Origin: an uncultured Bacilli bacterium
GTDB lineage: Bacteria > Bacillota_I > Bacilli_A > RF39 > UBA660
Assembly (NCBI GenBank): GCA_934153945.1
Contig: CAKPFM010000004.1
Span: 34,469-98,468, forward strand
Length of the DNA: 64,000 nucleotides
Reading direction: 5' to 3'
In this document: piece by piece, positions 1-64,000 of the stretch
Layout of the letters: each line of letters begins with the position of its first letter
Position numbering within the stretch: position 1 is the stretch's first letter
Translations under genes and position numbers: made by a program
The notes under the pieces: model-generated
What the model was told of the DNA's origin: nothing
Databases searched by the model: none
Seen by the model: only the letters and a program-made list of their open reading frames with translations

Positions 1-3000
1 ACCTCTTATACAAGATCCAAATGATGAAGATGTAATTGTGGGTCATAGAATAGAAGAAAGTATAAGTAGATTAGATACACTAGCTTTACCAGGAGGTTCT
101 ATTACAATTGAAGCATATATATTTGGTAAAGATGTAAGAGAAGCAAAATCAGGATTAAAAATAATGTCACTTAAAATAAGTGATAATACAGATAGTATAT
201 ATGGTACTTTATTTATAAGAGATCCTGAAGAATTTAAAATAATTGATAAAAAAATTAAAGTAGGATCATGGTATAAAATAAGAGCAAAAGTAAAAGATAA
301 GGATCAATATTCACAAGATATATCACTACTAATAAATGATATAAATGTTTCTAATAAAGTATTTGAAAAAATAATTGATGATGCTCCAGTAAAAAGAGTA
401 GAATTACATGCTCATACTATGATGAGTCAAATGGATGGAGTAACAAAATTAGACTTAGGTAAACATACATGTGAACTAGTAGAAGAAACAATTCGTATGG
501 GATATAAAGGGGTAGCTATAACAGACCATAGTGGCTGCCAAGCATTCCCTATATCCTTTGGTATAATAAAAAATCATAATAAAAATATTAGAAAAGGTAT
601 TAAATCTAAAATAGAAGAAATAGAAAATAAATTAAATGAAGAAATAGATGAAAATACTAAAAAAGAACTACTAGAAGAACTAAATAAACAAAAAGAATTA
701 GAAAAAAATCCACCTATATTTAAAGGATTATATGGTACAGAATTGACATTAGTAGATGATACTGTAAATATTGTAGTTAGACCTAGTGATGAAGATTTGA
801 TAAATAGTGAATACGTAGTATTTGATACCGAAACAACAGGATTTAATGCCGGTGGAGCCGATCAAATGATTGAAATCGGTGCAGTTAAAATTAAAGAAGG
901 GGAAATAACTGATAGATTTGATGAACTAATCGATCCAAAAAGACATATTCCTGATAAAATAACAGAATTAACTTGTATTACAGATGAAATGGTAAAAGGT
1001 AAAGATGATGAAGAAACTGTAACAAAGAAATTCATAGAATGGGTAGGAAATTTACCTATGGTAGCTCATAATGCTAAATTCGATATTTCATTTATCGAAA
1101 TGGCAATGAAAAAATATAACTTAGGTGAATTTAAAAATACGGTTATTGATACATTAGAATTATCAAGAACACTAGATCAAGGATACGCTAGACATAGTTT
1201 GTCAGCATTAGTAAAAAGATACAATGTACCTTGGGAAGAAGATGCTCACCATAGAGCTGATTACGATGCTGAAGGAACTGCATACGTATTTGCTAAAATG
1301 TTAAAAAAACTAGAATCACAAAAATTTGAAAAAATTAGTGATTTAGATAAATTAGTATCAAAAGAAGAAATATATAAATTTGGTCGTACATATCATTTTA
1401 ATGCTATAGCGCTAAATAAAAAAGGTTTAAAAAATCTATTTGAAATAATCTCTTTAGCGAACACTGTATACATATATAAAACACCTAGAATACTAAGAAG
1501 TAAACTTGAAGAGTTAAGAGAAGGGTTACTAATAGGAAGTGGTTGCTATGAATCAGAAGTATTTACTGAAGCAAGAAGTAAAGAAGGACAAGAATTAACT
1601 AATATAATCAACTTTTATGACTATGTAGAAGTACAACCTCCAGAAGTATATGGTCACTTGTTACAATTAGGTGATTTTAAAGATGAAACAGAACTACAAA
1701 ATCATATCAAAAAAATAATAGATGCAACTGAATCAGCAGGTAAAATCATAGTAGCAACAGGTGATGTGCACCATTTCAAAAAAGAAGATAAAATATATAG
1801 ACAAATTATTGTCAATCAAAAAGTACCAGGAGGAGGAAGACATCCACTTGCTAAAAATGATATAAAAGAAATTCCTTCACAACACTTTAGAACAACTAGA
1901 GAAATGTTAGAAAATTTTAGTTTCTTAGGAACTGATCTAGCATATAAAATAGTAGTAGAAAATACTAATAAAATAGCTGATATGGTAGAAGAAATAGAAG
2001 TAATTCCAGATACAGGTGGAACACCATTCTCACCACGTGTAAAAAGTGATGATGGAACTTGTTATCTAGATTGCCCTAGAGTAGTAACAGACTTAGTATA
2101 CAATAAAGCAAAATTTTGGTATGGTGAACCATTACCACACTCAATAGAAGAGAGAATTGCTACTGAATTATATGGTGATATTGTTTTAAATACAATAAAA
2201 GCTGAATTAAGAGATAAACCTGTTAATAATTTAGAAGAACAAGCTTTTAAAGAATTACATGATGTAATTATTAAAGGATTTGATTCAGTAAAAGAACTAT
2301 TAATTAATCATATGAAAAAAGAAGAACCAGAACTATCAGATGATGAAATAAATAAAAAATTAAAAAAATCATTAGGTGGTGTAATAGGAGCAGGATTTGA
2401 TCCTATATACTTGATAGCTCAAAGACTGGTTAAACACTCAAATGACGAAGGGTTCCTAGTAGGTTCCCGTGGATCTGTTGGATCAAGCTTTGTAGCTACT
2501 TTAATGGGTATAACAGAGGTAAACCCTTTACCAGCACACTATAGATGTAGCGAATGTAAAATTAGTATTTTCGAAGAAAACGGTAAACCTTTAGGAGAAG
2601 ATTATTCATGTGGATTTGATTTACCTGATAAAATGTGTCCTAATTGTAATATACCTTTAATAAAAGATGGTCAAGATATGCCATTCGCAACTTTCCTAGG
2701 ATTTAATGCGGATAAAGTACCGGATATAGATTTAAACTTCTCAGATTTAAATCAAGCAAGTACCCATGCATATACTAAAGTCCTATTTGGAGCTGATAAT
2801 GTTTATAGAGCAGGAACAATTGGTACAGTTGCAGATAAAACAGCCTTTGGTTTTGTAAAAGGATATTGTGAAGATAAAAATATTGTAATGCGTACAGCTG
2901 AAGTAGAAAGATTAGCGCTTGGTTGTACAGGTGTAAAAAGAACTACGGGTCAACACCCAGGAGGAATAGTAGTTATACCTGATTATATGAATTGTTTTGA

Positions 3001-4159
3001 TTTTACACCATTTCAATTCCCAGCAGAAGATCCTAACTCTCCTTGGAGAACAACTCACTTTGATTATCACTCAATAGAAGAGTGCGTATTAAAACTAGAT
3101 ATATTAGGACATTCTGATCCAACTCAATTAAGATTAATTCAATTACAATCTGGAACTGATATTATGAAGGTTCCAATGGATGATAAAGAAACAATGAGTA
3201 TATTTACATCGACAAAAGCATTAGGAGTAACTAAAGAACAAATATTATGTAATACTGGTACATTAGGAATTCCAGAATTTGGTACACCATTTACTATTAA
3301 ATTAGTAGAAGATACAAAACCAACAACTTTTGCGGAATTAGTAAAAATATCAGGTTTATCACATGGTACTGATGTTTGGTTAGGAAATGCTCAAGAATTA
3401 ATTCAAAATAACGTTGTTCCATTTAAAGAAACAATAGGGTGTCGTGACGATATAATGGTTTATTTAATGTATCGTGGACTTGCTCCTATCAAAGCATTCA
3501 AAATAATGGAATTTGTTCGTAAAGGTAAAGCAAGTAAAGATCCAGAAACATGGAAAGAACATGTCAAAACAATGGAAGAAGCAAATATTCCAAAATGGTT
3601 TATAGATTCATGTCAAAAAATAAAATACATGTTCCCAAAAGCTCATGCTGCCGCATATGTAATAAGTGCATTTAGGATAGCTTGGTATAAAGTTCATATG
3701 CCAGTATATTTCTATGCATCATGGTTCTCATCAAAAGCAACAGATGTAGATGTTGAAGTAATGATTAAAGGATATGATGCTATTAAAAATAAGATAATTG
3801 AAATACAAAATAAAGGATATGATGCTACTAATAAAGAACTAGGTCAACTAGAAAGTTTAAAAGTAGCATTAGAAGCAACAGCTAGGGGTATTAAATTTGT
3901 TAATATTGATTTATACAAAAGTGAAGCCAAAGATTGGTTAGTTAAAAGTGATAATGAAATATATCCACCATTTAATTCAATAGATGGACTAGGTGAAGCA
4001 GTTGCTCAAGCTATAGTAGATGAAAGAAATAAAAAAGAATTTATGAGCATCGAAGATGCTTGGAAAAGAAGTAAAATTTCAGCAACCTTAGTTGAAAAAA
4101 TGAGATTTATGGGAATATTTGATGGTATGGATGAATCAAGTCAATTAAGTTTATTTTAG
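1..4159 (+). CDS. polC: DNA polymerase III PolC-type; the 5' end lies upstream of the window
   Basis: The reading frame is open from nt 2 (PLIQDPNDEDVIV...), so the GTG at 38 is only the first in-frame start, not the true start. Contains PHP motif ELHAHT, DEDDh exonuclease motif VVFDTETTG, and Zn-finger CSECK...CPNC. At least 1373 aa. Confidence 0.95.
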   Translation, partial: PLIQDPNDEDVIVGHRIEESISRLDTLALPGGSITIEAYIFGKDVREAKSGLKIMSLKISDNTDSIYGTLFIRDPEEFKIIDKKIKVGSWYKIRAKVKDKDQYSQDISLLINDINVSNKVFEKIIDDAPVKRVELHAHTMMSQMDGVTKLDLGKHTCELVEETIRMGYKGVAITDHSGCQAFPISFGIIKNHNKNIRKGIKSKIEEIENKLNEEIDENTKKELLEELNKQKELEKNPPIFKGLYGTELTLVDDTVNIVVRPSDEDLINSEYVVFDTETTGFNAGGADQMIEIGAVKIKEGEITDRFDELIDPKRHIPDKITELTCITDEMVKGKDDEETVTKKFIEWVGNLPMVAHNAKFDISFIEMAMKKYNLGEFKNTVIDTLELSRTLDQGYARHSLSALVKRYNVPWEEDAHHRADYDAEGTAYVFAKMLKKLESQKFEKISDLDKLVSKEEIYKFGRTYHFNAIALNKKGLKNLFEIISLANTVYIYKTPRILRSKLEELREGLLIGSGCYESEVFTEARSKEGQELTNIINFYDYVEVQPPEVYGHLLQLGDFKDETELQNHIKKIIDATESAGKIIVATGDVHHFKKEDKIYRQIIVNQKVPGGGRHPLAKNDIKEIPSQHFRTTREMLENFSFLGTDLAYKIVVENTNKIADMVEEIEVIPDTGGTPFSPRVKSDDGTCYLDCPRVVTDLVYNKAKFWYGEPLPHSIEERIATELYGDIVLNTIKAELRDKPVNNLEEQAFKELHDVIIKGFDSVKELLINHMKKEEPELSDDEINKKLKKSLGGVIGAGFDPIYLIAQRLVKHSNDEGFLVGSRGSVGSSFVATLMGITEVNPLPAHYRCSECKISIFEENGKPLGEDYSCGFDLPDKMCPNCNIPLIKDGQDMPFATFLGFNADKVPDIDLNFSDLNQASTHAYTKVLFGADNVYRAGTIGTVADKTAFGFVKGYCEDKNIVMRTAEVERLALGCTGVKRTTGQHPGGIVVIPDYMNCFDFTPFQFPAEDPNSPWRTTHFDYHSIEECVLKLDILGHSDPTQLRLIQLQSGTDIMKVPMDDKETMSIFTSTKALGVTKEQILCNTGTLGIPEFGTPFTIKLVEDTKPTTFAELVKISGLSHGTDVWLGNAQELIQNNVVPFKETIGCRDDIMVYLMYRGLAPIKAFKIMEFVRKGKASKDPETWKEHVKTMEEANIPKWFIDSCQKIKYMFPKAHAAAYVISAFRIAWYKVHMPVYFYASWFSSKATDVDVEVMIKGYDAIKNKIIEIQNKGYDATNKELGQLESLKVALEATARGIKFVNIDLYKSEAKDWLVKSDNEIYPPFNSIDGLGEAVAQAIVDERNKKEFMSIEDAWKRSKISATLVEKMRFMGIFDGMDESSQLSLF

Positions 4160-4170
4160 GGGGAATCAAT

Positions 4171-4923
4171 TTGAAACAACATGAGAATGAAAAATTATAT
4201 TGGGAAGAATATTGGAAAAAAGAAAATAGGAAAGAAGAAAAATTTCTATTTTCTGATATTCTAAAACAATGTAATATAAAAATAAATAATTATTTTGAAT
4301 TTGGATGTGCTCCAGGAAGTATTATGAGTTATATTAATAAAGAATATAATTCTAAAGTTAGTGGATTAGATTTAATAGATAAAAAAATAATAGAAGAATA
4401 TTTAAAAAAATATAATATTACTAATTATCAAATATTTGAGGGAGATATTAATAATTTTAAAACTGATAAAAAATATGATTTTGTTGGTTCATATGGATTA
4501 ATAGAACATTTTGAAAATCCAGAACAAATAATAGAAAAACACAAAGAAGTAGTAGATGAAGATGGTTATTTATGTATAACAGTTCCAAATATGAGGTATT
4601 TTAATTATTTATTTAATTACATATTTTCAAGAGAATTGTTAGAAACTCACAATTTATCAATAATGGATTTAAAATTATTAAAGAAATTAATAATTGATAA
4701 TGATTTTGAAGAAATATATGCATCATATTATTTAACATCTATGTTTCAAGCTAATAAAGATAGTCAAAGATTAAAGGAACATCCATATTTAAGTAAAATT
4801 TATAATGCTATAAACAATATTATGGAACGTTTAAATTTAGAAAATATTCCAAATAAATTTGCTTCACCATATATTGTTGTAATAGCAAAAAGAAAAAATA
4901 AACAAAAAAGTAAGGAGAAGTAA
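4171..4923 (+). CDS. Class I SAM-dependent methyltransferase
   Basis: TTG start preceded by a GGGGG RBS. Motif-I-like FGCAPGS and a D/E acidic loop. 250 aa. Confidence 0.5.
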
Positions 4924-4924
4924 T

Positions 4925-5467
4925 ATGGAATTAAAAGGAACAAAAACAGAGCAAAATTTAATGACAGCATTTGCTGGAGAATCACAAGCAAGAAATAAAT
5001 ATACATACTTTGCTAGTAAAGCTAAAAAAGAAGGATATGAACAAATAGCAGCTATCTTTGAAGAAACTGCAGGTAATGAAAAAGAACATGCTAAAATGTG
5101 GTTTAAATTACTACAAGGTGGCGAAATAAAAAGTACAAAAGAAAACTTACTACAAGCAGCTGAAGGTGAAAATTATGAATGGACAGATATGTATGATGAA
5201 TTTGCTAAAGTTGCCAAAGAAGAAGGATTTGATCATATAGCATTTCTATTTGAAGAAGTAGGAAAAATTGAAAAAAATCATGAAGAAAGATATCGTAAAC
5301 TACTTTCAAACTTAGAAAATGGTAAAGTATTTGTAAAAGAAGAACCAAAAATGTGGATTTGTCGTAATTGCGGACATGTTCATTATGGAGATAAAGCTCC
5401 AGAAATTTGTCCAGTATGTAATCATCCACAAAGTTATTTTGAGGTAAAAAACGAAAATTATCTATAA
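4925..5467 (+). CDS. rbr: Rubrerythrin
   Basis: Ferritin-like diiron N-terminal domain with paired E..EH motifs, and a C-terminal rubredoxin-like CRNCGHVH...CPVCNHP. Confidence 0.85.
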
Positions 5468-5490
5468 TAAAAAGATCAAAAATAATATAA

Positions 5491-5524
5491 AAGAAACAAT
5501 AATTTAAGTTATTGTTTTCTTTTG
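5491..5524 (+). terminator. Intrinsic terminator after rbr
   Basis: Hairpin gaaacaataa/ttattgtttc followed by a T-run. Confidence 0.6.
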
Positions 5525-5534
5525 CAAAAAAAAC

Positions 5535-5563
5535 TTGCATTATTTAATCATCTATATTATAAT
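5535..5563 (+). promoter_or_regulatory. SigA-type promoter
   Basis: TTGCAT, 17-nt spacer, TATAAT, upstream of the 5586 gene. Confidence 0.45.
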
Positions 5564-5585
5564 TATGCAGGTAAAGGAATATATT

Positions 5586-5912
5586 ATGTCAAAAGTAAAA
5601 TTAAGAATAAAATTAAATGAATATGAAGATATTATAGATGGTATATTTATTGATAATAAAATAAAATTTTTATTAGATAAAAAAATAGTAACAATAACTA
5701 TAAATGATAATAATATAATTATGGAACGAAGACATAATGATAATGAATATACATATATTTGCTTTGATGAAATAAATCCAAAAGCCTATTACTTTTATAA
5801 TAATGAATATCCTTTAAATATAGAATTAATAAATATGAATAAAAATAGTAATATTATAGAAATAAAATATAAAATAGAAGAAAATATATTTGATTTTAAA
5901 ATAGAATATTAA
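5586..5912 (+). CDS. Small hypothetical protein; possibly a DUF1934/YwiB-like protein, which precedes argS in Bacillus
   Basis: ATG at 5586 with an AAAGGA RBS 6 nt upstream. The track ORF extends 5' without an RBS. Immediately upstream of argS, as ywiB is in B. subtilis. Confidence 0.35.
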   Translation: MSKVKLRIKLNEYEDIIDGIFIDNKIKFLLDKKIVTITINDNNIIMERRHNDNEYTYICFDEINPKAYYFYNNEYPLNIELINMNKNSNIIEIKYKIEENIFDFKIEY

Positions 5913-5923
5913 GGAAGTGAAAT

Positions 5924-7612
5924 ATGATTCTAGAAGCACTAAATAATATATTTAAAAATGTATTAAATGAACTTAACTTAGATACAAATTCAAATGTTAT
6001 AAAGTCTAATAGACCTGAACTATGTGATTATCAATTTGATGGGGTTTTTAGACTAGCTAGTGCAGCACATGAAAATCCAGCTGTAATTGGTGAAAAAATA
6101 GTAAATAAAATAAAAGAATTACAAAACTATGATGACTACTTTAAAATAGTAGAATTTGTAAAACCAGGATTTATAAATATTACTGTATCAGACAAGTTAA
6201 TTAATAATTTAGTAACAAAAATAAATACTGAAGAACATTTAGGTATTAAACAACCAGAAAAAATAGAAACATTCTTTTTAGATTATGGTGGATATAATAT
6301 AGCAAAACCTCTTCATATCGGTCATTTAAGACCAACAATAATAGGTGAATCAATAAAAAGAATTATTAAATTTATGGGACATAATACTATTTCAGATGTA
6401 CATTTAGGTGATTATGGTTTACAAATGGGTCAAGTAATATATGGAATAAAAAGAGACAATATTACTATAGAAGAAATAGATATAGATTACTTAAACAAAA
6501 TATATCCGGAAATTAGTTCATTATGTAAAGAAAATGAAGAAGTAAAAGAAGAATGTGCTAGAATAACTAAAGAATTACAAAATAATAATCAAGAATATGT
6601 AAAAATTTGGAATAAAATAGTTGATGTATCAATAAAAGATGCTAAAAAACTATGTGATTATTTATCAGTTTCATTTGATTTATGGGAAGGTGAAAGTGAT
6701 GCTTGTAATTATCTAGAAAAAGTAGAAGAAATATTAAAAGAAAAAAACTTATTAGTTGAAAGTGAAGGAGCATTAGTAGTTAATGTAAAAAAAGAAGAAG
6801 ATAATAAACCAATGCCTCCAATGATGTTTAAAAAAAGTAATGGAGCATATGTTTATGACTCAACTGATTTAGCAACCATATATGAACGTATGATAAAATA
6901 CAATCCAGACCATATTATATATGTCACTGACTTCAGACAAAATCTTCACTTTGAACAAGTATTTAGAGCTAGTGAATTAGCTGGATTTCTTCCTTATAAA
7001 TCACTAGAACATGCGTACAATGGTACTATAAATGGTAGTGATGGAAAACCATTTAAAACAAGACAAGGAAATGCTCCAAAATTAGGAGAATTATTTGAAG
7101 AAGTAAAAGAAACATTTATAAATATGAAGGAAAGTAATAAGAATATGTCAGAAAATGATATTGATATTATTACAAATTCAATTATAAAATTTGCTGATTT
7201 ACAAAACAATAGAGAAAAAGACTATATTTTTGATATAGCTAAATTCTCTAATGTTGTAGGAAAAACTGGACCATATGTTTTATATACATATGTAAGAACA
7301 AATAAAATGATAAATGATAATGGATACTTAAATGATATCATTTATAATGAATTTGATAGAAACTTAAGAAAAAAAATCATAGAATTTGATTTAGAGGTAG
7401 AAAAAGCTTTCAAAGAAAGAATGCCTCACTATATTGCTGATTATATATATGATTTATGTCTTACTATGAATGCTTTCTATCAAAATAATCATATTAATAA
7501 TTTAGAAGATGAAGATAAGAAAAATAGTTGGATTTATGTATTAAATACTGCTAATAAAATATTAAAAGAAATGTTATATCTACTTATGATAGATATTCCA
7601 ACCGTTATGTAA
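5924..7612 (+). CDS. argS: Arginine--tRNA ligase
   Basis: Class I HIGH motif (PLHIGHLRP), 562 aa, ArgS-like domain order. Confidence 0.9.
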   Translation: MILEALNNIFKNVLNELNLDTNSNVIKSNRPELCDYQFDGVFRLASAAHENPAVIGEKIVNKIKELQNYDDYFKIVEFVKPGFINITVSDKLINNLVTKINTEEHLGIKQPEKIETFFLDYGGYNIAKPLHIGHLRPTIIGESIKRIIKFMGHNTISDVHLGDYGLQMGQVIYGIKRDNITIEEIDIDYLNKIYPEISSLCKENEEVKEECARITKELQNNNQEYVKIWNKIVDVSIKDAKKLCDYLSVSFDLWEGESDACNYLEKVEEILKEKNLLVESEGALVVNVKKEEDNKPMPPMMFKKSNGAYVYDSTDLATIYERMIKYNPDHIIYVTDFRQNLHFEQVFRASELAGFLPYKSLEHAYNGTINGSDGKPFKTRQGNAPKLGELFEEVKETFINMKESNKNMSENDIDIITNSIIKFADLQNNREKDYIFDIAKFSNVVGKTGPYVLYTYVRTNKMINDNGYLNDIIYNEFDRNLRKKIIEFDLEVEKAFKERMPHYIADYIYDLCLTMNAFYQNNHINNLEDEDKKNSWIYVLNTANKILKEMLYLLMIDIPTVM

Positions 7613-7623
7613 GGAGAATTTTT

Positions 7624-8049
7624 ATGAAATTAAAAGATATGCCAATAGAAGAATTGGAACTATTAAGTTATACAGATATTACTTATAAAATATTAAAAGA
7701 AAATAAAAAATCTATGACAACAGCAGCATTATTTAGAGAAATATGTGATCTATTAGAATTAACCGATAGTGATTTTGATTCTAAAATAGGTGATTACTAT
7801 ACATCATTAACCTTAGATAAAAGATTTGTACTATTAAAAAATAATGAATGGGATGTTAGAGATAATCATTCAGTAGAAATTATCATCGATGATGATGAAG
7901 ATGAAGAAGTAGAAGAAACTGAAGAAGAAGAGACAGAAGAAGTAGAAGAAACAGATGAAGATATAATTGATGATGATATGCTAGATGATGACTTAGATGA
8001 CGATATGGATGATCTATCAATTGTAGATGAAGAAGAAATAGAAGAATAA
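7624..8049 (+). CDS. rpoE: RNA polymerase delta subunit
   Basis: N-terminal HARE-HTH-like domain followed by a long poly-acidic D/E tail, as in Bacillus RpoE. Confidence 0.8.
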   Translation: MKLKDMPIEELELLSYTDITYKILKENKKSMTTAALFREICDLLELTDSDFDSKIGDYYTSLTLDKRFVLLKNNEWDVRDNHSVEIIIDDDEDEEVEETEEEETEEVEETDEDIIDDDMLDDDLDDDMDDLSIVDEEEIEE

Positions 8050-8078
8050 TATATTTAAAATAGTTTATATTAATACTG

Positions 8079-8573
8079 GTGATAACTATGTATTATATGG
8101 ACTATTTTTTTTTATTTTCATTATTAGGTCATATTATAGAATCTTTCTTTTATACATCTGGTGATGGTGGAATTTTATATGGTCCTTATACACCAGTATA
8201 TGGAATAGGTGTATGTATAGTACTTTTTGTAACAAATATTATTAATAAAAAAAATATTAAATTTAAACCTTTTTATATTTTTTTAACAGGTTTTATTATA
8301 TTAAGTTTTATTGAATATATAGGTGGAATTTTAATAGAAAAAATATTTAAAGTAGTATTTTGGAATTATAGTAGTATGAAATTTCACATAGGAAATTATA
8401 TTTCACTAGAAATGGCCCTAATATGGGGAATAGCTTCATTAGTAATAGCATATTTAATTAAACCTTTTTGTGATAAATGGATAAAAAAAATACCCAAAAT
8501 TATTACATGGGTATTAATAATATTATTTTGTATAGATATTTTATTAACTTTGTTTACTAAAGTATTCTTCTAA
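8079..8573 (+). CDS. Integral membrane protein, unknown function
   Basis: Four to five hydrophobic segments. Contains a T9 run in the coding sequence. Confidence 0.4.
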   Translation: MITMYYMDYFFLFSLLGHIIESFFYTSGDGGILYGPYTPVYGIGVCIVLFVTNIINKKNIKFKPFYIFLTGFIILSFIEYIGGILIEKIFKVVFWNYSSMKFHIGNYISLEMALIWGIASLVIAYLIKPFCDKWIKKIPKIITWVLIILFCIDILLTLFTKVFF

Positions 8574-9200
8574 AGTTAATTTGTTTTCATAAATATATTC
8601 AGCTACATCTTTACCAACATATCGGTAATGCCATGGTTCATACTTAAAACCAGTTATCTTTTGTTTATCTTCAGGATATCTCATTATAAAACCATATTTG
8701 TAAGCATTATTTTTCATCCATTCAAATTCATTGCTTTCGGCAAATAAATTATAATCATTATTAGAACCCATTACATCGATAGCTAAACCAGTTTGATGTT
8801 CAGAATGTCCAGGTTTAGCGCTACATTTTAGAGCATATTTTAAACCTTTATCTTGAGTATATCCATCAAATAATTTTTTTTGATAATCATAATCACGATA
8901 AGCTGATACTACAATAATTTTATATCCTAATTTTTGAGCATCATTGAACAAATTTTCAAAATTTTTTAAAACTTCTTCTCGAACCTTTTTACCATTATAG
9001 GCCATATTATTAGGAATTTCTACTAAATCACTAGGTACATAAACTGCCGGTAATTTGTTATTTTTATTTACTAAAGTTAATATATTATCAGGATTTTTAA
9101 TTAGTTTGATATTTTTATAAAATCTCTTTTGATTAATCTTTATAATAAAGAAGATAATTATTAATATAATAATTATAATAATTGATATAATTTTTTTCAT
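8544..9200 (-). CDS. D-Ala-D-Ala carboxypeptidase, VanY/M15 family, membrane anchored
   Basis: N-terminal TM segment and the SEHQTGLAIDV zinc-binding motif of peptidase M15B. Confidence 0.7.
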   Translation of the reverse strand: MKKIISIIIIIILIIIFFIIKINQKRFYKNIKLIKNPDNILTLVNKNNKLPAVYVPSDLVEIPNNMAYNGKKVREEVLKNFENLFNDAQKLGYKIIVVSAYRDYDYQKKLFDGYTQDKGLKYALKCSAKPGHSEHQTGLAIDVMGSNNDYNLFAESNEFEWMKNNAYKYGFIMRYPEDKQKITGFKYEPWHYRYVGKDVAEYIYENKLTLEEYFSKQS

Positions 9201-9300
9201 ACTTTCACCACTATAAAATATGCTTAAATTTAATAATTATTACATAATTCGACAAATATTGACATAAGAAAAATGTATTATATTGTCGAGAGGTGATAAT

Positions 9301-10476
9301 ATGAATTTATTTGATTCAGTATTATTTTTAATTATTTTAGCTATATTTCCTTTTACATTATATTTTTTATATTTAATTTATACAAAAACATTACAAATAG
9401 AAAAAAGTCGATTAATATTAGATTTTGTTATATTTAGTTCGTTTTATTTAATTTTAAAATATAATTTTAATTATGTAGTTTCTCTTATATTGATAAATGT
9501 TCCATTTATAATAGCATATTACGGTAATAGAAAATTATCAGTTTTTATACTATCAATTTTATCAATATATTATTATCATATTTACTTTGATATTAATTAC
9601 TTCTTTTTAATAGCTGAATACTTAATTTATTATGGTATATATCAATTAGATAAGGAAAAATTTTTTAATATTTTTATAATTATCAAATTTTTAATATTAA
9701 CTATATTTTTAATAAAAACAAACTATATTATTTTATTAAATGTTATATTATTTATAATAATTAAATTCTTATTATATTCATTTAAAAAAATTGAACAAGT
9801 TATTTCTTTACACAAATCTTTAGAACAAACAAATGAAAATAATAAAATGTATGAATCATTATTTAAAATAACTCATGAAATTAAAAATCCAATAGCAGTT
9901 ATAAAAGGTTACTTAGATATGTATGATGAAAATAACGAAAAACATAAAAAATATATACCTATAATAAAGAGCGAAACTAATAGAGTATTAGTTTTATTAG
10001 AAGATTTTTTATCTATAAATAGAATAAAAATTAATAAAGATATAATTGATATTTCTTTACTAATAGAAGAGGTAATAATAAGTTTTGAACCATTATTAAA
10101 AAATAGACATATAAAAGTAAACTTTGAACAAGATGAAATATATATTGAAGCAGACTATGATAGATTAAAACAAGTCTTTATAAATTTAATAAAAAATAGT
10201 ATAGAAGCTATTAATAATAATGGAATTATAGATATAGATATTGTTCCAAAAAATAAATATATATATATTAATGTTAAAGATAATGGTATAGGAATGAAAA
10301 AAGAAGAGATAGAAAAATTAAACTATCCATTTTATACAACAAAACAAAATGGAACAGGATTAGGATTATACTTATCAAAAGAAATAATAAAAAAACATGA
10401 TGGAACTATGTCTTTTGAATCAATTGATGGAATGAATATTGGTATTAAATTGCCATATGATGCTAGATTAAATTAA
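9301..10476 (+). CDS. Orphan sensor histidine kinase with a six-TM sensor domain
   Basis: ATG at 9301 after a GAGAGGTGA RBS. H-box THEIKNPI, N-box NLIKNSIEA, G1 VKDNGIGM, G2 GTGLGLYLS. No response regulator is adjacent. Confidence 0.8.
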   Translation: MNLFDSVLFLIILAIFPFTLYFLYLIYTKTLQIEKSRLILDFVIFSSFYLILKYNFNYVVSLILINVPFIIAYYGNRKLSVFILSILSIYYYHIYFDINYFFLIAEYLIYYGIYQLDKEKFFNIFIIIKFLILTIFLIKTNYIILLNVILFIIIKFLLYSFKKIEQVISLHKSLEQTNENNKMYESLFKITHEIKNPIAVIKGYLDMYDENNEKHKKYIPIIKSETNRVLVLLEDFLSINRIKINKDIIDISLLIEEVIISFEPLLKNRHIKVNFEQDEIYIEADYDRLKQVFINLIKNSIEAINNNGIIDIDIVPKNKYIYINVKDNGIGMKKEEIEKLNYPFYTTKQNGTGLGLYLSKEIIKKHDGTMSFESIDGMNIGIKLPYDARLN

Positions 10477-10509
10477 AAAAAAATAGTATAATACCATTAG
10501 GGTGATGAT

Positions 10510-11682
10510 ATGAAAAAAGTAACTATTCTAGCACTTCATTTAGGATATGGTGGTATAGAAAAATGTATAACTTCTCTAGCAAATTCATTATGTAGTGAAT
10601 ATAATGTAGAAATTATATCAACATATAAGTTAGATAATTCCCCAGCATTTCCATTAAATGAAAAAGTTGAAATTAAATATTTATTGCCTGGTAATATAAC
10701 AAAAAAAGTAGAAAAATATAAGATAGATATAAGAGGTTTAAATTTTATAAAATTAATTAAAGATATTTTTAATGATTATATAAAAAAGAAAAAAATAGGA
10801 GAATTATTTAAAGATATTAAATTAAGCTATAAAAATGTTAAAGATTGTAAAAAAGAGATGATAAAAGCTATTCAAAATTGTGATAGTGATATTATTATAT
10901 CAACTAGATATAAACATAATAAATTATTAGGAAAATATGGTAAAAGTAAATTAAAAATTGGATGGGAACACAATTATCATAATAATAATAAAAAGTATAT
11001 AAAAAATGTAGTATCATCAATTAAAAATTTAGATTATTTTGTTCTAGTAACAAAAGAACAACAAGAATTTTATCAAAAATTAACAAATACTAAATGTATC
11101 TATATACCTAATGGAATAGAAATAAAAGATAATAGATTTGCTGAATTAGATGGTAATAACTTAATATCAATAGGTAGGTTATCAAAAGAAAAAGGATTTC
11201 TAGATTTATTAGATGTTGTAGCTTATGTAAAAAAAATATATCCAGATGTTAAATTAAATTTAATTGGTGATGGACCAGAAAAAGAAAAAATAATAAAACA
11301 AATAAAACAATTAAATTTAGAAGATAATGTTGTATTACATGGATATAAAAATACAGAAGAAATAAATAATATTTTATTAGGTAGCTCTATATATGTAATG
11401 ACTTCCTTTACTGAATCCTTTGGCTTAGTATTATTAGAAGCAGCACAATTTAGAATACCATTAGTTTCTTTTAAAAATAGTGGCTCAAATGACATTATAA
11501 GTAATAATTGGGATGGATATTTAATAGAAGATAGAAATAAAGAAATAATGGCAAAAAAAATAATAGAACTATTAAAAAATAAAAATAGAAGAATAATAAT
11601 GGGTAACAATGCATATAAAAAATGTTTAAAATATGATTTAAGTAATATAATAAAAGAGTGGAAAAAACTAATAGAAAGATGA
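10510..11682 (+). CDS. Glycosyltransferase family 4
   Basis: GT-B fold with the E-x7-E motif ESFGLVLLEAAQFRIP. Confidence 0.75.
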   Translation: MKKVTILALHLGYGGIEKCITSLANSLCSEYNVEIISTYKLDNSPAFPLNEKVEIKYLLPGNITKKVEKYKIDIRGLNFIKLIKDIFNDYIKKKKIGELFKDIKLSYKNVKDCKKEMIKAIQNCDSDIIISTRYKHNKLLGKYGKSKLKIGWEHNYHNNNKKYIKNVVSSIKNLDYFVLVTKEQQEFYQKLTNTKCIYIPNGIEIKDNRFAELDGNNLISIGRLSKEKGFLDLLDVVAYVKKIYPDVKLNLIGDGPEKEKIIKQIKQLNLEDNVVLHGYKNTEEINNILLGSSIYVMTSFTESFGLVLLEAAQFRIPLVSFKNSGSNDIISNNWDGYLIEDRNKEIMAKKIIELLKNKNRRIIMGNNAYKKCLKYDLSNIIKEWKKLIER

Positions 11683-11686
11683 TAAT

Positions 11687-12256
11687 ATGGAAGAAATAAT
11701 TCATAGTATTACAGTATGGATTCAGAATTTTGTTTTAAATAATAATATATTTATTAGTTTATTTATAGGTTCTTTTATAGTTGTACTAGAATCAATTTTA
11801 CCATTTTTACCACTAGCTGTTTTTATAGCAATTAATGTGATTGCCTTTGGACCTGTTATAGGTTTTATCTTATCATACATTTCAACAATTATAGGTTGTA
11901 CATTAAGTTTTTATTTAGTGAGAAGTTTAAGAAAATATAATAATTCAGAATTTATTCAAAAATTAGTTGATAAATTTGAATCTATGAAATTTAGCAATTT
12001 AGTAATTATTACAGCTGTTCCATTTACTCCCGCTTTTTCAATTAATATAGCAGCAGGTCTATCTAAAATGGAATATAAAAAATTTTTAGGAGTATTAATA
12101 ATCGCTAAATTATCTACTATTTATTTTTGGGGATTTATAGGCACAACCTTACTAGAAAGTATTACTGATATAACAGTTATATCAAAAGTATTAGTATTAC
12201 TTCTAGCAACTTATATTCTTTCAAAAATGATAATGAAACATTTTGATATATGTTAG
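11687..12256 (+). CDS. DedA/TVP38 (SNARE-associated) family membrane protein
   Basis: Polytopic membrane protein of 189 aa with the DedA-type pattern. Confidence 0.6.
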   Translation: MEEIIHSITVWIQNFVLNNNIFISLFIGSFIVVLESILPFLPLAVFIAINVIAFGPVIGFILSYISTIIGCTLSFYLVRSLRKYNNSEFIQKLVDKFESMKFSNLVIITAVPFTPAFSINIAAGLSKMEYKKFLGVLIIAKLSTIYFWGFIGTTLLESITDITVISKVLVLLLATYILSKMIMKHFDIC

Positions 12257-13329
12257 GAGGATTTATGGAGTATTTAATAATAATTTTATTAATAGTAATT
12301 TTAATATTAGTTATATTATCTTTATCAAAAAATATAAATGAATCAAATATAACTGAAAGACTTGGAAAATTAGAAACAAATATGATAAAAGAAGTAAGTG
12401 AATTTAAAGGAGATATCAATAAAGATTTAAATGAAAATTTTATTAAAGTTAATGATAAATTAGAAGAAAGATTAAGATTAATTAATGATGCAGTAAATGA
12501 AAGATTAGATCAAAATTTTGAAAAAACAAATAAAACATTTAATTCTATACTAGAAAGAATTTCAAAAATAGATGAAGCTCAAAAGAAAATTGATAGTTTA
12601 TCTAATGATATAGTATCATTACAAGGAGTATTAACTGATAAAAAAACAAGAGGTATTTTTGGAGAAGTAAATTTACAAAATATTATGTCTAATGTATTTG
12701 GCGATAATAGCAAGGTATATAAAATGCAAGAAAAAATGCCTAATGGAACTATAGTAGATTGTGCACTATATGCTCCAGAACCATTAGGTTTAGTTGGAAT
12801 TGATTCTAAATTTCCACTTGAAAACTATCGTAATATGGTTGATAGAAATAATGATATTAAAAAAAGAGAAGAGTCAGTTAAATTATTTAAACTTGATATG
12901 AAAAAACATATAGATGCGATTGCTGATAAATATATTATTCCAGGAGTTACAAGTGATCAAGCAATTCTATTTTTACCAGCAGAAGCTATTTTTGCAGAAC
13001 TTAATGCATATCATACTGATATAATTGATTATGCTTATAAAAGAAGAGTTTGGATAACAAGTCCTACTACATTAATGAGTACTTTAACTACTATTCAAGT
13101 TATAATCAAAAATATTGAAAGAGATAAATATGCATCTATTATTCATAATGAATTGAAATTATTAGATATAGAATTCAAAAGATATAAAGATAGATGGGAT
13201 AAATTAGCTCATAATATTGATAATGTATCAAGAGATGTAAAAGATATATATACAACTACTGATAAAATTAGTAAAAGATTTGATTCTATTAATCAAGTAG
13301 AAGTAGAAAAAATTACTTATGAAGAATGA
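12250..13329 (+). CDS. rmuC: DNA recombination protein RmuC
   Basis: N-terminal TM segment, long coiled coil and C-terminal RmuC domain. Overlaps the dedA stop. Confidence 0.7.
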   Translation: MLGGFMEYLIIILLIVILILVILSLSKNINESNITERLGKLETNMIKEVSEFKGDINKDLNENFIKVNDKLEERLRLINDAVNERLDQNFEKTNKTFNSILERISKIDEAQKKIDSLSNDIVSLQGVLTDKKTRGIFGEVNLQNIMSNVFGDNSKVYKMQEKMPNGTIVDCALYAPEPLGLVGIDSKFPLENYRNMVDRNNDIKKREESVKLFKLDMKKHIDAIADKYIIPGVTSDQAILFLPAEAIFAELNAYHTDIIDYAYKRRVWITSPTTLMSTLTTIQVIIKNIERDKYASIIHNELKLLDIEFKRYKDRWDKLAHNIDNVSRDVKDIYTTTDKISKRFDSINQVEVEKITYEE

Positions 13330-13333
13330 AAAT

Positions 13334-13361
13334 TTAAGTTCATCAAATTAGATGAACTTAA
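13334..13361. terminator. Perfect 11-bp hairpin between the convergent rmuC and LysR genes
   Basis: ttaagttcatc-aaatta-gatgaacttaa. A short U-run follows on the minus strand. Confidence 0.4.
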
Positions 13362-13402
13362 AAATTAGTAAGAAATTAAATGTAGAAATTTTTACAAGAT
13401 AA

Positions 13403-14284
13403 TTAAGATATATTTTGCAATATATCAATAAATTTAGATGCAGTGAAACTAGGAATACTATTATTTTTAATGGCATATCCTAGTTTTCTTTTTGGTATTT
13501 CTATATCAGTTTTAATTTCATATAGTGTTTTATTCAATTTATTAATAATAAATTCTTTCGTTAAAAGAGCTATTCCAAAATCATTTTCCGCAAAATTACT
13601 TAATAAAATATGACTCACTACTTCTATTTTAGGTTTACATTCTAAATTATTTTTTATTAAAAATTCATCAAAATTATTTCTATTTACGGAAGGTTTTTTT
13701 TGAAGTAAAATATCTTCTTTCAATAATTCATTAATATTTTTAAATGATATATTTTTATATTTTTCTCCACCAACAAATATGTCATTTAAAGGTGTTATTA
13801 ATTTATAATTTATGTCATTTATTTTATAATTTGGAATAGCAGTAATAATAATATCCAATGAACCATCCCTTAACCTTTTTATTAAATTTTCGGTTAAATC
13901 ATTTGTAATACTAATATCAATTTTAGGGTATTTATTATGAAATTTTTTTAAATATGGTAATAAAAAATTTTCTGAAATAGTTGTAGTCGAACCGATATTT
14001 ATAATTCCTTCATCTAAATTTTTTAGTGCTGCAAATTTATTTGAACCATTAACAAAGTAATTCATACCATCCTTTATATAATTAAATAATATTTTTCCCT
14101 CATTTGTTAATATTACCCCTTTAGGTGTTCTTATAAATAATTTACCACCCAATTGTTCTTCTAATGTTTTAATTGATTGAGTTACTGCAGGTTGACTAAT
14201 CATAAGTTTTTCTGCACCCTTTGATATACTTTTTTCGATAGTGACTTCATAGAAAACTTTATATAATTCAAAATTTATATTCAT
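13403..14284 (-). CDS. LysR-family transcriptional regulator
   Basis: N-terminal wHTH (ISQPAVTQSIKTLEEQLG) and a substrate-binding domain. 293 aa. Confidence 0.9.
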   Translation of the reverse strand: MNINFELYKVFYEVTIEKSISKGAEKLMISQPAVTQSIKTLEEQLGGKLFIRTPKGVILTNEGKILFNYIKDGMNYFVNGSNKFAALKNLDEGIINIGSTTTISENFLLPYLKKFHNKYPKIDISITNDLTENLIKRLRDGSLDIIITAIPNYKINDINYKLITPLNDIFVGGEKYKNISFKNINELLKEDILLQKKPSVNRNNFDEFLIKNNLECKPKIEVVSHILLSNFAENDFGIALLTKEFIINKLNKTLYEIKTDIEIPKRKLGYAIKNNSIPSFTASKFIDILQNIS

Positions 14285-14299
14285 TTTATATCTCCTTCA

Positions 14300-14316
14300 T
14301 ATAAGTAATGCTTATA
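14300..14316. promoter_or_regulatory. LTTR-type T-N11-A box (tATAAG-taatg-CTTATa) in the divergent promoter
   Basis: Palindrome 16 bp upstream of the LysR start codon. It lies between LysR and the divergent 14388 gene. A half-site copy cataagtaat lies downstream. Confidence 0.4.
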
Positions 14317-14387
14317 TATGACATAAGTAATATATATTTGTATTATATATAAAAAAATACTATAATACAAGTGAAAGAAGGAAAAAT

Positions 14388-15467
14388 ATGAAAAAAAGAG
14401 ACATAATAAGATTAATAAAAAATATGGAAATAATTAATAATAGTGAATTGTTATCATTATATGAATATTGTATGCATAGTGATACTGCTTTAAACAATTT
14501 AAAACATTTAATAAAAAATAATAGTGAATTAAGGACTTTATATGATAAAGGAAAAAAAGCACAACAAGAATACAATGATTTCAAATTAAATTGTAATCAT
14601 CCAATAAGAATTAGAAAAGGAAATGAAGATGATTGGGATCCCTTTAATAGGTCATATTATTCATATAAATGCAAATGTATATTTTGTGGTCATGAAATTT
14701 TAGAAAAAAAATCAATTACTAACTGGATTGACTCATATTATTATAATGACTGTGTTTATATAAATGATCATAATTTAGGTGTATGGAATTACATATTAAA
14801 TATATTACTTAATAAAAAAGATGATGACGAAATTGATTTTGTTAAAGAATTTAAAAAACTAAATTTGGATTCTGGTATTTGTGAGATAAATGATAAAAAA
14901 AGAATAGAAAATAATATTTTGATAATCAATGATTGTGAACAGGATGAAGATGTTAATTCAAAGTTTATAAAGAAAGAACTATCTATATTAAAAAATCTTT
15001 TAAAAATAGATAATTTAAGAATTAAAATATTTTCTGATTGCATTTGTTCAGAAAGAAAATATAGAAAAAATATGTATGAATTATGTAGTAAAAAAGATCA
15101 ATTTTTATTTAATGAAAATTTTGATGCAGTTGGACAAGATTTTTGTACTTTAGAAGAGGAGTTAGAAGGAATTAAAGAAATGCATATTCCTGTTAAACTA
15201 GTAATCAATTTTTCTTCACATAATTACTACGACAATAATGGCAATGAGGTATTAATTGATAAGTTTATTAAGAATATGTTTCCTAATTGTACTATTATTA
15301 ATTTAAAAAAATCTGATTTAACAAAATTAAATTCAAAAATGATTCAAGAACTAACTAATTATATACAAAATGTAGTTAATTCTGAATTTGATTATAATCA
15401 AGAAGATATAAAAAAATTTGTAAAGAAATATGAGATGGAAAAAAATGGACAAATTACTAAAGGATAA
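14388..15467 (+). CDS. Hypothetical Cys-rich protein, divergent from LysR
   Basis: 359 aa. Contains the cluster CNH...CKCIFCGH, which may be a zinc ribbon. I do not recognise a family. Confidence 0.5.
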   Translation: MKKRDIIRLIKNMEIINNSELLSLYEYCMHSDTALNNLKHLIKNNSELRTLYDKGKKAQQEYNDFKLNCNHPIRIRKGNEDDWDPFNRSYYSYKCKCIFCGHEILEKKSITNWIDSYYYNDCVYINDHNLGVWNYILNILLNKKDDDEIDFVKEFKKLNLDSGICEINDKKRIENNILIINDCEQDEDVNSKFIKKELSILKNLLKIDNLRIKIFSDCICSERKYRKNMYELCSKKDQFLFNENFDAVGQDFCTLEEELEGIKEMHIPVKLVINFSSHNYYDNNGNEVLIDKFIKNMFPNCTIINLKKSDLTKLNSKMIQELTNYIQNVVNSEFDYNQEDIKKFVKKYEMEKNGQITKG

Positions 15468-16029
15468 GGTAGACAATTTAACTAATATAACTAAGGCAAA
15501 ATGTTTATCTTCTAAAATAATGTATTCCGGCAATTTCATAAATTTAATAGAGGAAAAATATTTACTTCCAAATGGTATTATAATGAAAAGAGAAAAAATT
15601 ATAAAAAATAAAAGTAAACAGGCAGTTATTATTGTGGCGGTAACGGATGAAAATAAATATATTTTGGTATCACAAAATAGAATTAATAATATGACAACAT
15701 TGGAATTTCCTTCTGGATATATAGAAAAAAATGAAAGTGTTAAAGATGCAAGTATTAGAGAATTATTAGAAGAAACTGGTTATATATCAAACAATATTGA
15801 ATTTATAGATAATTATTACGCACAAATTGGAATAGATAGTTCTATTATTAATATTGTTATTGCATATAATTGCAAAAGAACAAAACAACAAAATTTGGGA
15901 AAATATGAGTATATTAATTTCGATGAATTTACTTTTGAAGAATTAAAATCACTAATTGAATCAAATTATATAAAAAGTGTTGGAAATAAATTGGCATTTT
16001 ATGAATTATTAAATATTGGCAGGATTTGA
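15430..16029 (+). CDS. NUDIX hydrolase (ADP-ribose pyrophosphatase-like)
   Basis: Nudix box with RELLEETGY. Its start overlaps the upstream gene. Confidence 0.8.
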   Translation: MRWKKMDKLLKDKVDNLTNITKAKCLSSKIMYSGNFINLIEEKYLLPNGIIMKREKIIKNKSKQAVIIVAVTDENKYILVSQNRINNMTTLEFPSGYIEKNESVKDASIRELLEETGYISNNIEFIDNYYAQIGIDSSIINIVIAYNCKRTKQQNLGKYEYINFDEFTFEELKSLIESNYIKSVGNKLAFYELLNIGRI

Positions 16030-16040
16030 TTCCTGCCTTT

Positions 16041-16072
16041 AAAATAAAAAAATAACTTCTTTCGAAGTTATT
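16041..16072 (-). terminator. rpsD intrinsic terminator
   Basis: aataacttc-tttc-gaagttatt hairpin, followed by a U-run on the minus strand (an A-run at 16041-16050 on plus). Confidence 0.6.
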
Positions 16073-16670
16073 ATCTATTGTAGAATTCAACTATTAATGA
16101 TTCATTAATTTCTTGGTTAAGTTCACTTCTTTCTGGAAGTCTAACATAAGTACCAGATAATTTATTTTCATCAAATGTAACAAATTCAACACGGTTATGA
16201 GTTGCTTCTAAAGCAGCTTTAATTGCTGGATGATTAACTGATTGTTCTTTAACAGCTATAACATCTCCAACTTTACATCTGTAAGATGGAATATCTACTT
16301 TTTTACCATTTACAGTAATATGTCCATGATTAACTAGTTGTCTAGCTCCTCTTCTTGTAGTAGCAAATCCTAAACGATATACTAAATTGTCTAAACGACT
16401 TTCTAGTAATCTTAAGAAGTTTTCACCGTGAACACCTTTAATTTTACCAGCATCTTCAAATATTTTTTTGAATTGTTTTTCATTAACACCATACATGAAT
16501 CTAACTTTTTGTTTTTCTTGTAATTGTGTTCCATAATCTGATAATTTCTTTCTATCATTACCATGTTGTCCTGGAGCATAAGCTCTCTTAGCTAAATCTT
16601 TACCGTTTTCTAATACTGAAAATCCTAAACGACGTGATTTTCTATTAATAGAACCAGTGTATCTTGCCAT
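16071..16670 (-). CDS. rpsD: 30S ribosomal protein S4
   Basis: Starts MARYTGS...RRLG. 199 aa. Confidence 0.95.
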
Positions 16671-16862
16671 ATAAATTTCCTCCTTTTATATTTACAAAAC
16701 ATCTGGCCTGTTTACCAAGTATTAGGGTGTTTATTTGAATATCTTCGCTTTGCAGCTGAAAGTTACACAATAACCTTTATAGTAATAAACACGTTAACAC
16801 TTTTAAACAGTGCTGCTAGATGAATGCACTAGTATTATAGAAAAATATTATTATTTTGTCAA
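16671..16862 (-). promoter_or_regulatory. rpsD promoter and roughly 155-nt leader
   Basis: Minus-strand TTGACA (16857-16862), 17-nt spacer, TATAAT (16834-16839). The long untranslated leader fits S4 autoregulation. Confidence 0.5.
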
Positions 16863-16949
16863 TGTTTTAGAACTAATTTGTGATAAAATCTAAAAAAATA
16901 TTTCAAAAAACAAATATATATGATAAAATTGTAATAGAATAAAGTCGAG

Positions 16950-18674
16950 GTGGATAAAGTGGATACAATAATACTGATTATGGTGAGTTTTGTAATTCTA
17001 GCAACTATTATAATTGTTACAGTATTAGTACTACTTACTAAGGGCAAGAATAATCAATATAAAAAGCAATTGGAAAACTTAGAAATAGAAAAAAATAAAT
17101 TGGATAGTGTTCCAATAATACCAGAATTAACCAAGGTAGAATCTTATTTAAATAATGAAAAGCTAGAATCTATGTATAATAATTGGAAAGATAGATTAGA
17201 TGTTATTAGAACTAATCAGATTCCTAAAATAACTGATATGTTACTAGAAGCAGATTATTCATTATCACAAAAAGATTATAAAGCTACAATATATAAAATA
17301 GCTAAACTTGAAATGGAAATATATAAAGTAAGAACTAATTCTGATTTTTTATTAAAAGAAATAAAAGAAATAACTAGTAGTGAGGAAAGAAGTAGAACAT
17401 TAATTACTAAATTAAAAACTGAATATCGTGATTTATATGAAAAATATAATAAAGATAGAGAATCATATGGTGAGTTAGCTGAACCAGTTGAATTACAGTT
17501 TGAAACAATTGCTAAAAGATTTGAAGATTTTGAGGCTGTAATGGAATCAAATGAATTTTTAGAGGTTAATGATTTAATAAAAGCAATTGATGAAATGATT
17601 AAACATATGAGTAATGTTGTAGAAGAATTACCAAGTATAATATTAATGTGTAAGACAATATTACCTAAAAAAATAGAAGAAGTACAAAATGAATATAATA
17701 GAATGGTTAAGGAAGGATATCCACTAGACTATTTAAATATTGAGTACAATATTGATGAAGCAAATAAAAAGATAAGTGATATTTATGATAGAGCAAAAGT
17801 TTTAAATTTAGAAGATAGTTTATTTGAACTTAAGATATTAGCAGAATATTTTGATTCAGTATTTAATGATTATGAAAAAGAAAAAGTTGATAAATCTGAA
17901 TTTGAAGATATTGAAAAATTAATTGTTAAAAAATTAAAAAAATTAAATAAAATTGTAAATGAAATTTTTAATCAATTAGATGAAATAAGAAATGTATATA
18001 ATTTATCTAATGAAAATATTAATGTTTTATATCAAATTAAAGAAGAAGTTGAAAAATTAAATGAAGATTACAAAACTTTAGTAGATCATACTTCTAATAA
18101 TACATTTGCTTATTCTAAGTTATCTAACGAAATGGAAAATTTAAATTTACGAGTAGCTAGTGTTGAACAAAGTCTAGATTCAGTATTAGATTCATTAGGT
18201 AATATGCAAGATGATGAACAAAGAGCTAGACAACAATTAGAAGAAATTAAAACAATATTGAAAGATTCTAAAAATAAAATTAAAGAATATAATTTACCTA
18301 TTATACCAAGTAATTATTTTGTAGAATTAAATGAAGCTCAAGTAGCTATTAAAGAAATAATAAAAGAACTTGATAAAAAACCAATTACAATAGAAGTTTT
18401 AAATACAAGAGTTGATACAGCTCGTGATTTAGTTTTAAAATTGTATAAAACAACAAAAGAAATGACAAAAACTGCTATGTTTGCTGAATTAGCTATCGTA
18501 TATGGTAATAGATATCGTAGTGAAGAAAATGAATTAGATAAATACTTAACATATGCTGAAAAATTATTTTATAAAGGTGAATATCAAAAATCTTTAGAAA
18601 TAAGTATTAATTCATTAAATAGAGTAGAAAAAGGAATATATGATAAATTATTAACTTTATATTCTGATAAATAG
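16950..18674 (+). CDS. ezrA: Septation ring formation regulator EzrA
   Basis: N-terminal TM segment followed by about 540 aa of coiled-coil repeats. 574 aa. GTG start after a GAGGTGG RBS. Confidence 0.75.
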   Translation: MDKVDTIILIMVSFVILATIIIVTVLVLLTKGKNNQYKKQLENLEIEKNKLDSVPIIPELTKVESYLNNEKLESMYNNWKDRLDVIRTNQIPKITDMLLEADYSLSQKDYKATIYKIAKLEMEIYKVRTNSDFLLKEIKEITSSEERSRTLITKLKTEYRDLYEKYNKDRESYGELAEPVELQFETIAKRFEDFEAVMESNEFLEVNDLIKAIDEMIKHMSNVVEELPSIILMCKTILPKKIEEVQNEYNRMVKEGYPLDYLNIEYNIDEANKKISDIYDRAKVLNLEDSLFELKILAEYFDSVFNDYEKEKVDKSEFEDIEKLIVKKLKKLNKIVNEIFNQLDEIRNVYNLSNENINVLYQIKEEVEKLNEDYKTLVDHTSNNTFAYSKLSNEMENLNLRVASVEQSLDSVLDSLGNMQDDEQRARQQLEEIKTILKDSKNKIKEYNLPIIPSNYFVELNEAQVAIKEIIKELDKKPITIEVLNTRVDTARDLVLKLYKTTKEMTKTAMFAELAIVYGNRYRSEENELDKYLTYAEKLFYKGEYQKSLEISINSLNRVEKGIYDKLLTLYSDK

Positions 18675-18682
18675 GAGAGATT

Positions 18683-19021
18683 ATGAAAAAATATGTAGTA
18701 ATTTTGTTATCAATTATCTGTTTAACTGGTTGTGGAAAGAAGAAAGTTGATCCACTATTAGGAATATGGGAAACTAATTATGAACTAGGATCATTTGGTA
18801 TTATAACTGAAAAATATGAATTTAAAGAAAATGGATTATGTACTAAGACATTAGATATGGGATCAACCATTGTTGAAGATTGTACTTATGAATTTAATGA
18901 AGATAAGACTCAGATAAAGATGGTTTGGGATAGCAAACAAAATAAAAATGAGTATATAAATTTTTCATTGAATGATAATATATTGATAATAGGTACAAGG
19001 GAATATCAAAAAAAAGATTAG
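18683..19021 (+). CDS. Small lipoprotein
   Basis: Signal peptide with lipobox LTGC. Confidence 0.6.
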   Translation: MKKYVVILLSIICLTGCGKKKVDPLLGIWETNYELGSFGIITEKYEFKENGLCTKTLDMGSTIVEDCTYEFNEDKTQIKMVWDSKQNKNEYINFSLNDNILIIGTREYQKKD

Positions 19022-19032
19022 TTTAATATAAA

Positions 19033-19058
19033 GGTACTTGAAAAAAGTATCTTTTTTT
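19033..19058 (+). terminator. Intrinsic terminator
   Basis: ggtactt-gaaaaa-aagtatc followed by T7. Confidence 0.6.
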
Positions 19059-19155
19059 GATAGACTGATAATGTAAATAAAAATAGTAATATAGTTTCAT
19101 GTAGTGATAAGATAGAAAATTAAATCAAAAAATAACGAGTATGCTATATGTAAAC

Positions 19156-19165
19156 GGGGGGGGGG
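19156..19165. repeat. G10 homopolymeric tract in the pilin-like gene promoter
   Basis: Ten consecutive G in a genome that is otherwise extremely AT-rich, about 50 bp upstream of the 19216 start. Confidence 0.9.
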
Positions 19166-19215
19166 TAATTTTACTAACCCTTTTTTTATTGCTTAAAATA
19201 GAAGGAGAATGAAAA

Positions 19216-20292
19216 ATGAAAAGAAAAGGATTTACGCTTGTGGAGTTATTAGCGGTAATAGTAATATTATCGGTAATAGCGTTAATCGCAACACCAATGA
19301 TATTAAACATAATAGAAGAAACCAAAAAAAGAAGCCTCGAAAATAGTGTTAAAGGACTATTAGAAGCATCAAATTATTTTGCAATAGAAAATAATGGAGT
19401 ATATGAATTTATATTTGATGAAACACATAAAGGAACAACAAAACAAGGAGAAAGATTAGATTATAAAGGAGAACTAGATGCAAAAGGAAAACTATATATA
19501 GATGAAGAAGGAGATATAAGTTTATGTGTATATAATGATAAATACTATGCATATAAAAATTATAATAGTGGAGTAATAATAGGAGAAAAAAGTAAAGATA
19601 ATTGTAATATAGATTATGATGGATTAACAAATAAGTATGTAGCTTACTTAGAAAGCGAAGGAATGAGTAGTAATGTATATACGAAAGAAGAAGTAAATGA
19701 ATTAGTTAGTAATTTAACAACAGAAATAAGTAGTTTAAAAAATAAAATTGAAGAATTAGAAAGCAATAATTATGCAACCAAGGAAGAATTAACAAATACA
19801 AGTGATAATTTAACAAATACAATTAATGAAAATAAAGCAAACATTGATAGTGTAAAAAATGGTTTAAATGAATATGCATTAAAAAGTGAATTAAGTAATA
19901 CAAATAATAATTTGATAACTACTAACAGTAATTTAGATGCTTTGACTAGTATTGTTAATAATAATAAATCTAATATAAATAATTTATCTACAAGCATTAA
20001 TAGTATAAAAGCACAAATTGGAACAAATTTTTATTCATTTAGTTATGATACCGGAGTACGTGGTTCAGAAATAACAAATGATATGATTATCAATGCATTA
20101 AAAATGGTTCCAGCCTCTTCAACATTTTTTGTTGTATATTTTAAATGTTTAGAAGGACAAAATGCTTCCTTAATTGGTTATAATTTGGGTAAGGAATATG
20201 GAACAGGATTATACTTTAATTACTATACTTCATCTTTAGTTTATAAATGGAAAAGTGAACTATATAATATAACATTAACTGAAGTTAAATAA
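19216..20292 (+). CDS. Prepilin-type (class III signal) N-terminal domain protein, paralog 1
   Basis: MKRKG|FTLVELLAVIVIL... with G-1/F+1/E+5 and a hydrophobic helix. AAGGAGA RBS. 358 aa, with an Asn-rich coiled region and a C-terminal globular part. Confidence 0.75.
   Translation: MKRKGFTLVELLAVIVILSVIALIATPMILNIIEETKKRSLENSVKGLLEASNYFAIENNGVYEFIFDETHKGTTKQGERLDYKGELDAKGKLYIDEEGDISLCVYNDKYYAYKNYNSGVIIGEKSKDNCNIDYDGLTNKYVAYLESEGMSSNVYTKEEVNELVSNLTTEISSLKNKIEELESNNYATKEELTNTSDNLTNTINENKANIDSVKNGLNEYALKSELSNTNNNLITTNSNLDALTSIVNNNKSNINNLSTSINSIKAQIGTNFYSFSYDTGVRGSEITNDMIINALKMVPASSTFFVVYFKCLEGQNASLIGYNLGKEYGTGLYFNYYTSSLVYKWKSELYNITLTEVK
19250..19319 (+). repeat. 70-nt segment that is near-identical (1 mismatch) to 62488-62557
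   Basis: By direct comparison, the 5' coding region of pilin-like paralogs 1 and 3 is almost the same. Confidence 0.85.
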
Positions 20293-20310
20293 ATCTAATT
20301 ATAATTTATA

Positions 20311-20342
20311 AAAAAATATATTGTTAATTCAATATATTTTTT
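20311..20342. terminator. Bidirectional terminator between the pilin-like gene and clpP
   Basis: A-run, atatattg-ttaatt-caatatat, T-run. Confidence 0.6.
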
Positions 20343-20910
20343 ATAATATTTTATCAATTATTCCATAATTTACTGCTTCATCAGGTTCCATATAATAGTC
20401 TCTTTCTGTATCCTTTTCAACTTGTTTTAAATCCTTTTTTGTATTGATAGACAATATTTTATTTAATTTGTCTTTTAATTTTAAAATCCTTTCGGCAGCA
20501 ATTTTAATTTCAGTAGCTTGACCTTGAACACCACCTAGAGGTTGATGAATCATTATTTCACTATTTTTTAATGAATATCTTTTTCCATTCGTACCACTAC
20601 TAAGTAAAAATGCCGCCATACTTGCTGCCATACCAACACATATAGTAGAAACATCACTTTTAATAAAATTCATTGTATCATAAATGGCCATTCCCGCTGT
20701 AACAGATCCTCCTGGAGAATTAATATAAATACTAATATCATTATTGTTAACTGAATCAAGATATAATAATTCAGCAACTATAGCATTAGAAACTTCATCT
20801 GTAATTTCACCACTTAAAATGATAATTCTATCTTTAAGCAATCTAGAATATATATCATAAACCCTTTCACTATGATTGTTTTTTTCAATAACTGTTGGTA
20901 CTAAATTCAT
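20341..20910 (-). CDS. clpP: ATP-dependent Clp protease proteolytic subunit
   Basis: Ser-His-Asp triad context ([15 protein letters not shown]). 189 aa. Confidence 0.95.
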
Positions 20911-21020
20911 ATTATCACCTCTAATTTTATATTAGTAAAAAAATAAATAAATATTCATTAAAAAATGTGACAAAATACTTAATATTTGATAAAATGGTAT
21001 TAGAGTAAGAGAGGGATAAA

Positions 21021-22682
21021 ATGGCTAGAATTATAAAAATAAATTACAAAGACTTGGAAACAAAAGAATTTGAAGCAGGATTAACATTAAAAGAAATAAG
21101 TAAATCATTCAAAAATCATTTTAATTATCCTATATTGGTAGGAAAAGTAGATAATAATATTGAGGAATTGAATGAAGTAATTAATAGAAGTTGTGATGTA
21201 GAATTTTTTGATAGAAGTACAGGTTTAGGAAATGGTATATATGGTAGAACTCTACAATTCATGATAATAGTAGCAGTTAAGAGATTATATGGAAAAGATA
21301 CTGAAGTTTTAATACATTATTCAATAGATAAAGGATTTTTTTGTGAAGTAATTGGCGTAGAAATAGATAAATCATCAGTAAAAGAAATAGAAAATGAGTT
21401 AAAAAAATTAAATAAAGAAGATTTAATTATAAATAAGGTGAGTGTATCTAGATTTGATGCTATTAAATACTTTAAGAAAAATAAACAAATTGATAAAGTT
21501 AAAGTATTGAAATATATTAGTAATTCTTATATTAATTTATATCGTATAGATAATATATATGATTATTTTTATGGAGAATTAGCTTATTCAACAAGAGATA
21601 TTGATGATTTTGCTTTAACATACATAAGTGGTAATGGTTTTGTAGCAAGTTATCCAGATACATATAACCCAGAATGTACTTTAAGTTATAAACATCATGA
21701 AATGTTGTTTAATACATTCTATGATTATACAAAATGGGGTAGTGAAATAGGAATTAATAATGCAGCTGATTTAAATGAAGTTGTATCTAAGGGTGAATAT
21801 AATAGATTAATTCATGTTGCAGAAACATATTATAATAATCAATTATCTAAAATAGCAGATGAAATATATAATAATAGAAAAAGAATTAAAATTGTTTTAA
21901 TTGCTGGACCTTCATCAAGTGGTAAAACTACAACTAGTAAAAAGTTAGAAATGCATTTACAAAGTAAAGGTATAAAAACTCATCAAATTTCAATAGATGA
22001 TTATTTCTTAGATAGAGATAAAACACCTAAATTAGAAAATGGAGAATTAGATTTAGAATCATTAAATGCTGTTGATGTAACTTTATTTAATAAACATCTA
22101 ACAAAATTATTAGAAGGAGAAAGAGTAGAATTACCAGAATATAATTTTGTTTTAGGGAAAAGGGAATATAAAGGAAAAAATTTATTATTAGGTGATAATG
22201 ATATGATTATTATTGAAGGATTACATGGATTAAATGAAGATTTAACTAGTTCGATAGAAAGAAATAAAAAATATAAAATTTATATAAGTCCATTAACTCA
22301 ATTAAATATAGATAATCATAATCGTATACATACAAGTGATACAAGAAAATTAAGAAGAATTATAAGAGATAATAAATATCGCTCATATTCAGCTAGTGAA
22401 ACATTAAGTATGTGGAAAAATATAAGAGAAGGGGAAGAAAAATATATATTCCCTTATCAAGATGATGCTGATACTATAATAAATTCAGCACTTATATATG
22501 AATTAGGTATTTTAAAAACATATGCAGAACCATTATTATTCTCAGTAGAAGAATCTGATCCAATGTATAGTGAAGCATTAAGATTAATCAATTTCTTAAG
22601 AAACTTCTTACCTATACCTAGTGAAGAAGTGCCATCAGATTCAGTTTTAAGGGAATTTATTGGTGGAAGTTGTTTTAAATAG
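21021..22682 (+). CDS. Uridine kinase-family (PRK/Udk-like) protein with an N-terminal TGS/ThrRS-like domain
   Basis: P-loop LIAGPSSSGKTT in the central domain. The N-terminal MARIIKINYKD... resembles a TGS domain. Confidence 0.5.
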   Translation: MARIIKINYKDLETKEFEAGLTLKEISKSFKNHFNYPILVGKVDNNIEELNEVINRSCDVEFFDRSTGLGNGIYGRTLQFMIIVAVKRLYGKDTEVLIHYSIDKGFFCEVIGVEIDKSSVKEIENELKKLNKEDLIINKVSVSRFDAIKYFKKNKQIDKVKVLKYISNSYINLYRIDNIYDYFYGELAYSTRDIDDFALTYISGNGFVASYPDTYNPECTLSYKHHEMLFNTFYDYTKWGSEIGINNAADLNEVVSKGEYNRLIHVAETYYNNQLSKIADEIYNNRKRIKIVLIAGPSSSGKTTTSKKLEMHLQSKGIKTHQISIDDYFLDRDKTPKLENGELDLESLNAVDVTLFNKHLTKLLEGERVELPEYNFVLGKREYKGKNLLLGDNDMIIIEGLHGLNEDLTSSIERNKKYKIYISPLTQLNIDNHNRIHTSDTRKLRRIIRDNKYRSYSASETLSMWKNIREGEEKYIFPYQDDADTIINSALIYELGILKTYAEPLLFSVEESDPMYSEALRLINFLRNFLPIPSEEVPSDSVLREFIGGSCFK

Positions 22683-22732
22683 TATTAAATTAAAAAAATT
22701 AAACAATATAGTAATTAGAAAAGAGGGATTAT

Positions 22733-23737
22733 ATGATAAAAGTAGCAATTAACGGATTTGGAAGAATTGGTAGATTAGTATTTAGAATTATGGAAGAAGA
22801 TCCTAATTTTGAAGTAGTAGCAATTAATGATTTAACTGATGCAGAACAATTAGCTTATTTATTAAAATATGATACATCACATAGAAGTTATAGAGTAAAT
22901 GAAATATCTAGTGAAGGAAATGAATTAATAGTAGGTTCAAGAAGAATTAAAGTATTTGCTGAAATGGATCCAAAAAATTTACCATGGAAGGGATTAGGTA
23001 TAGACGAAGTATTTGAATGTACTGGTAAATTTACTGATAAAGATAGTGCATATTCACATATAATAGCAGGAGCTAAAAAAGTAATTATTTCAGCACCAGC
23101 TAAAGGTGATTTAAAAACTATAGTTTATAATGTAAATCAAGATACTTTAGATGGGACTGAAGAAATAATAAGTGCCGCTAGTTGTACAACTAATTGTCTA
23201 GCTCCAGTACTAAAAGTATTAAATGATAATTTTGGTATTGAAAAAGGTTACATGACAACAGTTCATGCATATACAAATGATCAATCAGTATTAGATGTAG
23301 CTCATAAAAAAGGAGCAAAATCTCGTCGTGGTAGAGCATCAGCTGCTAACATAGTTCCATCATCTACAGGAGCAGCTACTGCTATTGGAAAAGTAATACC
23401 AGATTTAAATGGTAAATTGAGTGGTAATGCATTAAGAGTTCCAACTACTACAGGTTCTGTAATTGATTTAACTTTAGAATTAAAGAAAAATGTAACTGTA
23501 GAAGAAATAAATAATGCATTTAAAAATAATACAAATGAAACTTTAGGTTATACAGAAGATCCAATTGTATCAAGTGATATTATAGGTTCACATTTAGGAG
23601 CGCTAGTAGATTCTTTATTAACAGAGGTATTAGATGTAGATGGAAAACAATTAGTAAAAGTTGTAGCTTGGTATGATAATGAAATGGGTTATTCAGCACA
23701 AATGGTAAGAACAGCCAAATATTTAGATAATAAATAG
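22733..23737 (+). CDS. gap: Glyceraldehyde-3-phosphate dehydrogenase
   Basis: NGFGRIGR Rossmann motif and active-site SCTTNCLAP. Confidence 0.95.
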
Positions 23738-23742
23738 AAGAG

Positions 23743-23769
23743 TAAGTCTTGAAAAAGACTTATTTTTTT
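23743..23769 (+). terminator. Intrinsic terminator; the 27-nt sequence is identical to 35231-35257
   Basis: taagtctt-gaaa-aagactta followed by T7. Confidence 0.7.
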
Positions 23770-23851
23770 GTTAAAATAAAAGTATAAATAGTAAATGAAA
23801 GATTTATAATGATACTAAATTCATTATTTTTATATTGAAAGGGTGTTAATA

Positions 23852-26800
23852 ATGAAAAGAAATGGATTTACGTTGATAGAATTATTAGCTGTTATAGTAA
23901 TATTATCGGTAATATCATTAATAACGATACCAATTGTAACAGGTGTGATAGATACATCAAGAAGAAATAGTTTTAAAGTAACATGTATGGAAATATATGA
24001 TTCATATGATACCTATGTTGTTGCAAATGATTCAATAGGAAAAAATAATTCAAATATTATATTTGATTTTTCAAGTAAAAGGCAAAATACAGAAATAATA
24101 GGGGATATTAAATATGAACCAGTAAGTAAATTGTATTTAAAAGGTGAATTACCTAATAATGGAAAATATCAAATAAAAAATGATAAAAGAACACTAAAAG
24201 CAGATAATGGAAGATATACATGTGTAATTGATGAAAATAGAAGTGAGATATTAGGTGGAACTGTAGAAGAAAATGATACAACAGCTCCAGTAATAAATGA
24301 TGTAGTAATAACAAGTACAACAAATAGTATAAAAGTAGTAGTGGATGCTATAGAAGAAGATGGAGTGATTGCTAAATATTATTATAAATTTAATGGAGAA
24401 GAAATAGTAAGTGAAAATAATAGTAAAACATACACTAATTTAAAAGCAAATGAAGAGTATGAGATAGAAGTAGTAGTAGAAAATAAAAGTGGATTAAAGA
24501 GTAATAAAGTAGTTAAAAAGATAATGACAAAAAGTGTTTCAAATCCAACAATCAAACAGACAGTGCAAACACCAAGTAGTGGATATAGTTATGCACAATC
24601 AAGAACAATTCAAATTACATATAGTAATACAAATGTAAATAGTCCAGTATATTACTTCAAATCAAGTGTAGGAGCAACAGTAGCTAGTGGAGTAGTAACA
24701 GCATCATGTGGAACAGGAACAAATCCAGGAACATGTACAAGTTCAAGTGTAACAACAATAGTAGCTAATACATGGTATAAAACAACAAGTACAACACCAA
24801 GTGTAATATATAAAGCAAATGGAACATTGTATGCGTTAACAAGTGATGGAGCAAATATATCAGGAACAAGTACATTTACAATAAGTAAGATAGATACAAG
24901 TGCCCCAAGTGCAAGCATGAGTGTAGGAAGTATCAAAACAGATAGAGCAACAATAACAGCGACATGTAGTGATGCACAGTCAGGAATAACAAAATATGAA
25001 TATAGTAAAGATAATGGAACAACATGGATAACAAATGGAACAACAAATAGTTATACATTTACAGGCTTAACAAAAGAAACAAGTTATAAATACAAAATAA
25101 GATGTACGAATGGAAGTGGCTTGACAAAAGAAGCAAGTAGTACAAGTAGTACATTAGGATTTACAAATCCAACAATAAAACAAACGAGTCAAACACCAAC
25201 AAGTGGAACATGGGCAACAAGTAGAACAATTCAAATTACATATAGTAATACGAATGTAACAAGTCCAGTATATTACTTCAAATCAAGTGTAGGAGCAACA
25301 GTAGCTAGTGGAGTAGTAACAGCTGCGTGTGGAACAGGAACAAATCCAGGAACATGTACAAGTTCAAATATAACAACATTAGTAGCTAATACATGGTATA
25401 AAACAACAAGTACAACACCAAGTGTAACATATAAAGCAAATGGAACATTGTATGCGTTAACAAGTGATGGAGCAAATATATCAGGAACAAGTACATTTAC
25501 AATAAGTAAGATAGATACAAGTGCCCCAAGTGCAAGCATGAGTGTAGGAAGTATCAAAACAGATAGAGCAACAATAACAGCGACATGTAGTGATGCACAG
25601 TCAGGAATAACAAAATATGAATATAGTAAAGATAATGGAACAACATGGATATCAAATGGAACAACAAATAGTTATACATTTACAGGCTTAACAAAAGAAA
25701 CAAGTTATCAATACAAAATAAGATGTACAAACGGAAGTGGCTTAACAAAAGAAGCAAGTAGTACAAGTAGTACATTAGGATTTACAAATCCAACAATAAA
25801 ACAAACGAGTCAAACACCAAGTAGTGGAACATGGGCAACAAGTAGAACAATTCAAATTACATATAGTAATACAAATGTAAATAGTCCAGTATATTACTTC
25901 AAATCAAGTGTAGGAGCAACAGTAGCTAGTGGAGTAGTAACAGCTGCGTGTGGAACAGGAACAAATCCAGGAACATGTACAAGTTCAAATATAACAACAT
26001 TAGTAGCTAATACATGGTATAAAACAACAAGTACAACACCAAGTGTAATATATAGAGCAAATGGAACATTGTATGCATTAACAAGTGATGGAAAGAATAT
26101 ATCAGGAACAAGTACATTTACAATAAGTAAGATAGATACAAGTGCCCCATCAATATATGCATATTCTGGAACAATGTTATATCAGGATCCATATTTCACT
26201 TTGGGAACTAATAGTACTAGTATTTATAATAATTTAGGAAATGGAACAGTAACAATTACTAGAAAAGAAATGTCAGGAACATATTATGGATATGGAATTG
26301 AAATATCAACAACAGGAACAGCAAGTCCAGGACATGGTGGTTTCACTTTCTATACAGTATCAGCTGCCAATAAGGAACTTATTACAATAATAAATGCGAA
26401 AATACCAGTAGGATATCAAATAAACTGGGCTTCAAATGAAGTAGGTAATGGTGGAGTATTTGAATGGTTAACCAGTCAAGCAGGAACCGGAAATTGGCAA
26501 ACATATATATTTAGATTAAAATGCGGTTCAAGTGGAACATTTGCAACAACAAATTTCTTCTATTTAACAGGTGGATCAACAGCAACAACATCTTCCCCAG
26601 TAACATGGCAAGTCCAATTAGCAACAACAATAGATACAACAAAATATGGAGCAAGTAATTTTATAGTATTTGCAGGAAAAGATACAGAAAGCGGAGTAGC
26701 AGCATTTGGGGTAAATCAAAGTAGTACTACAGAACCATCATGGACAGCAACAAATGTTGGATGGTGGGCAGGTGGATATACATCAAATAGAACATATTAT

Positions 26801-28105
26801 GTATGGATAAAGGATGCACTAGATAATGTAAGTAAAGTACCTGTGACATTAAGTTATATAGATAATGTAACAACTCCAACAGTAACATACAATGGAGGAA
26901 GTAATAGTCATAGTTGGAAGAACAACTATAATATAACATTAACATCAACAGCTACAAGTGGAATACATCATTATGAAGTAGATTGGGATGGAGATGGAAT
27001 AGCAAATCAAACTATAACTAGTAATTTTATACCATGGGATGGATATTCATCATGTAATAATAGATTTAGAGCAGTAAGTAATAATGGTGTAGAAAGCGCT
27101 TGGACAAGTTCTCATGATATCCACATGGATACAAGCGCACCAGGAGCAACAACAATAACGTATAATGGTGGAGCAAATACATGTATATGGAAAAATAACT
27201 ATAATTTGACATTAACGTCAACGGATAATGTAGGAGTTTCATATTATCAAATAGATACAAATAATGATGGAGTGGCAGATACAACAGTAGGAAGTAGTTT
27301 TATTCCAACAAATGGATGGAGTACATGTACTGCAAGATTTAGAGCAGTAGATGGTGCTGGAAATGTTGGACCATGGACAGAAAAGCAACATATCCACATG
27401 GATACAGAAAAACCAGTACATACAAATTGGTGGTGGGGAGAAGTTACTAAAGATGTGGCAAGATTATATGTTCAAGCAACAGATAATGTAGGATTACCAG
27501 CTAATGCAACAACATACGATGGACATAATGCAGGAGTGTACTGTCCAACCTCAACACAAAGTGGCGGATATACAAACTTTGTATGGTTTAAAGGAAATTG
27601 GGACGCGAGTGCAAATGCATATAGATGTGATATAACGCCAAGTACTTTTGGACACTATGGACAAACATATAGAACACATTTATACATATATGATTATGTA
27701 GGAAATGGTGGATACTATAATGCAACATCAGTAAATATACCAACACCTAGTTATGCAGCAACAAATTCAAGTTATGCGGCAACTCCTAATACAACAACTT
27801 ATCCAACACAACCTACTGGAGAAACATATCGTTGTTGTTGGCATATAAGTAGTGCTAATGCATCAAAGAGTCAATGTGCTAGTGATACTATTGTAGATTA
27901 TGAAGATGGAAGTGGAAGATGGGAATGCGATCAATGTAGTACCTGTCCTAGAAAAGCATGTACAAATGGAGGAACGCAAAATGGTGATATTTGTACAAAG
28001 ACTGAATATACATGTCCAAATGGAGGAACTTTAAGTGGAACGACATGTGTCTTATATACATGTCCAAATGGAGGAACCTTAAGTGGAACAACATGTGTCA
28101 AATAA
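23852..28105 (+). CDS. Giant prepilin-type N-terminal domain protein, paralog 2, with FN3-like and tandem repeat modules and a Cys-rich C-terminus
   Basis: ATG at 23852 after an AAGGGTG RBS. MKRNG|FTLIELLAVIVIL. About 1417 aa, very rich in Thr/Ser/Gly/Asn. Confidence 0.8.
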   Translation: MKRNGFTLIELLAVIVILSVISLITIPIVTGVIDTSRRNSFKVTCMEIYDSYDTYVVANDSIGKNNSNIIFDFSSKRQNTEIIGDIKYEPVSKLYLKGELPNNGKYQIKNDKRTLKADNGRYTCVIDENRSEILGGTVEENDTTAPVINDVVITSTTNSIKVVVDAIEEDGVIAKYYYKFNGEEIVSENNSKTYTNLKANEEYEIEVVVENKSGLKSNKVVKKIMTKSVSNPTIKQTVQTPSSGYSYAQSRTIQITYSNTNVNSPVYYFKSSVGATVASGVVTASCGTGTNPGTCTSSSVTTIVANTWYKTTSTTPSVIYKANGTLYALTSDGANISGTSTFTISKIDTSAPSASMSVGSIKTDRATITATCSDAQSGITKYEYSKDNGTTWITNGTTNSYTFTGLTKETSYKYKIRCTNGSGLTKEASSTSSTLGFTNPTIKQTSQTPTSGTWATSRTIQITYSNTNVTSPVYYFKSSVGATVASGVVTAACGTGTNPGTCTSSNITTLVANTWYKTTSTTPSVTYKANGTLYALTSDGANISGTSTFTISKIDTSAPSASMSVGSIKTDRATITATCSDAQSGITKYEYSKDNGTTWISNGTTNSYTFTGLTKETSYQYKIRCTNGSGLTKEASSTSSTLGFTNPTIKQTSQTPSSGTWATSRTIQITYSNTNVNSPVYYFKSSVGATVASGVVTAACGTGTNPGTCTSSNITTLVANTWYKTTSTTPSVIYRANGTLYALTSDGKNISGTSTFTISKIDTSAPSIYAYSGTMLYQDPYFTLGTNSTSIYNNLGNGTVTITRKEMSGTYYGYGIEISTTGTASPGHGGFTFYTVSAANKELITIINAKIPVGYQINWASNEVGNGGVFEWLTSQAGTGNWQTYIFRLKCGSSGTFATTNFFYLTGGSTATTSSPVTWQVQLATTIDTTKYGASNFIVFAGKDTESGVAAFGVNQSSTTEPSWTATNVGWWAGGYTSNRTYYVWIKDALDNVSKVPVTLSYIDNVTTPTVTYNGGSNSHSWKNNYNITLTSTATSGIHHYEVDWDGDGIANQTITSNFIPWDGYSSCNNRFRAVSNNGVESAWTSSHDIHMDTSAPGATTITYNGGANTCIWKNNYNLTLTSTDNVGVSYYQIDTNNDGVADTTVGSSFIPTNGWSTCTARFRAVDGAGNVGPWTEKQHIHMDTEKPVHTNWWWGEVTKDVARLYVQATDNVGLPANATTYDGHNAGVYCPTSTQSGGYTNFVWFKGNWDASANAYRCDITPSTFGHYGQTYRTHLYIYDYVGNGGYYNATSVNIPTPSYAATNSSYAATPNTTTYPTQPTGETYRCCWHISSANASKSQCASDTIVDYEDGSGRWECDQCSTCPRKACTNGGTQNGDICTKTEYTCPNGGTLSGTTCVLYTCPNGGTLSGTTCVK
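24542..26150 (+). repeat. About 2.6 tandem copies of a 621/624-bp near-identical unit inside the CDS
   Basis: Copies start at 24542, 25166 and 25787. The antisense ORFs 24652-24936 and 25273-25557 translate almost identically. Confidence 0.85.
26868..27410 (+). repeat. Two divergent copies of a roughly 270-bp module
   Basis: Repeated TYNGG.N..W.NNYN.TLTST...RFRAV...HMDT pattern. Confidence 0.5.
28004..28096 (+). repeat. Two 45-48-nt direct repeats encoding YTCPNGGTLSGTTCV
   Basis: At the extreme C-terminus; a degenerate third copy lies upstream. Confidence 0.8.
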
Positions 28106-28126
28106 AAATAAAGAAAGGAAAAAAAT

Positions 28127-28534
28127 ATGAAAAGAACAATAAAAACATTATTAATAGGAATATTCACAATCAGTTTAATAACTGGTTGTGGATGTAGTAA
28201 AAAAGAGGAAGAACCAAAAGAAGAAATAAAAGCAAATACAAATGAAGAAGTAATAAAAGATCAAAAAGTAGAAGAATTTGAGCTAAAAAATACATCTTTA
28301 ATATATGAAGATGGAAATACAACATTAGAAACAACAGTAACAAATACATCAGAAAAAGATACATACTTAAAAGAATTTGATATCCAAGTATTAGATAAAG
28401 ATGGAAATGAAGTGGTAGTATTAAAAGGATTTGTTGGAGAACAAATGAAAGCAGGAGAATCAAGAGTAATAAATAGTTACTATAATGAAGATTTAAGTAC
28501 TGCTACTAAAATAGTTTATACAGTTATAAGATAA
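28127..28534 (+). CDS. Small lipoprotein, probably cotranscribed with the giant pilin-like gene
   Basis: 22-bp gap after the pilin-like gene. Lipobox LITGC. Confidence 0.6.
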   Translation: MKRTIKTLLIGIFTISLITGCGCSKKEEEPKEEIKANTNEEVIKDQKVEEFELKNTSLIYEDGNTTLETTVTNTSEKDTYLKEFDIQVLDKDGNEVVVLKGFVGEQMKAGESRVINSYYNEDLSTATKIVYTVIR

Positions 28535-28620
28535 AACTTAAAAGCCTTTAAATAAAAGGAAAAATTAATAAAACCTTTTACACAAGGCTTTTTTTTTGAT
28601 ATAATAAAGTAGGTGATGGT

Positions 28621-31119
28621 ATGCAAAAGATAATAAGCAAAATAGAAGATTATTCACTAGAGTTTATGATGGAAAAAAGTTTTGGAAGATACTCTAAAAG
28701 TATTATACAAGATAGAGCTCTTCCAGATGTGAGAGATGGATTAAAACCAGTACAAAGAAGAATCTTATATGGTATGTATATAGAAGGACATACATTCGAT
28801 AAACCTCCAGTAAAATCAGCTCGTAGTGTTGGAGATATAATGGGTAAATTTCATCCACATGGTGATTCAAGTATATATGAAGCAATGGTTCGTATGAGTC
28901 AATGGTGGAAACAAAATGAATGTTATATTGATATGCAAGGTAATAATGGTTCAATGGATGGTGATGGTGCTGCTGCAATGCGTTATACAGAAGCAAAACT
29001 ATCTAAAATAAGTAATGAATTAATGAAAGATATAAAAAGAGGAACAGTAGACTTTGTTCCAAATTTTGATGATTCAAGAAAAGAACCTTTAGTTTTACCA
29101 GCAAAATATCCAAATTTACTAGTAAATGGTGCTGTAGGAATAAGTGCTGGATATGCTACAAATATTCCACCACATAATTTAGGAGAAGTAATAGATGCTA
29201 CTATAAAAAGAATAGATAGTCCAAACTGCTATCTAGAAACAATTATGGATATTGTTAAAGGGCCAGACTTTCCAACAGGTGGTATAGTGGAAGGTAAAAA
29301 TGGAATAATTGATGCATTTAAAACTGGTAGAGGAAAAGTAGTAGTAAAACCTAAATATGAAATAATAACAGATAAAACTAAAACAAGCATTATAATTTCA
29401 CAAATACCATTTGAAGTAAATAAACTATTATTAGTTTCTAAAATGAATGAAATTAGAATAGATAAAAAAATCGATGGAATAATAGATGTAAGAGATGAAT
29501 CAGATAGACAAGATCCTGTAAGAATAGTAATAGAAATAAAAAAAGATGCCGATCCAAATTTTATACTAAATTACTTTTATAAAAATACAGATTTAATGAT
29601 TAACTACAATTATAATATGGTTGCTATAGTAAATAAAAGACCAGTAACAATAGGTATTTTAGGTATATTAGATGCTTATATTAGTCACTTAAGAGAAGTA
29701 ATAGTAAGAAGAACTAAATTTGATTTAGAATTCAATAGAAATGAATTACATATTGTAGAAGGTTTAATAAAGGCACTATCTATACTAGATGAAGTAATTA
29801 AAACTATTAGAGCAAGTAAAGATAGAAGTGATGCTATAAATAATTTAGTAAAAGAATTTGATTTTACATTTAAACAAGCAGAAGCTATTGTAGTTTTACA
29901 ATTATATAGATTAACTAATACAGATGTAACAGAACTAGAAGAAAAAGCTAAAAACTTAAAACTTGTAATAGCAGCTCTAGAAGCAATACTAAATGATGAA
30001 AATAGATTAAAAACAGTTATGAAAGAAGAATTAAAAGATATTAAGAAAAACTATGCTACTGAAAGAAAGACCATAATAAAAGATGAAGTAGAAGAAATTA
30101 AAATAGATACTGTAAGTATGATACCTAAAGAAGATGTAATAGTAGTTGTAACAAATGAAGGATATGTAAAAAGAGTATCCCTTAGAAGTTATGATAAAGA
30201 AACAGAAACTACATTAAAAGATGGAGATTATGTAATAGGAAGATATAAAATATCTACTTTAGATACTATATTAATGTTTACTAATAAAGGTAATTATCTA
30301 TATGTACCAGTTTATGAATTACCAGATTTAAAATGGAAAGAAATGGGTAAACATATAAGTAATATTATAAATATTAGTTCTGATGAAAATATTGTATCAG
30401 TATTCCCAGTATATAATTTTAATGCGGAATTATATGTTACAATTTTCACAAAAAATGGTATGGTAAAAAGAACAAAACTAAGTGAATTTGTTGTTCAAAG
30501 ATATTCAAAACCAGTATGTTCTATAAAATTAAAAGACGATGATGAAGTTGTAAGTGTTGATTTAAGTAATAATCCATTTACATTTATAGTAACATCTTTA
30601 GGTTATGCTTTAACATATAAAACTGAAGAAATACCAGTAGTTGGTGTAAAAGCAAGTGGTGTAAAAGCTATTACTTTAAAAAATGATATAGTTGTTTCAG
30701 GAATTTTATATAATGAAAATGCTGAATATTTAACAATTATAACTGATAAAAAAACAGCTAAAAGAGTAAAACTACAAGAATTTGAAATAACTTCAAGAGC
30801 TAGAAGAGGTATTCAAGTAGTAAGAGAAGTTAAAACAAATCCTTATGCAATAATAAAAGCATTTATAATTCACTATAAAGAAATGTTAAATATTAAAACT
30901 GCTAGTGAATTAATTGAAATAAAATTAACAGAAATACCTATAGCTGAAAGACTATCTACAGGAAGTACTATAGCTAAAACAAAAATTTTAGATGTATATC
31001 CAAACTATGAACTAGTTAGTAGTGTAGTAGAAGAAAAACAAGAAAAAGAAAATATTTCATTAGAAGAAATTGATAAAAAAATGATGACTATTGATGATTT
31101 TTTAGATAATATAGAATAA
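28621..31119 (+). CDS. parC: DNA topoisomerase IV subunit A
   Basis: GyrA/ParC N-terminal breakage-reunion domain with [12 protein letters not shown]. No GyrA box (QRRGGKG) in the C-terminal domain. No adjacent B subunit. Confidence 0.7.
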
Positions 31120-31168
31120 TAGTTGTAAATATAACTATATTATAGTAATATTAATAAAGGAGGAAAAT

Positions 31169-31384
31169 ATGGAATTTTTATTTGATATATTAAAAATATT
31201 AGGTGGAGTATTAATAGGAGCTGTAATAGGATTTCTATTAGCTAAAAAATATATGCAAAAATATATGAAACAAAATCCACCAATTAATGAACAAATGATT
31301 AAAACTATGATGATGCAGATGGGTAGAACACCTAGTCAAAAACAAGTTAATCAAATGATGAAACAAATGAACAAATTTATGTAG
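31169..31384 (+). CDS. UPF0154/YneF family small membrane protein
   Basis: N-terminal TM segment then [24 protein letters not shown], typical of YneF. Confidence 0.55.
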
Positions 31385-31405
31385 AGTACTTATGTACTCT
31401 TTTTT
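31383..31405 (+). terminator. Intrinsic terminator
   Basis: agagtac-ttat-gtactct followed by T6. Confidence 0.6.
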
Positions 31406-31998
31406 AATTCATAACTATTATCAGTAATTATACCTATATTATCAGGTAATTTATCAAGTAATTTATAATTATTAACAGTCCATATAAATAAATCTTTATT
31501 AAAATTTTTTTTGACATTATAATGTACTGATAAAAAATCAAATAGATTGATATCTTTATTAATATTCATATTATATCCTATAATAAGACCAACTTTTAAT
31601 GATTTATAATTATTTTTTAAAGTATAAACAAAATCATAATTAAAACTACAAATATAGATATTTAAATACTTATATTTTTTAATAAATTTATAAAATTTAT
31701 CTATATCTATATTATCTTTAATATCAAGTATTATTATTTTATCAGTATTAATATTACTTAAAAGATATTCTAAAGTAGTAAGATTTAAATCTTTAGAATT
31801 AGTTTTTGAAATAAAATAAATATTATGATTTTTTTTAATAAAAGAATTATGATTTAAAACTAATACATTATCTAGAGAATTTCTAACATCTATTTCTATA
31901 CCATATATATAGTCATAATTGATAATAGTTTTTAAACATTCAAATTTATTTTCACAACTTCCACTATTATTACCTCTATGAGCTATAAATTTATACAT
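31390..31998 (-). CDS. Glycerophosphodiester phosphodiesterase family protein
   Basis: MYKFIAHRG catalytic His-Arg motif. 202 aa. Confidence 0.7.
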   Translation of the reverse strand: MYKFIAHRGNNSGSCENKFECLKTIINYDYIYGIEIDVRNSLDNVLVLNHNSFIKKNHNIYFISKTNSKDLNLTTLEYLLSNINTDKIIILDIKDNIDIDKFYKFIKKYKYLNIYICSFNYDFVYTLKNNYKSLKVGLIIGYNMNINKDINLFDFLSVHYNVKKNFNKDLFIWTVNNYKLLDKLPDNIGIITDNSYELKKST

Positions 31999-33157
31999 TT
32001 CTTAATTTCTCTATTTCTTTAAGTTCAGGAATAGTAACAAGTTCAAAACCTTGTTTTTTTATTTCAGTAATTATTTTGTCAACAGCTAATGCACTAGTTT
32101 TATAAATATCATGCATTAAAATAATATCGCCATCTTTTAACTTTTTAGTTGCTCTAGATACAATAGTACTAACATTTCGATATTTCCAATCCATAGTATC
32201 GACTGTCCATAAGACTATATCCATATTTAAATGTTTCACTTTATTATTAACAGAACCATAAGTAGGTCTAAGTAAAGTAGGTGTAAATCCTGTGTATAAT
32301 TTGATTTCTTCATTAGTTTTAATTATTTGATTATTTAATTCATCTTCGTTTAATTTAATTAACCATTTATGATTATAAGAATGATTACCTAATATATTAC
32401 CATTATTTAAAGATTGATTTAATAGTTCTTGATAAGGTTTTACTTTATTACCAAGTATAAAGAAAGTAGCATTTACTTCATGTTTTTTTAAAGTATCAAT
32501 AATTTCTTTAGTATAAATACTAGGGCCATCATCAAAAGTAAGTGCTACATATTTTTTGTTTATATCAAGTACTTTATTATTTATTTTATAACTATTAACT
32601 TTTGCATAATTATTTTTAATATTTAAATCAATTTTATAATCTATATTACTATAATTTTTTCTAATAGTCTTATTATTAGAATTTATATATATATTCAAAT
32701 CATTATCAATAAAGAATGGTAATTTATTAATATAATTATCAAGATAATGAATATTAATATTTTCTTTTACTAAATTATTTTTAATTTGATAAATAGAATT
32801 ATTATCAACTATATCATTAATATTTAAAAAATTATTATTATTTATATCAAAAAAATAAGTTTTAACATAATTACTAGAATTGAGACTTATATCAAGTAAT
32901 ATATTAATAAATCCATCAAATTCATTTATTTTATAATCAATATTTAATTCATCTTTGTTATTGTATTTATTTTTAAAATCGTTATATATATTATCAATAT
33001 CTAATTTAATAATATCATTTAGTTTTTTATAATCAGTGTTAGGGTAATTTATACAAATTAAATTATTATCATTTTCTTCTATAATAGTTGTTATTAATTC
33101 CTTGTTAGTACAACCTATACATAAAAATAAAAAAATAGTCATTAATATTCTTTTCAT
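31991..33157 (-). CDS. Polysaccharide deacetylase (NodB-homology) lipoprotein
   Basis: Lipobox CIGC, VALTFDDGP motif 1, and later His motifs. Its stop overlaps the GDPD start by 8 bp. Confidence 0.8.
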   Translation of the reverse strand: MKRILMTIFLFLCIGCTNKELITTIIEENDNNLICINYPNTDYKKLNDIIKLDIDNIYNDFKNKYNNKDELNIDYKINEFDGFINILLDISLNSSNYVKTYFFDINNNNFLNINDIVDNNSIYQIKNNLVKENINIHYLDNYINKLPFFIDNDLNIYINSNNKTIRKNYSNIDYKIDLNIKNNYAKVNSYKINNKVLDINKKYVALTFDDGPSIYTKEIIDTLKKHEVNATFFILGNKVKPYQELLNQSLNNGNILGNHSYNHKWLIKLNEDELNNQIIKTNEEIKLYTGFTPTLLRPTYGSVNNKVKHLNMDIVLWTVDTMDWKYRNVSTIVSRATKKLKDGDIILMHDIYKTSALAVDKIITEIKKQGFELVTIPELKEIEKLRNV

Positions 33158-33258
33158 AACTTCACCTATTAAATTGTATGTAAAAATTAAAAAATAATAA
33201 GAAAAAAGTAATTACAGTATTTATTAAAAGTTCATATACCATAGTAGGAGGAGATAAT

Positions 33259-33603
33259 ATGGAAAACTTTTTCCCAGAGCATCTTTTAGAACTATTAGTA
33301 ATAAGTATGACTTTTAGTGTTATTTTAATGATGTTAATTCAAAAATTAAAAAAATTAAGTTTTATTACTAAATCATGGCAAGTATGGTTTTTAAATTTGA
33401 TATTCTCATTTGCTATAGGTATACCATTTACAATAGCCTTCTATAAATTAACTATATATGATGGAATATGGGTAGGATTATTTAGTTTTATTGGAGCTGC
33501 AAGTATCTATCAAACTTTAAAAAAACAAAATTTAATTAATTATAATCCAACATCAGTATCAGATACTGTAACTATTTCTAAAGATAAGGAGATTAAAAGA
33601 TGA
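33259..33603 (+). CDS. Holin-like small membrane protein
   Basis: 114 aa with three predicted TM segments and a charged C-terminus. Its stop overlaps (ATGA) the start of the M23 peptidase. Confidence 0.4.
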   Translation: MENFFPEHLLELLVISMTFSVILMMLIQKLKKLSFITKSWQVWFLNLIFSFAIGIPFTIAFYKLTIYDGIWVGLFSFIGAASIYQTLKKQNLINYNPTSVSDTVTISKDKEIKR

Positions 33604-34508
33604 ACTATTTGGGTAGTAGTCGTGTTGTTACCAATCCTTTTTCATCGCATATTACCGCAGAAGACTACGCAGGTGAGCATAAATCAAAAGTGTCAATGTA
33701 TGGAAAGGGAAAAGTTACTAAAATAATTAATAAATTTAAAAGTCATGAAGACAGCATAAATTACAATACCTTTTTAGAATCAAAAAATAATTGGCGAGAT
33801 GGAAATTATTACAATTGTATTTCAATAACTGGTAAATCAGTTAGAATGCATTATGAAGAATTAGGCGGTAATCAAGTTTTTGTAGAAACATATGATAAAG
33901 AAAAAGTTTTATGTTTTAGATTTGCTCATTTAGATACAGTATGTGTTAATGTTGGTGATATAGTTGATGAAAATACCATATTAGGTTATCAAGGTAACAC
34001 AGGACTTGTTTTATCAAATAAAAGCTATAGTGATCCAACATATGCTAGTCATGTTCATTTAGAAATAACGGATTCGCTAGGCAATTATCAAAATCCAAGA
34101 AGTTATGCGGATGGTAGTACGTACACAACTTATGTAGAACAAACTAATGTGTTTGATCCTAAAAAATTTCAATTTAAAGTAAATGTTGACCAAATAAATA
34201 TAAGAGAACAACCTACAGTAAATTCAAAAGATATTGGTGATGTTTATTTAAATGAAGTTTATGATATACTAGATGAAGTAGATTCAAGTGAATATCATTG
34301 GTATAAAATTACAACAACAAGAGGAGTAACTGGATATGTAGCAAACTTAAAAAATAGTAATTGGATGACTTTATATTATCCTGATGAAGATATTAACCCA
34401 GATGTAGAAGTAGATGAATCAAAAGATGATAATATAATATTTGAGTGTAATGAAGAAGGATACTATTATATTTACTTATATAAAGGTGAAAAATTAGTAA
34501 TAAAATAA
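33600..34508 (+). CDS. Peptidase M23 (lysostaphin-like) with a C-terminal SH3b cell-wall binding domain
   Basis: FAHLD...VGDIV...GYQGNTG...HVHLE motifs. The C-terminal part is SH3_3-like (YHWYKITTTRGVTGYV). Confidence 0.75.
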   Translation: MNYLGSSRVVTNPFSSHITAEDYAGEHKSKVSMYGKGKVTKIINKFKSHEDSINYNTFLESKNNWRDGNYYNCISITGKSVRMHYEELGGNQVFVETYDKEKVLCFRFAHLDTVCVNVGDIVDENTILGYQGNTGLVLSNKSYSDPTYASHVHLEITDSLGNYQNPRSYADGSTYTTYVEQTNVFDPKKFQFKVNVDQINIREQPTVNSKDIGDVYLNEVYDILDEVDSSEYHWYKITTTRGVTGYVANLKNSNWMTLYYPDEDINPDVEVDESKDDNIIFECNEEGYYYIYLYKGEKLVIK

Positions 34509-34595
34509 TAAAAAATATAAAAATGTATTGATTTTGCTTTTAAAAAATGATATTCTTTAAATGTAAGCAAGATAGCTTATTTATGAGGAGGTTAT

Positions 34596-34874
34596 TTGAA
34601 AATGTCAAAAGCAGAATTAGTTAATTTTATAGCAGAAGAAGCAGGATTATCAAAAGCAGATGCTACTCGTGCATTAGACGCTATGAATAAAGGTGTAATT
34701 AAAGGATTAAAAGAATCAGGAAAAGTAGCATTAACAGGATTTGTTACTTTTACAGCTAAAAATAAAGAAGCTTCTACAGCTCGTAATCCAAAAACTGGAG
34801 AAGTTGTACCAGTTCCTGCAAGAGTTGCAGTTACTATTAAAGCTGGTTCTAAATTAAAAGATGCTTTAAACTAA
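34596..34874 (+). CDS. hup: DNA-binding protein HU
   Basis: MSKAELVNFIAEEAGLSKADA...; 92 aa. Confidence 0.9.
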   Translation: MKMSKAELVNFIAEEAGLSKADATRALDAMNKGVIKGLKESGKVALTGFVTFTAKNKEASTARNPKTGEVVPVPARVAVTIKAGSKLKDALN

Positions 34875-34900
34875 GAAACTAGAAATAGTTTCTTTTTTTT
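34874..34900 (+). terminator. Intrinsic terminator
   Basis: agaaacta-gaaa-tagtttct followed by T8. Confidence 0.7.
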
Positions 34901-34966
34901 CTTGTTTTTTTGCAAATAGTATTATATAATTAAATTGTATATGATAACTGAAGGGAGAGTGTACAC

Positions 34967-35230
34967 GTGAAAATAACATCAGTAAATGTACGTATAACAG
35001 AAAAAGAAAATAATAAAATGAAAGGATTAGCATCAGTTTTAATAGATAATTGTTTTGCAATTCATGATATTAGAATCATTGAAGGTGAAAATGGTCTATT
35101 TGTAGCAATGCCAAGTAGAAAAACAGCTACAGGTGGTTATAGAGATATAGCTCATCCAATTTCTAGTGAATGTAGAAAAATGTTTGAAGACGCTATATTA
35201 GAAGAATATAATAAAGAATTAAATAATTAA
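34967..35230 (+). CDS. spoVG: Septation protein SpoVG
   Basis: GTG start. MKITSVNVRI...GLFVAMPSRK. 87 aa. Confidence 0.9.
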   Translation: MKITSVNVRITEKENNKMKGLASVLIDNCFAIHDIRIIEGENGLFVAMPSRKTATGGYRDIAHPISSECRKMFEDAILEEYNKELNN

Positions 35231-35258
35231 TAAGTCTTGAAAAAGACTTATTTTTTTT
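35231..35258 (+). terminator. Intrinsic terminator; identical 27-mer to 23743-23769
   Basis: taagtctt-gaaa-aagactta followed by T8. Confidence 0.7.
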
Positions 35259-35440
35259 AAATTTTTATTTTTTATAATTTTATTATTTCGTAGTGCATTT
35301 TTATTATAAATTTTAATTTTATTTTATGAAACTATAGTCATTATATATAATTTAAGTTATAATTGAAGTAGAAGTTTTATTCTGTAAAATTATTTAGAAA
35401 ATAGATTAGTGTAAACTTTACAAATAAGAAATTCAATAGT

Positions 35441-35617
35441 GGAATTTTTAATTTTTACAAAACAAAATAAAGAGAAAACATTTGAAGTAATAGTAGACGA
35501 TGAATCAGTTTGGTTAAATCAAAAGCTAATTGCTGAAAGTTTTGCTTTATCGAAACTTGAAAAATATAGAATTATACAAGATAAATTATTTGAATTTGAT
35601 TTTGATAAGTTTTTATA
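35441..35617 (+). pseudogene. Remnant of a RhuM-family (virulence-protein-like) gene
   Basis: The reading frame encodes ...KTFEVIVDDESVWLNQKLIAESFALSK..., matching the conserved RhuM N-terminus (TVWLTQKQMAELF). There is no proper start, and a stop follows after about 57 codons. Confidence 0.4.
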
Positions 35618-35663
35618 GATATTAAAAATGAAGATATAAATGATAAAAAAGGAGATAGATAGT

Positions 35664-36617
35664 ATGAATAATAAATTTAATGAAATTTTAGAAACAAATA
35701 AATTTGTAGTTGATAATGCAAAACATGTTAAAATTAATTATGATAATGTTGATATTTTGATAGATGAATTATTAAAATTTAATAATGTTCATTATTTAAC
35801 TAAAGTTCCTTATAGTGTTTATAAAATGAGTACAAAAAATTTAATTAATTTTTTACTTATATATGATTCAATAGACTTTTCTTTTTGGGGTAATCCTAAA
35901 TGGACAATTGATGCAAATGGAAAAAACTTAGATGGTGGAATGGCACTTTTGCATTGTATATTCAATTTATTTAATGGTCGCGATAGTGAAGAAGTATATG
36001 AACAATTAGAAAATATGTCATTAGATGAATTTAAAAAAATTTTAGAAGGTAATATAGATATTCCTCTTTTAGAAGAAAGATATAGAATTGTTACAAAAAT
36101 AGCAAAAATAGTAAATGTGAAAATGAATGGTAATTTCTATGGATATATTAATGCAATGAATAGTGATCAAGAAATATTTGGTACTATACTAAAGTATTTT
36201 GATAACTTTGAAGATACTAGAACATATGAAGGAAAAACAATATACTTTTATAAATTAGCTCAATTATTAACATCAGATATTCTACATGTAATTGAAAATA
36301 AAGAACAAAAAGACGTGGATTATTCTAATCTTTTAGGTTGTGCAGATTATAAAATACCGCAGGTAATGCATGGATTTGGAATTTTAGAGTATGATGAAGA
36401 ACTGTCTTTATTATTAGATACTAAAACTGAGATTGATGAAAATAGTGAATATGAAGTTGAAATTAGAGCAAGTCAGATTGTAGCAATAAATTATATTTGG
36501 GAGAAGATAGATAAATGTATTGATAGAATTGATATAAATGATTTTATATGGTGTAAAGGACAGGATAAGACTAAGAAATATAAACCTTATCATCTAACTA
36601 GAACAACGTCTTATTAA
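35664..36617 (+). CDS. Hypothetical protein; possibly the queuosine-salvage Qng1/DUF2419 family
   Basis: ATG at 35664 after an AAAGGAGA RBS. ADYKIPQVMHGFGIL resembles the Qng1 signature. Confidence 0.4.
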   Translation: MNNKFNEILETNKFVVDNAKHVKINYDNVDILIDELLKFNNVHYLTKVPYSVYKMSTKNLINFLLIYDSIDFSFWGNPKWTIDANGKNLDGGMALLHCIFNLFNGRDSEEVYEQLENMSLDEFKKILEGNIDIPLLEERYRIVTKIAKIVNVKMNGNFYGYINAMNSDQEIFGTILKYFDNFEDTRTYEGKTIYFYKLAQLLTSDILHVIENKEQKDVDYSNLLGCADYKIPQVMHGFGILEYDEELSLLLDTKTEIDENSEYEVEIRASQIVAINYIWEKIDKCIDRIDINDFIWCKGQDKTKKYKPYHLTRTTSY

Positions 36618-36717
36618 AATCTAATTTACTAATTTTTAACTATTTAAATTGTATTTAGGTGTATCCTTAATACTAAGTTGGCAATACTTTTCGTGTTGTA
36701 CTATTTTTTTAATTCTA

Positions 36718-36742
36718 AAACTGATTAAAATATCAGTTTTTT
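36718..36742 (+). terminator. Intrinsic terminator
   Basis: aaactgat-taaaat-atcagttt followed by a T-run. Confidence 0.6.
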
Positions 36743-36766
36743 AAATAATTAAAAAATTTTTATTTT

Positions 36767-36840
36767 TTAGCACTCATATATTGACAATGCTAACATATAA
36801 TACTATAATGTAGATAGCACTTAAGAAGAATAAGTGCTAA
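36767..36840 (+). promoter_or_regulatory. hrcA operon promoter with two CIRCE-like inverted repeats
   Basis: TTGACA (36781-36786), 17 nt, TATAAT (36804-36809). CIRCE-like TTAGCACTC-N9-CAATGCTAA (36767-36793) overlaps the -35. ATAGCACTT-N9-AAGTGCTAA (36814-36840) lies just downstream of the -10. Confidence 0.7.
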
Positions 36841-36851
36841 GAGGTGATTTA

Positions 36852-37853
36852 GTGATTAATAAAAGACAAACAGAAATATTAAAAATGATTGTTGAAGAAT
36901 ATATTAAAACAGCTCGTCCAATAGGTTCTAAAGCTATATGTGAATCATTAAATTGTTCTAGTGCCACAGTAAGAAATGAAATGAGTGAGCTAGAAGATTT
37001 AGGATTACTAGAAAAGACACATATTTCTTCAGGTAGAGTTCCAAGTGAAAAAGGATATAGATATTATGTTGATAATATAATGAAACCAAAAGAATTAACT
37101 GGAGAAGATATGTTAAATCTACAAACAATATTCCAAAATCAATCACTTGCGCTAAGTGACGTAATAATTAAAAGTATGGAAATTGTGTCAGAACTTACAA
37201 ATTATACTTCTATTGTACTAGGTAGTAGTAGTAATCAAAATAAAATAAGTAAAGTAGAAGTAGTACCAATAAGTGAAAAAAATCTAGTCGCAATAGTTAT
37301 AACTGACACAGGTCATGTAGAACATAGAAATATGCAATTGGAAGAAAGAGTTTCATTAAGTGAAATAAAACAAACAGTAGATTTAATAAATAAATTTATA
37401 ATAGGTACACCTCTTAATGAAGTTAGCATGAAGTTAGAATATGAAGTAAAACCTAAAATAGCTTCATCGCTAAAAGAACAACAAGCAATATATGAAGCAT
37501 TATACAATGCATTTAATGAATTTAAAACAGAAGAAGAAAATATGGTAAAGGTAAATAAACCAAGTAATATATTAAGAGAACCAGAATTTGATGATACAAG
37601 TAAAATGCGTTCTATATTGAAAAAGTTTGAAGACAAAGAATTGATCAAAAATATTGAAGAACAAGATAGTGGTATTAATGTTTATATTGGTAGTGAGTCA
37701 GAATTTGATGATGATGTATCAATAATAAAAACAAAATACAATATCGATGGAGAAGAGGGAACTATCGCTTTAATAGGCCCAAAAAGAATGGAATATGATA
37801 GAGTAATGACTCTTCTAAAATATATTAAAGATAATATAGAAGAAAATGAATAA
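36852..37853 (+). CDS. hrcA: Heat-inducible transcription repressor HrcA
   Basis: GTG at 36852 after an AAGAGGTGA RBS. INKRQTEILKMIVEEYIKTARPIGSKAI aligns to the HrcA N-terminus. Confidence 0.9.
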   Translation: MINKRQTEILKMIVEEYIKTARPIGSKAICESLNCSSATVRNEMSELEDLGLLEKTHISSGRVPSEKGYRYYVDNIMKPKELTGEDMLNLQTIFQNQSLALSDVIIKSMEIVSELTNYTSIVLGSSSNQNKISKVEVVPISEKNLVAIVITDTGHVEHRNMQLEERVSLSEIKQTVDLINKFIIGTPLNEVSMKLEYEVKPKIASSLKEQQAIYEALYNAFNEFKTEEENMVKVNKPSNILREPEFDDTSKMRSILKKFEDKELIKNIEEQDSGINVYIGSESEFDDDVSIIKTKYNIDGEEGTIALIGPKRMEYDRVMTLLKYIKDNIEENE

Positions 37854-37889
37854 AATTAATTATTTGAATAATAATTAAATGGAGGTAAC

Positions 37890-38531
37890 ATGGAAGAAAA
37901 AGAAATACATAATGAGGAACAAAATTGTAATTGTGATGAATCATGTGAATGTAAAGATTGCAATTGCAATGAAGCATGTGAATGCAAAGAATGTGAATGT
38001 GATTCATGCAATTGTGATGAATTAGAGCATAAACACGAGAAACATGAAAAACATGATAACAAAAAAATAAAAAAACTAGAAAATAAAATAGATGAATTAG
38101 AAAAAAAACTAAAAGAATCAGAAAATAAAGTCCTTTTAGCAAAAGCAGATTCTATTAATTATAGAAAAAGAAAAGATGAAGATGTAATGCGTATTATGAA
38201 ATATGCAAATGAGGATATTGTAACAGAAATGTTGATAATTATTGATAATTTTGAAAGTGCTATCAAAATGGATGATGATAATTTAGATGATGAAGTTTCT
38301 AAATTTTTATCAGGATTTAAAATGATTTATTGCAATTTAGTTACTGTTTTAGAACGATTTGATGTCAAGGCAATTGATGGAGCCAATAAACCATTTGATC
38401 CAACTTATCATCAGGCAGTTATGACTGAAAAATGTGATATGGCTCCTGGTATGGTAATAGAAGTCCTTAGAAAAGGATATATATTAAAAGATAAAGTAAT
38501 TAGACCAGCTATGGTCAAAGTTAGTGAATAA
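37890..38531 (+). CDS. grpE: Nucleotide exchange factor GrpE with a Cys/His-rich N-terminal extension
   Basis: C-terminal GrpE core. Residues 13-45 read NCNCDESCECKDCNCNEACECKECECDSCNCDE, followed by HKHEKHEKH. Confidence 0.9.
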   Translation: MEEKEIHNEEQNCNCDESCECKDCNCNEACECKECECDSCNCDELEHKHEKHEKHDNKKIKKLENKIDELEKKLKESENKVLLAKADSINYRKRKDEDVMRIMKYANEDIVTEMLIIIDNFESAIKMDDDNLDDEVSKFLSGFKMIYCNLVTVLERFDVKAIDGANKPFDPTYHQAVMTEKCDMAPGMVIEVLRKGYILKDKVIRPAMVKVSE

Positions 38532-38546
38532 GGAAAGGTGATAAAT

Positions 38547-40370
38547 ATGAGTAAAATAATAGGTATTGATTTAGGTACAACAAATAGTTGTGTTGCTGTA
38601 CATGAAGGTGGAGAAACAAAAGTAATTGCAAATGCAGAAGGAAATCGTACAACTCCATCTGTAGTAGCATTTGGAAAAGATGGAGAAATCATTGTTGGTT
38701 TGAAAGCTAAAAATCAAATGATTACAAATCCAAATGTTGTATATTCTATAAAAAGAGATATGGGAACTGACAAAAAAGTTCATATCAATGGTAAGGATTA
38801 TACACCACAAGAAATTTCAGCAATGATTTTAAGTGATTTAAAGAAAACAGCAGAAGATTATTTAGGAGAAAAAGTAACAAAAGCAGTTATTACTGTTCCT
38901 GCTTACTTTAATGATTCACAAAGACAAGCTACAAAAGATGCAGGTAAAATTGCAGGACTTGAAGTAGAAAGAATTATCAATGAACCAACAGCTGCAGCTT
39001 TAGCTTATGGCCTTGATAAACAAGATAAAAATGAAAAAGTTCTTGTATATGATTTAGGTGGAGGTACATTTGATGTATCCATTCTAGAACTTGGTGATGG
39101 TGTATTTGAAGTATTATCAACTAGTGGTAACAACCATTTAGGTGGTGATGATTTTGATCAAAGAATTATGGATTATTTAGTTAATGAATTTAAACGTGAG
39201 AATGGTATCGACTTGTCTAATGATAAAATGGCTATGCAAAGAGTAAAAGATGCTGCTGAAAAAGCTAAAAAAGACTTAAGTGGTATGACTTCAACAGAAG
39301 TATCTATTCCATTTATTACACAAAGCGAAGCAGGACCATTACACTTATCTGTTACTTTGACAAGAGCAAAATTTGAAGATTTAATTGGCGATTTATTAGA
39401 TTCTACTTTAGAACCAGTAAGAAAAGCATTAAAAGATGCTAATTTAACTAAAAATGATATTGATAAAGTATTATTAGTTGGTGGATCTACACGTATTCCA
39501 AAAGTAGTAGATTTAATAAAAAATGAATTAGGAAAAGAACCATCAAAAGGAGTAAATCCTGATGAAGTAGTTGCTATGGGAGCTGCTATTCAAGGTGGTG
39601 TATTAACAGGTGAAGTAGAAGATATAGTTTTACTAGATGTAACACCATTATCACTTGGTATTGAAACTTTAGGAAATGTAATGACAGTGTTAATTCCAAG
39701 AAATACAACAATTCCAACAAGTAAATCACAAGTATTCTCAACAGCTGCAGATAATCAACCTGCTGTAGACATTCATGTATTACAAGGTGAAAGAACAATG
39801 GCTGCAGATAACAAAACTTTAGGAAGATTCCAATTAACAAATATTCCTGCTGCTCCTAGAGGGGTTCCACAAATTGAAGTTACATTTGATATAGATGCCA
39901 ATGGTATTGTTAATGTAAAAGCTAAAGATTTAGGAACTAGTAAAGAACAATCTATCACAATTACTTCTTCAACTAACTTAAGTGATGAAGAAATTGATAA
40001 AATGGTAAAAGAAGCAGAAGCAAATAGAGCTGCTGATGAAAAACGTAAAGAAGAAGCAGATACTAAAAATGAAGCAGAACAAATGATATTTACTTGTGAA
40101 AAATCATTAAAAGATTTAGGAGATAAAATATCAGATTCTGAAAAGAAAGAAGCAGAAGAACAAATTAAAGATTTAAAAGATGCTCTAGAAAAAGATAACT
40201 TAGAAGATATTAAAACTAAAAAAGATAAATTACAAGAAACAGCTTATAAATTTGCTGCTAAAGTATATGAAGAAGCATCTAAAAATGCTCAAACTGAAGA
40301 AAATAAAGAAACATCAAATGATAAAAAAGATGATGATGTTATTGATGCAGAATTCGAAGAAGGTAAATAA
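38547..40370 (+). CDS. dnaK: Chaperone DnaK
   Basis: [22 protein letters not shown]. 607 aa from the ATG at 38547. Confidence 0.97.
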
Positions 40371-40374
40371 TATA

Positions 40375-40398
40375 GAAGTTCTAGGTGACTAGGACTTC
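40375..40398 (+). other. Strong 10-bp hairpin (GTGA loop) right after dnaK, with no U-run
   Basis: gaagttctag-gtga-ctaggacttc with one G-U pair. May be an mRNA stability or processing element. Confidence 0.4.
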
Positions 40399-40420
40399 TC
40401 ACTTTAATAAAGGAGAATAT

Positions 40421-42208
40421 ATGGAAAAACAAAAACTAAGAGATGAAGTAAGTAATGATTATAAATGGGATTTAACAAAAATATATAAAACAGACGAAGA
40501 ATGGAATAATGATTATCAAAAATTAGAAAGTGAAATAACAAAGATAAAAGACTATACTAATTTTATAGAAAGTTCAGAAAATTTATATAAGTTTTTAACT
40601 TTTAATGAAAAGATAGAAAGATTATTAAATAAATTATATTACTATGCACATTTAAACTTTGATGTTGATACTTTAAATGATAAATATCAAGAAATGAATC
40701 AAAAAATGGTAGATATGTTAGACTATTTTAATGAACTTACTTCATTTGTTATTCCAACATTTTTAAAAATAGATTATAGCAAAATACAACAATATATAAA
40801 TGAATTACCATCTTTAAAAGAATATGAATTTACTCTAGAACAAATATATAGAGAAAAAGAGCATACATTAGATGAAGAAAAAGAACATATGCTGGCACTT
40901 CTAGGTAAAAATTTATCAAATCCAGGATCTACATTTGAAGCACTAACAGATTCAGATTTAACGTTTGGTAATATAACAGTAGATGGTAAAGAAGTAGAAT
41001 TAACTGAAAGTAATTATGGAAAATATATTTCTTCATTTGATAGAGATATAAGAAAAAAAGTATTTGAAAGATTATTTACAACCTATAGCAATTTTAAAAC
41101 AACTATAACTTCAATATATAATGGAGATATAGATGCCAATATAAGTGTAGCTAAAATAAGAAATTTTAATAGTGCATTAGAAGCCTCTTTATATAATGAT
41201 AATATAGAAAAAACAGTATATGAAAATTTAATTAAAACAGTACATAATAATTTAAATGTTTTATATGATTATTATGATTTAAAGAAAAAAGTTTTAAATT
41301 TAGATGAATTACATATATATGATATTTATACACCAATGATTAAAGTTGATAAACAAGATTATAGTTTTGAAGAAGCTAAAAATTTAGTATTAGATACAAT
41401 AAGTATATTTGGTGAAGAATATAAAGAAAATGCATTAAAAGCATTCAATGAAAAATGGATTGATGTATATAATAATAAAGGTAAAAGATCAGGAGCATAT
41501 TCTTCAGGATTCTATGATACAGCGCCTTATATGTTATTAAATTTTGAAAATAGAATAAATGATGTATTTACTTTAGCTCATGAATTAGGTCATTCAATGC
41601 ATACTTATTTTTCTTGTAAAAATAATTCATATAATAATTCAGGCTATAAAATTTTTGTAGCTGAGGTTGCTTCAACAGTAAATGAATTATTACTAGCAAA
41701 AAACTTATTAAAAAAATCTAATTCAAAAGAAGAAAAATTAAATATATTAAATAGATTATTGGAATTATTTAAATCAACTATATATAGACAAACTATGTTT
41801 GCTGAATTTGAAAAGAAAATATATGAATTAAGAGAAAGTGGTAATGTTTTAACAAGTGAAACAATTTGTAAAGAATATTATGAATTAAATAAACTATATT
41901 TTGGTAATAATGTAGTAGTAGATGATTTAATTAAATATGAATGGGAAAGAATACCACATTTCTATTATAATTTCTATGTATATAAATATGCTACTGGGTT
42001 ATCAGCTGCATGTTATATAGTAAAAAATATACTAGATAATAAAGGAAATGCTAAAGAAAACTATTTAAAATTCTTAAAATCAGGTGGAAGCATGTATCCT
42101 TTGGATGAGCTTAAATTAGCTGGTGTAGATATGAATAAGCCTGAAGTAGTAGAGAGTGCTATAAGCATGTTTAAGGAAACAATAGAAGAATTTAAAACAT
42201 TAATTTAA
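40421..42208 (+). CDS. pepF: Oligoendopeptidase F (M3B family)
   Basis: ATG at 40421 after an AAAGGAGA RBS. Zinc motif HELGHSMH. About 595 aa. Confidence 0.85.
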
Positions 42209-42212
42209 GGAA

Positions 42213-43328
42213 GTGAGTTTAATGAATAAACGTGATTATTATGAAGTTTTAGGAGTAGATAAAAATGCTAGTGAAGCAGATATCAAATCGGCTTTCCGTA
42301 AACTAGCTAAAAAATATCACCCTGATGTATCTAAAGAACCAGATGCAGCAGAAAAATTTAAAGAAGCGCAAGAAGCTTATGCCGTTTTATCTGATAAAGA
42401 TAAAAGAGCTCAATATGATCAATATGGTCATGCAGCATTCCAAAATGCTAATGGTGGAGCAGGATACGATTTTAGTGGATTTGATTTTTCTGATATATTT
42501 AGTGATATCTTTGGTGGATCTTTTGGAGGATTCAGTGGATTTTCTAATTTTGGATTTGGTTCATCTTCTAAAGCAAGAAAAGGTAGTGATACTTTAGTTA
42601 GAATGAATCTAACTTTTGAAGAAGCTTGTTTTGGATGCAAAAAAAGTGTTGAAATCAATGAATCAAAAACTTGTACTGAATGTAGTGGAAAAGGTGGATT
42701 TGGAGAAAAAACTTGCCCAGATTGTAATGGAAAAGGTCAAGTAACTCAATCTGTATTTGGTGGTGCTTTTGTAAGCAGAACAACTTGTTCAAGATGTTCT
42801 GGTACAGGACATGTATTTGAAAACAAATGTAGTACTTGTAGAGGAACAGGAACTATTAATGAAAGAAAAACAAAAGATGTTAAAGTTCCAGCAGGAGTAG
42901 ATACAGGTAATAGATTAAGAGTACCAAATGCCGGTAATCCAGGAAGTAATGGAGGACCAAATGGAGATTTATACATTGAATTTAATGTAAAAGAACATCC
43001 AATATTTAAAAGAGAAGAAAATGATATTTATTTAACTTTACCAATATCTATAACAGATGCAGTATTAGGTGCTAAAGTAGATGTTCCAACTTTATATGGT
43101 AATGTTAAACTAACTATTCCTGCAGGTAGTTCATCAAATGATAAACATCGTTTAAAAGGTAAAGGAATAGAGGATGTAAGAACAGGTAGAATAGGAGATA
43201 TGTATGTTGTATTAGATATATATGTACCTAAAAAATTATCAAGAGATCAAAAGAAATTATTTGAAGAATTAAGTAAAACTGATTTATCTAATAGTTCTGA
43301 CTTTGATAAAATTAAAAAATATTTATAA
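42213..43328 (+). CDS. dnaJ: Chaperone DnaJ
   Basis: J-domain with HPD, G/F-rich region, and four CxxCxGxG zinc-finger repeats. Confidence 0.95.
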
Positions 43329-43350
43329 GAGCTTATGCTCTTTTTGTTTT
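43327..43350 (+). terminator. Intrinsic terminator after dnaJ
   Basis: aagagc-ttat-gctctt followed by a T-run. Confidence 0.65.
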
Positions 43351-43434
43351 TAAAAATAATATATAGTAAAAGAATATATTAAATAATTAAGCACAATAAT
43401 GCTTTTTTTGATATAATTTATATAGGTGATAATT

Positions 43435-44082
43435 ATGTATCAAACAGCTATAGACATCTTAAAGAAAATAAAAAAACTAGGATATAATGGATATATAATA
43501 GGTGGATATCCAAGAGACATATACTTAGGTATCACAAATAGCGATATAGATATTTGCTCAAATATAAAAGAAAATGTATTAAATGAAAACTTTAATGTAA
43601 TAAAATCAACAAAATTTGGAAGTTTTATTATATTAGAAAATAACTATAATTATGAAATTACTTTATTTAGAAATGAAATTTATAAAGATAATAGATATCC
43701 TATAATTAATTATGTTGATACATTAGAAGAAGACCTAAAAAGAAGAGATTTTACAATAAATACTTTGTGTATAGATTATAATGGTGATTATGTAGATTTA
43801 ATGAACGCAAAAAAAGATATAGATAATAAAATCATTAAAGTAGTAGGTGATATAAATCAAAAGATAAAAGAAGATCCACTTCGTATTATAAGAGCTTTAA
43901 GATTCTCTTCTGATTTAAATTTTAATATAGAAATAAACTTAAAAAACTATATTATAAACAATAAAGAACTATTAAATACTTTAACAAAATCAAGAATAAA
44001 TAAAGAAATAAAAAAAGTAAAAAATAAAACAAATTTTTACAATTTAATTAAAATGCTTGATTTAGAAAATTATATTAAGTAA
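43435..44082 (+). CDS. Short nucleotidyltransferase of the CCA-adding/poly(A) polymerase head-domain family
   Basis: GGYPRD and DIDI motifs, RRDFTIN, DPLRIIRALRF. Only about 215 aa, covering head and neck and lacking body and tail domains. ATG at 43435 after a TAGGTGA RBS. Confidence 0.55.
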   Translation: MYQTAIDILKKIKKLGYNGYIIGGYPRDIYLGITNSDIDICSNIKENVLNENFNVIKSTKFGSFIILENNYNYEITLFRNEIYKDNRYPIINYVDTLEEDLKRRDFTINTLCIDYNGDYVDLMNAKKDIDNKIIKVVGDINQKIKEDPLRIIRALRFSSDLNFNIEINLKNYIINNKELLNTLTKSRINKEIKKVKNKTNFYNLIKMLDLENYIK

Positions 44083-44105
44083 AATAGAAAATTAAGGTGA
44101 TTAAA

Positions 44106-44735
44106 ATGGTCGAAAAAATAGTTAATGTAATAAAAGAAAAAGATGCAACTTTTCCTAGATTATTACTATTACATTATAAAGATTTAAAATTAGATGATTT
44201 AGAATTAATTATAGTAATATATATACTAAATAGTTCATTAGAATTCAATCCTAAAAAAATAAGTGAAGATTTAAAAATAACTTTACAAGAAGTCTTAATG
44301 AAAATGGATAGTTTAAGTAATAAAGATATATTAAAAATAGAACTAAAGAAAATAAATAATATTAGACAAGAATTTATTAATATAGATCCACTATATAATA
44401 AATTGTCTTATTTTATTATAAATGAAGAAACGAAAGAAAATACAAACATATATGATACTTTTGAAAAAGAATTTGGAAGAACTTTATCACCTATGGAATA
44501 TGAAATAATAAATGGTTGGTTAAATGATGGAATGAATGAAGAAATAGTTGTACAAGCATTAAAAGAAGCTATTTATAATGGTGTTTCTAATCTAAGATAT
44601 ATTGATAAAATATTATATGAATGGAAAAATAAGGGATTAACAACTACTCAAAAAATAGAACAAAATAGAACTAACTTTAATAAAAAAGAAAAGAAAGAAT
44701 TATTTGATTATAATTGGTTAGATGATGAAGAATGA
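44106..44735 (+). CDS. dnaD: DnaD-domain replication initiation protein
   Basis: C-terminal DnaD/DDBH2 motif YIDKILYEWKNKGLTT. Adjacent to nth, as in Bacillus. Confidence 0.65.
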   Translation: MVEKIVNVIKEKDATFPRLLLLHYKDLKLDDLELIIVIYILNSSLEFNPKKISEDLKITLQEVLMKMDSLSNKDILKIELKKINNIRQEFINIDPLYNKLSYFIINEETKENTNIYDTFEKEFGRTLSPMEYEIINGWLNDGMNEEIVVQALKEAIYNGVSNLRYIDKILYEWKNKGLTTTQKIEQNRTNFNKKEKKELFDYNWLDDEE

Positions 44736-45336
44736 AATTATTAATTATTTAGATGAAATTATACCAAATCCTAAATGTGAATTAAATTATAATAAAGACT
44801 ATGAATTATTAATTGCTACTATGTTAAGTGCTCAAACTACTGATAAAAGAGTAAATAGTGTAACAAATGTCCTATTTAAAAAATATCCTACTTTAGAAGC
44901 TTTAAGAGATGCGAATATTGAAGATATTAAAAAAATTATTAAACCTATAGGAACTTATAATAAAAAAGCATTAAATATTAAAAGCATTGCAAATGATTTG
45001 ATATTACATGGTGGTATAACTAATGATAGAAAATTTTTAGAAAGTTTAGATGGAGTCGGAAGAAAAACAGCAAATGTAGTGCTAAGTAATATTTATAATG
45101 AACAACTTATTGCTGTTGACACTCATGTAAGTAGAGTTAGTAAAAGGTTAGGAATTGCTAGAAAAAATGATGATGTTTTAACTATTGAAAAAAAATTAAA
45201 TAAATTTTTTAAAGGAAATGATTTATCAAGATTACATCATCAATTAGTTCTATTTGGTAGATATTATTGTAAAGCATTAAATCCAAATTGTGAAAATTGT
45301 AAACTAAAAAATATATGTAAAAAGGATAAAGTTTAA
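44722..45336 (+). CDS. nth: Endonuclease III
   Basis: HhH-GPD motif (LDGVGRKTANVVL) and C-terminal 4Fe-4S Cys ladder. Confidence 0.9.
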   Translation: MMKNEIINYLDEIIPNPKCELNYNKDYELLIATMLSAQTTDKRVNSVTNVLFKKYPTLEALRDANIEDIKKIIKPIGTYNKKALNIKSIANDLILHGGITNDRKFLESLDGVGRKTANVVLSNIYNEQLIAVDTHVSRVSKRLGIARKNDDVLTIEKKLNKFFKGNDLSRLHHQLVLFGRYYCKALNPNCENCKLKNICKKDKV

Positions 45337-48251
45337 TCAGCTTTATCCTTTTTAATTATAACTTTTCTTGTTAATGTTTTTGAAAAATCTTTATATGAAA
45401 TGTTGTATGTAATAGTGTATGTTTCTTCTTTAGTTGTATCAATACTTTTAACAGTTTCGTTTTTAGAATTTTTAATTATTGTTGTTAAATCTTTTTTATC
45501 TAAAGTAACTGTCTTTGTACCTTCTTTAACAATTACACCTTCATCAGTAAATTTGTCATTAACTTTTAAATTAATTGTTTCATTTCCTTTTAAAGTAGCA
45601 GTTATTTCTTCTTTAAGAGATGTTAAATCAATTTTTACTTCTGTACCATCACTCATATTTGAAGTAAATTTTTCATAAGATGATTTTACAACATAAGTAG
45701 TAGGTGATGAAGTAGTTATATTTTCTATTTTAACACTTGTTTCACTAGTAGTTTTAATTAATTTTAATCCACTACTATCTTTTGAATAAACTTTATAAAC
45801 TAAGTTTCCAAATATTGAATTATTATAACTGATTAATTTATTTTTAGCTGTTTCCCTAAATTTATCACTACTATATAAACTATTTAAATATTCATTAATT
45901 TTAGTTTCATTTATAGCGTATGGAGTTTCAATTGCTTTCCAAGTTAATGTAATAGTTTTATCTTTTAATTCACCTTTAAGTTCAGTAACGTCAGCTAATT
46001 TATCATATCTTTCAGATATTTCAGTAGGTTCTGTACCTTTTTTAAATAATTCAGTTATTTTTTTATCAGCTGGAGTATATGCACTAGGAAGTTTAGCTGG
46101 ATATGATTCATATTCGACCTCTACTTCAACAACACCTTCAGGTTTAGTCCATTTACTACTTCTACTAAATACCCCTTTAGCGACTGCTTGGAATATCTTT
46201 CTATGGGCTATGGTATTAACTGTACTAGTATATCCATCATAATTTTGTTTATATCCATACCAAACAGCTATTGAGTAATCAGGAGAAACACCTGCAACCC
46301 ATAAATCATTTACAGCATTTGATGGATAGCCTTTAGCTTTTATAGTTGCATCACTATAATTAGATGTACCAGTTTTAGCTCCATATATAGCACCATTAAC
46401 GTAAGATTGACCACCTAAACCATATTTAGCAGATGATTGTAATAAACTTGTCATCATATATGCTGTTTCTTCACTCATAACACGAGTAGTTTTTATTTCT
46501 TTTTCATATGTTTTATTTGTATCTCTAAATACAACTTTTGTATAACTATGTGGAGTAATATAATATCCTCCATTAGAGAAAGCTGCATAAGCTGCTGATA
46601 AAGTTAATGGTGATTCACCTGTATATCCTCCAATAGCATGTGCTTCATGAACTATTCCATTATTTTCTTCTGGTGATAAACCTACTGATTTAACAAAATT
46701 ATAAATATCAGAATTTTTATTTGCTTGGAATGCCTTTAATGCTGGTATATTTCTTGATTGAGCCATAGCAGTTCTTAAAGTCATGAATGTTTCACCTGTT
46801 ATAGTATTTCCATATCTTCTATCCCAGTTACTCATACCAGTACCATTTGAGTAGCTATGTTCCTCATCAGTAAATGGTGTATAAGTTGACCAATTTTGAT
46901 ATTCAATGCCTACGGCATAATCAAATAATGGTTTAGAAGTTGATCCTATTTGTTTATTAATCATAGTTGCAAAGTTATATTGTCTTTCACCTTTGTTTCT
47001 ACCAGCACCAACAGCTACTATAGCACCAGATTTTGATTCTATAACGCTAATTCCGGCTTGAATGTATTCATTTTCCCAATTAAAAGTTTCACCAGTCATT
47101 ATGCTATTTATTAGTTCTTGTTTATCTGGATTTAATGTAGTATATATTTCCATAGGAGTTTTATATGGATCCATTCCAGTATCTTTAAGTACTTCTTCTA
47201 CAACAGTATCAATAAATCCTTGATATACATTTGAACTATTTGTATTATTATGTTCTATTAATATTTTATCAACTGTTAGTTTTAATGCAATATTATATTC
47301 TTCTTCTGTTATATATCCATGTCTTTTCATTAAATATAGAACTGTTTGTCTTCTTGCTTCAGTTAATTCAGGATTGTTAGCTGGATCATATGAAACTGGT
47401 GATTGGAATAATCCTGCAATCATGGCAGCTTCAGATACATTAATGTCTTTAGCACTTTTTCCAAAATAGTTTAAGCAGGCTTGTTCAACACCATAAGCTC
47501 CACTACCTAGATAATTTGAATTTACATAAAATTCGATAATTTCTTTTTTTGTATATCTTTTTTCTATTTGAAATAAAGACATATATATATCAGTAAATTT
47601 TCTTTTTATAGTTTGTGATGTATCAGTAAAGTTGTTTTTAGCAACTTGCATTGTTAATGTAGATGCACCACCACCACCTTTATGTAGTACTTGATTTAGA
47701 CTGGCAACTAAAAATCTTGGTAAGTCAAATCCATTATGTTCAAAAAATCTTGAATCTTCAGTAGCTACTATAGCATTTACTAATACTTCAGGTAATTGAT
47801 CATAAGTAATTTTTTCTCTTTTTTCAGCACCTAATTTAGCTCTAATAACGCCATTAACATCATATATAATTGTTGATTCACTACGATATAGATTTTTTTC
47901 ATCAAATTCTGGGGCAGTATCAACTATTTTTTTCCAAAATATGATTGCTGCTATCATAGCGATAATAAACATAATTAATCCTAAAATAACTATACCTTTT
48001 ATTATGTTTATTACTATTTTTTTCTTTTTACTTGAATTTTGTTTAGAACTTTGTTTATTAGTTTTAGTATTTACTTTTTTATTTTTTCCCATAATAATAC
48101 TCCCAACATATATCATATCTGCTATTCCTATAATTAAAAATGATTTAATAAATCCTACTGCCATAAAACCGACAATAAAAGCTATTAAACTTATAATTCC
48201 AATCATTATTTCTTCACGATACTTATTTATCACATTTTTCAACTTTATCAC
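45333..48251 (-). CDS. ponA: Penicillin-binding protein 1A (bifunctional transglycosylase/transpeptidase)
   Basis: GT51 motifs EDSRFFEHNG. TP motifs STSKP and KTGT. 972 aa. Confidence 0.9.
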   Translation of the reverse strand: MIKLKNVINKYREEIMIGIISLIAFIVGFMAVGFIKSFLIIGIADMIYVGSIIMGKNKKVNTKTNKQSSKQNSSKKKKIVINIIKGIVILGLIMFIIAMIAAIIFWKKIVDTAPEFDEKNLYRSESTIIYDVNGVIRAKLGAEKREKITYDQLPEVLVNAIVATEDSRFFEHNGFDLPRFLVASLNQVLHKGGGGASTLTMQVAKNNFTDTSQTIKRKFTDIYMSLFQIEKRYTKKEIIEFYVNSNYLGSGAYGVEQACLNYFGKSAKDINVSEAAMIAGLFQSPVSYDPANNPELTEARRQTVLYLMKRHGYITEEEYNIALKLTVDKILIEHNNTNSSNVYQGFIDTVVEEVLKDTGMDPYKTPMEIYTTLNPDKQELINSIMTGETFNWENEYIQAGISVIESKSGAIVAVGAGRNKGERQYNFATMINKQIGSTSKPLFDYAVGIEYQNWSTYTPFTDEEHSYSNGTGMSNWDRRYGNTITGETFMTLRTAMAQSRNIPALKAFQANKNSDIYNFVKSVGLSPEENNGIVHEAHAIGGYTGESPLTLSAAYAAFSNGGYYITPHSYTKVVFRDTNKTYEKEIKTTRVMSEETAYMMTSLLQSSAKYGLGGQSYVNGAIYGAKTGTSNYSDATIKAKGYPSNAVNDLWVAGVSPDYSIAVWYGYKQNYDGYTSTVNTIAHRKIFQAVAKGVFSRSSKWTKPEGVVEVEVEYESYPAKLPSAYTPADKKITELFKKGTEPTEISERYDKLADVTELKGELKDKTITLTWKAIETPYAINETKINEYLNSLYSSDKFRETAKNKLISYNNSIFGNLVYKVYSKDSSGLKLIKTTSETSVKIENITTSSPTTYVVKSSYEKFTSNMSDGTEVKIDLTSLKEEITATLKGNETINLKVNDKFTDEGVIVKEGTKTVTLDKKDLTTIIKNSKNETVKSIDTTKEETYTITYNISYKDFSKTLTRKVIIKKDKAD

Positions 48252-48810
48252 CCTTACTTATTAATTTATCTACAATTTTTAAATAGTCAATTCTTGGATT
48301 CCATTTCATATCTATTAAATATCCATTTTCTTCAAAATAATTAACAGGAATTGATTTCCTATTTGAATTATTTAAAAAATCAGTTAATTTATTTTCTTCT
48401 AATAGAAATGTTTTATCATACTTATTAAATCTTACTATTAAAAAACCAATACCACCATGTTCAACTATTTTTTGTAAGTGAACTATTTGATGTTTATGAA
48501 TATTTGATAATGGGAAAGATTCTAATTTAGTTTCTTTTGCTTCAAAATCAATATATTTTCCTTTATATACACCATTATAATCTGTAGTAGACGGAATTTT
48601 GAAATGTGCTTCTTTTATAGTAGCGTCCATTCTTGACTTAAAATCTACTTGATTAATAGTAATTGGAGTAGGTTTTTTATGTATAACGGCAATATTTTCT
48701 AGTAAGTATTGCTCATTAGTAATATTTAAATCACTTTCTAGTGACATACCTCTATTTCCATAATTTATAAGTTTTTGAACTTCTTTTTTTGTACCTGTAG
48801 GATATTTCAT
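48223..48810 (-). CDS. recU: Holliday junction resolvase RecU
   Basis: MKYPTGTKK... with a RecU fold. Overlaps ponA as in the B. subtilis recU-ponA operon. Confidence 0.8.
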   Translation of the reverse strand: MKYPTGTKKEVQKLINYGNRGMSLESDLNITNEQYLLENIAVIHKKPTPITINQVDFKSRMDATIKEAHFKIPSTTDYNGVYKGKYIDFEAKETKLESFPLSNIHKHQIVHLQKIVEHGGIGFLIVRFNKYDKTFLLEENKLTDFLNNSNRKSIPVNYFEENGYLIDMKWNPRIDYLKIVDKLISKGDKVEKCDK

Positions 48811-49098
48811 TATATCACCATTATCATTATACTATAAAAGTTATATTTTTACCATATGAAAATGATAGGTTCTAATTTTTTCTAATTTTGTCGAATCTAT
48901 ATTAATTATATATAAAAAGTGTTAGTATTTATTCAGGTGATTTTATGAAATATTATACACATATTAATAGTGTAGTTGATAGTATGATTGATGATATAAC
49001 ATATATTAAAAGAGAAAGAGTTGTAAATAAATTATTAAACAAAAATAGTTCTAATTAGGACTATTTTTTCATATATTTAAATAGATATAGGAGGAAAT

Positions 49099-49383
49099 AT
49101 GGACAAGGATATAATAAGTACAAATCATAGTATTAGTATAACAGAAAGAAAAAACATAATGCTTACAGGTGTTAAAAAGATTGAAAGTTTTGATGATGAA
49201 GAATTTTTACTTGAAACAAATATGGGATATATAGTTATTAAAGGAAAAGGTTTAGAAATAATAAAATTAGATACTTATCAAGGTAATGTATCAATAAAAG
49301 GGGTATTAAACAGTTTATCTTATATGGAGGGTGTTAATAAAAAACAAAAAAAAGATAATATGTTTAGTAAATTATTTAAATGA
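49099..49383 (+). CDS. yabP: Sporulation protein YabP
   Basis: SITERKNIMLTGVKKIESFDDEEFLLETNMGYIVIKGKGLEI matches YabP. Confidence 0.8.
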   Translation: MDKDIISTNHSISITERKNIMLTGVKKIESFDDEEFLLETNMGYIVIKGKGLEIIKLDTYQGNVSIKGVLNSLSYMEGVNKKQKKDNMFSKLFK

Positions 49384-49664
49384 GTTTAGAAACACAAATT
49401 TTATTGGTAATTATTTCCTTTTTATTTGGAATCTTTTTTGAATTTATTCACACTATAAGTTACAAAATAATATATTGTAAAAAAATATTTATTCGAATAA
49501 TTTTTACATTTATATTAATATTGTTACAATCACTTTTATATTTCTATATACTACTTAAGATAAATAATGGAATTATTCACATATATGGAATAATATCTTT
49601 ATTAGTTGGAATGATATCATTTTATTATTTGAAATTGCTATTTTACAAAAAACGTAAAAAATGA
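49380..49664 (+). CDS. yabQ: Spore cortex biosynthesis protein YabQ-like
   Basis: Small 3-TM protein overlapping yabP. Bacillus-like yabP-yabQ-divIC order. Confidence 0.5.
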   Translation: MSLETQILLVIISFLFGIFFEFIHTISYKIIYCKKIFIRIIFTFILILLQSLLYFYILLKINNGIIHIYGIISLLVGMISFYYLKLLFYKKRKK

Positions 49665-49689
49665 TATACTTCTAAATAGGAGAGTAGTT

Positions 49690-50103
49690 ATGAAAAAGAA
49701 AAAGAGAAAAATTAAAGGATCAAAAATTCGTATGTTAATATTAATACCAATTTCTCTTACTATAATTGGCTACTTTTTCTATTTATTAATTTCATATCCT
49801 TATAATATTATGAGATTAAAAAATGAAGAAAAAAAATATGAACAAGAATTATTAGATTTAGAAATAGATGAAAAAAATTTAAAAAATGAAATAGAAAAAT
49901 TGAAGGATCCTGATTATTTAGCTAGATATGCTAGGGAGAATTATCAATATTCCAAGAATGGTGAAATAATACTTAAAATAGATAAGAAAAATAAAACAAC
50001 TGTAGAAGAAACTAATAATGAAGATTTTAATCACTTATTAGTAATTGGAATATCTATATTTGCTTTAATTGGAATATACATATTTATAAAAAGTATCAAA
50101 TAA
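49690..50103 (+). CDS. divIC: Septum formation initiator (DivIC/FtsB family)
   Basis: N-terminal TM segment, coiled coil, and a conserved C-terminal ARENY motif. Confidence 0.55.
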   Translation: MKKKKRKIKGSKIRMLILIPISLTIIGYFFYLLISYPYNIMRLKNEEKKYEQELLDLEIDEKNLKNEIEKLKDPDYLARYARENYQYSKNGEIILKIDKKNKTTVEETNNEDFNHLLVIGISIFALIGIYIFIKSIK

Positions 50104-50124
50104 CTATATTTATATAGTTTTTTT
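50102..50124 (+). terminator. Intrinsic terminator after divIC
   Basis: aactata-ttta-tatagtt followed by T7. Confidence 0.6.
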
Positions 50125-50128
50125 GTTC

Positions 50129-50152
50129 AAAAAAATAACGGTTTCCCGTTAT
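50129..50152 (-). terminator. Intrinsic terminator after lemA
   Basis: ataacgg-tttc-ccgttat, followed by a U-run on the minus strand. Confidence 0.55.
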
Positions 50153-50712
50153 AATTTAAAGTCTTTAATATCTTCATCTTCCATATCTTTTCCATCAAAA
50201 TATGTTCTAATTTTATATCTTGATATTTTAGCTACTATATTTGAAGGAAATCTTCTAACTAGTGCATTGTAATCAGTAATTATATCATTATAATATTTTC
50301 TAGCTGCTACAATTTCTGCTTCTGATTCAACTAAACCTAGTTCTATTTTTAGAAAATCTTCACTATTTTTAAGTTCTTTTATTGATTCTTTATACTCGTT
50401 AAACTCATTTATTGCTTCATATAATTTTCTATCTAATTCAAAATTGGAAAATTTTTGACTTCTTAATTCTTTAATCATTGGTAAAATATCTTTTTTGGTT
50501 TTTAAATTTGATTTAATGATACCAACAGATTTATTTAGTAAATCAAATCTTTTTCTAAGCGTTGTATCTATAAAAGCTTCAGCTTCATTGATTCTAATAA
50601 TATATGATTGAAAATGATTATAGATATTTATATACCAAATAAGCAATAAACAAATAGCTATAATACAAATTGTTATATACATGAATACGTTCATATCATC
50701 ACCTAGCATCAT
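50149..50712 (-). CDS. lemA: LemA family protein
   Basis: N-terminal TM segment and LemA-like conserved core. Confidence 0.7.
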   Translation of the reverse strand: MMLGDDMNVFMYITICIIAICLLLIWYINIYNHFQSYIIRINEAEAFIDTTLRKRFDLLNKSVGIIKSNLKTKKDILPMIKELRSQKFSNFELDRKLYEAINEFNEYKESIKELKNSEDFLKIELGLVESEAEIVAARKYYNDIITDYNALVRRFPSNIVAKISRYKIRTYFDGKDMEDEDIKDFKL

Positions 50713-50736
50713 TATAACAAATTTCTACAAAAAGTG

Positions 50737-51114
50737 CTATAGATTTGGTATAAATTCTGGACTATAATTTATTTTTTCATCAAAAGTGATAAAATCTACA
50801 TAAATCATTAACAATAAAAACCATTTTCCAGTAACAGGATCACTTAAAATTATATGGTCTCTTCCTGATTGTTCAATTATCCCAATAAATTCTCTATCTT
50901 TAAATTGTTCTGAATCAGGGAATGTCATATGTATTGTTACTTGTTTTCCTTTATTTAATCTTAAAATATTTTCAATATACGATTGTTCTAATGGTAAGTT
51001 ATCTGTATAATTTGACATTGGTATATTTGTTTGATTTGGGATATTTTGAATATTATTGATAGGTACATTTGGCACATTAGAATTTAAATTAGGATTAAAA
51101 AATGTATTATTCAT
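50737..51114 (-). CDS. gerQ: Spore coat protein GerQ-like
   Basis: Asn/Gln/Pro-rich N-terminus, then QSYIENILRLNKGK...GRDHIILSDPVTGKWFLLLMIYVDFITFDEKINY, which matches the GerQ C-terminal domain. Confidence 0.5.
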   Translation of the reverse strand: MNNTFFNPNLNSNVPNVPINNIQNIPNQTNIPMSNYTDNLPLEQSYIENILRLNKGKQVTIHMTFPDSEQFKDREFIGIIEQSGRDHIILSDPVTGKWFLLLMIYVDFITFDEKINYSPEFIPNL

Positions 51115-51206
51115 AAATCAACCTCTTTCCAATTAATTTTATTTAAGTAATTATTAAAATATAACAAAAAATAAAAATTTAATGATATAATTAAATAGGT
51201 GATGAT

Positions 51207-51767
51207 ATGAAAATAAGTGTGGGTATATCAAATCGACATATACATTTAAAAGAAGAAGATTATATAAAATTATTTGGTAATAATGAAATTGAAAAAGAAT
51301 ATGATTTACATCAAAAAGGTGAATTTGCGTCAAAATCATTTGTCAACATAGAAGGACCTAAAGGAATAATAGAAAATGTTAGAATTATAGGACCTTTTAG
51401 AAATTATAGTCAAGTTGAAATATCTAAATCAGATTCTTATAAATTAGGACTAAAACCACCTATAAGAAAATCGGGAGATATAAGTGATAGCCCTAGCATA
51501 ACTATAATAGGACCAAACGATAAGTTAGAGTTAGAAAATGGAGTAATTATACCTGAAAGACATATTCATATAACTAAAGAACAAATAGATTATTATAAAT
51601 TGGATGAAAATAAACCTTTAAATATTGTTGTTAAAGGAGAAAAACCAACTATTTTAGGTAATGTTAAATTAAAGGTAAGTGATAATGCATATTTTGAACT
51701 TCACTTAGATACAGATGACGCTAATGCATGTAATTTAAAAAATGGCGATATTGTGGATATACTATAA
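51207..51767 (+). CDS. pduL: Phosphate propanoyltransferase PduL-like
   Basis: GISNRHIHL and a second RHIHI repeat motif. 186 aa. Confidence 0.7.
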   Translation: MKISVGISNRHIHLKEEDYIKLFGNNEIEKEYDLHQKGEFASKSFVNIEGPKGIIENVRIIGPFRNYSQVEISKSDSYKLGLKPPIRKSGDISDSPSITIIGPNDKLELENGVIIPERHIHITKEQIDYYKLDENKPLNIVVKGEKPTILGNVKLKVSDNAYFELHLDTDDANACNLKNGDIVDIL

Positions 51768-51838
51768 ATATATCAATTTTGTAAAAAAATATCGAAATAA
51801 GTAAAAAAGTATTTTAATATATATTAAGAGTACTAGAG

Positions 51839-51960
51839 GATAGAATGACATCGTCTATCGCGGATGAAAGTCTTAAGGGTAGGGTTTTAAACCTGATGAG
51901 ATGTTGGAAGTGATGCCCAACCTTTTACTCATATGAACCTGTATACAGGTTCTTTATTTT
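51839..51960 (+). ncRNA. Candidate small structured RNA or leader-peptide transcript ending in an intrinsic terminator
   Basis: Stem gataga-N9-tctatc, hairpin ggttt-taa-aacc, and terminator gaacctgta/tacaggttc followed by a U-run (51935-51960). Alternatively a 22-codon ORF from 51845 with an AGAGGA RBS. Confidence 0.25.
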
Positions 51961-51993
51961 TAACTAATAATATTTATTATTTTTTATTATATT

Positions 51994-52034
51994 TTAGCAC
52001 TCATACTTGACAAGTGCTAAAATAGTGGTATAAT
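51994..52034 (+). promoter_or_regulatory. clpB promoter overlapped by a CIRCE element
   Basis: TTAGCACTC-N9-AAGTGCTAA (51994-52020). TTGACA (52007-52012) lies inside the inverted repeat, then 16 nt, then TATAAT (52029-52034). Confidence 0.65.
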
Positions 52035-52073
52035 GTATATATGTAGAGAAATCTACGAAAAGGAGGGGATAAT

Positions 52074-54182
52074 ATGAATATAGGAAATATTTATGATAAT
52101 CAAGAAGAAGATGTTTTAAGTAAATATGGACGTAATATTATAGAACTTGCTAAAGCGGGGAAAATTGATCCAGTTATTGGTAGGGATGAAGAAATAAGAA
52201 GTATTACAAGAGTTTTATCCCGTAAAACAAAAAATAATCCAGTACTAATAGGTGAAGCTGGAGTAGGTAAAACCGCTATAGTAGAAGGTTTAGCTTTACG
52301 TATCGTAAAAGGTGATGTACCAGAATCATTAAAAAATAAAACAATCTGGGAACTAGATATGGGTGCTTTAATAGCAGGAGCTAAATATAGAGGAGAATTT
52401 GAAGAAAGACTAAAAGCAGTACTAAAGAAAATAAAAGAATCAGATGGTAATATCATTATGTTTATTGATGAAATCCACATGATTGTTGGAAATAGTGCTG
52501 AAGGTAGTGTAGATACATCAAATATGTTAAAACCACTTCTAGCTAGGGGTGAAATAAAAGTAATTGGTGCTACCACATTAAATGAATATAGAAAATACAT
52601 AGAAAAAGATAGTGCTCTAGAAAGAAGATTTGAAAGAGTATTAGTAAATGCTCCAAGTGTTGAAGATACTATTACAATTTTAAGAGGTTTAAAACCAAGA
52701 TTTGAATTATTCCATGGAGTAACTATTAAAGATAAAGCATTAATAGCAGCAGCAACTTTATCAGATAGATATATAACAGATAGATTTTTACCAGATAAAG
52801 CAATTGATTTAGTAGATGAAGCTTGTGCTACTATAAAAGTTCAAATGGATTCAGTACCTTTTGAACTAGATAGTTTAACAAGAAAAATAATGGGACTTGA
52901 AATAGAATTAGAGGCAATCAAAAAAGATAAAGATGAAATGTCTAAAAAAAGAGTTTTAGCTATAAAAGATGAAGTAGCTATTTTAAGAAAAAAAGAACAA
53001 GAATTAAAAGGATCTTGGGAAGAAGAAAAGAAATTAAAAGAAACAATTAATAAAAAGAAAGATGAATTAGAAAGAAATAAGTTTTTACTTGAACAAGCTG
53101 AAAATAATTATGATTTAGAAACAGCAGCTCGTATTAAACATGGTGTAATACCTACTTTAGAACAAGAATTAGAAAATTTGAAAAAACAAGATAATTATAA
53201 ATTATTAAGTGATTCAGTAACAGAAGAAGATATAGCAAAAGTAATATCTAAAATGACAAATATTCCAATTCAAAAATTAGTAGGTGGAGAAAGAGAAAAA
53301 TTATTACATTTAAAAGAAAACATGGAAAAAAGAGTAATGGGTCAAGATGAAGCTATAAGTAAAGTAAGTTCAGCTATAATAAGAGCAAGAGCAGGTATTA
53401 AAGATCCAAATAGACCAATTGGTTCATTTATCTTTTTAGGTCCAACTGGAGTAGGTAAAACAGAAGTAGCTAAGACACTAGCAAGCGAACTATTTGATGA
53501 TGAAAGACACATTATAAGAATTGATATGAGTGAATACATGGAAGCTTACAATGTTTCAAGATTAATTGGTGCTCCTCCAGGATATGTAGGATATGATGAA
53601 GGTGGACAATTAACTGAAAAAGTAAGAAGAAATCCATATAGTATAGTTTTGTTTGATGAAATAGAAAAAGCCCATCCAGATGTATTTAATATATTGTTAC
53701 AAATACTAGATGATGGTAGAATAACTGATTCACAAGGTAGAACAGTAGACTTTAAAAATACGATTATTATAATGACATCTAATTTAGGTAGTGAATATAT
53801 TTTAGATAATAAAGAAAATAGTAATGAATTAGTAATGAATGAATTAAAACATACATTTAAACCAGAATTTATAAATCGTATAGATGAAATAATTATATTT
53901 AATCCATTAGCTAAAAAAGTAGTTTATAATATTGTTGATAAATTATTAAATGAATTAGAATTAAGATTAAAAGATAAATTAATTAAAATAGATATAACTG
54001 ATAAAGCTAAAGACTTTATTGTAGATAATGCTTATGATGAATCATTTGGTGCTAGACCTATAAAAAGATATATTGTAAGTAATATCGAAAACTTAATTGC
54101 AAGTAAAATAATTAATGATGAAATTAAATATAATAGTACTATTTTAATAGATATAGAAAATGATAAATTCATAATAAAATAA
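52074..54182 (+). CDS. clpB: ClpB-type AAA+ disaggregase lacking the N-terminal domain
   Basis: Two Walker A motifs ([18 protein letters not shown]), a long coiled-coil M-domain, and no ClpP-docking IGF loop. 702 aa, starting where canonical ClpB NBD1 begins. Confidence 0.8.
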
Positions 54183-54213
54183 GTTAGTATTAATTTACTA
54201 GCTTTTTTGTTTT
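54182..54213 (+). terminator. Intrinsic terminator after clpB
   Basis: agttagta-ttaatt-tactagct followed by a T-run. Confidence 0.6.
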
Positions 54214-54286
54214 CACTTAGTTTACGTTTCTATCTTTACAAATGTATAAATTTCATGTATAATGAACTAAGTTATAGAGGTGCGCT

Positions 54287-54907
54287 ATGAAAGAAAAATT
54301 ATCATTATTATATAAAATTATTATTGTTATTGTATGTGGATTTGGAATTTATTTAAATTTTAAGGCATTTACAGTAGGTGGAGCAATAATATATTATACA
54401 GTACAAAGTAATGTAATGTGTTTTATATTTTATTTAGTAACTGTTATATTAAAAATAGCAGGAAAACTAAAGAAAAATTCAAATTATTATATTTTAAAAG
54501 GTATGGTAACAATGGCTATTACTGTTACAATGGTAGTATTTCAATTTGTAATTACTGACTCAGGAATGACAGCATATGCTGGCAATGAACTAGCAAGTAT
54601 AATGGCCCATATAGTAGTTCCATTATTAGTTATGAGCGATTATGTAATATTTGGAGAAAAAGGAAATTTAAAAAGAAATTATCCATTTATATGGAGTGCT
54701 ACATTGGTATTTTATGTAATATTTGATTTTGTCTATGTAGCTTTAGGTGGTAGATTTGGTGATGGTAGTATATATCCTTATTTATATATGAATATAGAAG
54801 TAAATGGATTATTAAAAGTAATAATTAGTTGCATAACAATATTTATTTTATTTATAGGATATGGAACAATTATTCAAACTATAGACCAAAAATTAGGTAA
54901 GAAATAG
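54287..54907 (+). CDS. Polytopic membrane protein, unknown function
   Basis: Six hydrophobic segments. 206 aa. Confidence 0.45.
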   Translation: MKEKLSLLYKIIIVIVCGFGIYLNFKAFTVGGAIIYYTVQSNVMCFIFYLVTVILKIAGKLKKNSNYYILKGMVTMAITVTMVVFQFVITDSGMTAYAGNELASIMAHIVVPLLVMSDYVIFGEKGNLKRNYPFIWSATLVFYVIFDFVYVALGGRFGDGSIYPYLYMNIEVNGLLKVIISCITIFILFIGYGTIIQTIDQKLGKK

Positions 54908-54915
54908 GTGGTATC

Positions 54916-56703
54916 ATGAAAAATAATGTTAAAGGAATCAATAATAAAGTAGTAAGTAATTTAATTACAAATTTTCTATTAATAAAAAATCTTCCTACTC
55001 ATTATAAATTTGTTAGAGAAAATAAAAAAGGAAATCTATTAGGTAAAAAAGTTAAGTTTTCCCCATATTTAAATTTAATTGACCTTATGGAAAATAATCC
55101 AGAAATTAAAAATAAGGTTGCAATTAAACAAAATAGAGAAGTAACTTATTTAGAATTTCGAAAAGAAATAGATAAATTAGGTCAATTTTTACATTATGAA
55201 ATAGGTACATTAAAAGGAGAAAATATAACTATATGTGCTGAAAGTTCTATTGAAGGAATTGAGGCATTCTTTGCTTTTAACAAATTAGGATTAGTAAATG
55301 CTAGAGCATTTAATGGAGCAAAAAAAGATAAATTAAATCACAGTATAATTGATTTTGATTCAAGAATAGTATTTACCGATGATAATAATTTAGATGAGTT
55401 AAGTATTTCATTAGATGGTACAAGAGTAGAAAATGTTATTGTAATGTCTGAAGCAAAAGAAGAAAAAATAAATAATTTTAAACAAAAAAATCCAAATGTA
55501 AATATATATTTGTGGAGTGAAATAATATCTAAAGAATATCCATATGATGATTATATTGAAAAAGTAGGAATAAATGATATGGCATCAATTTTATATACAA
55601 GTGGTTCAGGTGGAGAACCAAAGCCAATTTCTATTACTAATAAAGTTTATGTAAATATGCCAAATATCGTGGAAACTACAGCTAATCAAAAAATATGTGA
55701 TGATGAAAAAGTAGTAGGTGTAGTATCACACGAATATCCATATGCTGCTATCAATAGTACAGTAATGATTTTATTGATGGGAAAAACGTTAATTTTACCA
55801 AAAACTGTTGAAAATAATGCATTAGATTTTCATGATTTAATTAAAAATCATCCAGATAAAATACAAGCAATTCCAAATTTTTATAAATTATTAGAAAGCG
55901 CTATTTCTAATGGAGAAGTAGATACAAACGATTTAAAACATTTAAAAAACATTGTATCTGGAGGAGAAACATATTTATTAAAAGAAAAAATAGATATAAT
56001 AAATTTCTTAAATAAATTTTTAGCTGATCCATTATTGATAGATGGATTTGGATTTGGAGAGTTAGGAAGTGCTACAGCACTAAAATTTGGATTAAGTAAT
56101 TATTTTCTACTCATGAATGGTATAGTTGCTAAAGCAATAGATGAAGAAACAGGTGAAGATTTAAAAGCTGGAAAAGAAGGAGTTTTATGTATATCAAGTC
56201 CTAGTATTTCTAAATGTTATTACAATAATGAAGAAGCAACTAAAGAATCTTATATAACTGATGAAAATGGAAATTACTGGTTTAAATCAGATACATATGG
56301 TTCAGTTCACGGTATGTTTAATAGATTAGTAAAATTAGGTGGTAGAATAAGGGAATACTTTATTACTGGAGATGGACATGGAAATTTTGTAAAAGTCTAT
56401 GCAGGAAATGTCGAAAATGCTATAATGGAAACAAATATAGTAGAAAATTGTATAGTTGTACCATCTGATTCAAGTGCTCTTCCAACAGCAGTAGCTTATA
56501 TTTCTATAAAAGAGGATTGTTTCTTAACTCCTGATGAAATAGAAAATAAAATAAAGGAATCTTGTAAAACACTAGAAGAATTTGCCCAACCTACTGAAAT
56601 TATAATAGAAAAAGAAATTAAAAGAACAGCTGCCCAAAAAAAGGATTATAAATATTATAGGCAATTACAATTAAATAAAGATAAGGTAAAAACACTTGGT
56701 TAA
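54916..56703 (+). CDS. AMP-dependent synthetase/ligase (adenylate-forming enzyme)
   Basis: AMP-binding signature YTSGSGGEPKP. 595 aa. Confidence 0.7.
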   Translation: MKNNVKGINNKVVSNLITNFLLIKNLPTHYKFVRENKKGNLLGKKVKFSPYLNLIDLMENNPEIKNKVAIKQNREVTYLEFRKEIDKLGQFLHYEIGTLKGENITICAESSIEGIEAFFAFNKLGLVNARAFNGAKKDKLNHSIIDFDSRIVFTDDNNLDELSISLDGTRVENVIVMSEAKEEKINNFKQKNPNVNIYLWSEIISKEYPYDDYIEKVGINDMASILYTSGSGGEPKPISITNKVYVNMPNIVETTANQKICDDEKVVGVVSHEYPYAAINSTVMILLMGKTLILPKTVENNALDFHDLIKNHPDKIQAIPNFYKLLESAISNGEVDTNDLKHLKNIVSGGETYLLKEKIDIINFLNKFLADPLLIDGFGFGELGSATALKFGLSNYFLLMNGIVAKAIDEETGEDLKAGKEGVLCISSPSISKCYYNNEEATKESYITDENGNYWFKSDTYGSVHGMFNRLVKLGGRIREYFITGDGHGNFVKVYAGNVENAIMETNIVENCIVVPSDSSALPTAVAYISIKEDCFLTPDEIENKIKESCKTLEEFAQPTEIIIEKEIKRTAAQKKDYKYYRQLQLNKDKVKTLG

Positions 56704-56741
56704 AAGTGTTTTTGTGTTATAATAGTATAGAGGTGTATAAA

Positions 56742-58571
56742 ATGTTTAACATGTATTTTCAATTTTTTGGATTATTAGATATTATTTTACTTACAATTGT
56801 ATATTTTACAAAGACTACTTTTAAAAGTGAGGAAAATAAAATATATGGGTGGTTAATAATAACAAGTTTTATAGGTCAAATATTGCATATTTTGAGTTAT
56901 ATAACAATTTATAATATGGAATATATTCCATTAATTAATATTATTGTAACAAAATCATATTTGATATACTTAGTGGTATGGATATCATTACTTTTTGTTT
57001 ATATATGTATAGTTACATATAAATATTCAAATCAAAAAGGAATTAAAAAGAAAATAAGAAAAATTAGTTTATATACATTTCTAATAGATGTAATAGTATT
57101 AATACTATTATTAATGTTACCAACATATTGTTTTTGTGATGGTAGTGTGGTATATACATATGGTGCAAGTGTAAATTTAATTTATTTAATATCAATTATG
57201 TATATTACTATATCATTATTAATGTTTATAACTCATTTTAAATTAATAGTTAATGCTGGATTAAAAAAATATATTCCACTTTTTGCATTTGTTTTAATAG
57301 GTAGTGTAGTTATGGTTATTCAATATACTAATCCAAGTTTATTATTAATAACATCTTGTGAAACTTTTATAACATTTTTGATGTATTTTACAATAGAAAA
57401 TCCAGATTTACAAATGCTAAAAGAATTTCATAAAGCAAGAAAATTTGCTGATGAAATAAATAATGAAAAAACAGAATTTTTATTTAATATGTCAAATGAA
57501 ATAAAAAATCCAATAAAAAATATTAATTTATTAAGTAAAGATATATTATCTAGTAATGAAAATACAAAAAAAGATGCATTAGAAATAAGTAGATTATCAT
57601 CACACTTAATTCAAATTGTCAACAATATTCTTGACATAACAGATTTAGAAGCTAGAAAAATAGTTATTCAAGGAACAAAATATAATGTTTCAAATTTGTT
57701 TCAAAGTATTAATAAACAATTTGAATCAAAATTGAATGAAGAAATTAAATATAATTTTAAATATGATAATAGTATACCAGAATATTTATATGGTGATTCT
57801 ATACGTATAAAGCAAGTTATGAATATTTTATTAGATAATGCTAAAACGTATACTAAAAATGGTTTTATTGATGTAAATATTAATTCTATAATTAAGCATG
57901 ATATTTGCCGATTAATAATAACAGTAGAAGATTCTGGTATAGGTATGACATTAGAAGAACAAGCTCATCTATTTGATAAACAAAAAATATATAGTGATGA
58001 GACACTAAAAATAATTGATGACAATCAAAATAATTTAGGAATAGCTAAATCATTAATTAATTTAATGAATGGAAGTATTATGGTAAATAGTGAATATGGA
58101 AAAGGAACTACATTTACTGTTGTATTAGATCAAAAGGTAACAAAAGAAGAAAAATCAAAACAAATAGAAGTTGTAGAAAAATATGAAGAGGTATATGTTA
58201 ATAATGATAAATTACTACTTGTTATTAATGATGCTGATTTAAGTAAAAAGGTTAATAAGCTTTTAAAAAAATATTCTATTGATATTGTAGAGGTAAAAGG
58301 TGGACAAGCCTGCTTAGAAAGATTAAGAAATAAGGAAAAATATAATTCAATTATTATTGAAGAGGAGTTAGAAAAATTAAGTTGTGAGGATACTTTAAAT
58401 AAAATAAAAGATACTCCAGGATATAAAATACCAGTAATAATAATGACTAAAAATAAAGAATTTGGATCAAAAGAAAAATATTTAGATAAAGGATTTAAAG
58501 ATGTAATATATTTGCCAATAAAAAAGGAAGATTTTATAAAAACTTTAGATAAGTATATAGAATTAAATTAA
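56742..58571 (+). CDS. Hybrid sensor histidine kinase-like protein with substituted phospho-sites (probable pseudokinase)
   Basis: ATG at 56742 after an AGAGGTG RBS. Six-TM sensor domain. H-box reads FNMSNEIKNPI, with AAT (Asn) at 57495-57497 where His is expected. N-box and G1 are present. The C-terminal REC-like domain has ...NSIIIEEE... where the phospho-Asp is expected. Confidence 0.6.
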   Translation: MFNMYFQFFGLLDIILLTIVYFTKTTFKSEENKIYGWLIITSFIGQILHILSYITIYNMEYIPLINIIVTKSYLIYLVVWISLLFVYICIVTYKYSNQKGIKKKIRKISLYTFLIDVIVLILLLMLPTYCFCDGSVVYTYGASVNLIYLISIMYITISLLMFITHFKLIVNAGLKKYIPLFAFVLIGSVVMVIQYTNPSLLLITSCETFITFLMYFTIENPDLQMLKEFHKARKFADEINNEKTEFLFNMSNEIKNPIKNINLLSKDILSSNENTKKDALEISRLSSHLIQIVNNILDITDLEARKIVIQGTKYNVSNLFQSINKQFESKLNEEIKYNFKYDNSIPEYLYGDSIRIKQVMNILLDNAKTYTKNGFIDVNINSIIKHDICRLIITVEDSGIGMTLEEQAHLFDKQKIYSDETLKIIDDNQNNLGIAKSLINLMNGSIMVNSEYGKGTTFTVVLDQKVTKEEKSKQIEVVEKYEEVYVNNDKLLLVINDADLSKKVNKLLKKYSIDIVEVKGGQACLERLRNKEKYNSIIIEEELEKLSCEDTLNKIKDTPGYKIPVIIMTKNKEFGSKEKYLDKGFKDVIYLPIKKEDFIKTLDKYIELN

Positions 58572-58671
58572 AAATACTTTAAAAAGGTATTTTTAATTTT
58601 ATCTTTAATTTAGATTGACAAAATAAACTAAAAATGTTAACATATACGCTACGTTAAGAGGGGATTTATAC

Positions 58672-59889
58672 ATGAATATAAATGAATTAATAGAAATATT
58701 ATACGAGTATATAATGGAAAAAAAGATAATTCAGGCAAAAGAATTAATTAAATATATGGTAAAAAATAATGTATGTGAAAAACTAACCATTTTAGAAAAA
58801 GTAAGAAATTATAGTAGAGAGAAACTTTCTTCAATAGATGATATAAAAAAGTTTGATTTAAATTATATGATTTTGATAAATTACAAATTAAGAGAAGTTT
58901 CCTATATTATTGAAAGATATATAAAGTTTGGAAGTTTAAAGATAAACCAACAAAATTATTTATTACTAATCAACTTCAAAAACTATGGTAAAGATTTTAC
59001 AGAATTAAAATTAGTAGTAGATGAAATATTAGAAAAGTTTAAAGATGATTTAAGTTTTTTACTTATTAATGAACAAATTATGAGAAGTACATATGAAGAA
59101 GAATTTAAACAATTATTGAAATCTAAAAATCCAGTAGAATTATTTAGAAAATTTAATTGGGACGATAAAAATTTCTATTTCAAATTATCATTATTTAGAA
59201 AAAAATATTATTGTAAAAAAGATCAAGAATATGCAGATTATTTAGAAAAAAAATATCAAGAATATTTAAAATTGTATAAATTTAATAATAATAGCTCAAG
59301 TTCAACTAATAATTATTTTCCATTGGAAGCAATAAAAGATTTATTTGCTAGTGGTTGTTCAATATATGAATATTGTGATAGACATCTTGAATATAATGTT
59401 TCAGACTTGGTAAAAACTATCAAAGCAACTTGTGGAGAAAAAGCTAAATCAGTTTTACAAAATTTACAAAATTTAGAGTCTCAAGAATTTAAACAAAAAT
59501 TAAATAATTTATTATTTCAAATTATTAATGATCCAGAATTTACAATTCTAGATTATTATTCGATAACAAAATTAAGTATAAATGATTTTAAAGCAAAGGT
59601 TGAATGTCATAATATTAATTTTTGTGAATTTATAACACATAACAGTGAGAAAAATTTCAATTATAGTAAAAAATCTTATTCACGTTTTAATAAAGAACAA
59701 GAAATGAAAATAAAAAGAATTATACATGGAATAGAAATTACAGAAGAAGATAAAATTAATATATTTAATTATTTAGAAAGTAATGAAGTACCGGTAAATA
59801 AATTTACTTATAGAGCCTGTATAAATAAATTAATAAATGGTACTTTAGATTTTAAACAAAAAAATAAATATTTAAAAGGTTCATTTTAG
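58672..59889 (+). CDS. Hypothetical protein
   Basis: 405 aa. Has its own promoter (TTGACA at 58613). No recognisable motifs. Confidence 0.5.
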   Translation: MNINELIEILYEYIMEKKIIQAKELIKYMVKNNVCEKLTILEKVRNYSREKLSSIDDIKKFDLNYMILINYKLREVSYIIERYIKFGSLKINQQNYLLLINFKNYGKDFTELKLVVDEILEKFKDDLSFLLINEQIMRSTYEEEFKQLLKSKNPVELFRKFNWDDKNFYFKLSLFRKKYYCKKDQEYADYLEKKYQEYLKLYKFNNNSSSSTNNYFPLEAIKDLFASGCSIYEYCDRHLEYNVSDLVKTIKATCGEKAKSVLQNLQNLESQEFKQKLNNLLFQIINDPEFTILDYYSITKLSINDFKAKVECHNINFCEFITHNSEKNFNYSKKSYSRFNKEQEMKIKRIIHGIEITEEDKINIFNYLESNEVPVNKFTYRACINKLINGTLDFKQKNKYLKGSF

Positions 59890-59900
59890 AACCTTTTTTT
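59876..59900 (+). terminator. Intrinsic terminator
   Basis: aaggttc-atttta-gaacctt followed by T7. Confidence 0.65.
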
Positions 59901-59926
59901 GATATAATGTTATTAGGTGATTAAAA

Positions 59927-60172
59927 ATGGATATAGCAGAAATTGTTAATGATATGGATTTAGTATTAGAAGGAATACCGTTTAGTAGTGACAATAAAAA
60001 TATTCAAAAGGGATTATCTATTTTAGAACACAATGTTCCAAATTTTGAATATTCAAAAAATAATTTAAATCTTTTACAAAAAATAGAAGAAATAAAAAAC
60101 TATTACTATAGTTTAGGATATAATAATAGTTCAATTTTAGAGATTTTATCAATTGGACAAAAAGTAAGATGA
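59927..60172 (+). CDS. Small hypothetical protein
   Basis: 81 aa. Its stop overlaps the hemW start. Confidence 0.3.
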   Translation: MDIAEIVNDMDLVLEGIPFSSDNKNIQKGLSILEHNVPNFEYSKNNLNLLQKIEEIKNYYYSLGYNNSSILEILSIGQKVR

Positions 60173-61248
60173 AATCAGTATATATACATATACCTTTTTG
60201 TAATACAATATGTAGTTATTGTGATTTTCCTAAGGTATATAGTAATGTATGTAATAAAGATTTATATTTAGATTCTTTAAAAAAAGAAATTCAAAATAAT
60301 TATAAAAATGAAATAATAAATACAATATATATAGGTGGAGGAACACCTAGTATATTATCAATTAAAGAATTAGAAAAATTACTAGAAATAACTAATTTAT
60401 TAAAAAAAAATGATAATATAGAATTTACTATAGAATGTAATGTAGAATCAATAGATGAAGAAAAATTAAAATTATTAAAAAAATATAATGTAAATAGAAT
60501 TAGTATTGGTATAGAATCATTTGATAAGAAAATAATCTCTTATTTAAATAGATTTCATACTAAAAAAGAAGCTATAAAAAAAATAAAATTAGTAAAAAAG
60601 TATTTTGATAATATAAATATTGATTTGATGTATGCTGTACCTAATCAGAGTATAAAATCATTAAAAAAAGATATAAATACATATCTTAAATTGAAAATAC
60701 CACATATATCATATTATTCATTAATAATAGAACCTCATACTAAACTATATAATGAAAATACTAATTATATTGATGAAGATATAGATTATAAAATGTATAA
60801 AATAATAACCCAAAAATTAAAAAAATATCATCATTATGAAATAAGTAATTTTTCATTTAGAGGTTATGAATCTAAACATAATTTAGTTTATTGGAACAAT
60901 GAAGAATATTATGGTTTTGGTGTAGGTGCTAGTGGATATATAAATGGTATTAGATATAATAATACAAAGAATATTCATAAATATATGAGTGGTAATTATA
61001 AATTAGAAGAAACTAAACTAACTGAATTAGAAAAAATGCAAGAAGAAATGTTTTTAGGACTTAGAAAATTAGATGGTGTTAATATAGAAAATTTTGAAAA
61101 AAAATATCATAAAAAAATAGAAGAAGTTTTTGATATTAATGATTTGTTAGAAAAAAATATTTTAGTAAAAAAAGATGGATATATATTTATAAATAAAGAT
61201 AATATATATACATCAAATGATATTATGATTAGATTTGTAGGTGATTAG
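60169..61248 (+). CDS. hemW: Radical SAM heme chaperone HemW (HemN-like)
   Basis: CxxxCxxC radical-SAM motif (FCNTICSYCDF). 359 aa. Confidence 0.85.
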   Translation: MKSVYIHIPFCNTICSYCDFPKVYSNVCNKDLYLDSLKKEIQNNYKNEIINTIYIGGGTPSILSIKELEKLLEITNLLKKNDNIEFTIECNVESIDEEKLKLLKKYNVNRISIGIESFDKKIISYLNRFHTKKEAIKKIKLVKKYFDNINIDLMYAVPNQSIKSLKKDINTYLKLKIPHISYYSLIIEPHTKLYNENTNYIDEDIDYKMYKIITQKLKKYHHYEISNFSFRGYESKHNLVYWNNEEYYGFGVGASGYINGIRYNNTKNIHKYMSGNYKLEETKLTELEKMQEEMFLGLRKLDGVNIENFEKKYHKKIEEVFDINDLLEKNILVKKDGYIFINKDNIYTSNDIMIRFVGD

Positions 61249-61824
61249 ATGGATAAAGTATCAAAATTTGAAACAGAAATTAATTATATTAAAAATAAAA
61301 AATATCAAGATAATTTAAAGATATTAATAAATTTATTACCAGATTATTTCTTTAGTGTACAAGCATCTTCTACTGGTAAATATCATCCAGCTTTTACATT
61401 AGGTGAAGGCGGTTTAGTAAGACATACAAAAGCTGTAGTTAGAATTGCTTATGAATTATATAATGATGAATCAATTACAGGATGTTTTAATCAAGATGAA
61501 AAGGATTTAATGATAGTTGCTTTAGTTTTACATGATGGATTAAAACATGGGTTAGAAAAATCAGAATATGTAGTATTTGAACATCCACTTATTATGGGTG
61601 AATATATAAAAAATAATAAAGATAAATTAACATTAACTGATAATGAAATAGAATTTTTAGTCAATGTAATATCATCACATATGGGACCTTGGACTAAGGA
61701 TTATAAAGGAAATGAAGTATTACCAAAACCTGTAAACAAATACCAGAAATTTGTACATATGTGTGATTATTTAGCAAGTCGTAAGTTTTTAAATATTAAT
61801 TTTGAAAATGATGAGATAGTTTAG
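61249..61824 (+). CDS. HD-domain phosphohydrolase
   Basis: H...HD...H...D metal-binding pattern (VLHDGLKH). Confidence 0.65.
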   Translation: MDKVSKFETEINYIKNKKYQDNLKILINLLPDYFFSVQASSTGKYHPAFTLGEGGLVRHTKAVVRIAYELYNDESITGCFNQDEKDLMIVALVLHDGLKHGLEKSEYVVFEHPLIMGEYIKNNKDKLTLTDNEIEFLVNVISSHMGPWTKDYKGNEVLPKPVNKYQKFVHMCDYLASRKFLNINFENDEIV

Positions 61825-61855
61825 AAGAAATTATAAAGCGATTTCTTCTTTTTTT
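61823..61855 (+). terminator. Intrinsic terminator
   Basis: agaagaaat-N9-atttcttct followed by T6. Overlaps the 3' end of the convergent XRE gene. Confidence 0.55.
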
Positions 61856-62289
61856 CTACATATATCATTAATTGAAATGTTAAAATGTTTACAAAAAATG
61901 TATAGTACTGGTATTGAAATCATAATTTTACCTTTTTCATATTTATTAATACATGCTTGTGTTACACCAATTAGTTTTGCCATTTCTTCTTGTGATAAAT
62001 GATTTGAAATCCTGACATTTCTAATATTATTTCCTAATTCTTTTAGATCAATATTTCCAATACTATCTTTATTATCCTTACAATTTGATATATTTAAAAT
62101 GTAATCTATATTTATATTAAAATAATCCGAAAATTTACATAATGGCTTTAGTGGAATAATATTAATTCCGAGTTCCCACAAAGAGTACGTAGAACGACTA
62201 ACTTCCAAAATATTAGCCATTTGTTGTTGTGTTAAATCATGATCTTCTCTTATTTCTTTTATTTTTTTAAAATTTAACATCAATATCAC
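61831..62289 (-). CDS. XRE-family transcriptional regulator with two HTH domains
   Basis: Two HTH_XRE repeats: LTQQQMANILEVSRSTY and LSQEEMAKLIGVTQACI. Confidence 0.8.
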   Translation of the reverse strand: MILMLNFKKIKEIREDHDLTQQQMANILEVSRSTYSLWELGINIIPLKPLCKFSDYFNINIDYILNISNCKDNKDSIGNIDLKELGNNIRNVRISNHLSQEEMAKLIGVTQACINKYEKGKIMISIPVLYIFCKHFNISINDICRKKEEIAL

Positions 62290-62393
62290 CTATAATAATT
62301 GTTACACTTTAGATACAAAAAAAATGAAAATTGCTATTATGAGTTATAAAAAATACTATTTTGTGTTATAATTGAGATACAGTAGAGAATAGA

Positions 62394-62430
62394 TTATGTA
62401 TTTTAATAATTTTTCATTTAAAATACATAA
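62394..62430. promoter_or_regulatory. 13-bp perfect inverted repeat with an 11-nt spacer; candidate operator
   Basis: ttatgtattttaa-taatttttcat-ttaaaatacataa, located 24 nt upstream of the pilin-like gene RBS. Confidence 0.45.
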
Positions 62431-62453
62431 TAAGAGTAGTGAGGAGTTTTAAT

Positions 62454-64000
62454 ATGAAAAGAAAAGGATTTACGTTGATTGAACTACTAGCGGTAATAGT
62501 AATATTATCGGTAATAGCGTTAATCACAACACCAATGATATTAAACATAATAGAAGAGACAAGAAAGAAAGCATCAATAGAAAGTGTAAACGGAATATTA
62601 GATGCAGCAGAGAAATATGAAATAACAAGCATGTTAGAAGGAGAAGAAACAAGAAGGTTTGAGTTTCCAAATGAGAAATTACAATATAAAGGAACAAAAC
62701 CAGAAAGTGGAACACTAATAATAGATGAAGAAGGAAATACAAGTATAACAGTATTAATAAATGGATACTGTGTAAGAAAGAGATTTAATGAAACAACACC
62801 AAGTGTAATAGAAGAAAAAAATTGTACAATAGAAGATAGTGAATTAATATATGCAGAAAGATATAAAGAAGAAATATTAAATGGAGCATATCCAGAAATA
62901 AAGAATGAATTAATACCAGTAACAATAGAAAGTAATGGAACAGTAACATATGCAGATATAAGAAAAGAATGGTATAGTTATAAAAATAAGATATGGGCAA
63001 ATGCCGTAATATTAAAAGATAATGTAACACATAGTGTAGGAGAGGTAATACCAGAAAGTGATATAAAACAATATTATGTATGGATACCAAGATATAAATA
63101 TGAATTATGGAATGTAAATGGAGAAAATAAATATCCAAATGGAACAAGTTCAGAAAGTGCGATAAATATAGTATTTGAAAGTAAAGATAAAGAAACAAGT
63201 AATGGAACTGAAAATGGAGAATGGTTAACACATCCAGCGTTTACATCATTTAATACGAATGGAATATGGGTAGGAAAATATGAAACAAGTTATGATGAAG
63301 AAACATATACAGATTCAAGTAAGTTTCTAACTACAAATCCAAATTATGCAGCAGCTACAAATGCTTCAAATATAATAATAAAACCAAATGTAAGAAGTTT
63401 AACAAACAAAAAAGTAAGTGAATTTTATACATTAGGAAGAGGAATAAATGAAGGATTAAACTCACATATGATGAAAAATAGTGAATGGGGAGCAGTATCA
63501 TATTTAACATATTCATTATTCGGAAAATGTACAGAAACAGGATGTGAAGAAGTATATCTAAATAATATCAATACAGGGTATTTAAATAGTACAGCAACAT
63601 TTACAGGACAGTGGCAATATAGCGGAAGTATAACAGGATGTAGTGCATCAAGTACTTCGGCAACTGTAAATAGTAATCAATCATCATGTTCAAGTGGCTA
63701 TGCATATAATGAAGCAAATAATAAAGCAAGTACAACAGGAAACATAAGTGGAATCTATGATATGAGTGGAGGAAACTGGGAATATGTAATGGGAGTAATA
63801 AAAGATGCATCAGGTAATCCAATGAGTGGAATAAATAGTACATACAATTCAGGATTTAATGGAACATATGGATGTCCAACATGTAATAGTGATACATCAG
63901 GATTAACAAGTTTAACAACAGGAATAAATTTTCCAACAGATACAAGATATTATGATTTATATGCACCAAACTCAACAGAGTTAGGTGATGATACATGGTA
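62454..64000 (+). CDS. Prepilin-type N-terminal domain protein, paralog 3; runs off the 3' end of the window
   Basis: MKRKG|FTLIELLAVIVIL. GAGGAG RBS. More than 515 aa. Internal motifs WLTHPAF, GIWVGKYE, EWGAVSYL, GIYDMSGGNWEY. Confidence 0.75.
   Translation, partial: MKRKGFTLIELLAVIVILSVIALITTPMILNIIEETRKKASIESVNGILDAAEKYEITSMLEGEETRRFEFPNEKLQYKGTKPESGTLIIDEEGNTSITVLINGYCVRKRFNETTPSVIEEKNCTIEDSELIYAERYKEEILNGAYPEIKNELIPVTIESNGTVTYADIRKEWYSYKNKIWANAVILKDNVTHSVGEVIPESDIKQYYVWIPRYKYELWNVNGENKYPNGTSSESAINIVFESKDKETSNGTENGEWLTHPAFTSFNTNGIWVGKYETSYDEETYTDSSKFLTTNPNYAAATNASNIIIKPNVRSLTNKKVSEFYTLGRGINEGLNSHMMKNSEWGAVSYLTYSLFGKCTETGCEEVYLNNINTGYLNSTATFTGQWQYSGSITGCSASSTSATVNSNQSSCSSGYAYNEANNKASTTGNISGIYDMSGGNWEYVMGVIKDASGNPMSGINSTYNSGFNGTYGCPTCNSDTSGLTSLTTGINFPTDTRYYDLYAPNSTELGDDTW

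Follow-up and report, generated by a model that had tools for sequence, protein, structure and literature searches.

What lies between the pduL-type gene and clpB in this Bacilli DNA, and does it have anything to do with clpB? The initial annotation of the 64-kb stretch analyzed here (the window) placed in this gap an element of about 120 nt, taken as an sRNA, an attenuator, or a micro-protein gene, followed by an HrcA-controlled promoter and a gene for a ClpB protein without its N-domain. All of these features were found at the locus, and the observation as a whole was confirmed. Of the interpretations, the sRNA and HrcA control were upheld and the attenuator and the micro-protein were not; the missing N-domain is real but proved to be the norm for the lineage. 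The locus contains three unrelated units side by side, namely a skipping-rope RNA, an HrcA-controlled promoter, and clpB (Table 1). Adjacency of an independent RNA gene, a heat-shock cassette, and an N-domain-less clpB is very probably the best explanation of the locus, which is a fresh member of a described RNA family together with ordinary lineage traits.

Table 1. Features of the pduL-clpB region and related genes in the window
Feature	Position	Strand	Basis or remark
clpP	20341-20910	-	
hrcA	36834-37853		TIGR00331, 304 bits (cut-off 197); preceded by two CIRCE sites
pduL-type phosphate propanoyltransferase gene	51207-51767	+	Pfam PTAC, 1.6e-61; NF011652, 223 bits
Skipping-rope RNA, Rfam RF02924	51829-51929	+	cmscan, 39.3 bits, E = 6e-07, model positions 1-80 of 80
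P1 closing helix	51829-51836 with 51922-51929	+	Alignment to RF02924 model
P2 hairpin	51839-51859	+	Alignment to RF02924 model
22-codon ORF	51845-51913	+	MTSSIADESLKGRVLNLMRCWK; judged non-coding
Pseudoknot, P2-loop half (AUC)	51850-51852	+	Predicted to pair with GAU
P3 hairpin	51862-51873	+	Alignment to RF02924 model
P3a extra hairpin	about 51882-51894	+	Beyond the usual family layout
Conserved junction GAGAUG	51898-51903	+	Invariant in skipping-rope RNA
P4 hairpin	51903-51921	+	Alignment to RF02924 model
Pseudoknot, P4-loop half (GAU)	51912-51914	+	Predicted from the family alignment
Intrinsic terminator of the RNA	51935-51962	+	Stem 51935-51952 (7 bp, 4-nt loop), then T-run
CIRCE operator	51994-52020	.	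TTAGCACTC-N9-AAGTGCTAA; 1 mismatch to TTAGCACTC-N9-GAGTGCTAA
clpB promoter, sigma-A type	52007-52034	+	Perfect -35 TTGACA (52007-52012), 16-nt spacer, TG-n-TATAAT ending at 52034; 12/12 hexamer matches plus TG
5'-UTR hairpin, GUAGA-GAAA-UCUAC	52043-52056	+	Read from sequence; just before the ribosome-binding site
clpB ribosome-binding site	52061-52068	+	AGGAGGGG; just after the 5'-UTR hairpin
clpB, N-domain-less, 702 aa	52074-54182	+	NBD1, M-domain, NBD2, D2-small; TIGR03346, Pfam

Identity and Fold of the RNA

The sRNA reading was borne out by the Rfam search that had been proposed for it. The element belongs to the described family RF02924, with a score 2.6 bits above the gathering score of 36.7 bits, and this was the sole Rfam match in the whole 64 kb. 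The RNA starts 61 nt after the pduL stop codon, with no terminator in the gap, and has a G+C content of 42% as against 19-25% in the intergenic background. The element contains no tandem repeat and consists of a single folded copy.

The element had been correctly placed between pduL and the clpB promoter, but its "two local stems" proved to be four helices with a loop-loop pairing. All pairs are formed in P2 and P4 (5/5 each) and 6 of 8 in P1, which has two mismatches; the invariant junctions GAGG and GAGAUG are both retained. Among 114 distinct family members the helices covary, with 97.5% of cells paired, a value reached by 0 of 500 shuffles. The family alignment further suggests a three-pair interaction between the P2 and P4 loops, for which 99.1% of cells are paired in the 114 sequences. 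The family consensus of this predicted pseudoknot is GGC with GCC. The window RNA has AUC with GAU, both sides having changed at two pairs, and a further variant has CCC with GGG (L027). The window RNA resembles skipping-rope RNA as described (RF02924, PMC5737381) in its four-helix layout, both junctions, a Rho-independent terminator, and a location outside a 5'-UTR.

The strong terminator reported earlier to follow the element is present as a stem and T-run, and 3' terminators are noted in the 2017 family description (Weinberg et al. 2017, PMC5737381). It would also end any read-through out of pduL. As predicted from sequence, the RNA would most likely either be made by extension of the pduL transcript beyond the gene or start at a weak promoter with a -10 box only, and would stop at its own intrinsic terminator, insulating the downstream units.

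Relative to the main family, the subgroup to which the window RNA belongs has an 11-nt P2 loop, the AUC/GAU pseudoknot, a UAAG(U/G)GUAG linker, and a hairpin after P3. Five metagenomic relatives, all above the RF02924 threshold (38.7-47.4 bits), share the extra hairpin and the compensatory pseudoknot change. The unusual loops of the window RNA recur in these relatives, along with the conserved linker UAAGUGUAG, covariation in the extra hairpin, and a terminator at the matching place in every case. The scan of viral contigs found no member of this subgroup. RNAalifold, run on five subgroup sequences of which two are short at the 3' end, proposed a GUCUUA-UGAGAU helix, which was rejected as lacking covariation and competing with P3.

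A Predicted RNase as Partner of the RNA

In 89 of 167 filtered loci the RNA comes directly after a small gene encoding a predicted RNase of the PBECR3 family (Pfam PF18812). The partners comprise 81 distinct proteins with a median identity of 30% and conserved H..H/PDY/E/K. Gene and RNA share a strand in 88 of the 89 loci, and the distance from gene end to RNA is roughly 13-170 nt, falling within about 100 nt in 85 of 88. Both gene orders exist: in four of the five subgroup relatives the PBECR3 gene starts just 3' of the RNA terminator, and the L235 locus is a second orphan of the window type. No second conserved protein was found with the RNA-PBECR3 pair in the surveyed loci, and a PDB sequence search with one PBECR3 partner gave chance matches only. 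The survey assigns a PBECR3 predicted RNase as partner to an RNA that has been functionally unexplained since 2017, finds the pair in both orders with no conserved protein companion, and defines a subgroup by its extra hairpin and compensated pseudoknot. The 2017 paper (PMC5737381) names a protein associated with skipping-rope RNA in its Supplementary Text. The same paper (Weinberg et al. 2017) describes the DUF3800-I and drum motifs, structured RNAs that are likewise orphans, end in a 3' terminator, and show a "compelling association" with a single protein family encoded nearby. Their folds are unrelated to that of skipping-rope RNA, and Rfam detected neither in the window; in locus L232 the PBECR3 gene carries a DUF3800-I RNA at its 3' end.

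The mechanism we tentatively prefer for the family is that the RNA may bind and restrain the PBECR3 nuclease in the manner of a type III toxin-antitoxin system. In the subgroup the gene order is that of the type III systems ToxIN, AbiQ/antiQ, and CptIN, with a structured RNA, an intrinsic terminator, and a small endoribonuclease-fold gene. RNA and nuclease gene share a strand and no protein antitoxin accompanies them; further likenesses are a location in toxin-antitoxin islands and the accessory regions of prophages, and the orphan RNAs in phages. There are also differences: skipping-rope RNA is a single-copy folded RNA rather than a set of tandem repeats, the nuclease fold is BECR (PBECR3) rather than ToxN, the main-group RNA follows the gene, and the window has no endoribonuclease toxin gene. 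It is a rather unlikely extension that skipping-rope RNA and the PBECR3-fold RNase form a previously unrecognised two-part system, like type III toxin-antitoxin or defense systems, in which one folded RNA keeps the nuclease in check, with the orphans in the window and in phages acting on their own as immunity or anti-defense RNAs. If so, orphan RNAs would counter PBECR3 nucleases encoded elsewhere or brought in by mobile elements. The survey yields a testable hypothesis, an RNA-restrained RNase, for which the natural orphan copies are test cases.

Main-group RNAs are placed in the 3'-UTR of the nuclease mRNA, an arrangement that does not by itself provide the RNA excess of a classical type III system.

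Four loci (L019, L025, L065, and L217) have an AbiQ/ToxN-like gene directly upstream of the RNA. With PADLOC the protein type of L025 and L065 matched AbiQ weakly (E = 1e-3) and that of L019 and L217 matched nothing; Pfam returned nothing for either. The RNA as antitoxin of these toxins was rejected on the finding that L025 and L065 have their own tandem repeat and terminator upstream of the toxin gene; the idea is weakened further by a repeat-like leader with terminator upstream in L019 and L217. Where an AbiQ-like locus has a skipping-rope RNA, it has a repeat antitoxin of its own as well.

The Orphan Copy in the Window

The PBECR3 HMM detected no PBECR3 gene in a six-frame translation of the 64-kb window, so the RNA copy there is an orphan and, unlike typical skipping-rope loci, has no associated protein gene nearby. 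Orphans are common, the nuclease gene also being missing beside many phage copies of the RNA. In the preferred reading, the window RNA would be either a protective RNA that works alone or what remains of a module that has lost its nuclease gene.

A less favored and rather unlikely reading is that the RNA is a decaying and functionless relic of a skipping-rope/PBECR3 module left by nuclease loss. The lack of the nuclease gene within 64 kb would fit this, as would the presence of the RNA at this site in this species only, its near-threshold score with two P1 mismatches, and the variability of the pduL-clpB spacer, which holds other filler in a relative (L228, a 374-nt tandem repeat). However, no damage is seen in P2, P3, P3a, P4, the pseudoknot, or the terminator, the junction nucleotides are kept, the subgroup has a second orphan (L235), and a partner gene could lie outside the window. 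The only other copy of the exact locus, L220, has a 100% identical intergenic region, and site conservation is therefore uninformative about selection.

It is decidedly improbable that the RNA, rather than being a PBECR3 partner, acts in cis as a 3'-end module that stabilizes its mRNA (here that of pduL) or protects it from nucleases. The RNA does usually lie within about 100 nt after a same-strand gene, always with a terminator, and the genes ahead of it in phage contigs are diverse, among them those for tail fiber, HU, and AbiQ-like toxins. Such a role leaves unexplained both the subgroup with the RNA ahead of the nuclease gene and the fact that one protein family makes up more than half of all neighbors; moreover, a simple terminator suffices in the relative with 89% PduL identity, where pduL is followed by a plain terminator only. 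No skipping-rope RNA was found after pduL in relatives of 89%, 75%, and 72% PduL identity, and a pduL-linked RNA was dropped on this ground.

The RNA Does Not Regulate clpB

The order RNA, terminator, gene is that of an attenuator, and no promoter is visible between terminator and PBECR3 start codon in L233, L234, and L236. It is nevertheless very unlikely that the element is a riboswitch-like cis-acting leader tuning read-through into the downstream gene (clpB here, the PBECR3 gene in relatives). Because the clpB promoter, which has a full consensus, lies downstream of the RNA terminator, the RNA is no leader of clpB. P1 and the terminator stem occupy separate, non-overlapping stretches, and a conserved alternative pairing was not found. 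The associated gene precedes the RNA in 88 of 89 main-group loci, and the authors of the 2017 description judged skipping-rope RNAs to be improbable riboswitches (PMC5737381). The RNA is missing upstream of clpB in all other fetched clpB loci. The attenuator of the initial annotation was abandoned on the position of the promoter and on this absence in relatives.

That the element encodes a 22-aa peptide is scarcely credible: the ORF exists as originally read, with a purine-rich stretch 7 nt upstream, but the supposed "AGAGGA RBS" is accounted for by the RNA's invariant GAGG junction, the AUG sits in the P2 loop and is AUA in three of the five closest RNA relatives (L233, L234, and L236), the frame of a fourth (L235) ends after 14 codons, and variation in the family obeys base-pairing rather than codon rules, so the micro-protein gene was dropped as not conserved. 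A false lead is thereby removed for the window, where clpB has neither an RNA leader nor a leader peptide.

The clpB Promoter and HrcA

The near-perfect CIRCE described earlier as embedding the -35 hexamer was recovered with TTGACA inside the operator, and the promoter overlaps it. The sole mismatch, an A in place of G, makes the TTGACA complete. Three CIRCE sites were observed in the window against 0.03 expected. The exact composite CIRCE/-35 motif is present in all 16 fetched clpB loci and in L228, making 17 loci from several species. It is kept behind five other upstream contexts, all without the RNA: a pilin-like gene, RNase J, a MurT-partner amidotransferase, a histidine kinase, and pduL with a repeat spacer.

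For the CtsR heptad RGTCAAA-NAN-RGTCAAA there was one match (2 mismatches) in the 64 kb, with 1.29 expected, and it was not near clpB or clpP; as initially noted, CtsR repeats are absent upstream of clpP. The assignment of clpB to HrcA rather than CtsR is in line with the exact conservation of operator and promoter in every fetched clpB locus and with the presence of hrcA in the window, and membership of clpB in a predicted HrcA-CIRCE regulon is supported. HrcA would repress the clpB promoter until chaperone capacity is titrated, and the promoter would drive a ClpB disaggregase naturally lacking the N-domain. That HrcA controls clpB was known before from Mollicutes (PMC7737663, PMC5138195). 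Locus L003 has a hairpin at the place in the 5'-UTR that matches the one in the window.

The ClpB Protein

ClpB aligns in one continuous stretch to positions 150-852 of 853 in TIGR03346, which agrees with the N-domain loss proposed from the sequence. The Pfam domains AAA, AAA_lid_9, AAA_2, and ClpB_D2-small were found, both AAA+ modules and the middle domain being present, and the N-terminal Clp_N domain (about 145 aa) is absent. The score on the ClpB model (TIGR03346/NF008118) is 1093 as compared with an equivalog cut-off of 1232, a shortfall caused by the missing N-domain. No coding remnant survives upstream, the frame before the ATG being full of stop codons.

The comparison with homologues suggested as a check confirmed the loss but showed it to be the lineage norm. 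Among the 120 homologues listed (77-100% identity) lengths are 699-715 aa, save for one 607-aa entry. Mycoplasmopsis meleagridis, too, has an N-domain-less ClpB; it is 720 aa long and 54% identical, its alignment begins at residue 16, and the form shared with Mollicutes is about 700-720 aa. As judged by these alignments, the short ClpB is an inherited lineage trait shared with Mollicutes. In that group Mycoplasma pneumoniae MPN531 and the clpB promoters of S. melliferum and M. gallisepticum exemplify HrcA-CIRCE control, clpB belonging to the HrcA regulon (PMC7737663, PMC5138195). The window differs from Mollicutes in that its host belongs to the Bacilli, is AT-rich, forms spores (YabP, YabQ, GerQ, and RecU), and is not wall-less, and from Mollicute clpB in that a single CIRCE is fused to the -35 box. 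An N-domain-less ClpB can act as a disaggregase, and E. coli ClpB80 is such an isoform, made from an internal start. ClpB80 has the same domain content as the window ClpB (NBD1, M-domain, and NBD2), but in E. coli a full-length gene yields it as a second product, whereas the window encodes the N-domain-less form alone.

A skipping-rope RNA between pduL and clpB

The initial annotation had described an approximately 120-nt element with a strong terminator between pduL and clpB, readable as an sRNA, an attenuator or a micro-protein. A scan of the window at curated Rfam thresholds returned a single match, above threshold, which identifies this element as a skipping-rope RNA (RF02924), a structured RNA motif described in 2017. 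Of the three readings the sRNA stands and the attenuator and the micro-protein do not; the proposed 22-codon reading frame exists. The G+C content of the RNA stretch is 42% against a background of 19-25%, and the terminator that follows is the sole terminator-like site in 3.6 kb. The window RNA adds a member to a known family and is found here without its usual neighbor. A literature search found no later paper on the function of skipping-rope RNA.

Features of the pduL-clpB region and related genes in the window
Feature	Position	Strand	Remark
pduL-type gene	51207-51767	+	Pfam PTAC, 1.6e-61
pduL-clpB spacer	between 51767 and 52074	+	306 nt
Skipping-rope RNA (RF02924)	51829-51929	+	39.3 bits, gathering score 36.7, whole model
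Loop-loop contact in RNA	AUC 51850-51852 with GAU 51912-51914	+	
Terminator stem	51935-51952		T-run follows
CIRCE operator	51994-52020		one mismatch; in clpB spacer
clpB promoter	52007-52034	+	perfect TTGACA, 16-nt spacer, TG-extended TATAAT
clpB	52074-54182	+	702 aa; TIGR03346 match
clpP	20341-20910	minus	
pepF (oligoendopeptidase F)	40385-42208		TIGR00181, 634 bits

Family survey and covariation

A search pattern built from the invariant positions of the RF02924 consensus matched 90 stretches in viral contigs and at least 119 in species-representative genomes, mostly of Clostridia and streptococci; about 20 of the latter, among the matches listed, were in GC-rich genomes and were obvious chance matches. 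Filtering the listed viral and species-representative matches on P1 and P4 pairing left 167 loci. Covariation was tested on 114 distinct RNAs, each reduced to strings of fixed length (P1, P2, and P4 strands plus loop ends) between which pairs were counted. Cells were paired in 97.5% of cases against 73.6% in shuffles, and the covariation score was 0.652 against 0.187, in a set on which the search pattern itself had imposed several invariant columns. None of 500 shuffles reached the observed pairing and covariation values, and all slid controls collapsed. The P2 loop (GGC) contacts the P4 loop (GCC) through three pairs, with 99.1% of cells paired; only in locus L027 (CCC with GGG) and in the window RNA were both sides changed. 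The window copy is thus a divergent member of the family whose structure is intact.

In five viral contigs (L014, L047, L052, L062, and L075) the P1 3' strand is replaced by a sequence resembling a tRNA 3' end (GGTTCGATTCC ... GCCGCCA), which may mark a prophage integration junction. ARAGORN detected no complete tRNA in the three of these loci scanned (L014, L047, and L052).

The usual neighbor is a PBECR3 nuclease gene

Clustering of every ORF lying 3.5 kb or less from any of the 167 RNAs gave one standout family of ∼100-155 amino acids, present at 89 loci (81 distinct sequences) and matching PBECR3 (Pfam PF18812, "phage Barnase-EndoU-ColicinE5/D-RelE-like nuclease 3"; E 2.5e-19). This link is the lead most worth following. 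The gene and the RNA are on the same strand at 88 of the 89 loci, and the gene, which lies upstream, ends roughly 13-170 nt before the RNA (∼100 nt or less in 85 of 88). The proteins have a median identity of 30% and retain two histidines, a PDY motif, a glutamate, and lysines, as would be expected of an enzyme under selection. No second protein within the same 3.5 kb is conserved with the pair. On prophage contigs the pair lies near integrase and repressor genes. In Clostridium sensu stricto it occupies a fixed chromosomal site, a core-genome rather than a prophage setting, in the order gpsA, spoIVA, PBECR3, RNA, asparaginase-like gene, permease (gene names read from sequence). Among the matches listed, this site was seen in about 30 Clostridium species (L103-L219, e.g. 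L175 and L188).

Other genes also occur beside the RNA. Two viral contigs (L025 and L065) carry two ∼44-nt tandem repeats and a terminator ahead of a weakly AbiQ-like gene (PADLOC E 1e-3), an arrangement resembling that of type III toxin-antitoxin modules; loci L019 and L217 have a repeat-like leader and terminator ahead of a different small gene that has no Pfam or PADLOC match. In all four the skipping-rope RNA lies 7-33 nt after the gene. Some phage copies of the RNA (L058, L033, and related viral contigs) have, about 220 nt before them, either an RRXRR+HNH gene (Pfam E 5e-35) or a gene read from sequence as TnpB-like, a spacing that suggests insertion elements landing nearby and not a functional link.

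A subgroup with reversed gene order

Three features set the window RNA apart from most of the family: its 11-nt P2 loop (AAUGACAUCGU), its P4 loop (AAGUGAUGC), and 24 nt of linker following P3. When metagenome contigs were scanned for the AUC/GAU variant, five true relatives emerged (L232-L236; G+C 23-32%, AT-rich organisms), together with one GC-rich match due to chance. All five score above the Rfam threshold (38.7-47.4 bits), share the window-type loops and the linker UAAG(U/G)GUAG, and have their own terminators. P3 varies in length with pairing kept. The hairpin after the linker varies in sequence and length, and its pairing, read directly from the aligned relatives, is also kept (window GGUU-UUA-AACC; L232 AUAGGU-GAAA-ACUUAU; L235 AAGAUU-AUU-AAUCUU); the "insertion" therefore represents a conserved additional stem and not damage. 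The subgroup may not have been described before.

In four of the relatives (L232, L233, L234, and L236) the order is reversed: PBECR3 (Pfam E about 3e-16; HMM E 1e-15 to 1e-21) starts just after the RNA terminator on the same strand. No promoter was seen between terminator and start codon in L233, L234, or L236; in L232 the gene has its own promoter, TTGACG-17-TATAAT. The L235 RNA is an orphan following a HipA_C-like gene. L232 also carries a DUF3800-I RNA (RF02969, 4529-4655, plus strand; 57.4 bits, threshold 44.2) on the opposite strand at the PBECR3 3' end, so that two "orphan" RNA motifs of 2017 flank one nuclease gene; a Phd/YefM-YoeB pair lies upstream and an RNase P RNA nearby.

The window RNA is an orphan at a variable site

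An HMM search of the window, 64 kb translated in six frames, found no PBECR3 (best E above 5; the same HMM gives 1e-21 in the subgroup), and the window copy is an orphan. The RNA is a feature neither of clpB nor of pduL. Five clpB relatives (91, 83, 79, 79, and 78% identity) have different genes upstream and no Rfam match in their short upstream spacers, which rules out the former, and three PduL relatives lacking the RNA rule out the latter. At 89% PduL identity a plain terminator follows pduL, and at 72% the next gene is 88 nt away. At 75% (L228) pduL and clpB are adjacent, separated by 860 nt that include 1.9 copies of a 374-nt tandem repeat (3590-4292) and contain no Rfam match or PBECR3 remnant. 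Among the fetched loci only L001 and L220 carry the RNA here, with identical spacers. The site between pduL and clpB is thus variable and in this species is occupied by a skipping-rope RNA.

Because the 61 nt upstream of the RNA contain no strong promoter and family members normally follow a same-strand gene, the RNA would be transcribed with or just after pduL. It probably ends at 51955-51962, where termination would also shield the clpB promoter from read-through. For the family we tentatively favor a reading in which the RNA binds and restrains the PBECR3 nuclease. In its favor are the same-strand linkage in both gene orders, the subgroup layout of RNA, terminator, and nuclease, the lack of a conserved protein partner, and a location in accessory regions of prophages and in toxin-antitoxin islands (Phd/YefM-YoeB in L232, AbiQ-like in L025 and L065). 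Against it, the RNA of the main group belongs to the nuclease mRNA, an arrangement that by itself gives no RNA excess, and tandem repeats are absent. If the RNA does restrain the nuclease, the orphan copy in the window could be an RNA that protects on its own or what survives of a module that has lost its other half. That this structurally intact copy is simply a relic seems unlikely.

clpB has a separate HrcA-type promoter

The initial annotation had assigned clpB to HrcA rather than CtsR on the basis of a near-perfect CIRCE over the -35 hexamer, and the present analysis bears this out. The right CIRCE arm begins with the last A of TTGACA, and the sole mismatch therefore makes the -35 box perfect. 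The window contains three CIRCE-like sites (0.03 expected), the other two preceding hrcA at 36767 and 36814, and itself encodes hrcA (TIGR00331, 304 bits). The composite motif TTAGCACTC-N4-TTGACAAGTGCTAA is exact upstream of clpB in all 16 fetched clpB loci and in L228. CtsR-box-like repeats did not exceed chance in the window, and the sequence upstream of clpP has none. In M. pneumoniae HrcA is an established regulator of clpB, and such control has also been described for S. melliferum and M. gallisepticum (PMC7737663; PMC5138195). The window ClpB and its regulation resemble those of Mollicutes, although the flanking sporulation and division genes (yabP, yabQ, divIC, and gerQ, with recU/pbp1; 49099-51114) indicate a spore-forming member of the Bacilli.

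The first hrcA-operon CIRCE (36767-36793, two mismatches) also overlaps a TTGACA, and the second (36814-36840) lies just ahead of the hrcA start codon. In the operon region (36767-43328) pepF lies between the ORFs presumed to be dnaK and dnaJ and would therefore come under HrcA control. A small hairpin (GUAGA-GAAA-UCUAC, 52043-52056) close to where the clpB mRNA is predicted to begin, immediately before the ribosome-binding site, has a counterpart at the matching place in the 91% ClpB relative L003 (about 3965-3978) and may be a 5' stabilizer.

ClpB lacks the N-domain

Residues 9-701 of ClpB align in one unbroken stretch to positions 150-852 of the 853 in TIGR03346. Both AAA modules, the lid, and the D2-small domain were found with Pfam; the N-domain (∼145 amino acids) is missing, and for that reason the score of 1093 falls below the equivalog cut-off of 1232. 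Several stop codons close the frame upstream of the ATG, in agreement with the earlier description of an N-less protein with no coding remnant. Among the matches listed, all 120 homologues at 77-100% identity have 699-715 amino acids save one of 607, so the short form is shared by close relatives. Most 50%-identity representatives are full length (∼860 amino acids), with query residue ∼12 aligning to their ∼160; several are N-less, among them the 720-residue ClpB of Mycoplasmopsis meleagridis (cluster look-up). The short ClpB and its control are thus ordinary for the lineage. E. coli makes an active N-less ClpB isoform, and loss of the N-domain is therefore compatible with disaggregase function.

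The L220 locus has a pduL-clpB spacer 100% identical to that of the window, but its ClpB is only 93% identical and its downstream genes differ, a contrast that points to a recombination mosaic, with the putative junction within or after clpB.

Follow-up and report, generated by a model that had tools for sequence, protein, structure and literature searches.

A tandem-HTH XRE regulator, its predicted direct-repeat operator and a putative leader RNA hairpin ahead of a pilin-like gene in an uncultured Bacilli bacterium

The region between a small XRE-type regulator gene and a divergent pilin-like gene was analysed in a 64-kb stretch of DNA (hereafter the window) from an uncultured Bacilli bacterium. 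Comparison with related loci makes it reasonably probable, in our judgement, that a conserved unit of XRE gene and direct-repeat promoter drives the pilin-like gene (paralog 3) in this genus, and that a perfect inverted repeat in the same region is a leader RNA hairpin and not an operator. The initial annotation had assigned the inverted repeat to XRE as its operator; read as proposed here, the locus is an ordinary repressor-promoter pair whose operator had been misplaced, and an XRE regulator over a divergent promoter, together with a leader hairpin, is conventional biology. The location of the operator has a practical consequence, as an EMSA on the palindrome only would probably be negative, so that control by XRE would be wrongly dismissed.

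The XRE regulator and its gene

The XRE regulator gene (61831-62280, minus strand, taken from the ORF list, with the stop codon inside the end coordinate) encodes a protein of 149 aa. According to Pfam, the protein belongs to the HTH_3 family (PF01381, XRE/Cro-C1 HTH) with 94.3 bits against a gathering cut-off of 23, and two HTH_3 stretches were found, the best of which spans residues 86-139; the two tandem HTH domains proposed earlier are thus confirmed. The AF2 model (pLDDT 88.7, pTM 0.79) consists of two three-helix HTH units, in which residues 29-37 and 108-115 form the recognition helices. Sequence and fold searches of the PDB with the XRE protein returned single-domain relatives only.

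A total of 422 XRE homologues were found. In an alignment of 19 members, R29, S30, Y32, S33, L34, W35 and E36 as well as V106, Q108, C110, Y114 and E115 are invariant, and both recognition helices are near-invariant to invariant across homologues of 55-81% identity. The tandem-HTH XRE family of uncultured gut Bacilli referred to below is a grouping defined in the present analysis: its members have about 143-153 aa, consist of two HTH domains alone, and carry the invariant helices RSTYSLWE and TQACI..YE; the protein of the window agrees in length, in its two-HTH-only build and in both helices.

The real start of the gene is most likely the ATG at 62280, with the ribosome-binding site AGGTGA (62286-62291, minus strand, read from the sequence) 5 nt ahead of it; a GTG at 62289 falls within this ribosome-binding site, around which taGGTGaT is conserved in the upstream sequences of 45 relatives. 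The intergenic region therefore measures 173 bp (62281-62453) rather than the 164 bp given previously. About 20 nt before the ribosome-binding site, the family alignment holds a conserved block, aAATG.gAAAATtA. With the family consensus TG-n-GAAAAT, the sequence TGTAACAAT at 62298-62306 (minus strand) is tentatively put forward as the extended -10 of the XRE promoter.

The neighbourhood of the XRE gene is made up of housekeeping genes (hemN-like, HD, clpB), and its synteny with hemN and HD is confined to this genus. The divergent neighbour and the flanks vary between XRE loci; dozens of species share the divergent layout of XRE and promoter, in which repeats resembling operators lie over the promoter of the cargo gene. 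Judged from this comparison, XRE and the promoter are an old unit whose cargo gene differs between species, and the regulator is not "dedicated" to paralog 3 in the evolutionary sense, as had been supposed.

Direct repeats over the divergent promoter

About 45 distinct sequences ahead of XRE homologues (44-81% identity), drawn from many uncultured gut Bacilli, were compared. Their sole strongly conserved element is a pair of tandem 22-bp direct repeats, TTATAAC-N4-AATAGCA, fixed at -91 and -69 relative to the XRE ATG. The complete series of conserved blocks in the alignment reads ATTATAACAcAAAATAGCA, 5 nt, ATAACT.AaAATAGCA, AATG.gAAAAT and the ribosome-binding site, while the cargo side of the direct repeats is unconserved throughout. 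Each 22-bp unit contains two sub-sites, ATAAC and ATAGC, located 10 bp apart. On the opposite strand, the direct repeats overlap a conserved extended -10, TGTGTTATAAT, oriented toward the divergent gene; gTGTTATAAT, the reverse complement of ATTATAACAc, is conserved across the 45 upstream sequences, and in most relatives the cargo ATG with its Shine-Dalgarno follows 28-45 nt past TGnTATAAT.

The window carries the same arrangement of two tandem TTATAAC-N4-AATAGCA units over a divergent TGnTATAAT. Predicted operator unit 1, TTATAACTCATAATAGCAATTT (62328-62349, minus strand), matches TATAACNNNNAATAGCA exactly, lies at the family offset of 69 from the XRE ATG and overlaps the cargo promoter at its -35 region; predicted operator unit 2, TTATAACACAAAATAGTATTTT (62350-62371, minus strand), lies at the family offset of 91 and overlaps the extended -10. 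This extended -10 of the pilin-like gene promoter, TGTTATAAT (62364-62372, plus strand), is conserved in the 45 sequences, and the transcription start site is predicted from it at about 62379.

A position weight matrix (PWM) was built from 80 units of 44 other lineages, the window being left out of training. Unit 1 is its top match in the 64-kb window (26.0 bits) and unit 2 the second (19.3 bits), the next best reaching 8.4 bits; a search of the window with the operator pattern gave 13 matches (8.7 expected), among which only these two units stand out. Across 78 genome loci, the 170 bp ahead of the XRE gene contain 114 units (offsets about 91 and 69), and 556 kb of sequence elsewhere contain 12, the PWM being derived from the same kind of loci as those counted. 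The offsets of 69 and 91 found in the window recur in 50 of the 78 loci.

One conserved operator would be expected for this family, because its recognition helices are invariant at 55-81% identity. The XRE binding site is more probably these direct repeats, 45 bp upstream of the inverted repeat. Some factor other than XRE could in principle bind them; of all genes, XRE alone is present wherever the element occurs, and no other gene co-occurs with it. In the proposed mechanism, a single XRE molecule would place its two non-identical HTH domains on ATAAC and ATAGC of one unit, and two molecules would span the -35 and -10 regions, repressing the cargo promoter, with paralog 3 being the putative cargo behind the direct-repeat promoter in this genus. 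The fixed distance between the direct repeats and the XRE start probably permits autoregulation too. Binding of XRE to the repeats and repression of the cargo are both predicted from sequence comparison. Control of the divergent gene by XRE, as suggested by the initial annotation, thus has comparative support in the conserved layout, whereas the 13/14-bp repeat is unsupported as the site. The predicted operator, defined by phylogenetic footprinting as two 22-bp direct repeats matching the two-domain build of the protein, could be used to predict targets in hundreds of MAGs, and the regulator family is widespread in uncultured human and animal gut Bacilli.

We also considered a wider proposal, which is speculative and rather unlikely: that in uncultured gut Bacilli ('Mycoplasma sp. 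CAG'-type lineages) XRE and the direct repeats serve as a conserved "expression socket" into which different cargo genes are exchanged, many of them for surface, secreted or membrane proteins. Such cargos would include the pilin-like adhesin of the window, homologues of its domain that are TM-anchored, ALK_LTK_GRD proteins rich in glycine, and the small proteins of a KPxxFQKKKLKxY family. If the proposal were true, poly-G phase-variable promoters on near-identical pilin-like paralogs would, in this genus, stand alongside the socket as one of two independent surface-variation switches, and the leader hairpin, added in particular lineages, would tune its output.

The inverted repeat in the predicted leader of the pilin-like gene

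Pilin-like paralog 3 (62454-64000, plus strand) runs off the window; in same-species contigs (L001) its full product has 596 aa. The protein begins with MKRKGFTLIELLAVIVILSV, scores 30.6 bits with N_methyl (PF07963, cut-off 21.2), and combines the N-terminal methylation motif and the G-F-T-L-x-E hydrophobic helix of type IV pilin-like proteins with a large C-terminal surface domain. Three pilin-like paralogs are indeed present, and the G tract reported for paralog 1 is real (G10 at 19156-19165, upstream of the gene). The Shine-Dalgarno of paralog 3, GAGGAG (62441-62446, plus strand, read from the sequence), is placed 7 nt ahead of the ATG.

The inverted repeat had been described as a perfect 13-bp repeat with an 11-nt spacer just upstream of this ribosome-binding site. 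It is perfect, with arms of actually 14 bp, ATTATGTATTTTAA at 62393-62406 and TTAAAATACATAAT at 62418-62431, separated by 11 nt and ending 9 nt before GAGGAG. When the window (24.8% GC) was shuffled 40 times with dinucleotides preserved, a perfect repeat with arms of 14 bp or more and a loop no longer than 30 nt turned up 0.05 times per 64 kb, and two were observed. The second one, as well as most repeats of 12-13 bp, lies at the 3' end of a gene, a place expected for terminators. The repeat ahead of paralog 3 was rejected as an intrinsic (Rho-independent) terminator or attenuator: its stem has one G-C pair and is not G+C-rich, no T-run follows on either strand, and terminator-like sites were absent from 61700-62600. 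A scan of both strands of 61700-62700 against Rfam 15 gave no match at E <= 1.

Counted downstream from the conserved extended -10, the repeat occupies the stretch between 21 and 59 bp. Placed from TGnTATAAT at 62364-72, it would lie within the pilin-like transcript as a stem-loop with 14-bp arms and an 11-nt loop (62393-62431, plus strand), occupying about +15 to +53 of the 5'-UTR. A 5'-UTR RNA hairpin is the most likely identity of the inverted repeat.

That the palindrome is instead the XRE operator, bound as a (pseudo)dimer and repressing the pilin-like gene, is very unlikely. The palindrome is perfect, far beyond chance, and lies between divergent genes near the start of the pilin-like one; each strand has weak hexamers resembling a promoter that overlap it (TTAATA-17-CATAAT, plus; TTTAAA-18-CATAAT, minus), and its outer half-sites, TATGTA and TACATA, are conserved in three lineages. 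Against this, it is missing upstream of XRE in 44 other lineages despite the invariant recognition helices, so that site and regulator do not co-occur across orthologues, and it is unlike the family-wide element (PWM at most -8.7 bits on its arms vs 26.0 and 19.3 for the direct-repeat units). The half-site, searched with up to two mismatches in the whole window, gave 16 matches where 17.7 were expected, hence no regulon signal. While the outer hexamers are kept, their spacing shifts from 23 to 26 to 14 nt across the three lineages; the arms of one of them, L091, mismatch as DNA yet pair through G-U in RNA. The hexamers are unconserved in L091 and in the third lineage, the L092 group, and such matches are frequent in AT-rich DNA (17 vs 8.6 expected). 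The initial annotation had itself named a repeat acting only as an mRNA hairpin as the outcome that would contradict its reading, and, to the extent that sequence analysis can show it, this is what the repeat resembles.

The same plus-strand hexamers could make up a second, proximal promoter of the pilin-like gene with a start site near 62438, the symmetry being incidental or serving bidirectional activity. The promoter scan does find matches on both strands within the repeat, but each scores only 9/12, which is common in such DNA, and neither is conserved in L091 and L092; a start at 62438 would leave about 3 nt to the Shine-Dalgarno, and the upstream extended -10 is the one conserved in 45 sequences. 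We regard such a promoter as highly improbable. Three further candidates were also dismissed. A CodY box in the loop agrees at about 9/15 positions by eye and was set aside as an AT-rich coincidence; the 11/14 likeness of a palindrome arm to ATTATGAGTTATAA in unit 1 falls on non-conserved operator positions, and the PWM finds no real match; an 18-codon uORF (62396-62452) starting in the left arm is not conserved and is without a convincing Shine-Dalgarno. At the uORF position, L092 has an ATG directly followed by TAA, and the ATG in L091 is in frame with the gene and had been miscalled as its start.

The evidence for an RNA hairpin comes from the three lineages that carry the inverted repeat, all of which have this pilin-like gene as cargo; their XRE proteins are only 68-81% identical. 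The position of the hairpin is kept in L091 and the L092 group, although stem lengths differ. As DNA, the L091 arms show two mismatches and one indel; in RNA they pair with two G-U wobbles, and their indels are matched. A single compensatory change, from T-A to G-C, is found among the three lineages, so few lineages making the covariation support thin. The variation of stem length, with pairing kept by wobbles, matched indels and the compensatory pair, argues for a 5'-UTR RNA hairpin. In the window the hairpin folds at -11.2 kcal/mol (z = -3.4), and in all three lineages the sense strand folds better than the antisense strand (-11.2/-10.3 kcal/mol in the window, -9.0/-4.8 in L091 and -7.6/-5.5 in L092). 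The spacing of hairpin, 9 nt and Shine-Dalgarno, together with a GTAGT-rGGAgG block, is conserved in the three lineages. Same-species contigs (L001-L010 and L198-L203) have an identical or nearly identical intergenic region and are therefore uninformative on conservation. A metagenome search with the C-terminal domain of the pilin-like protein yielded 80 loci, and neither the XRE operator nor the hairpin was found upstream of such genes outside the genus in these loci; contigs carrying P0012 stop at the XRE start.

Since the sequence of the outer stem is itself conserved, TATGTA/TACATA could also reflect protein recognition at the DNA or RNA level. The palindrome might accordingly be the DNA site of another dimeric regulator, acting as a roadblock or second control layer independent of XRE. 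The element is fully invariant within the L092 group, and palindromic operators are evidently in use in this genome, because a genuine CIRCE-like operator palindrome occurs at 51994-52020 of the window. A rigid dimer would fit poorly with the variable spacing and arm length, the 64 kb hold no second copy of the half-site, no candidate regulator gene co-occurs with the palindrome, and the difference between the two strands in the L091 fold is in favour of RNA; we consider this reading unlikely.

It is also quite unlikely that the palindrome is a neutral leftover of a segment of about 50 bp that lengthened the leader, such as an insertion scar or a product of replication slippage in AT-rich DNA. 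In its favour, the leader exceeds that of most relatives by about 50 nt (20-30 nt being usual in the family), the stem is almost pure A-U with a modest -11 kcal/mol, and the entire 97-nt leader has a z-score of only -1.96. The distance from hairpin to Shine-Dalgarno has nevertheless been kept in the three lineages through matched indels, and the seven intergenic variants of the L092 group carry 0 substitutions in the 30 nt of the hairpin, while the neighbouring spacer varies. The RNA hairpin remains our preferred interpretation; the stem-loop would most likely stabilise the leader or modulate translation initiation.

Comparison with known systems

Phage lambda CI/Cro and Bacillus subtilis PBSX Xre are HTH_3 repressors whose operators lie between divergent genes. 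The present unit resembles them in that a small HTH_3 protein is encoded divergently from its target and multiple adjacent operator sites, here predicted, lie over the target promoter, autoregulation being likely. Unlike in these systems, the chain has two non-identical HTH domains without an oligomerisation or sensor domain, the predicted sites are formed by a composite unit of 16-17 bp, directly repeated in tandem, instead of palindromes, and the unit is chromosomal and not phage-borne.

A phage origin of the XRE unit was considered and rejected, as only one full-length relative was found in 2.9 million viral contigs and identity to phage repressors is at most 27-36%. The closest parallels in build are phiCDKH01_17 of a Clostridioides difficile phage and the 'repressor' of Streptococcus phage Javan433, each a short protein that likewise combines two HTH domains of XRE type; phiCDKH01_17 is reported to bind a regulatory region and to control the promoters there (PMC11172241). 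It is to these two-HTH repressors that the identity of at most 27-36% applies; they control lysis-lysogeny genes, whereas the present XRE has a housekeeping neighbourhood and is encoded opposite the gene of a surface protein.

The best structural matches to single domains are controller (C) proteins of restriction-modification systems, namely C.BclI (2b5a), C.AhdI (1y7y) and C.Esp1396I, and C.BclI is also the second-best PDB sequence match of XRE. In the AF2 model, each HTH domain superposes on C proteins at 1.2-2.0 A rmsd, a fit that covers only about 60 residues out of 149. Beside a promoter, C proteins occupy a pair of neighbouring operator units; unlike the two-domain XRE, they are single-domain homodimers on pseudo-palindromic boxes, and the present locus has no restriction-modification genes.

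For the leader, the nearest models are the aprE and ermC leaders of B. subtilis, in which 5'-UTR stem-loops stabilise the transcript. Such classical 5' stabilisers sit within a few nucleotides of the transcript 5' end, whereas the present hairpin is predicted to start at about +15, some 15 nt from the predicted 5' end. Like the aprE and ermC leaders, it is a simple hairpin upstream of a Shine-Dalgarno, without a U-tract or conserved loop.

The XRE regulator and its locus

The minus-strand gene 61831..62280 encodes a 149-aa regulator (XRE) in which two HTH_3 domains were found, in line with the tandem HTH domains reported in the initial annotation, and which clearly belongs to the HTH_3/XRE superfamily. 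The protein has no sensor or oligomerisation domain. Homologues are numerous (422 matches at E <= 1e-5, many of them 55-68% identical), and when 19 members are aligned, both HTH domains have an invariant third helix, with R29, S30, Y32, S33, L34, W35, and E36 in the first and V106, Q108, C110, Y114, and E115 in the second (helix positions were taken from an AF2 model; pLDDT 88.7, pTM 0.79). As the recognition helices are fixed across the family, a fixed operator is expected. Two neighbouring copies of the tandem-HTH gene are present in some species (loci L013, L025, and L043 of our comparison).

For XRE, ATG 62280 is the preferred start, since it has AGGTGA 5 nt ahead of it and the other candidate, GTG 62289, is part of that RBS; the region between the divergent genes is therefore 173 bp, instead of the 164 bp given before. 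On the plus strand, the pilin-like gene (paralog 3) starts at 62454 with MKRKGFTLIELLAVIVILSV, matches the N_methyl motif, and runs past the window end; its full length in same-species contigs is 596 aa. The G+C content of the window is 24.8%. Identical copies of the locus are present in human gut metagenomes, Hadza samples included, and the MAGs that contain related loci bear the labels uncultured Bacilli, Tenericutes, or 'Mycoplasma sp. CAG:611/776/956', which we take to be RF39/RFN20-type Bacilli.

Direct repeats upstream of the regulator gene

From 80 genome loci and contigs of closer relatives, 45 distinct XRE-upstream sequences were aligned, revealing three conserved blocks in XRE sense: aaATTATAACAcAAAATAGCA followed by aAaAt and ATAACT.AaAATAGCAaatt; a shorter one, aAATG.gAAAATtAa; and the RBS, taGGTGaT. 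In the first, a 22-bp unit is directly repeated in tandem, each copy comprising ATAAC and ATAGC sub-sites at a distance of 10 bp; three units rather than two are present in a few loci (L036, L048, and L067). When the window was scanned with an operator PWM built from 80 units of 44 other lineages (the window left out), the two best matches, both on the XRE strand, were 62328-62349 (26.0 bits) and 62350-62371 (19.3 bits), and the third-best reached 8.4 bits. In 78 genome loci, the 170 bp upstream of XRE contain 114 units on the XRE strand, at offsets of about 91 and 69 from its ATG, and only 12 occur elsewhere in 556 kb; the offsets of the window units match these family offsets exactly. XRE is also the sole gene that constantly accompanies the element. 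Judging from co-occurrence, position, and conservation, the direct repeats are very probably the operator of this family.

Read on the other strand, the distal unit terminates in an extended -10, gTGTTATAAT; in most relatives the divergent gene has its Shine-Dalgarno sequence and ATG 28-45 nt beyond this, so that the -35 and -10 of the divergent promoter are covered by the repeats. Control of the divergent gene by XRE, as proposed in the initial annotation, is plausible as a regulator-target pairing, while its choice of a palindrome as the operator is not upheld. One XRE molecule would probably span one 22-bp unit, its two different HTH domains lying in successive major grooves at ATAAC and ATAGC, and two molecules on adjacent units would occlude the -35 and -10 of the promoter, leading to repression of the divergent gene (the cargo).

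Coupled autoregulation is suggested by the fixed spacing to the XRE start and by a conserved TG-n-GAAAAT block upstream of the RBS. This block, at 62298-62306 on the minus strand, is tentatively assigned as a candidate XRE promoter. In its longer form, AATG(G/T)GAAAAT(T)A, it is found about 20 nt upstream of the XRE RBS at 62298-62312 (minus strand) and at the equivalent position in 45 relatives, and may represent either an extended -10 for XRE or an additional regulatory site.

The palindrome in the predicted leader of the pilin-like gene

The inverted repeat between the two genes is real, and its perfect arms, 62393-62406 (ATTATGTATTTTAA) and 62418-62431 (TTAAAATACATAAT), separated by an 11-nt spacer, are each one base longer than first described. 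When the window was shuffled with dinucleotide content preserved, perfect repeats of 14 bp or longer with a loop of at most 30 nt arose 0.05 times per 64 kb, versus two observed; most of the other strong repeats in the window coincide with the 3' ends of genes, as would be expected of terminators. Relative to the promoter (TGnTATAAT, 62364-62372), the palindrome is on the side of the cargo gene, and it ends 9 nt before GAGGAG. Since the TSS is expected near 62379, it would span about +15 to +53 of the leader. An 18-codon ORF (MYFNNFSFKIHNKSSEEF, 62396-62452) begins in its left arm and ends 1 nt before the pilin-like ATG; this ORF is not conserved in the related loci L091 and L092, and in L091 the pilin-like gene was called with an extended start at the corresponding ATG.

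The arms are unlike the operator (best PWM score -8.7, rank 533 in the window), and matches to the half-site in the window are no more frequent than expected by chance. The 44 lineages with a different cargo lack the palindrome, their leaders being too short for it, and a hairpin at the equivalent position is confined to lineages with this pilin-like gene as cargo, namely the window species, L091, and the L092 group. We therefore consider that the palindrome is very probably not the XRE operator; the operator was misidentified, and the element is more likely an mRNA hairpin.

In L091 (XRE 81% identical) the hairpin reads TATGTGTTTTTTAA-9 nt-TTAAAAAAATGCATA, and in the L092 group (XRE 68% identical) GTATGTA-A-TT-9 nt-AA-TACATAC. 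The outer hexamers TATGTA and TACATA are retained at separations of 23, 26, and 14 nt in the window, L091, and L092, respectively. Matching T and A runs have been added to the L091 arms, in which two positions can pair on the sense strand solely as U-G and G-U; the stem-foot pair, T-A in the window, is G-C in L092. Computed RNA folds (sense/antisense) gave -11.2/-10.3 kcal/mol for the window, -9.0/-4.8 for L091, and -7.6/-5.5 for L092. Among seven intergenic variants of the L092 group, the 30-nt hairpin is invariant and the spacer between the -10 and the hairpin is variable; the hairpin-9 nt-SD spacing is conserved. The palindrome region has no U-tract and no Rfam match. In this sample of only three lineages, such features are more consistent with a selected RNA stem-loop than with a palindrome bound by a protein, although protein recognition is conceivable, given that the outer stem sequence is conserved. 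Function as an RNA hairpin is slightly favoured, in which case its effect would come later than transcription initiation, through mRNA stability or ribosome access. The whole model, with direct repeats as the XRE operator and the palindrome as an RNA hairpin and not an XRE operator, is fairly probable.

Another of the strong repeats in the window is a CIRCE-like palindrome at 51994-52020 (TTAGCACTC-N9-AAGTGCTAA), upstream of a clpB-like gene (52074-54182) and one mismatch from the HrcA operator consensus. Its spacer contains TTGACA (52007-52012), with TATAAT 16 nt downstream (52029-52034), and it looks like a heat-shock operator on clpB.

Cargo genes, paralogs, and known systems

The gene divergent from XRE differs between loci and species (L011-L090). 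In about 22 loci it belongs to a family of ~90-100 aa with a KPxxFQKKKLKxY motif and no Pfam match; elsewhere it encodes a pilin-like protein or TM-anchored homologues of its C-terminal domain (the latter in L027, L036, and L048), a glycine-rich ALK_LTK_GRD protein (L050, L058, and L059), or various membrane proteins, including small ones. Three loci (L014, L015, and L038) share the downstream flank and differ in cargo; the downstream flank is variable between loci, and hemN-like + HD synteny is limited to the window genus. In gut metagenomes (L101-L177), the ~460-aa C-terminal domain of paralog 3 is widely distributed and fused to N-termini with a pilin-type GFTLIELL motif, plain TM helices, or signal-like ...SYAYW/GGTLAYW segments resembling SipW-type signals. 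Its similarity to FGE-sulfatase (L027, 2041-3885) is weak and sub-threshold (17.7 bits versus a cut-off of 23.3).

The three N_methyl paralogs are alike in their first ~130 residues only (36-47% identity). A G10 tract (19156-19165) is located in the promoter region of paralog 1 (19216-20292), and its homologous counterparts are G7 in L001 (ahead of the second pilin-like copy), G9 in L092, L095, and L098, and G10 in L147, a length variation typical of slipped-strand phase variation. In L098, a 74%-identical homologue of paralog 3 stands behind a G9 promoter, not an XRE promoter, so the same gene type occurs behind either kind. The initial description of three paralogs under three regulatory modes is thereby supported as a description. 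In some strains (L001, 6014-9827; L002), the XRE-controlled 596-aa gene is directly followed by a tandem pilin-like gene of 598 aa with its own poly-G promoter, near-identical in the N-terminal two-thirds; others (L003 and L004) have a single copy. Many assemblies break inside or just ahead of the pilin-like gene (L005-L010 and L178-L180), suggesting repeat-driven or strain-variable sequence.

The window architecture resembles the classical layout of Cro/CI or PBSX Xre, in which the repressor gene is divergent from its target and multiple operators lie over the target promoter. The best solved structural relatives cover one domain only (C.BclI, C.AhdI, ClgR, and HipB by fold; PezA by sequence). 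Phages are known to encode two-HTH XRE repressors, phiCDKH01_17 (PMC11172241) being one. The Javan433-type 'repressor' proteins are further examples (93% of the query covered, 27% identity). The present family is not phage-borne, with one full-length match in 2.9 million viral contigs. The overall kind of system is already known, and the new details are the probable direct-repeat operator matched to a two-domain monomer and the variable cargo.
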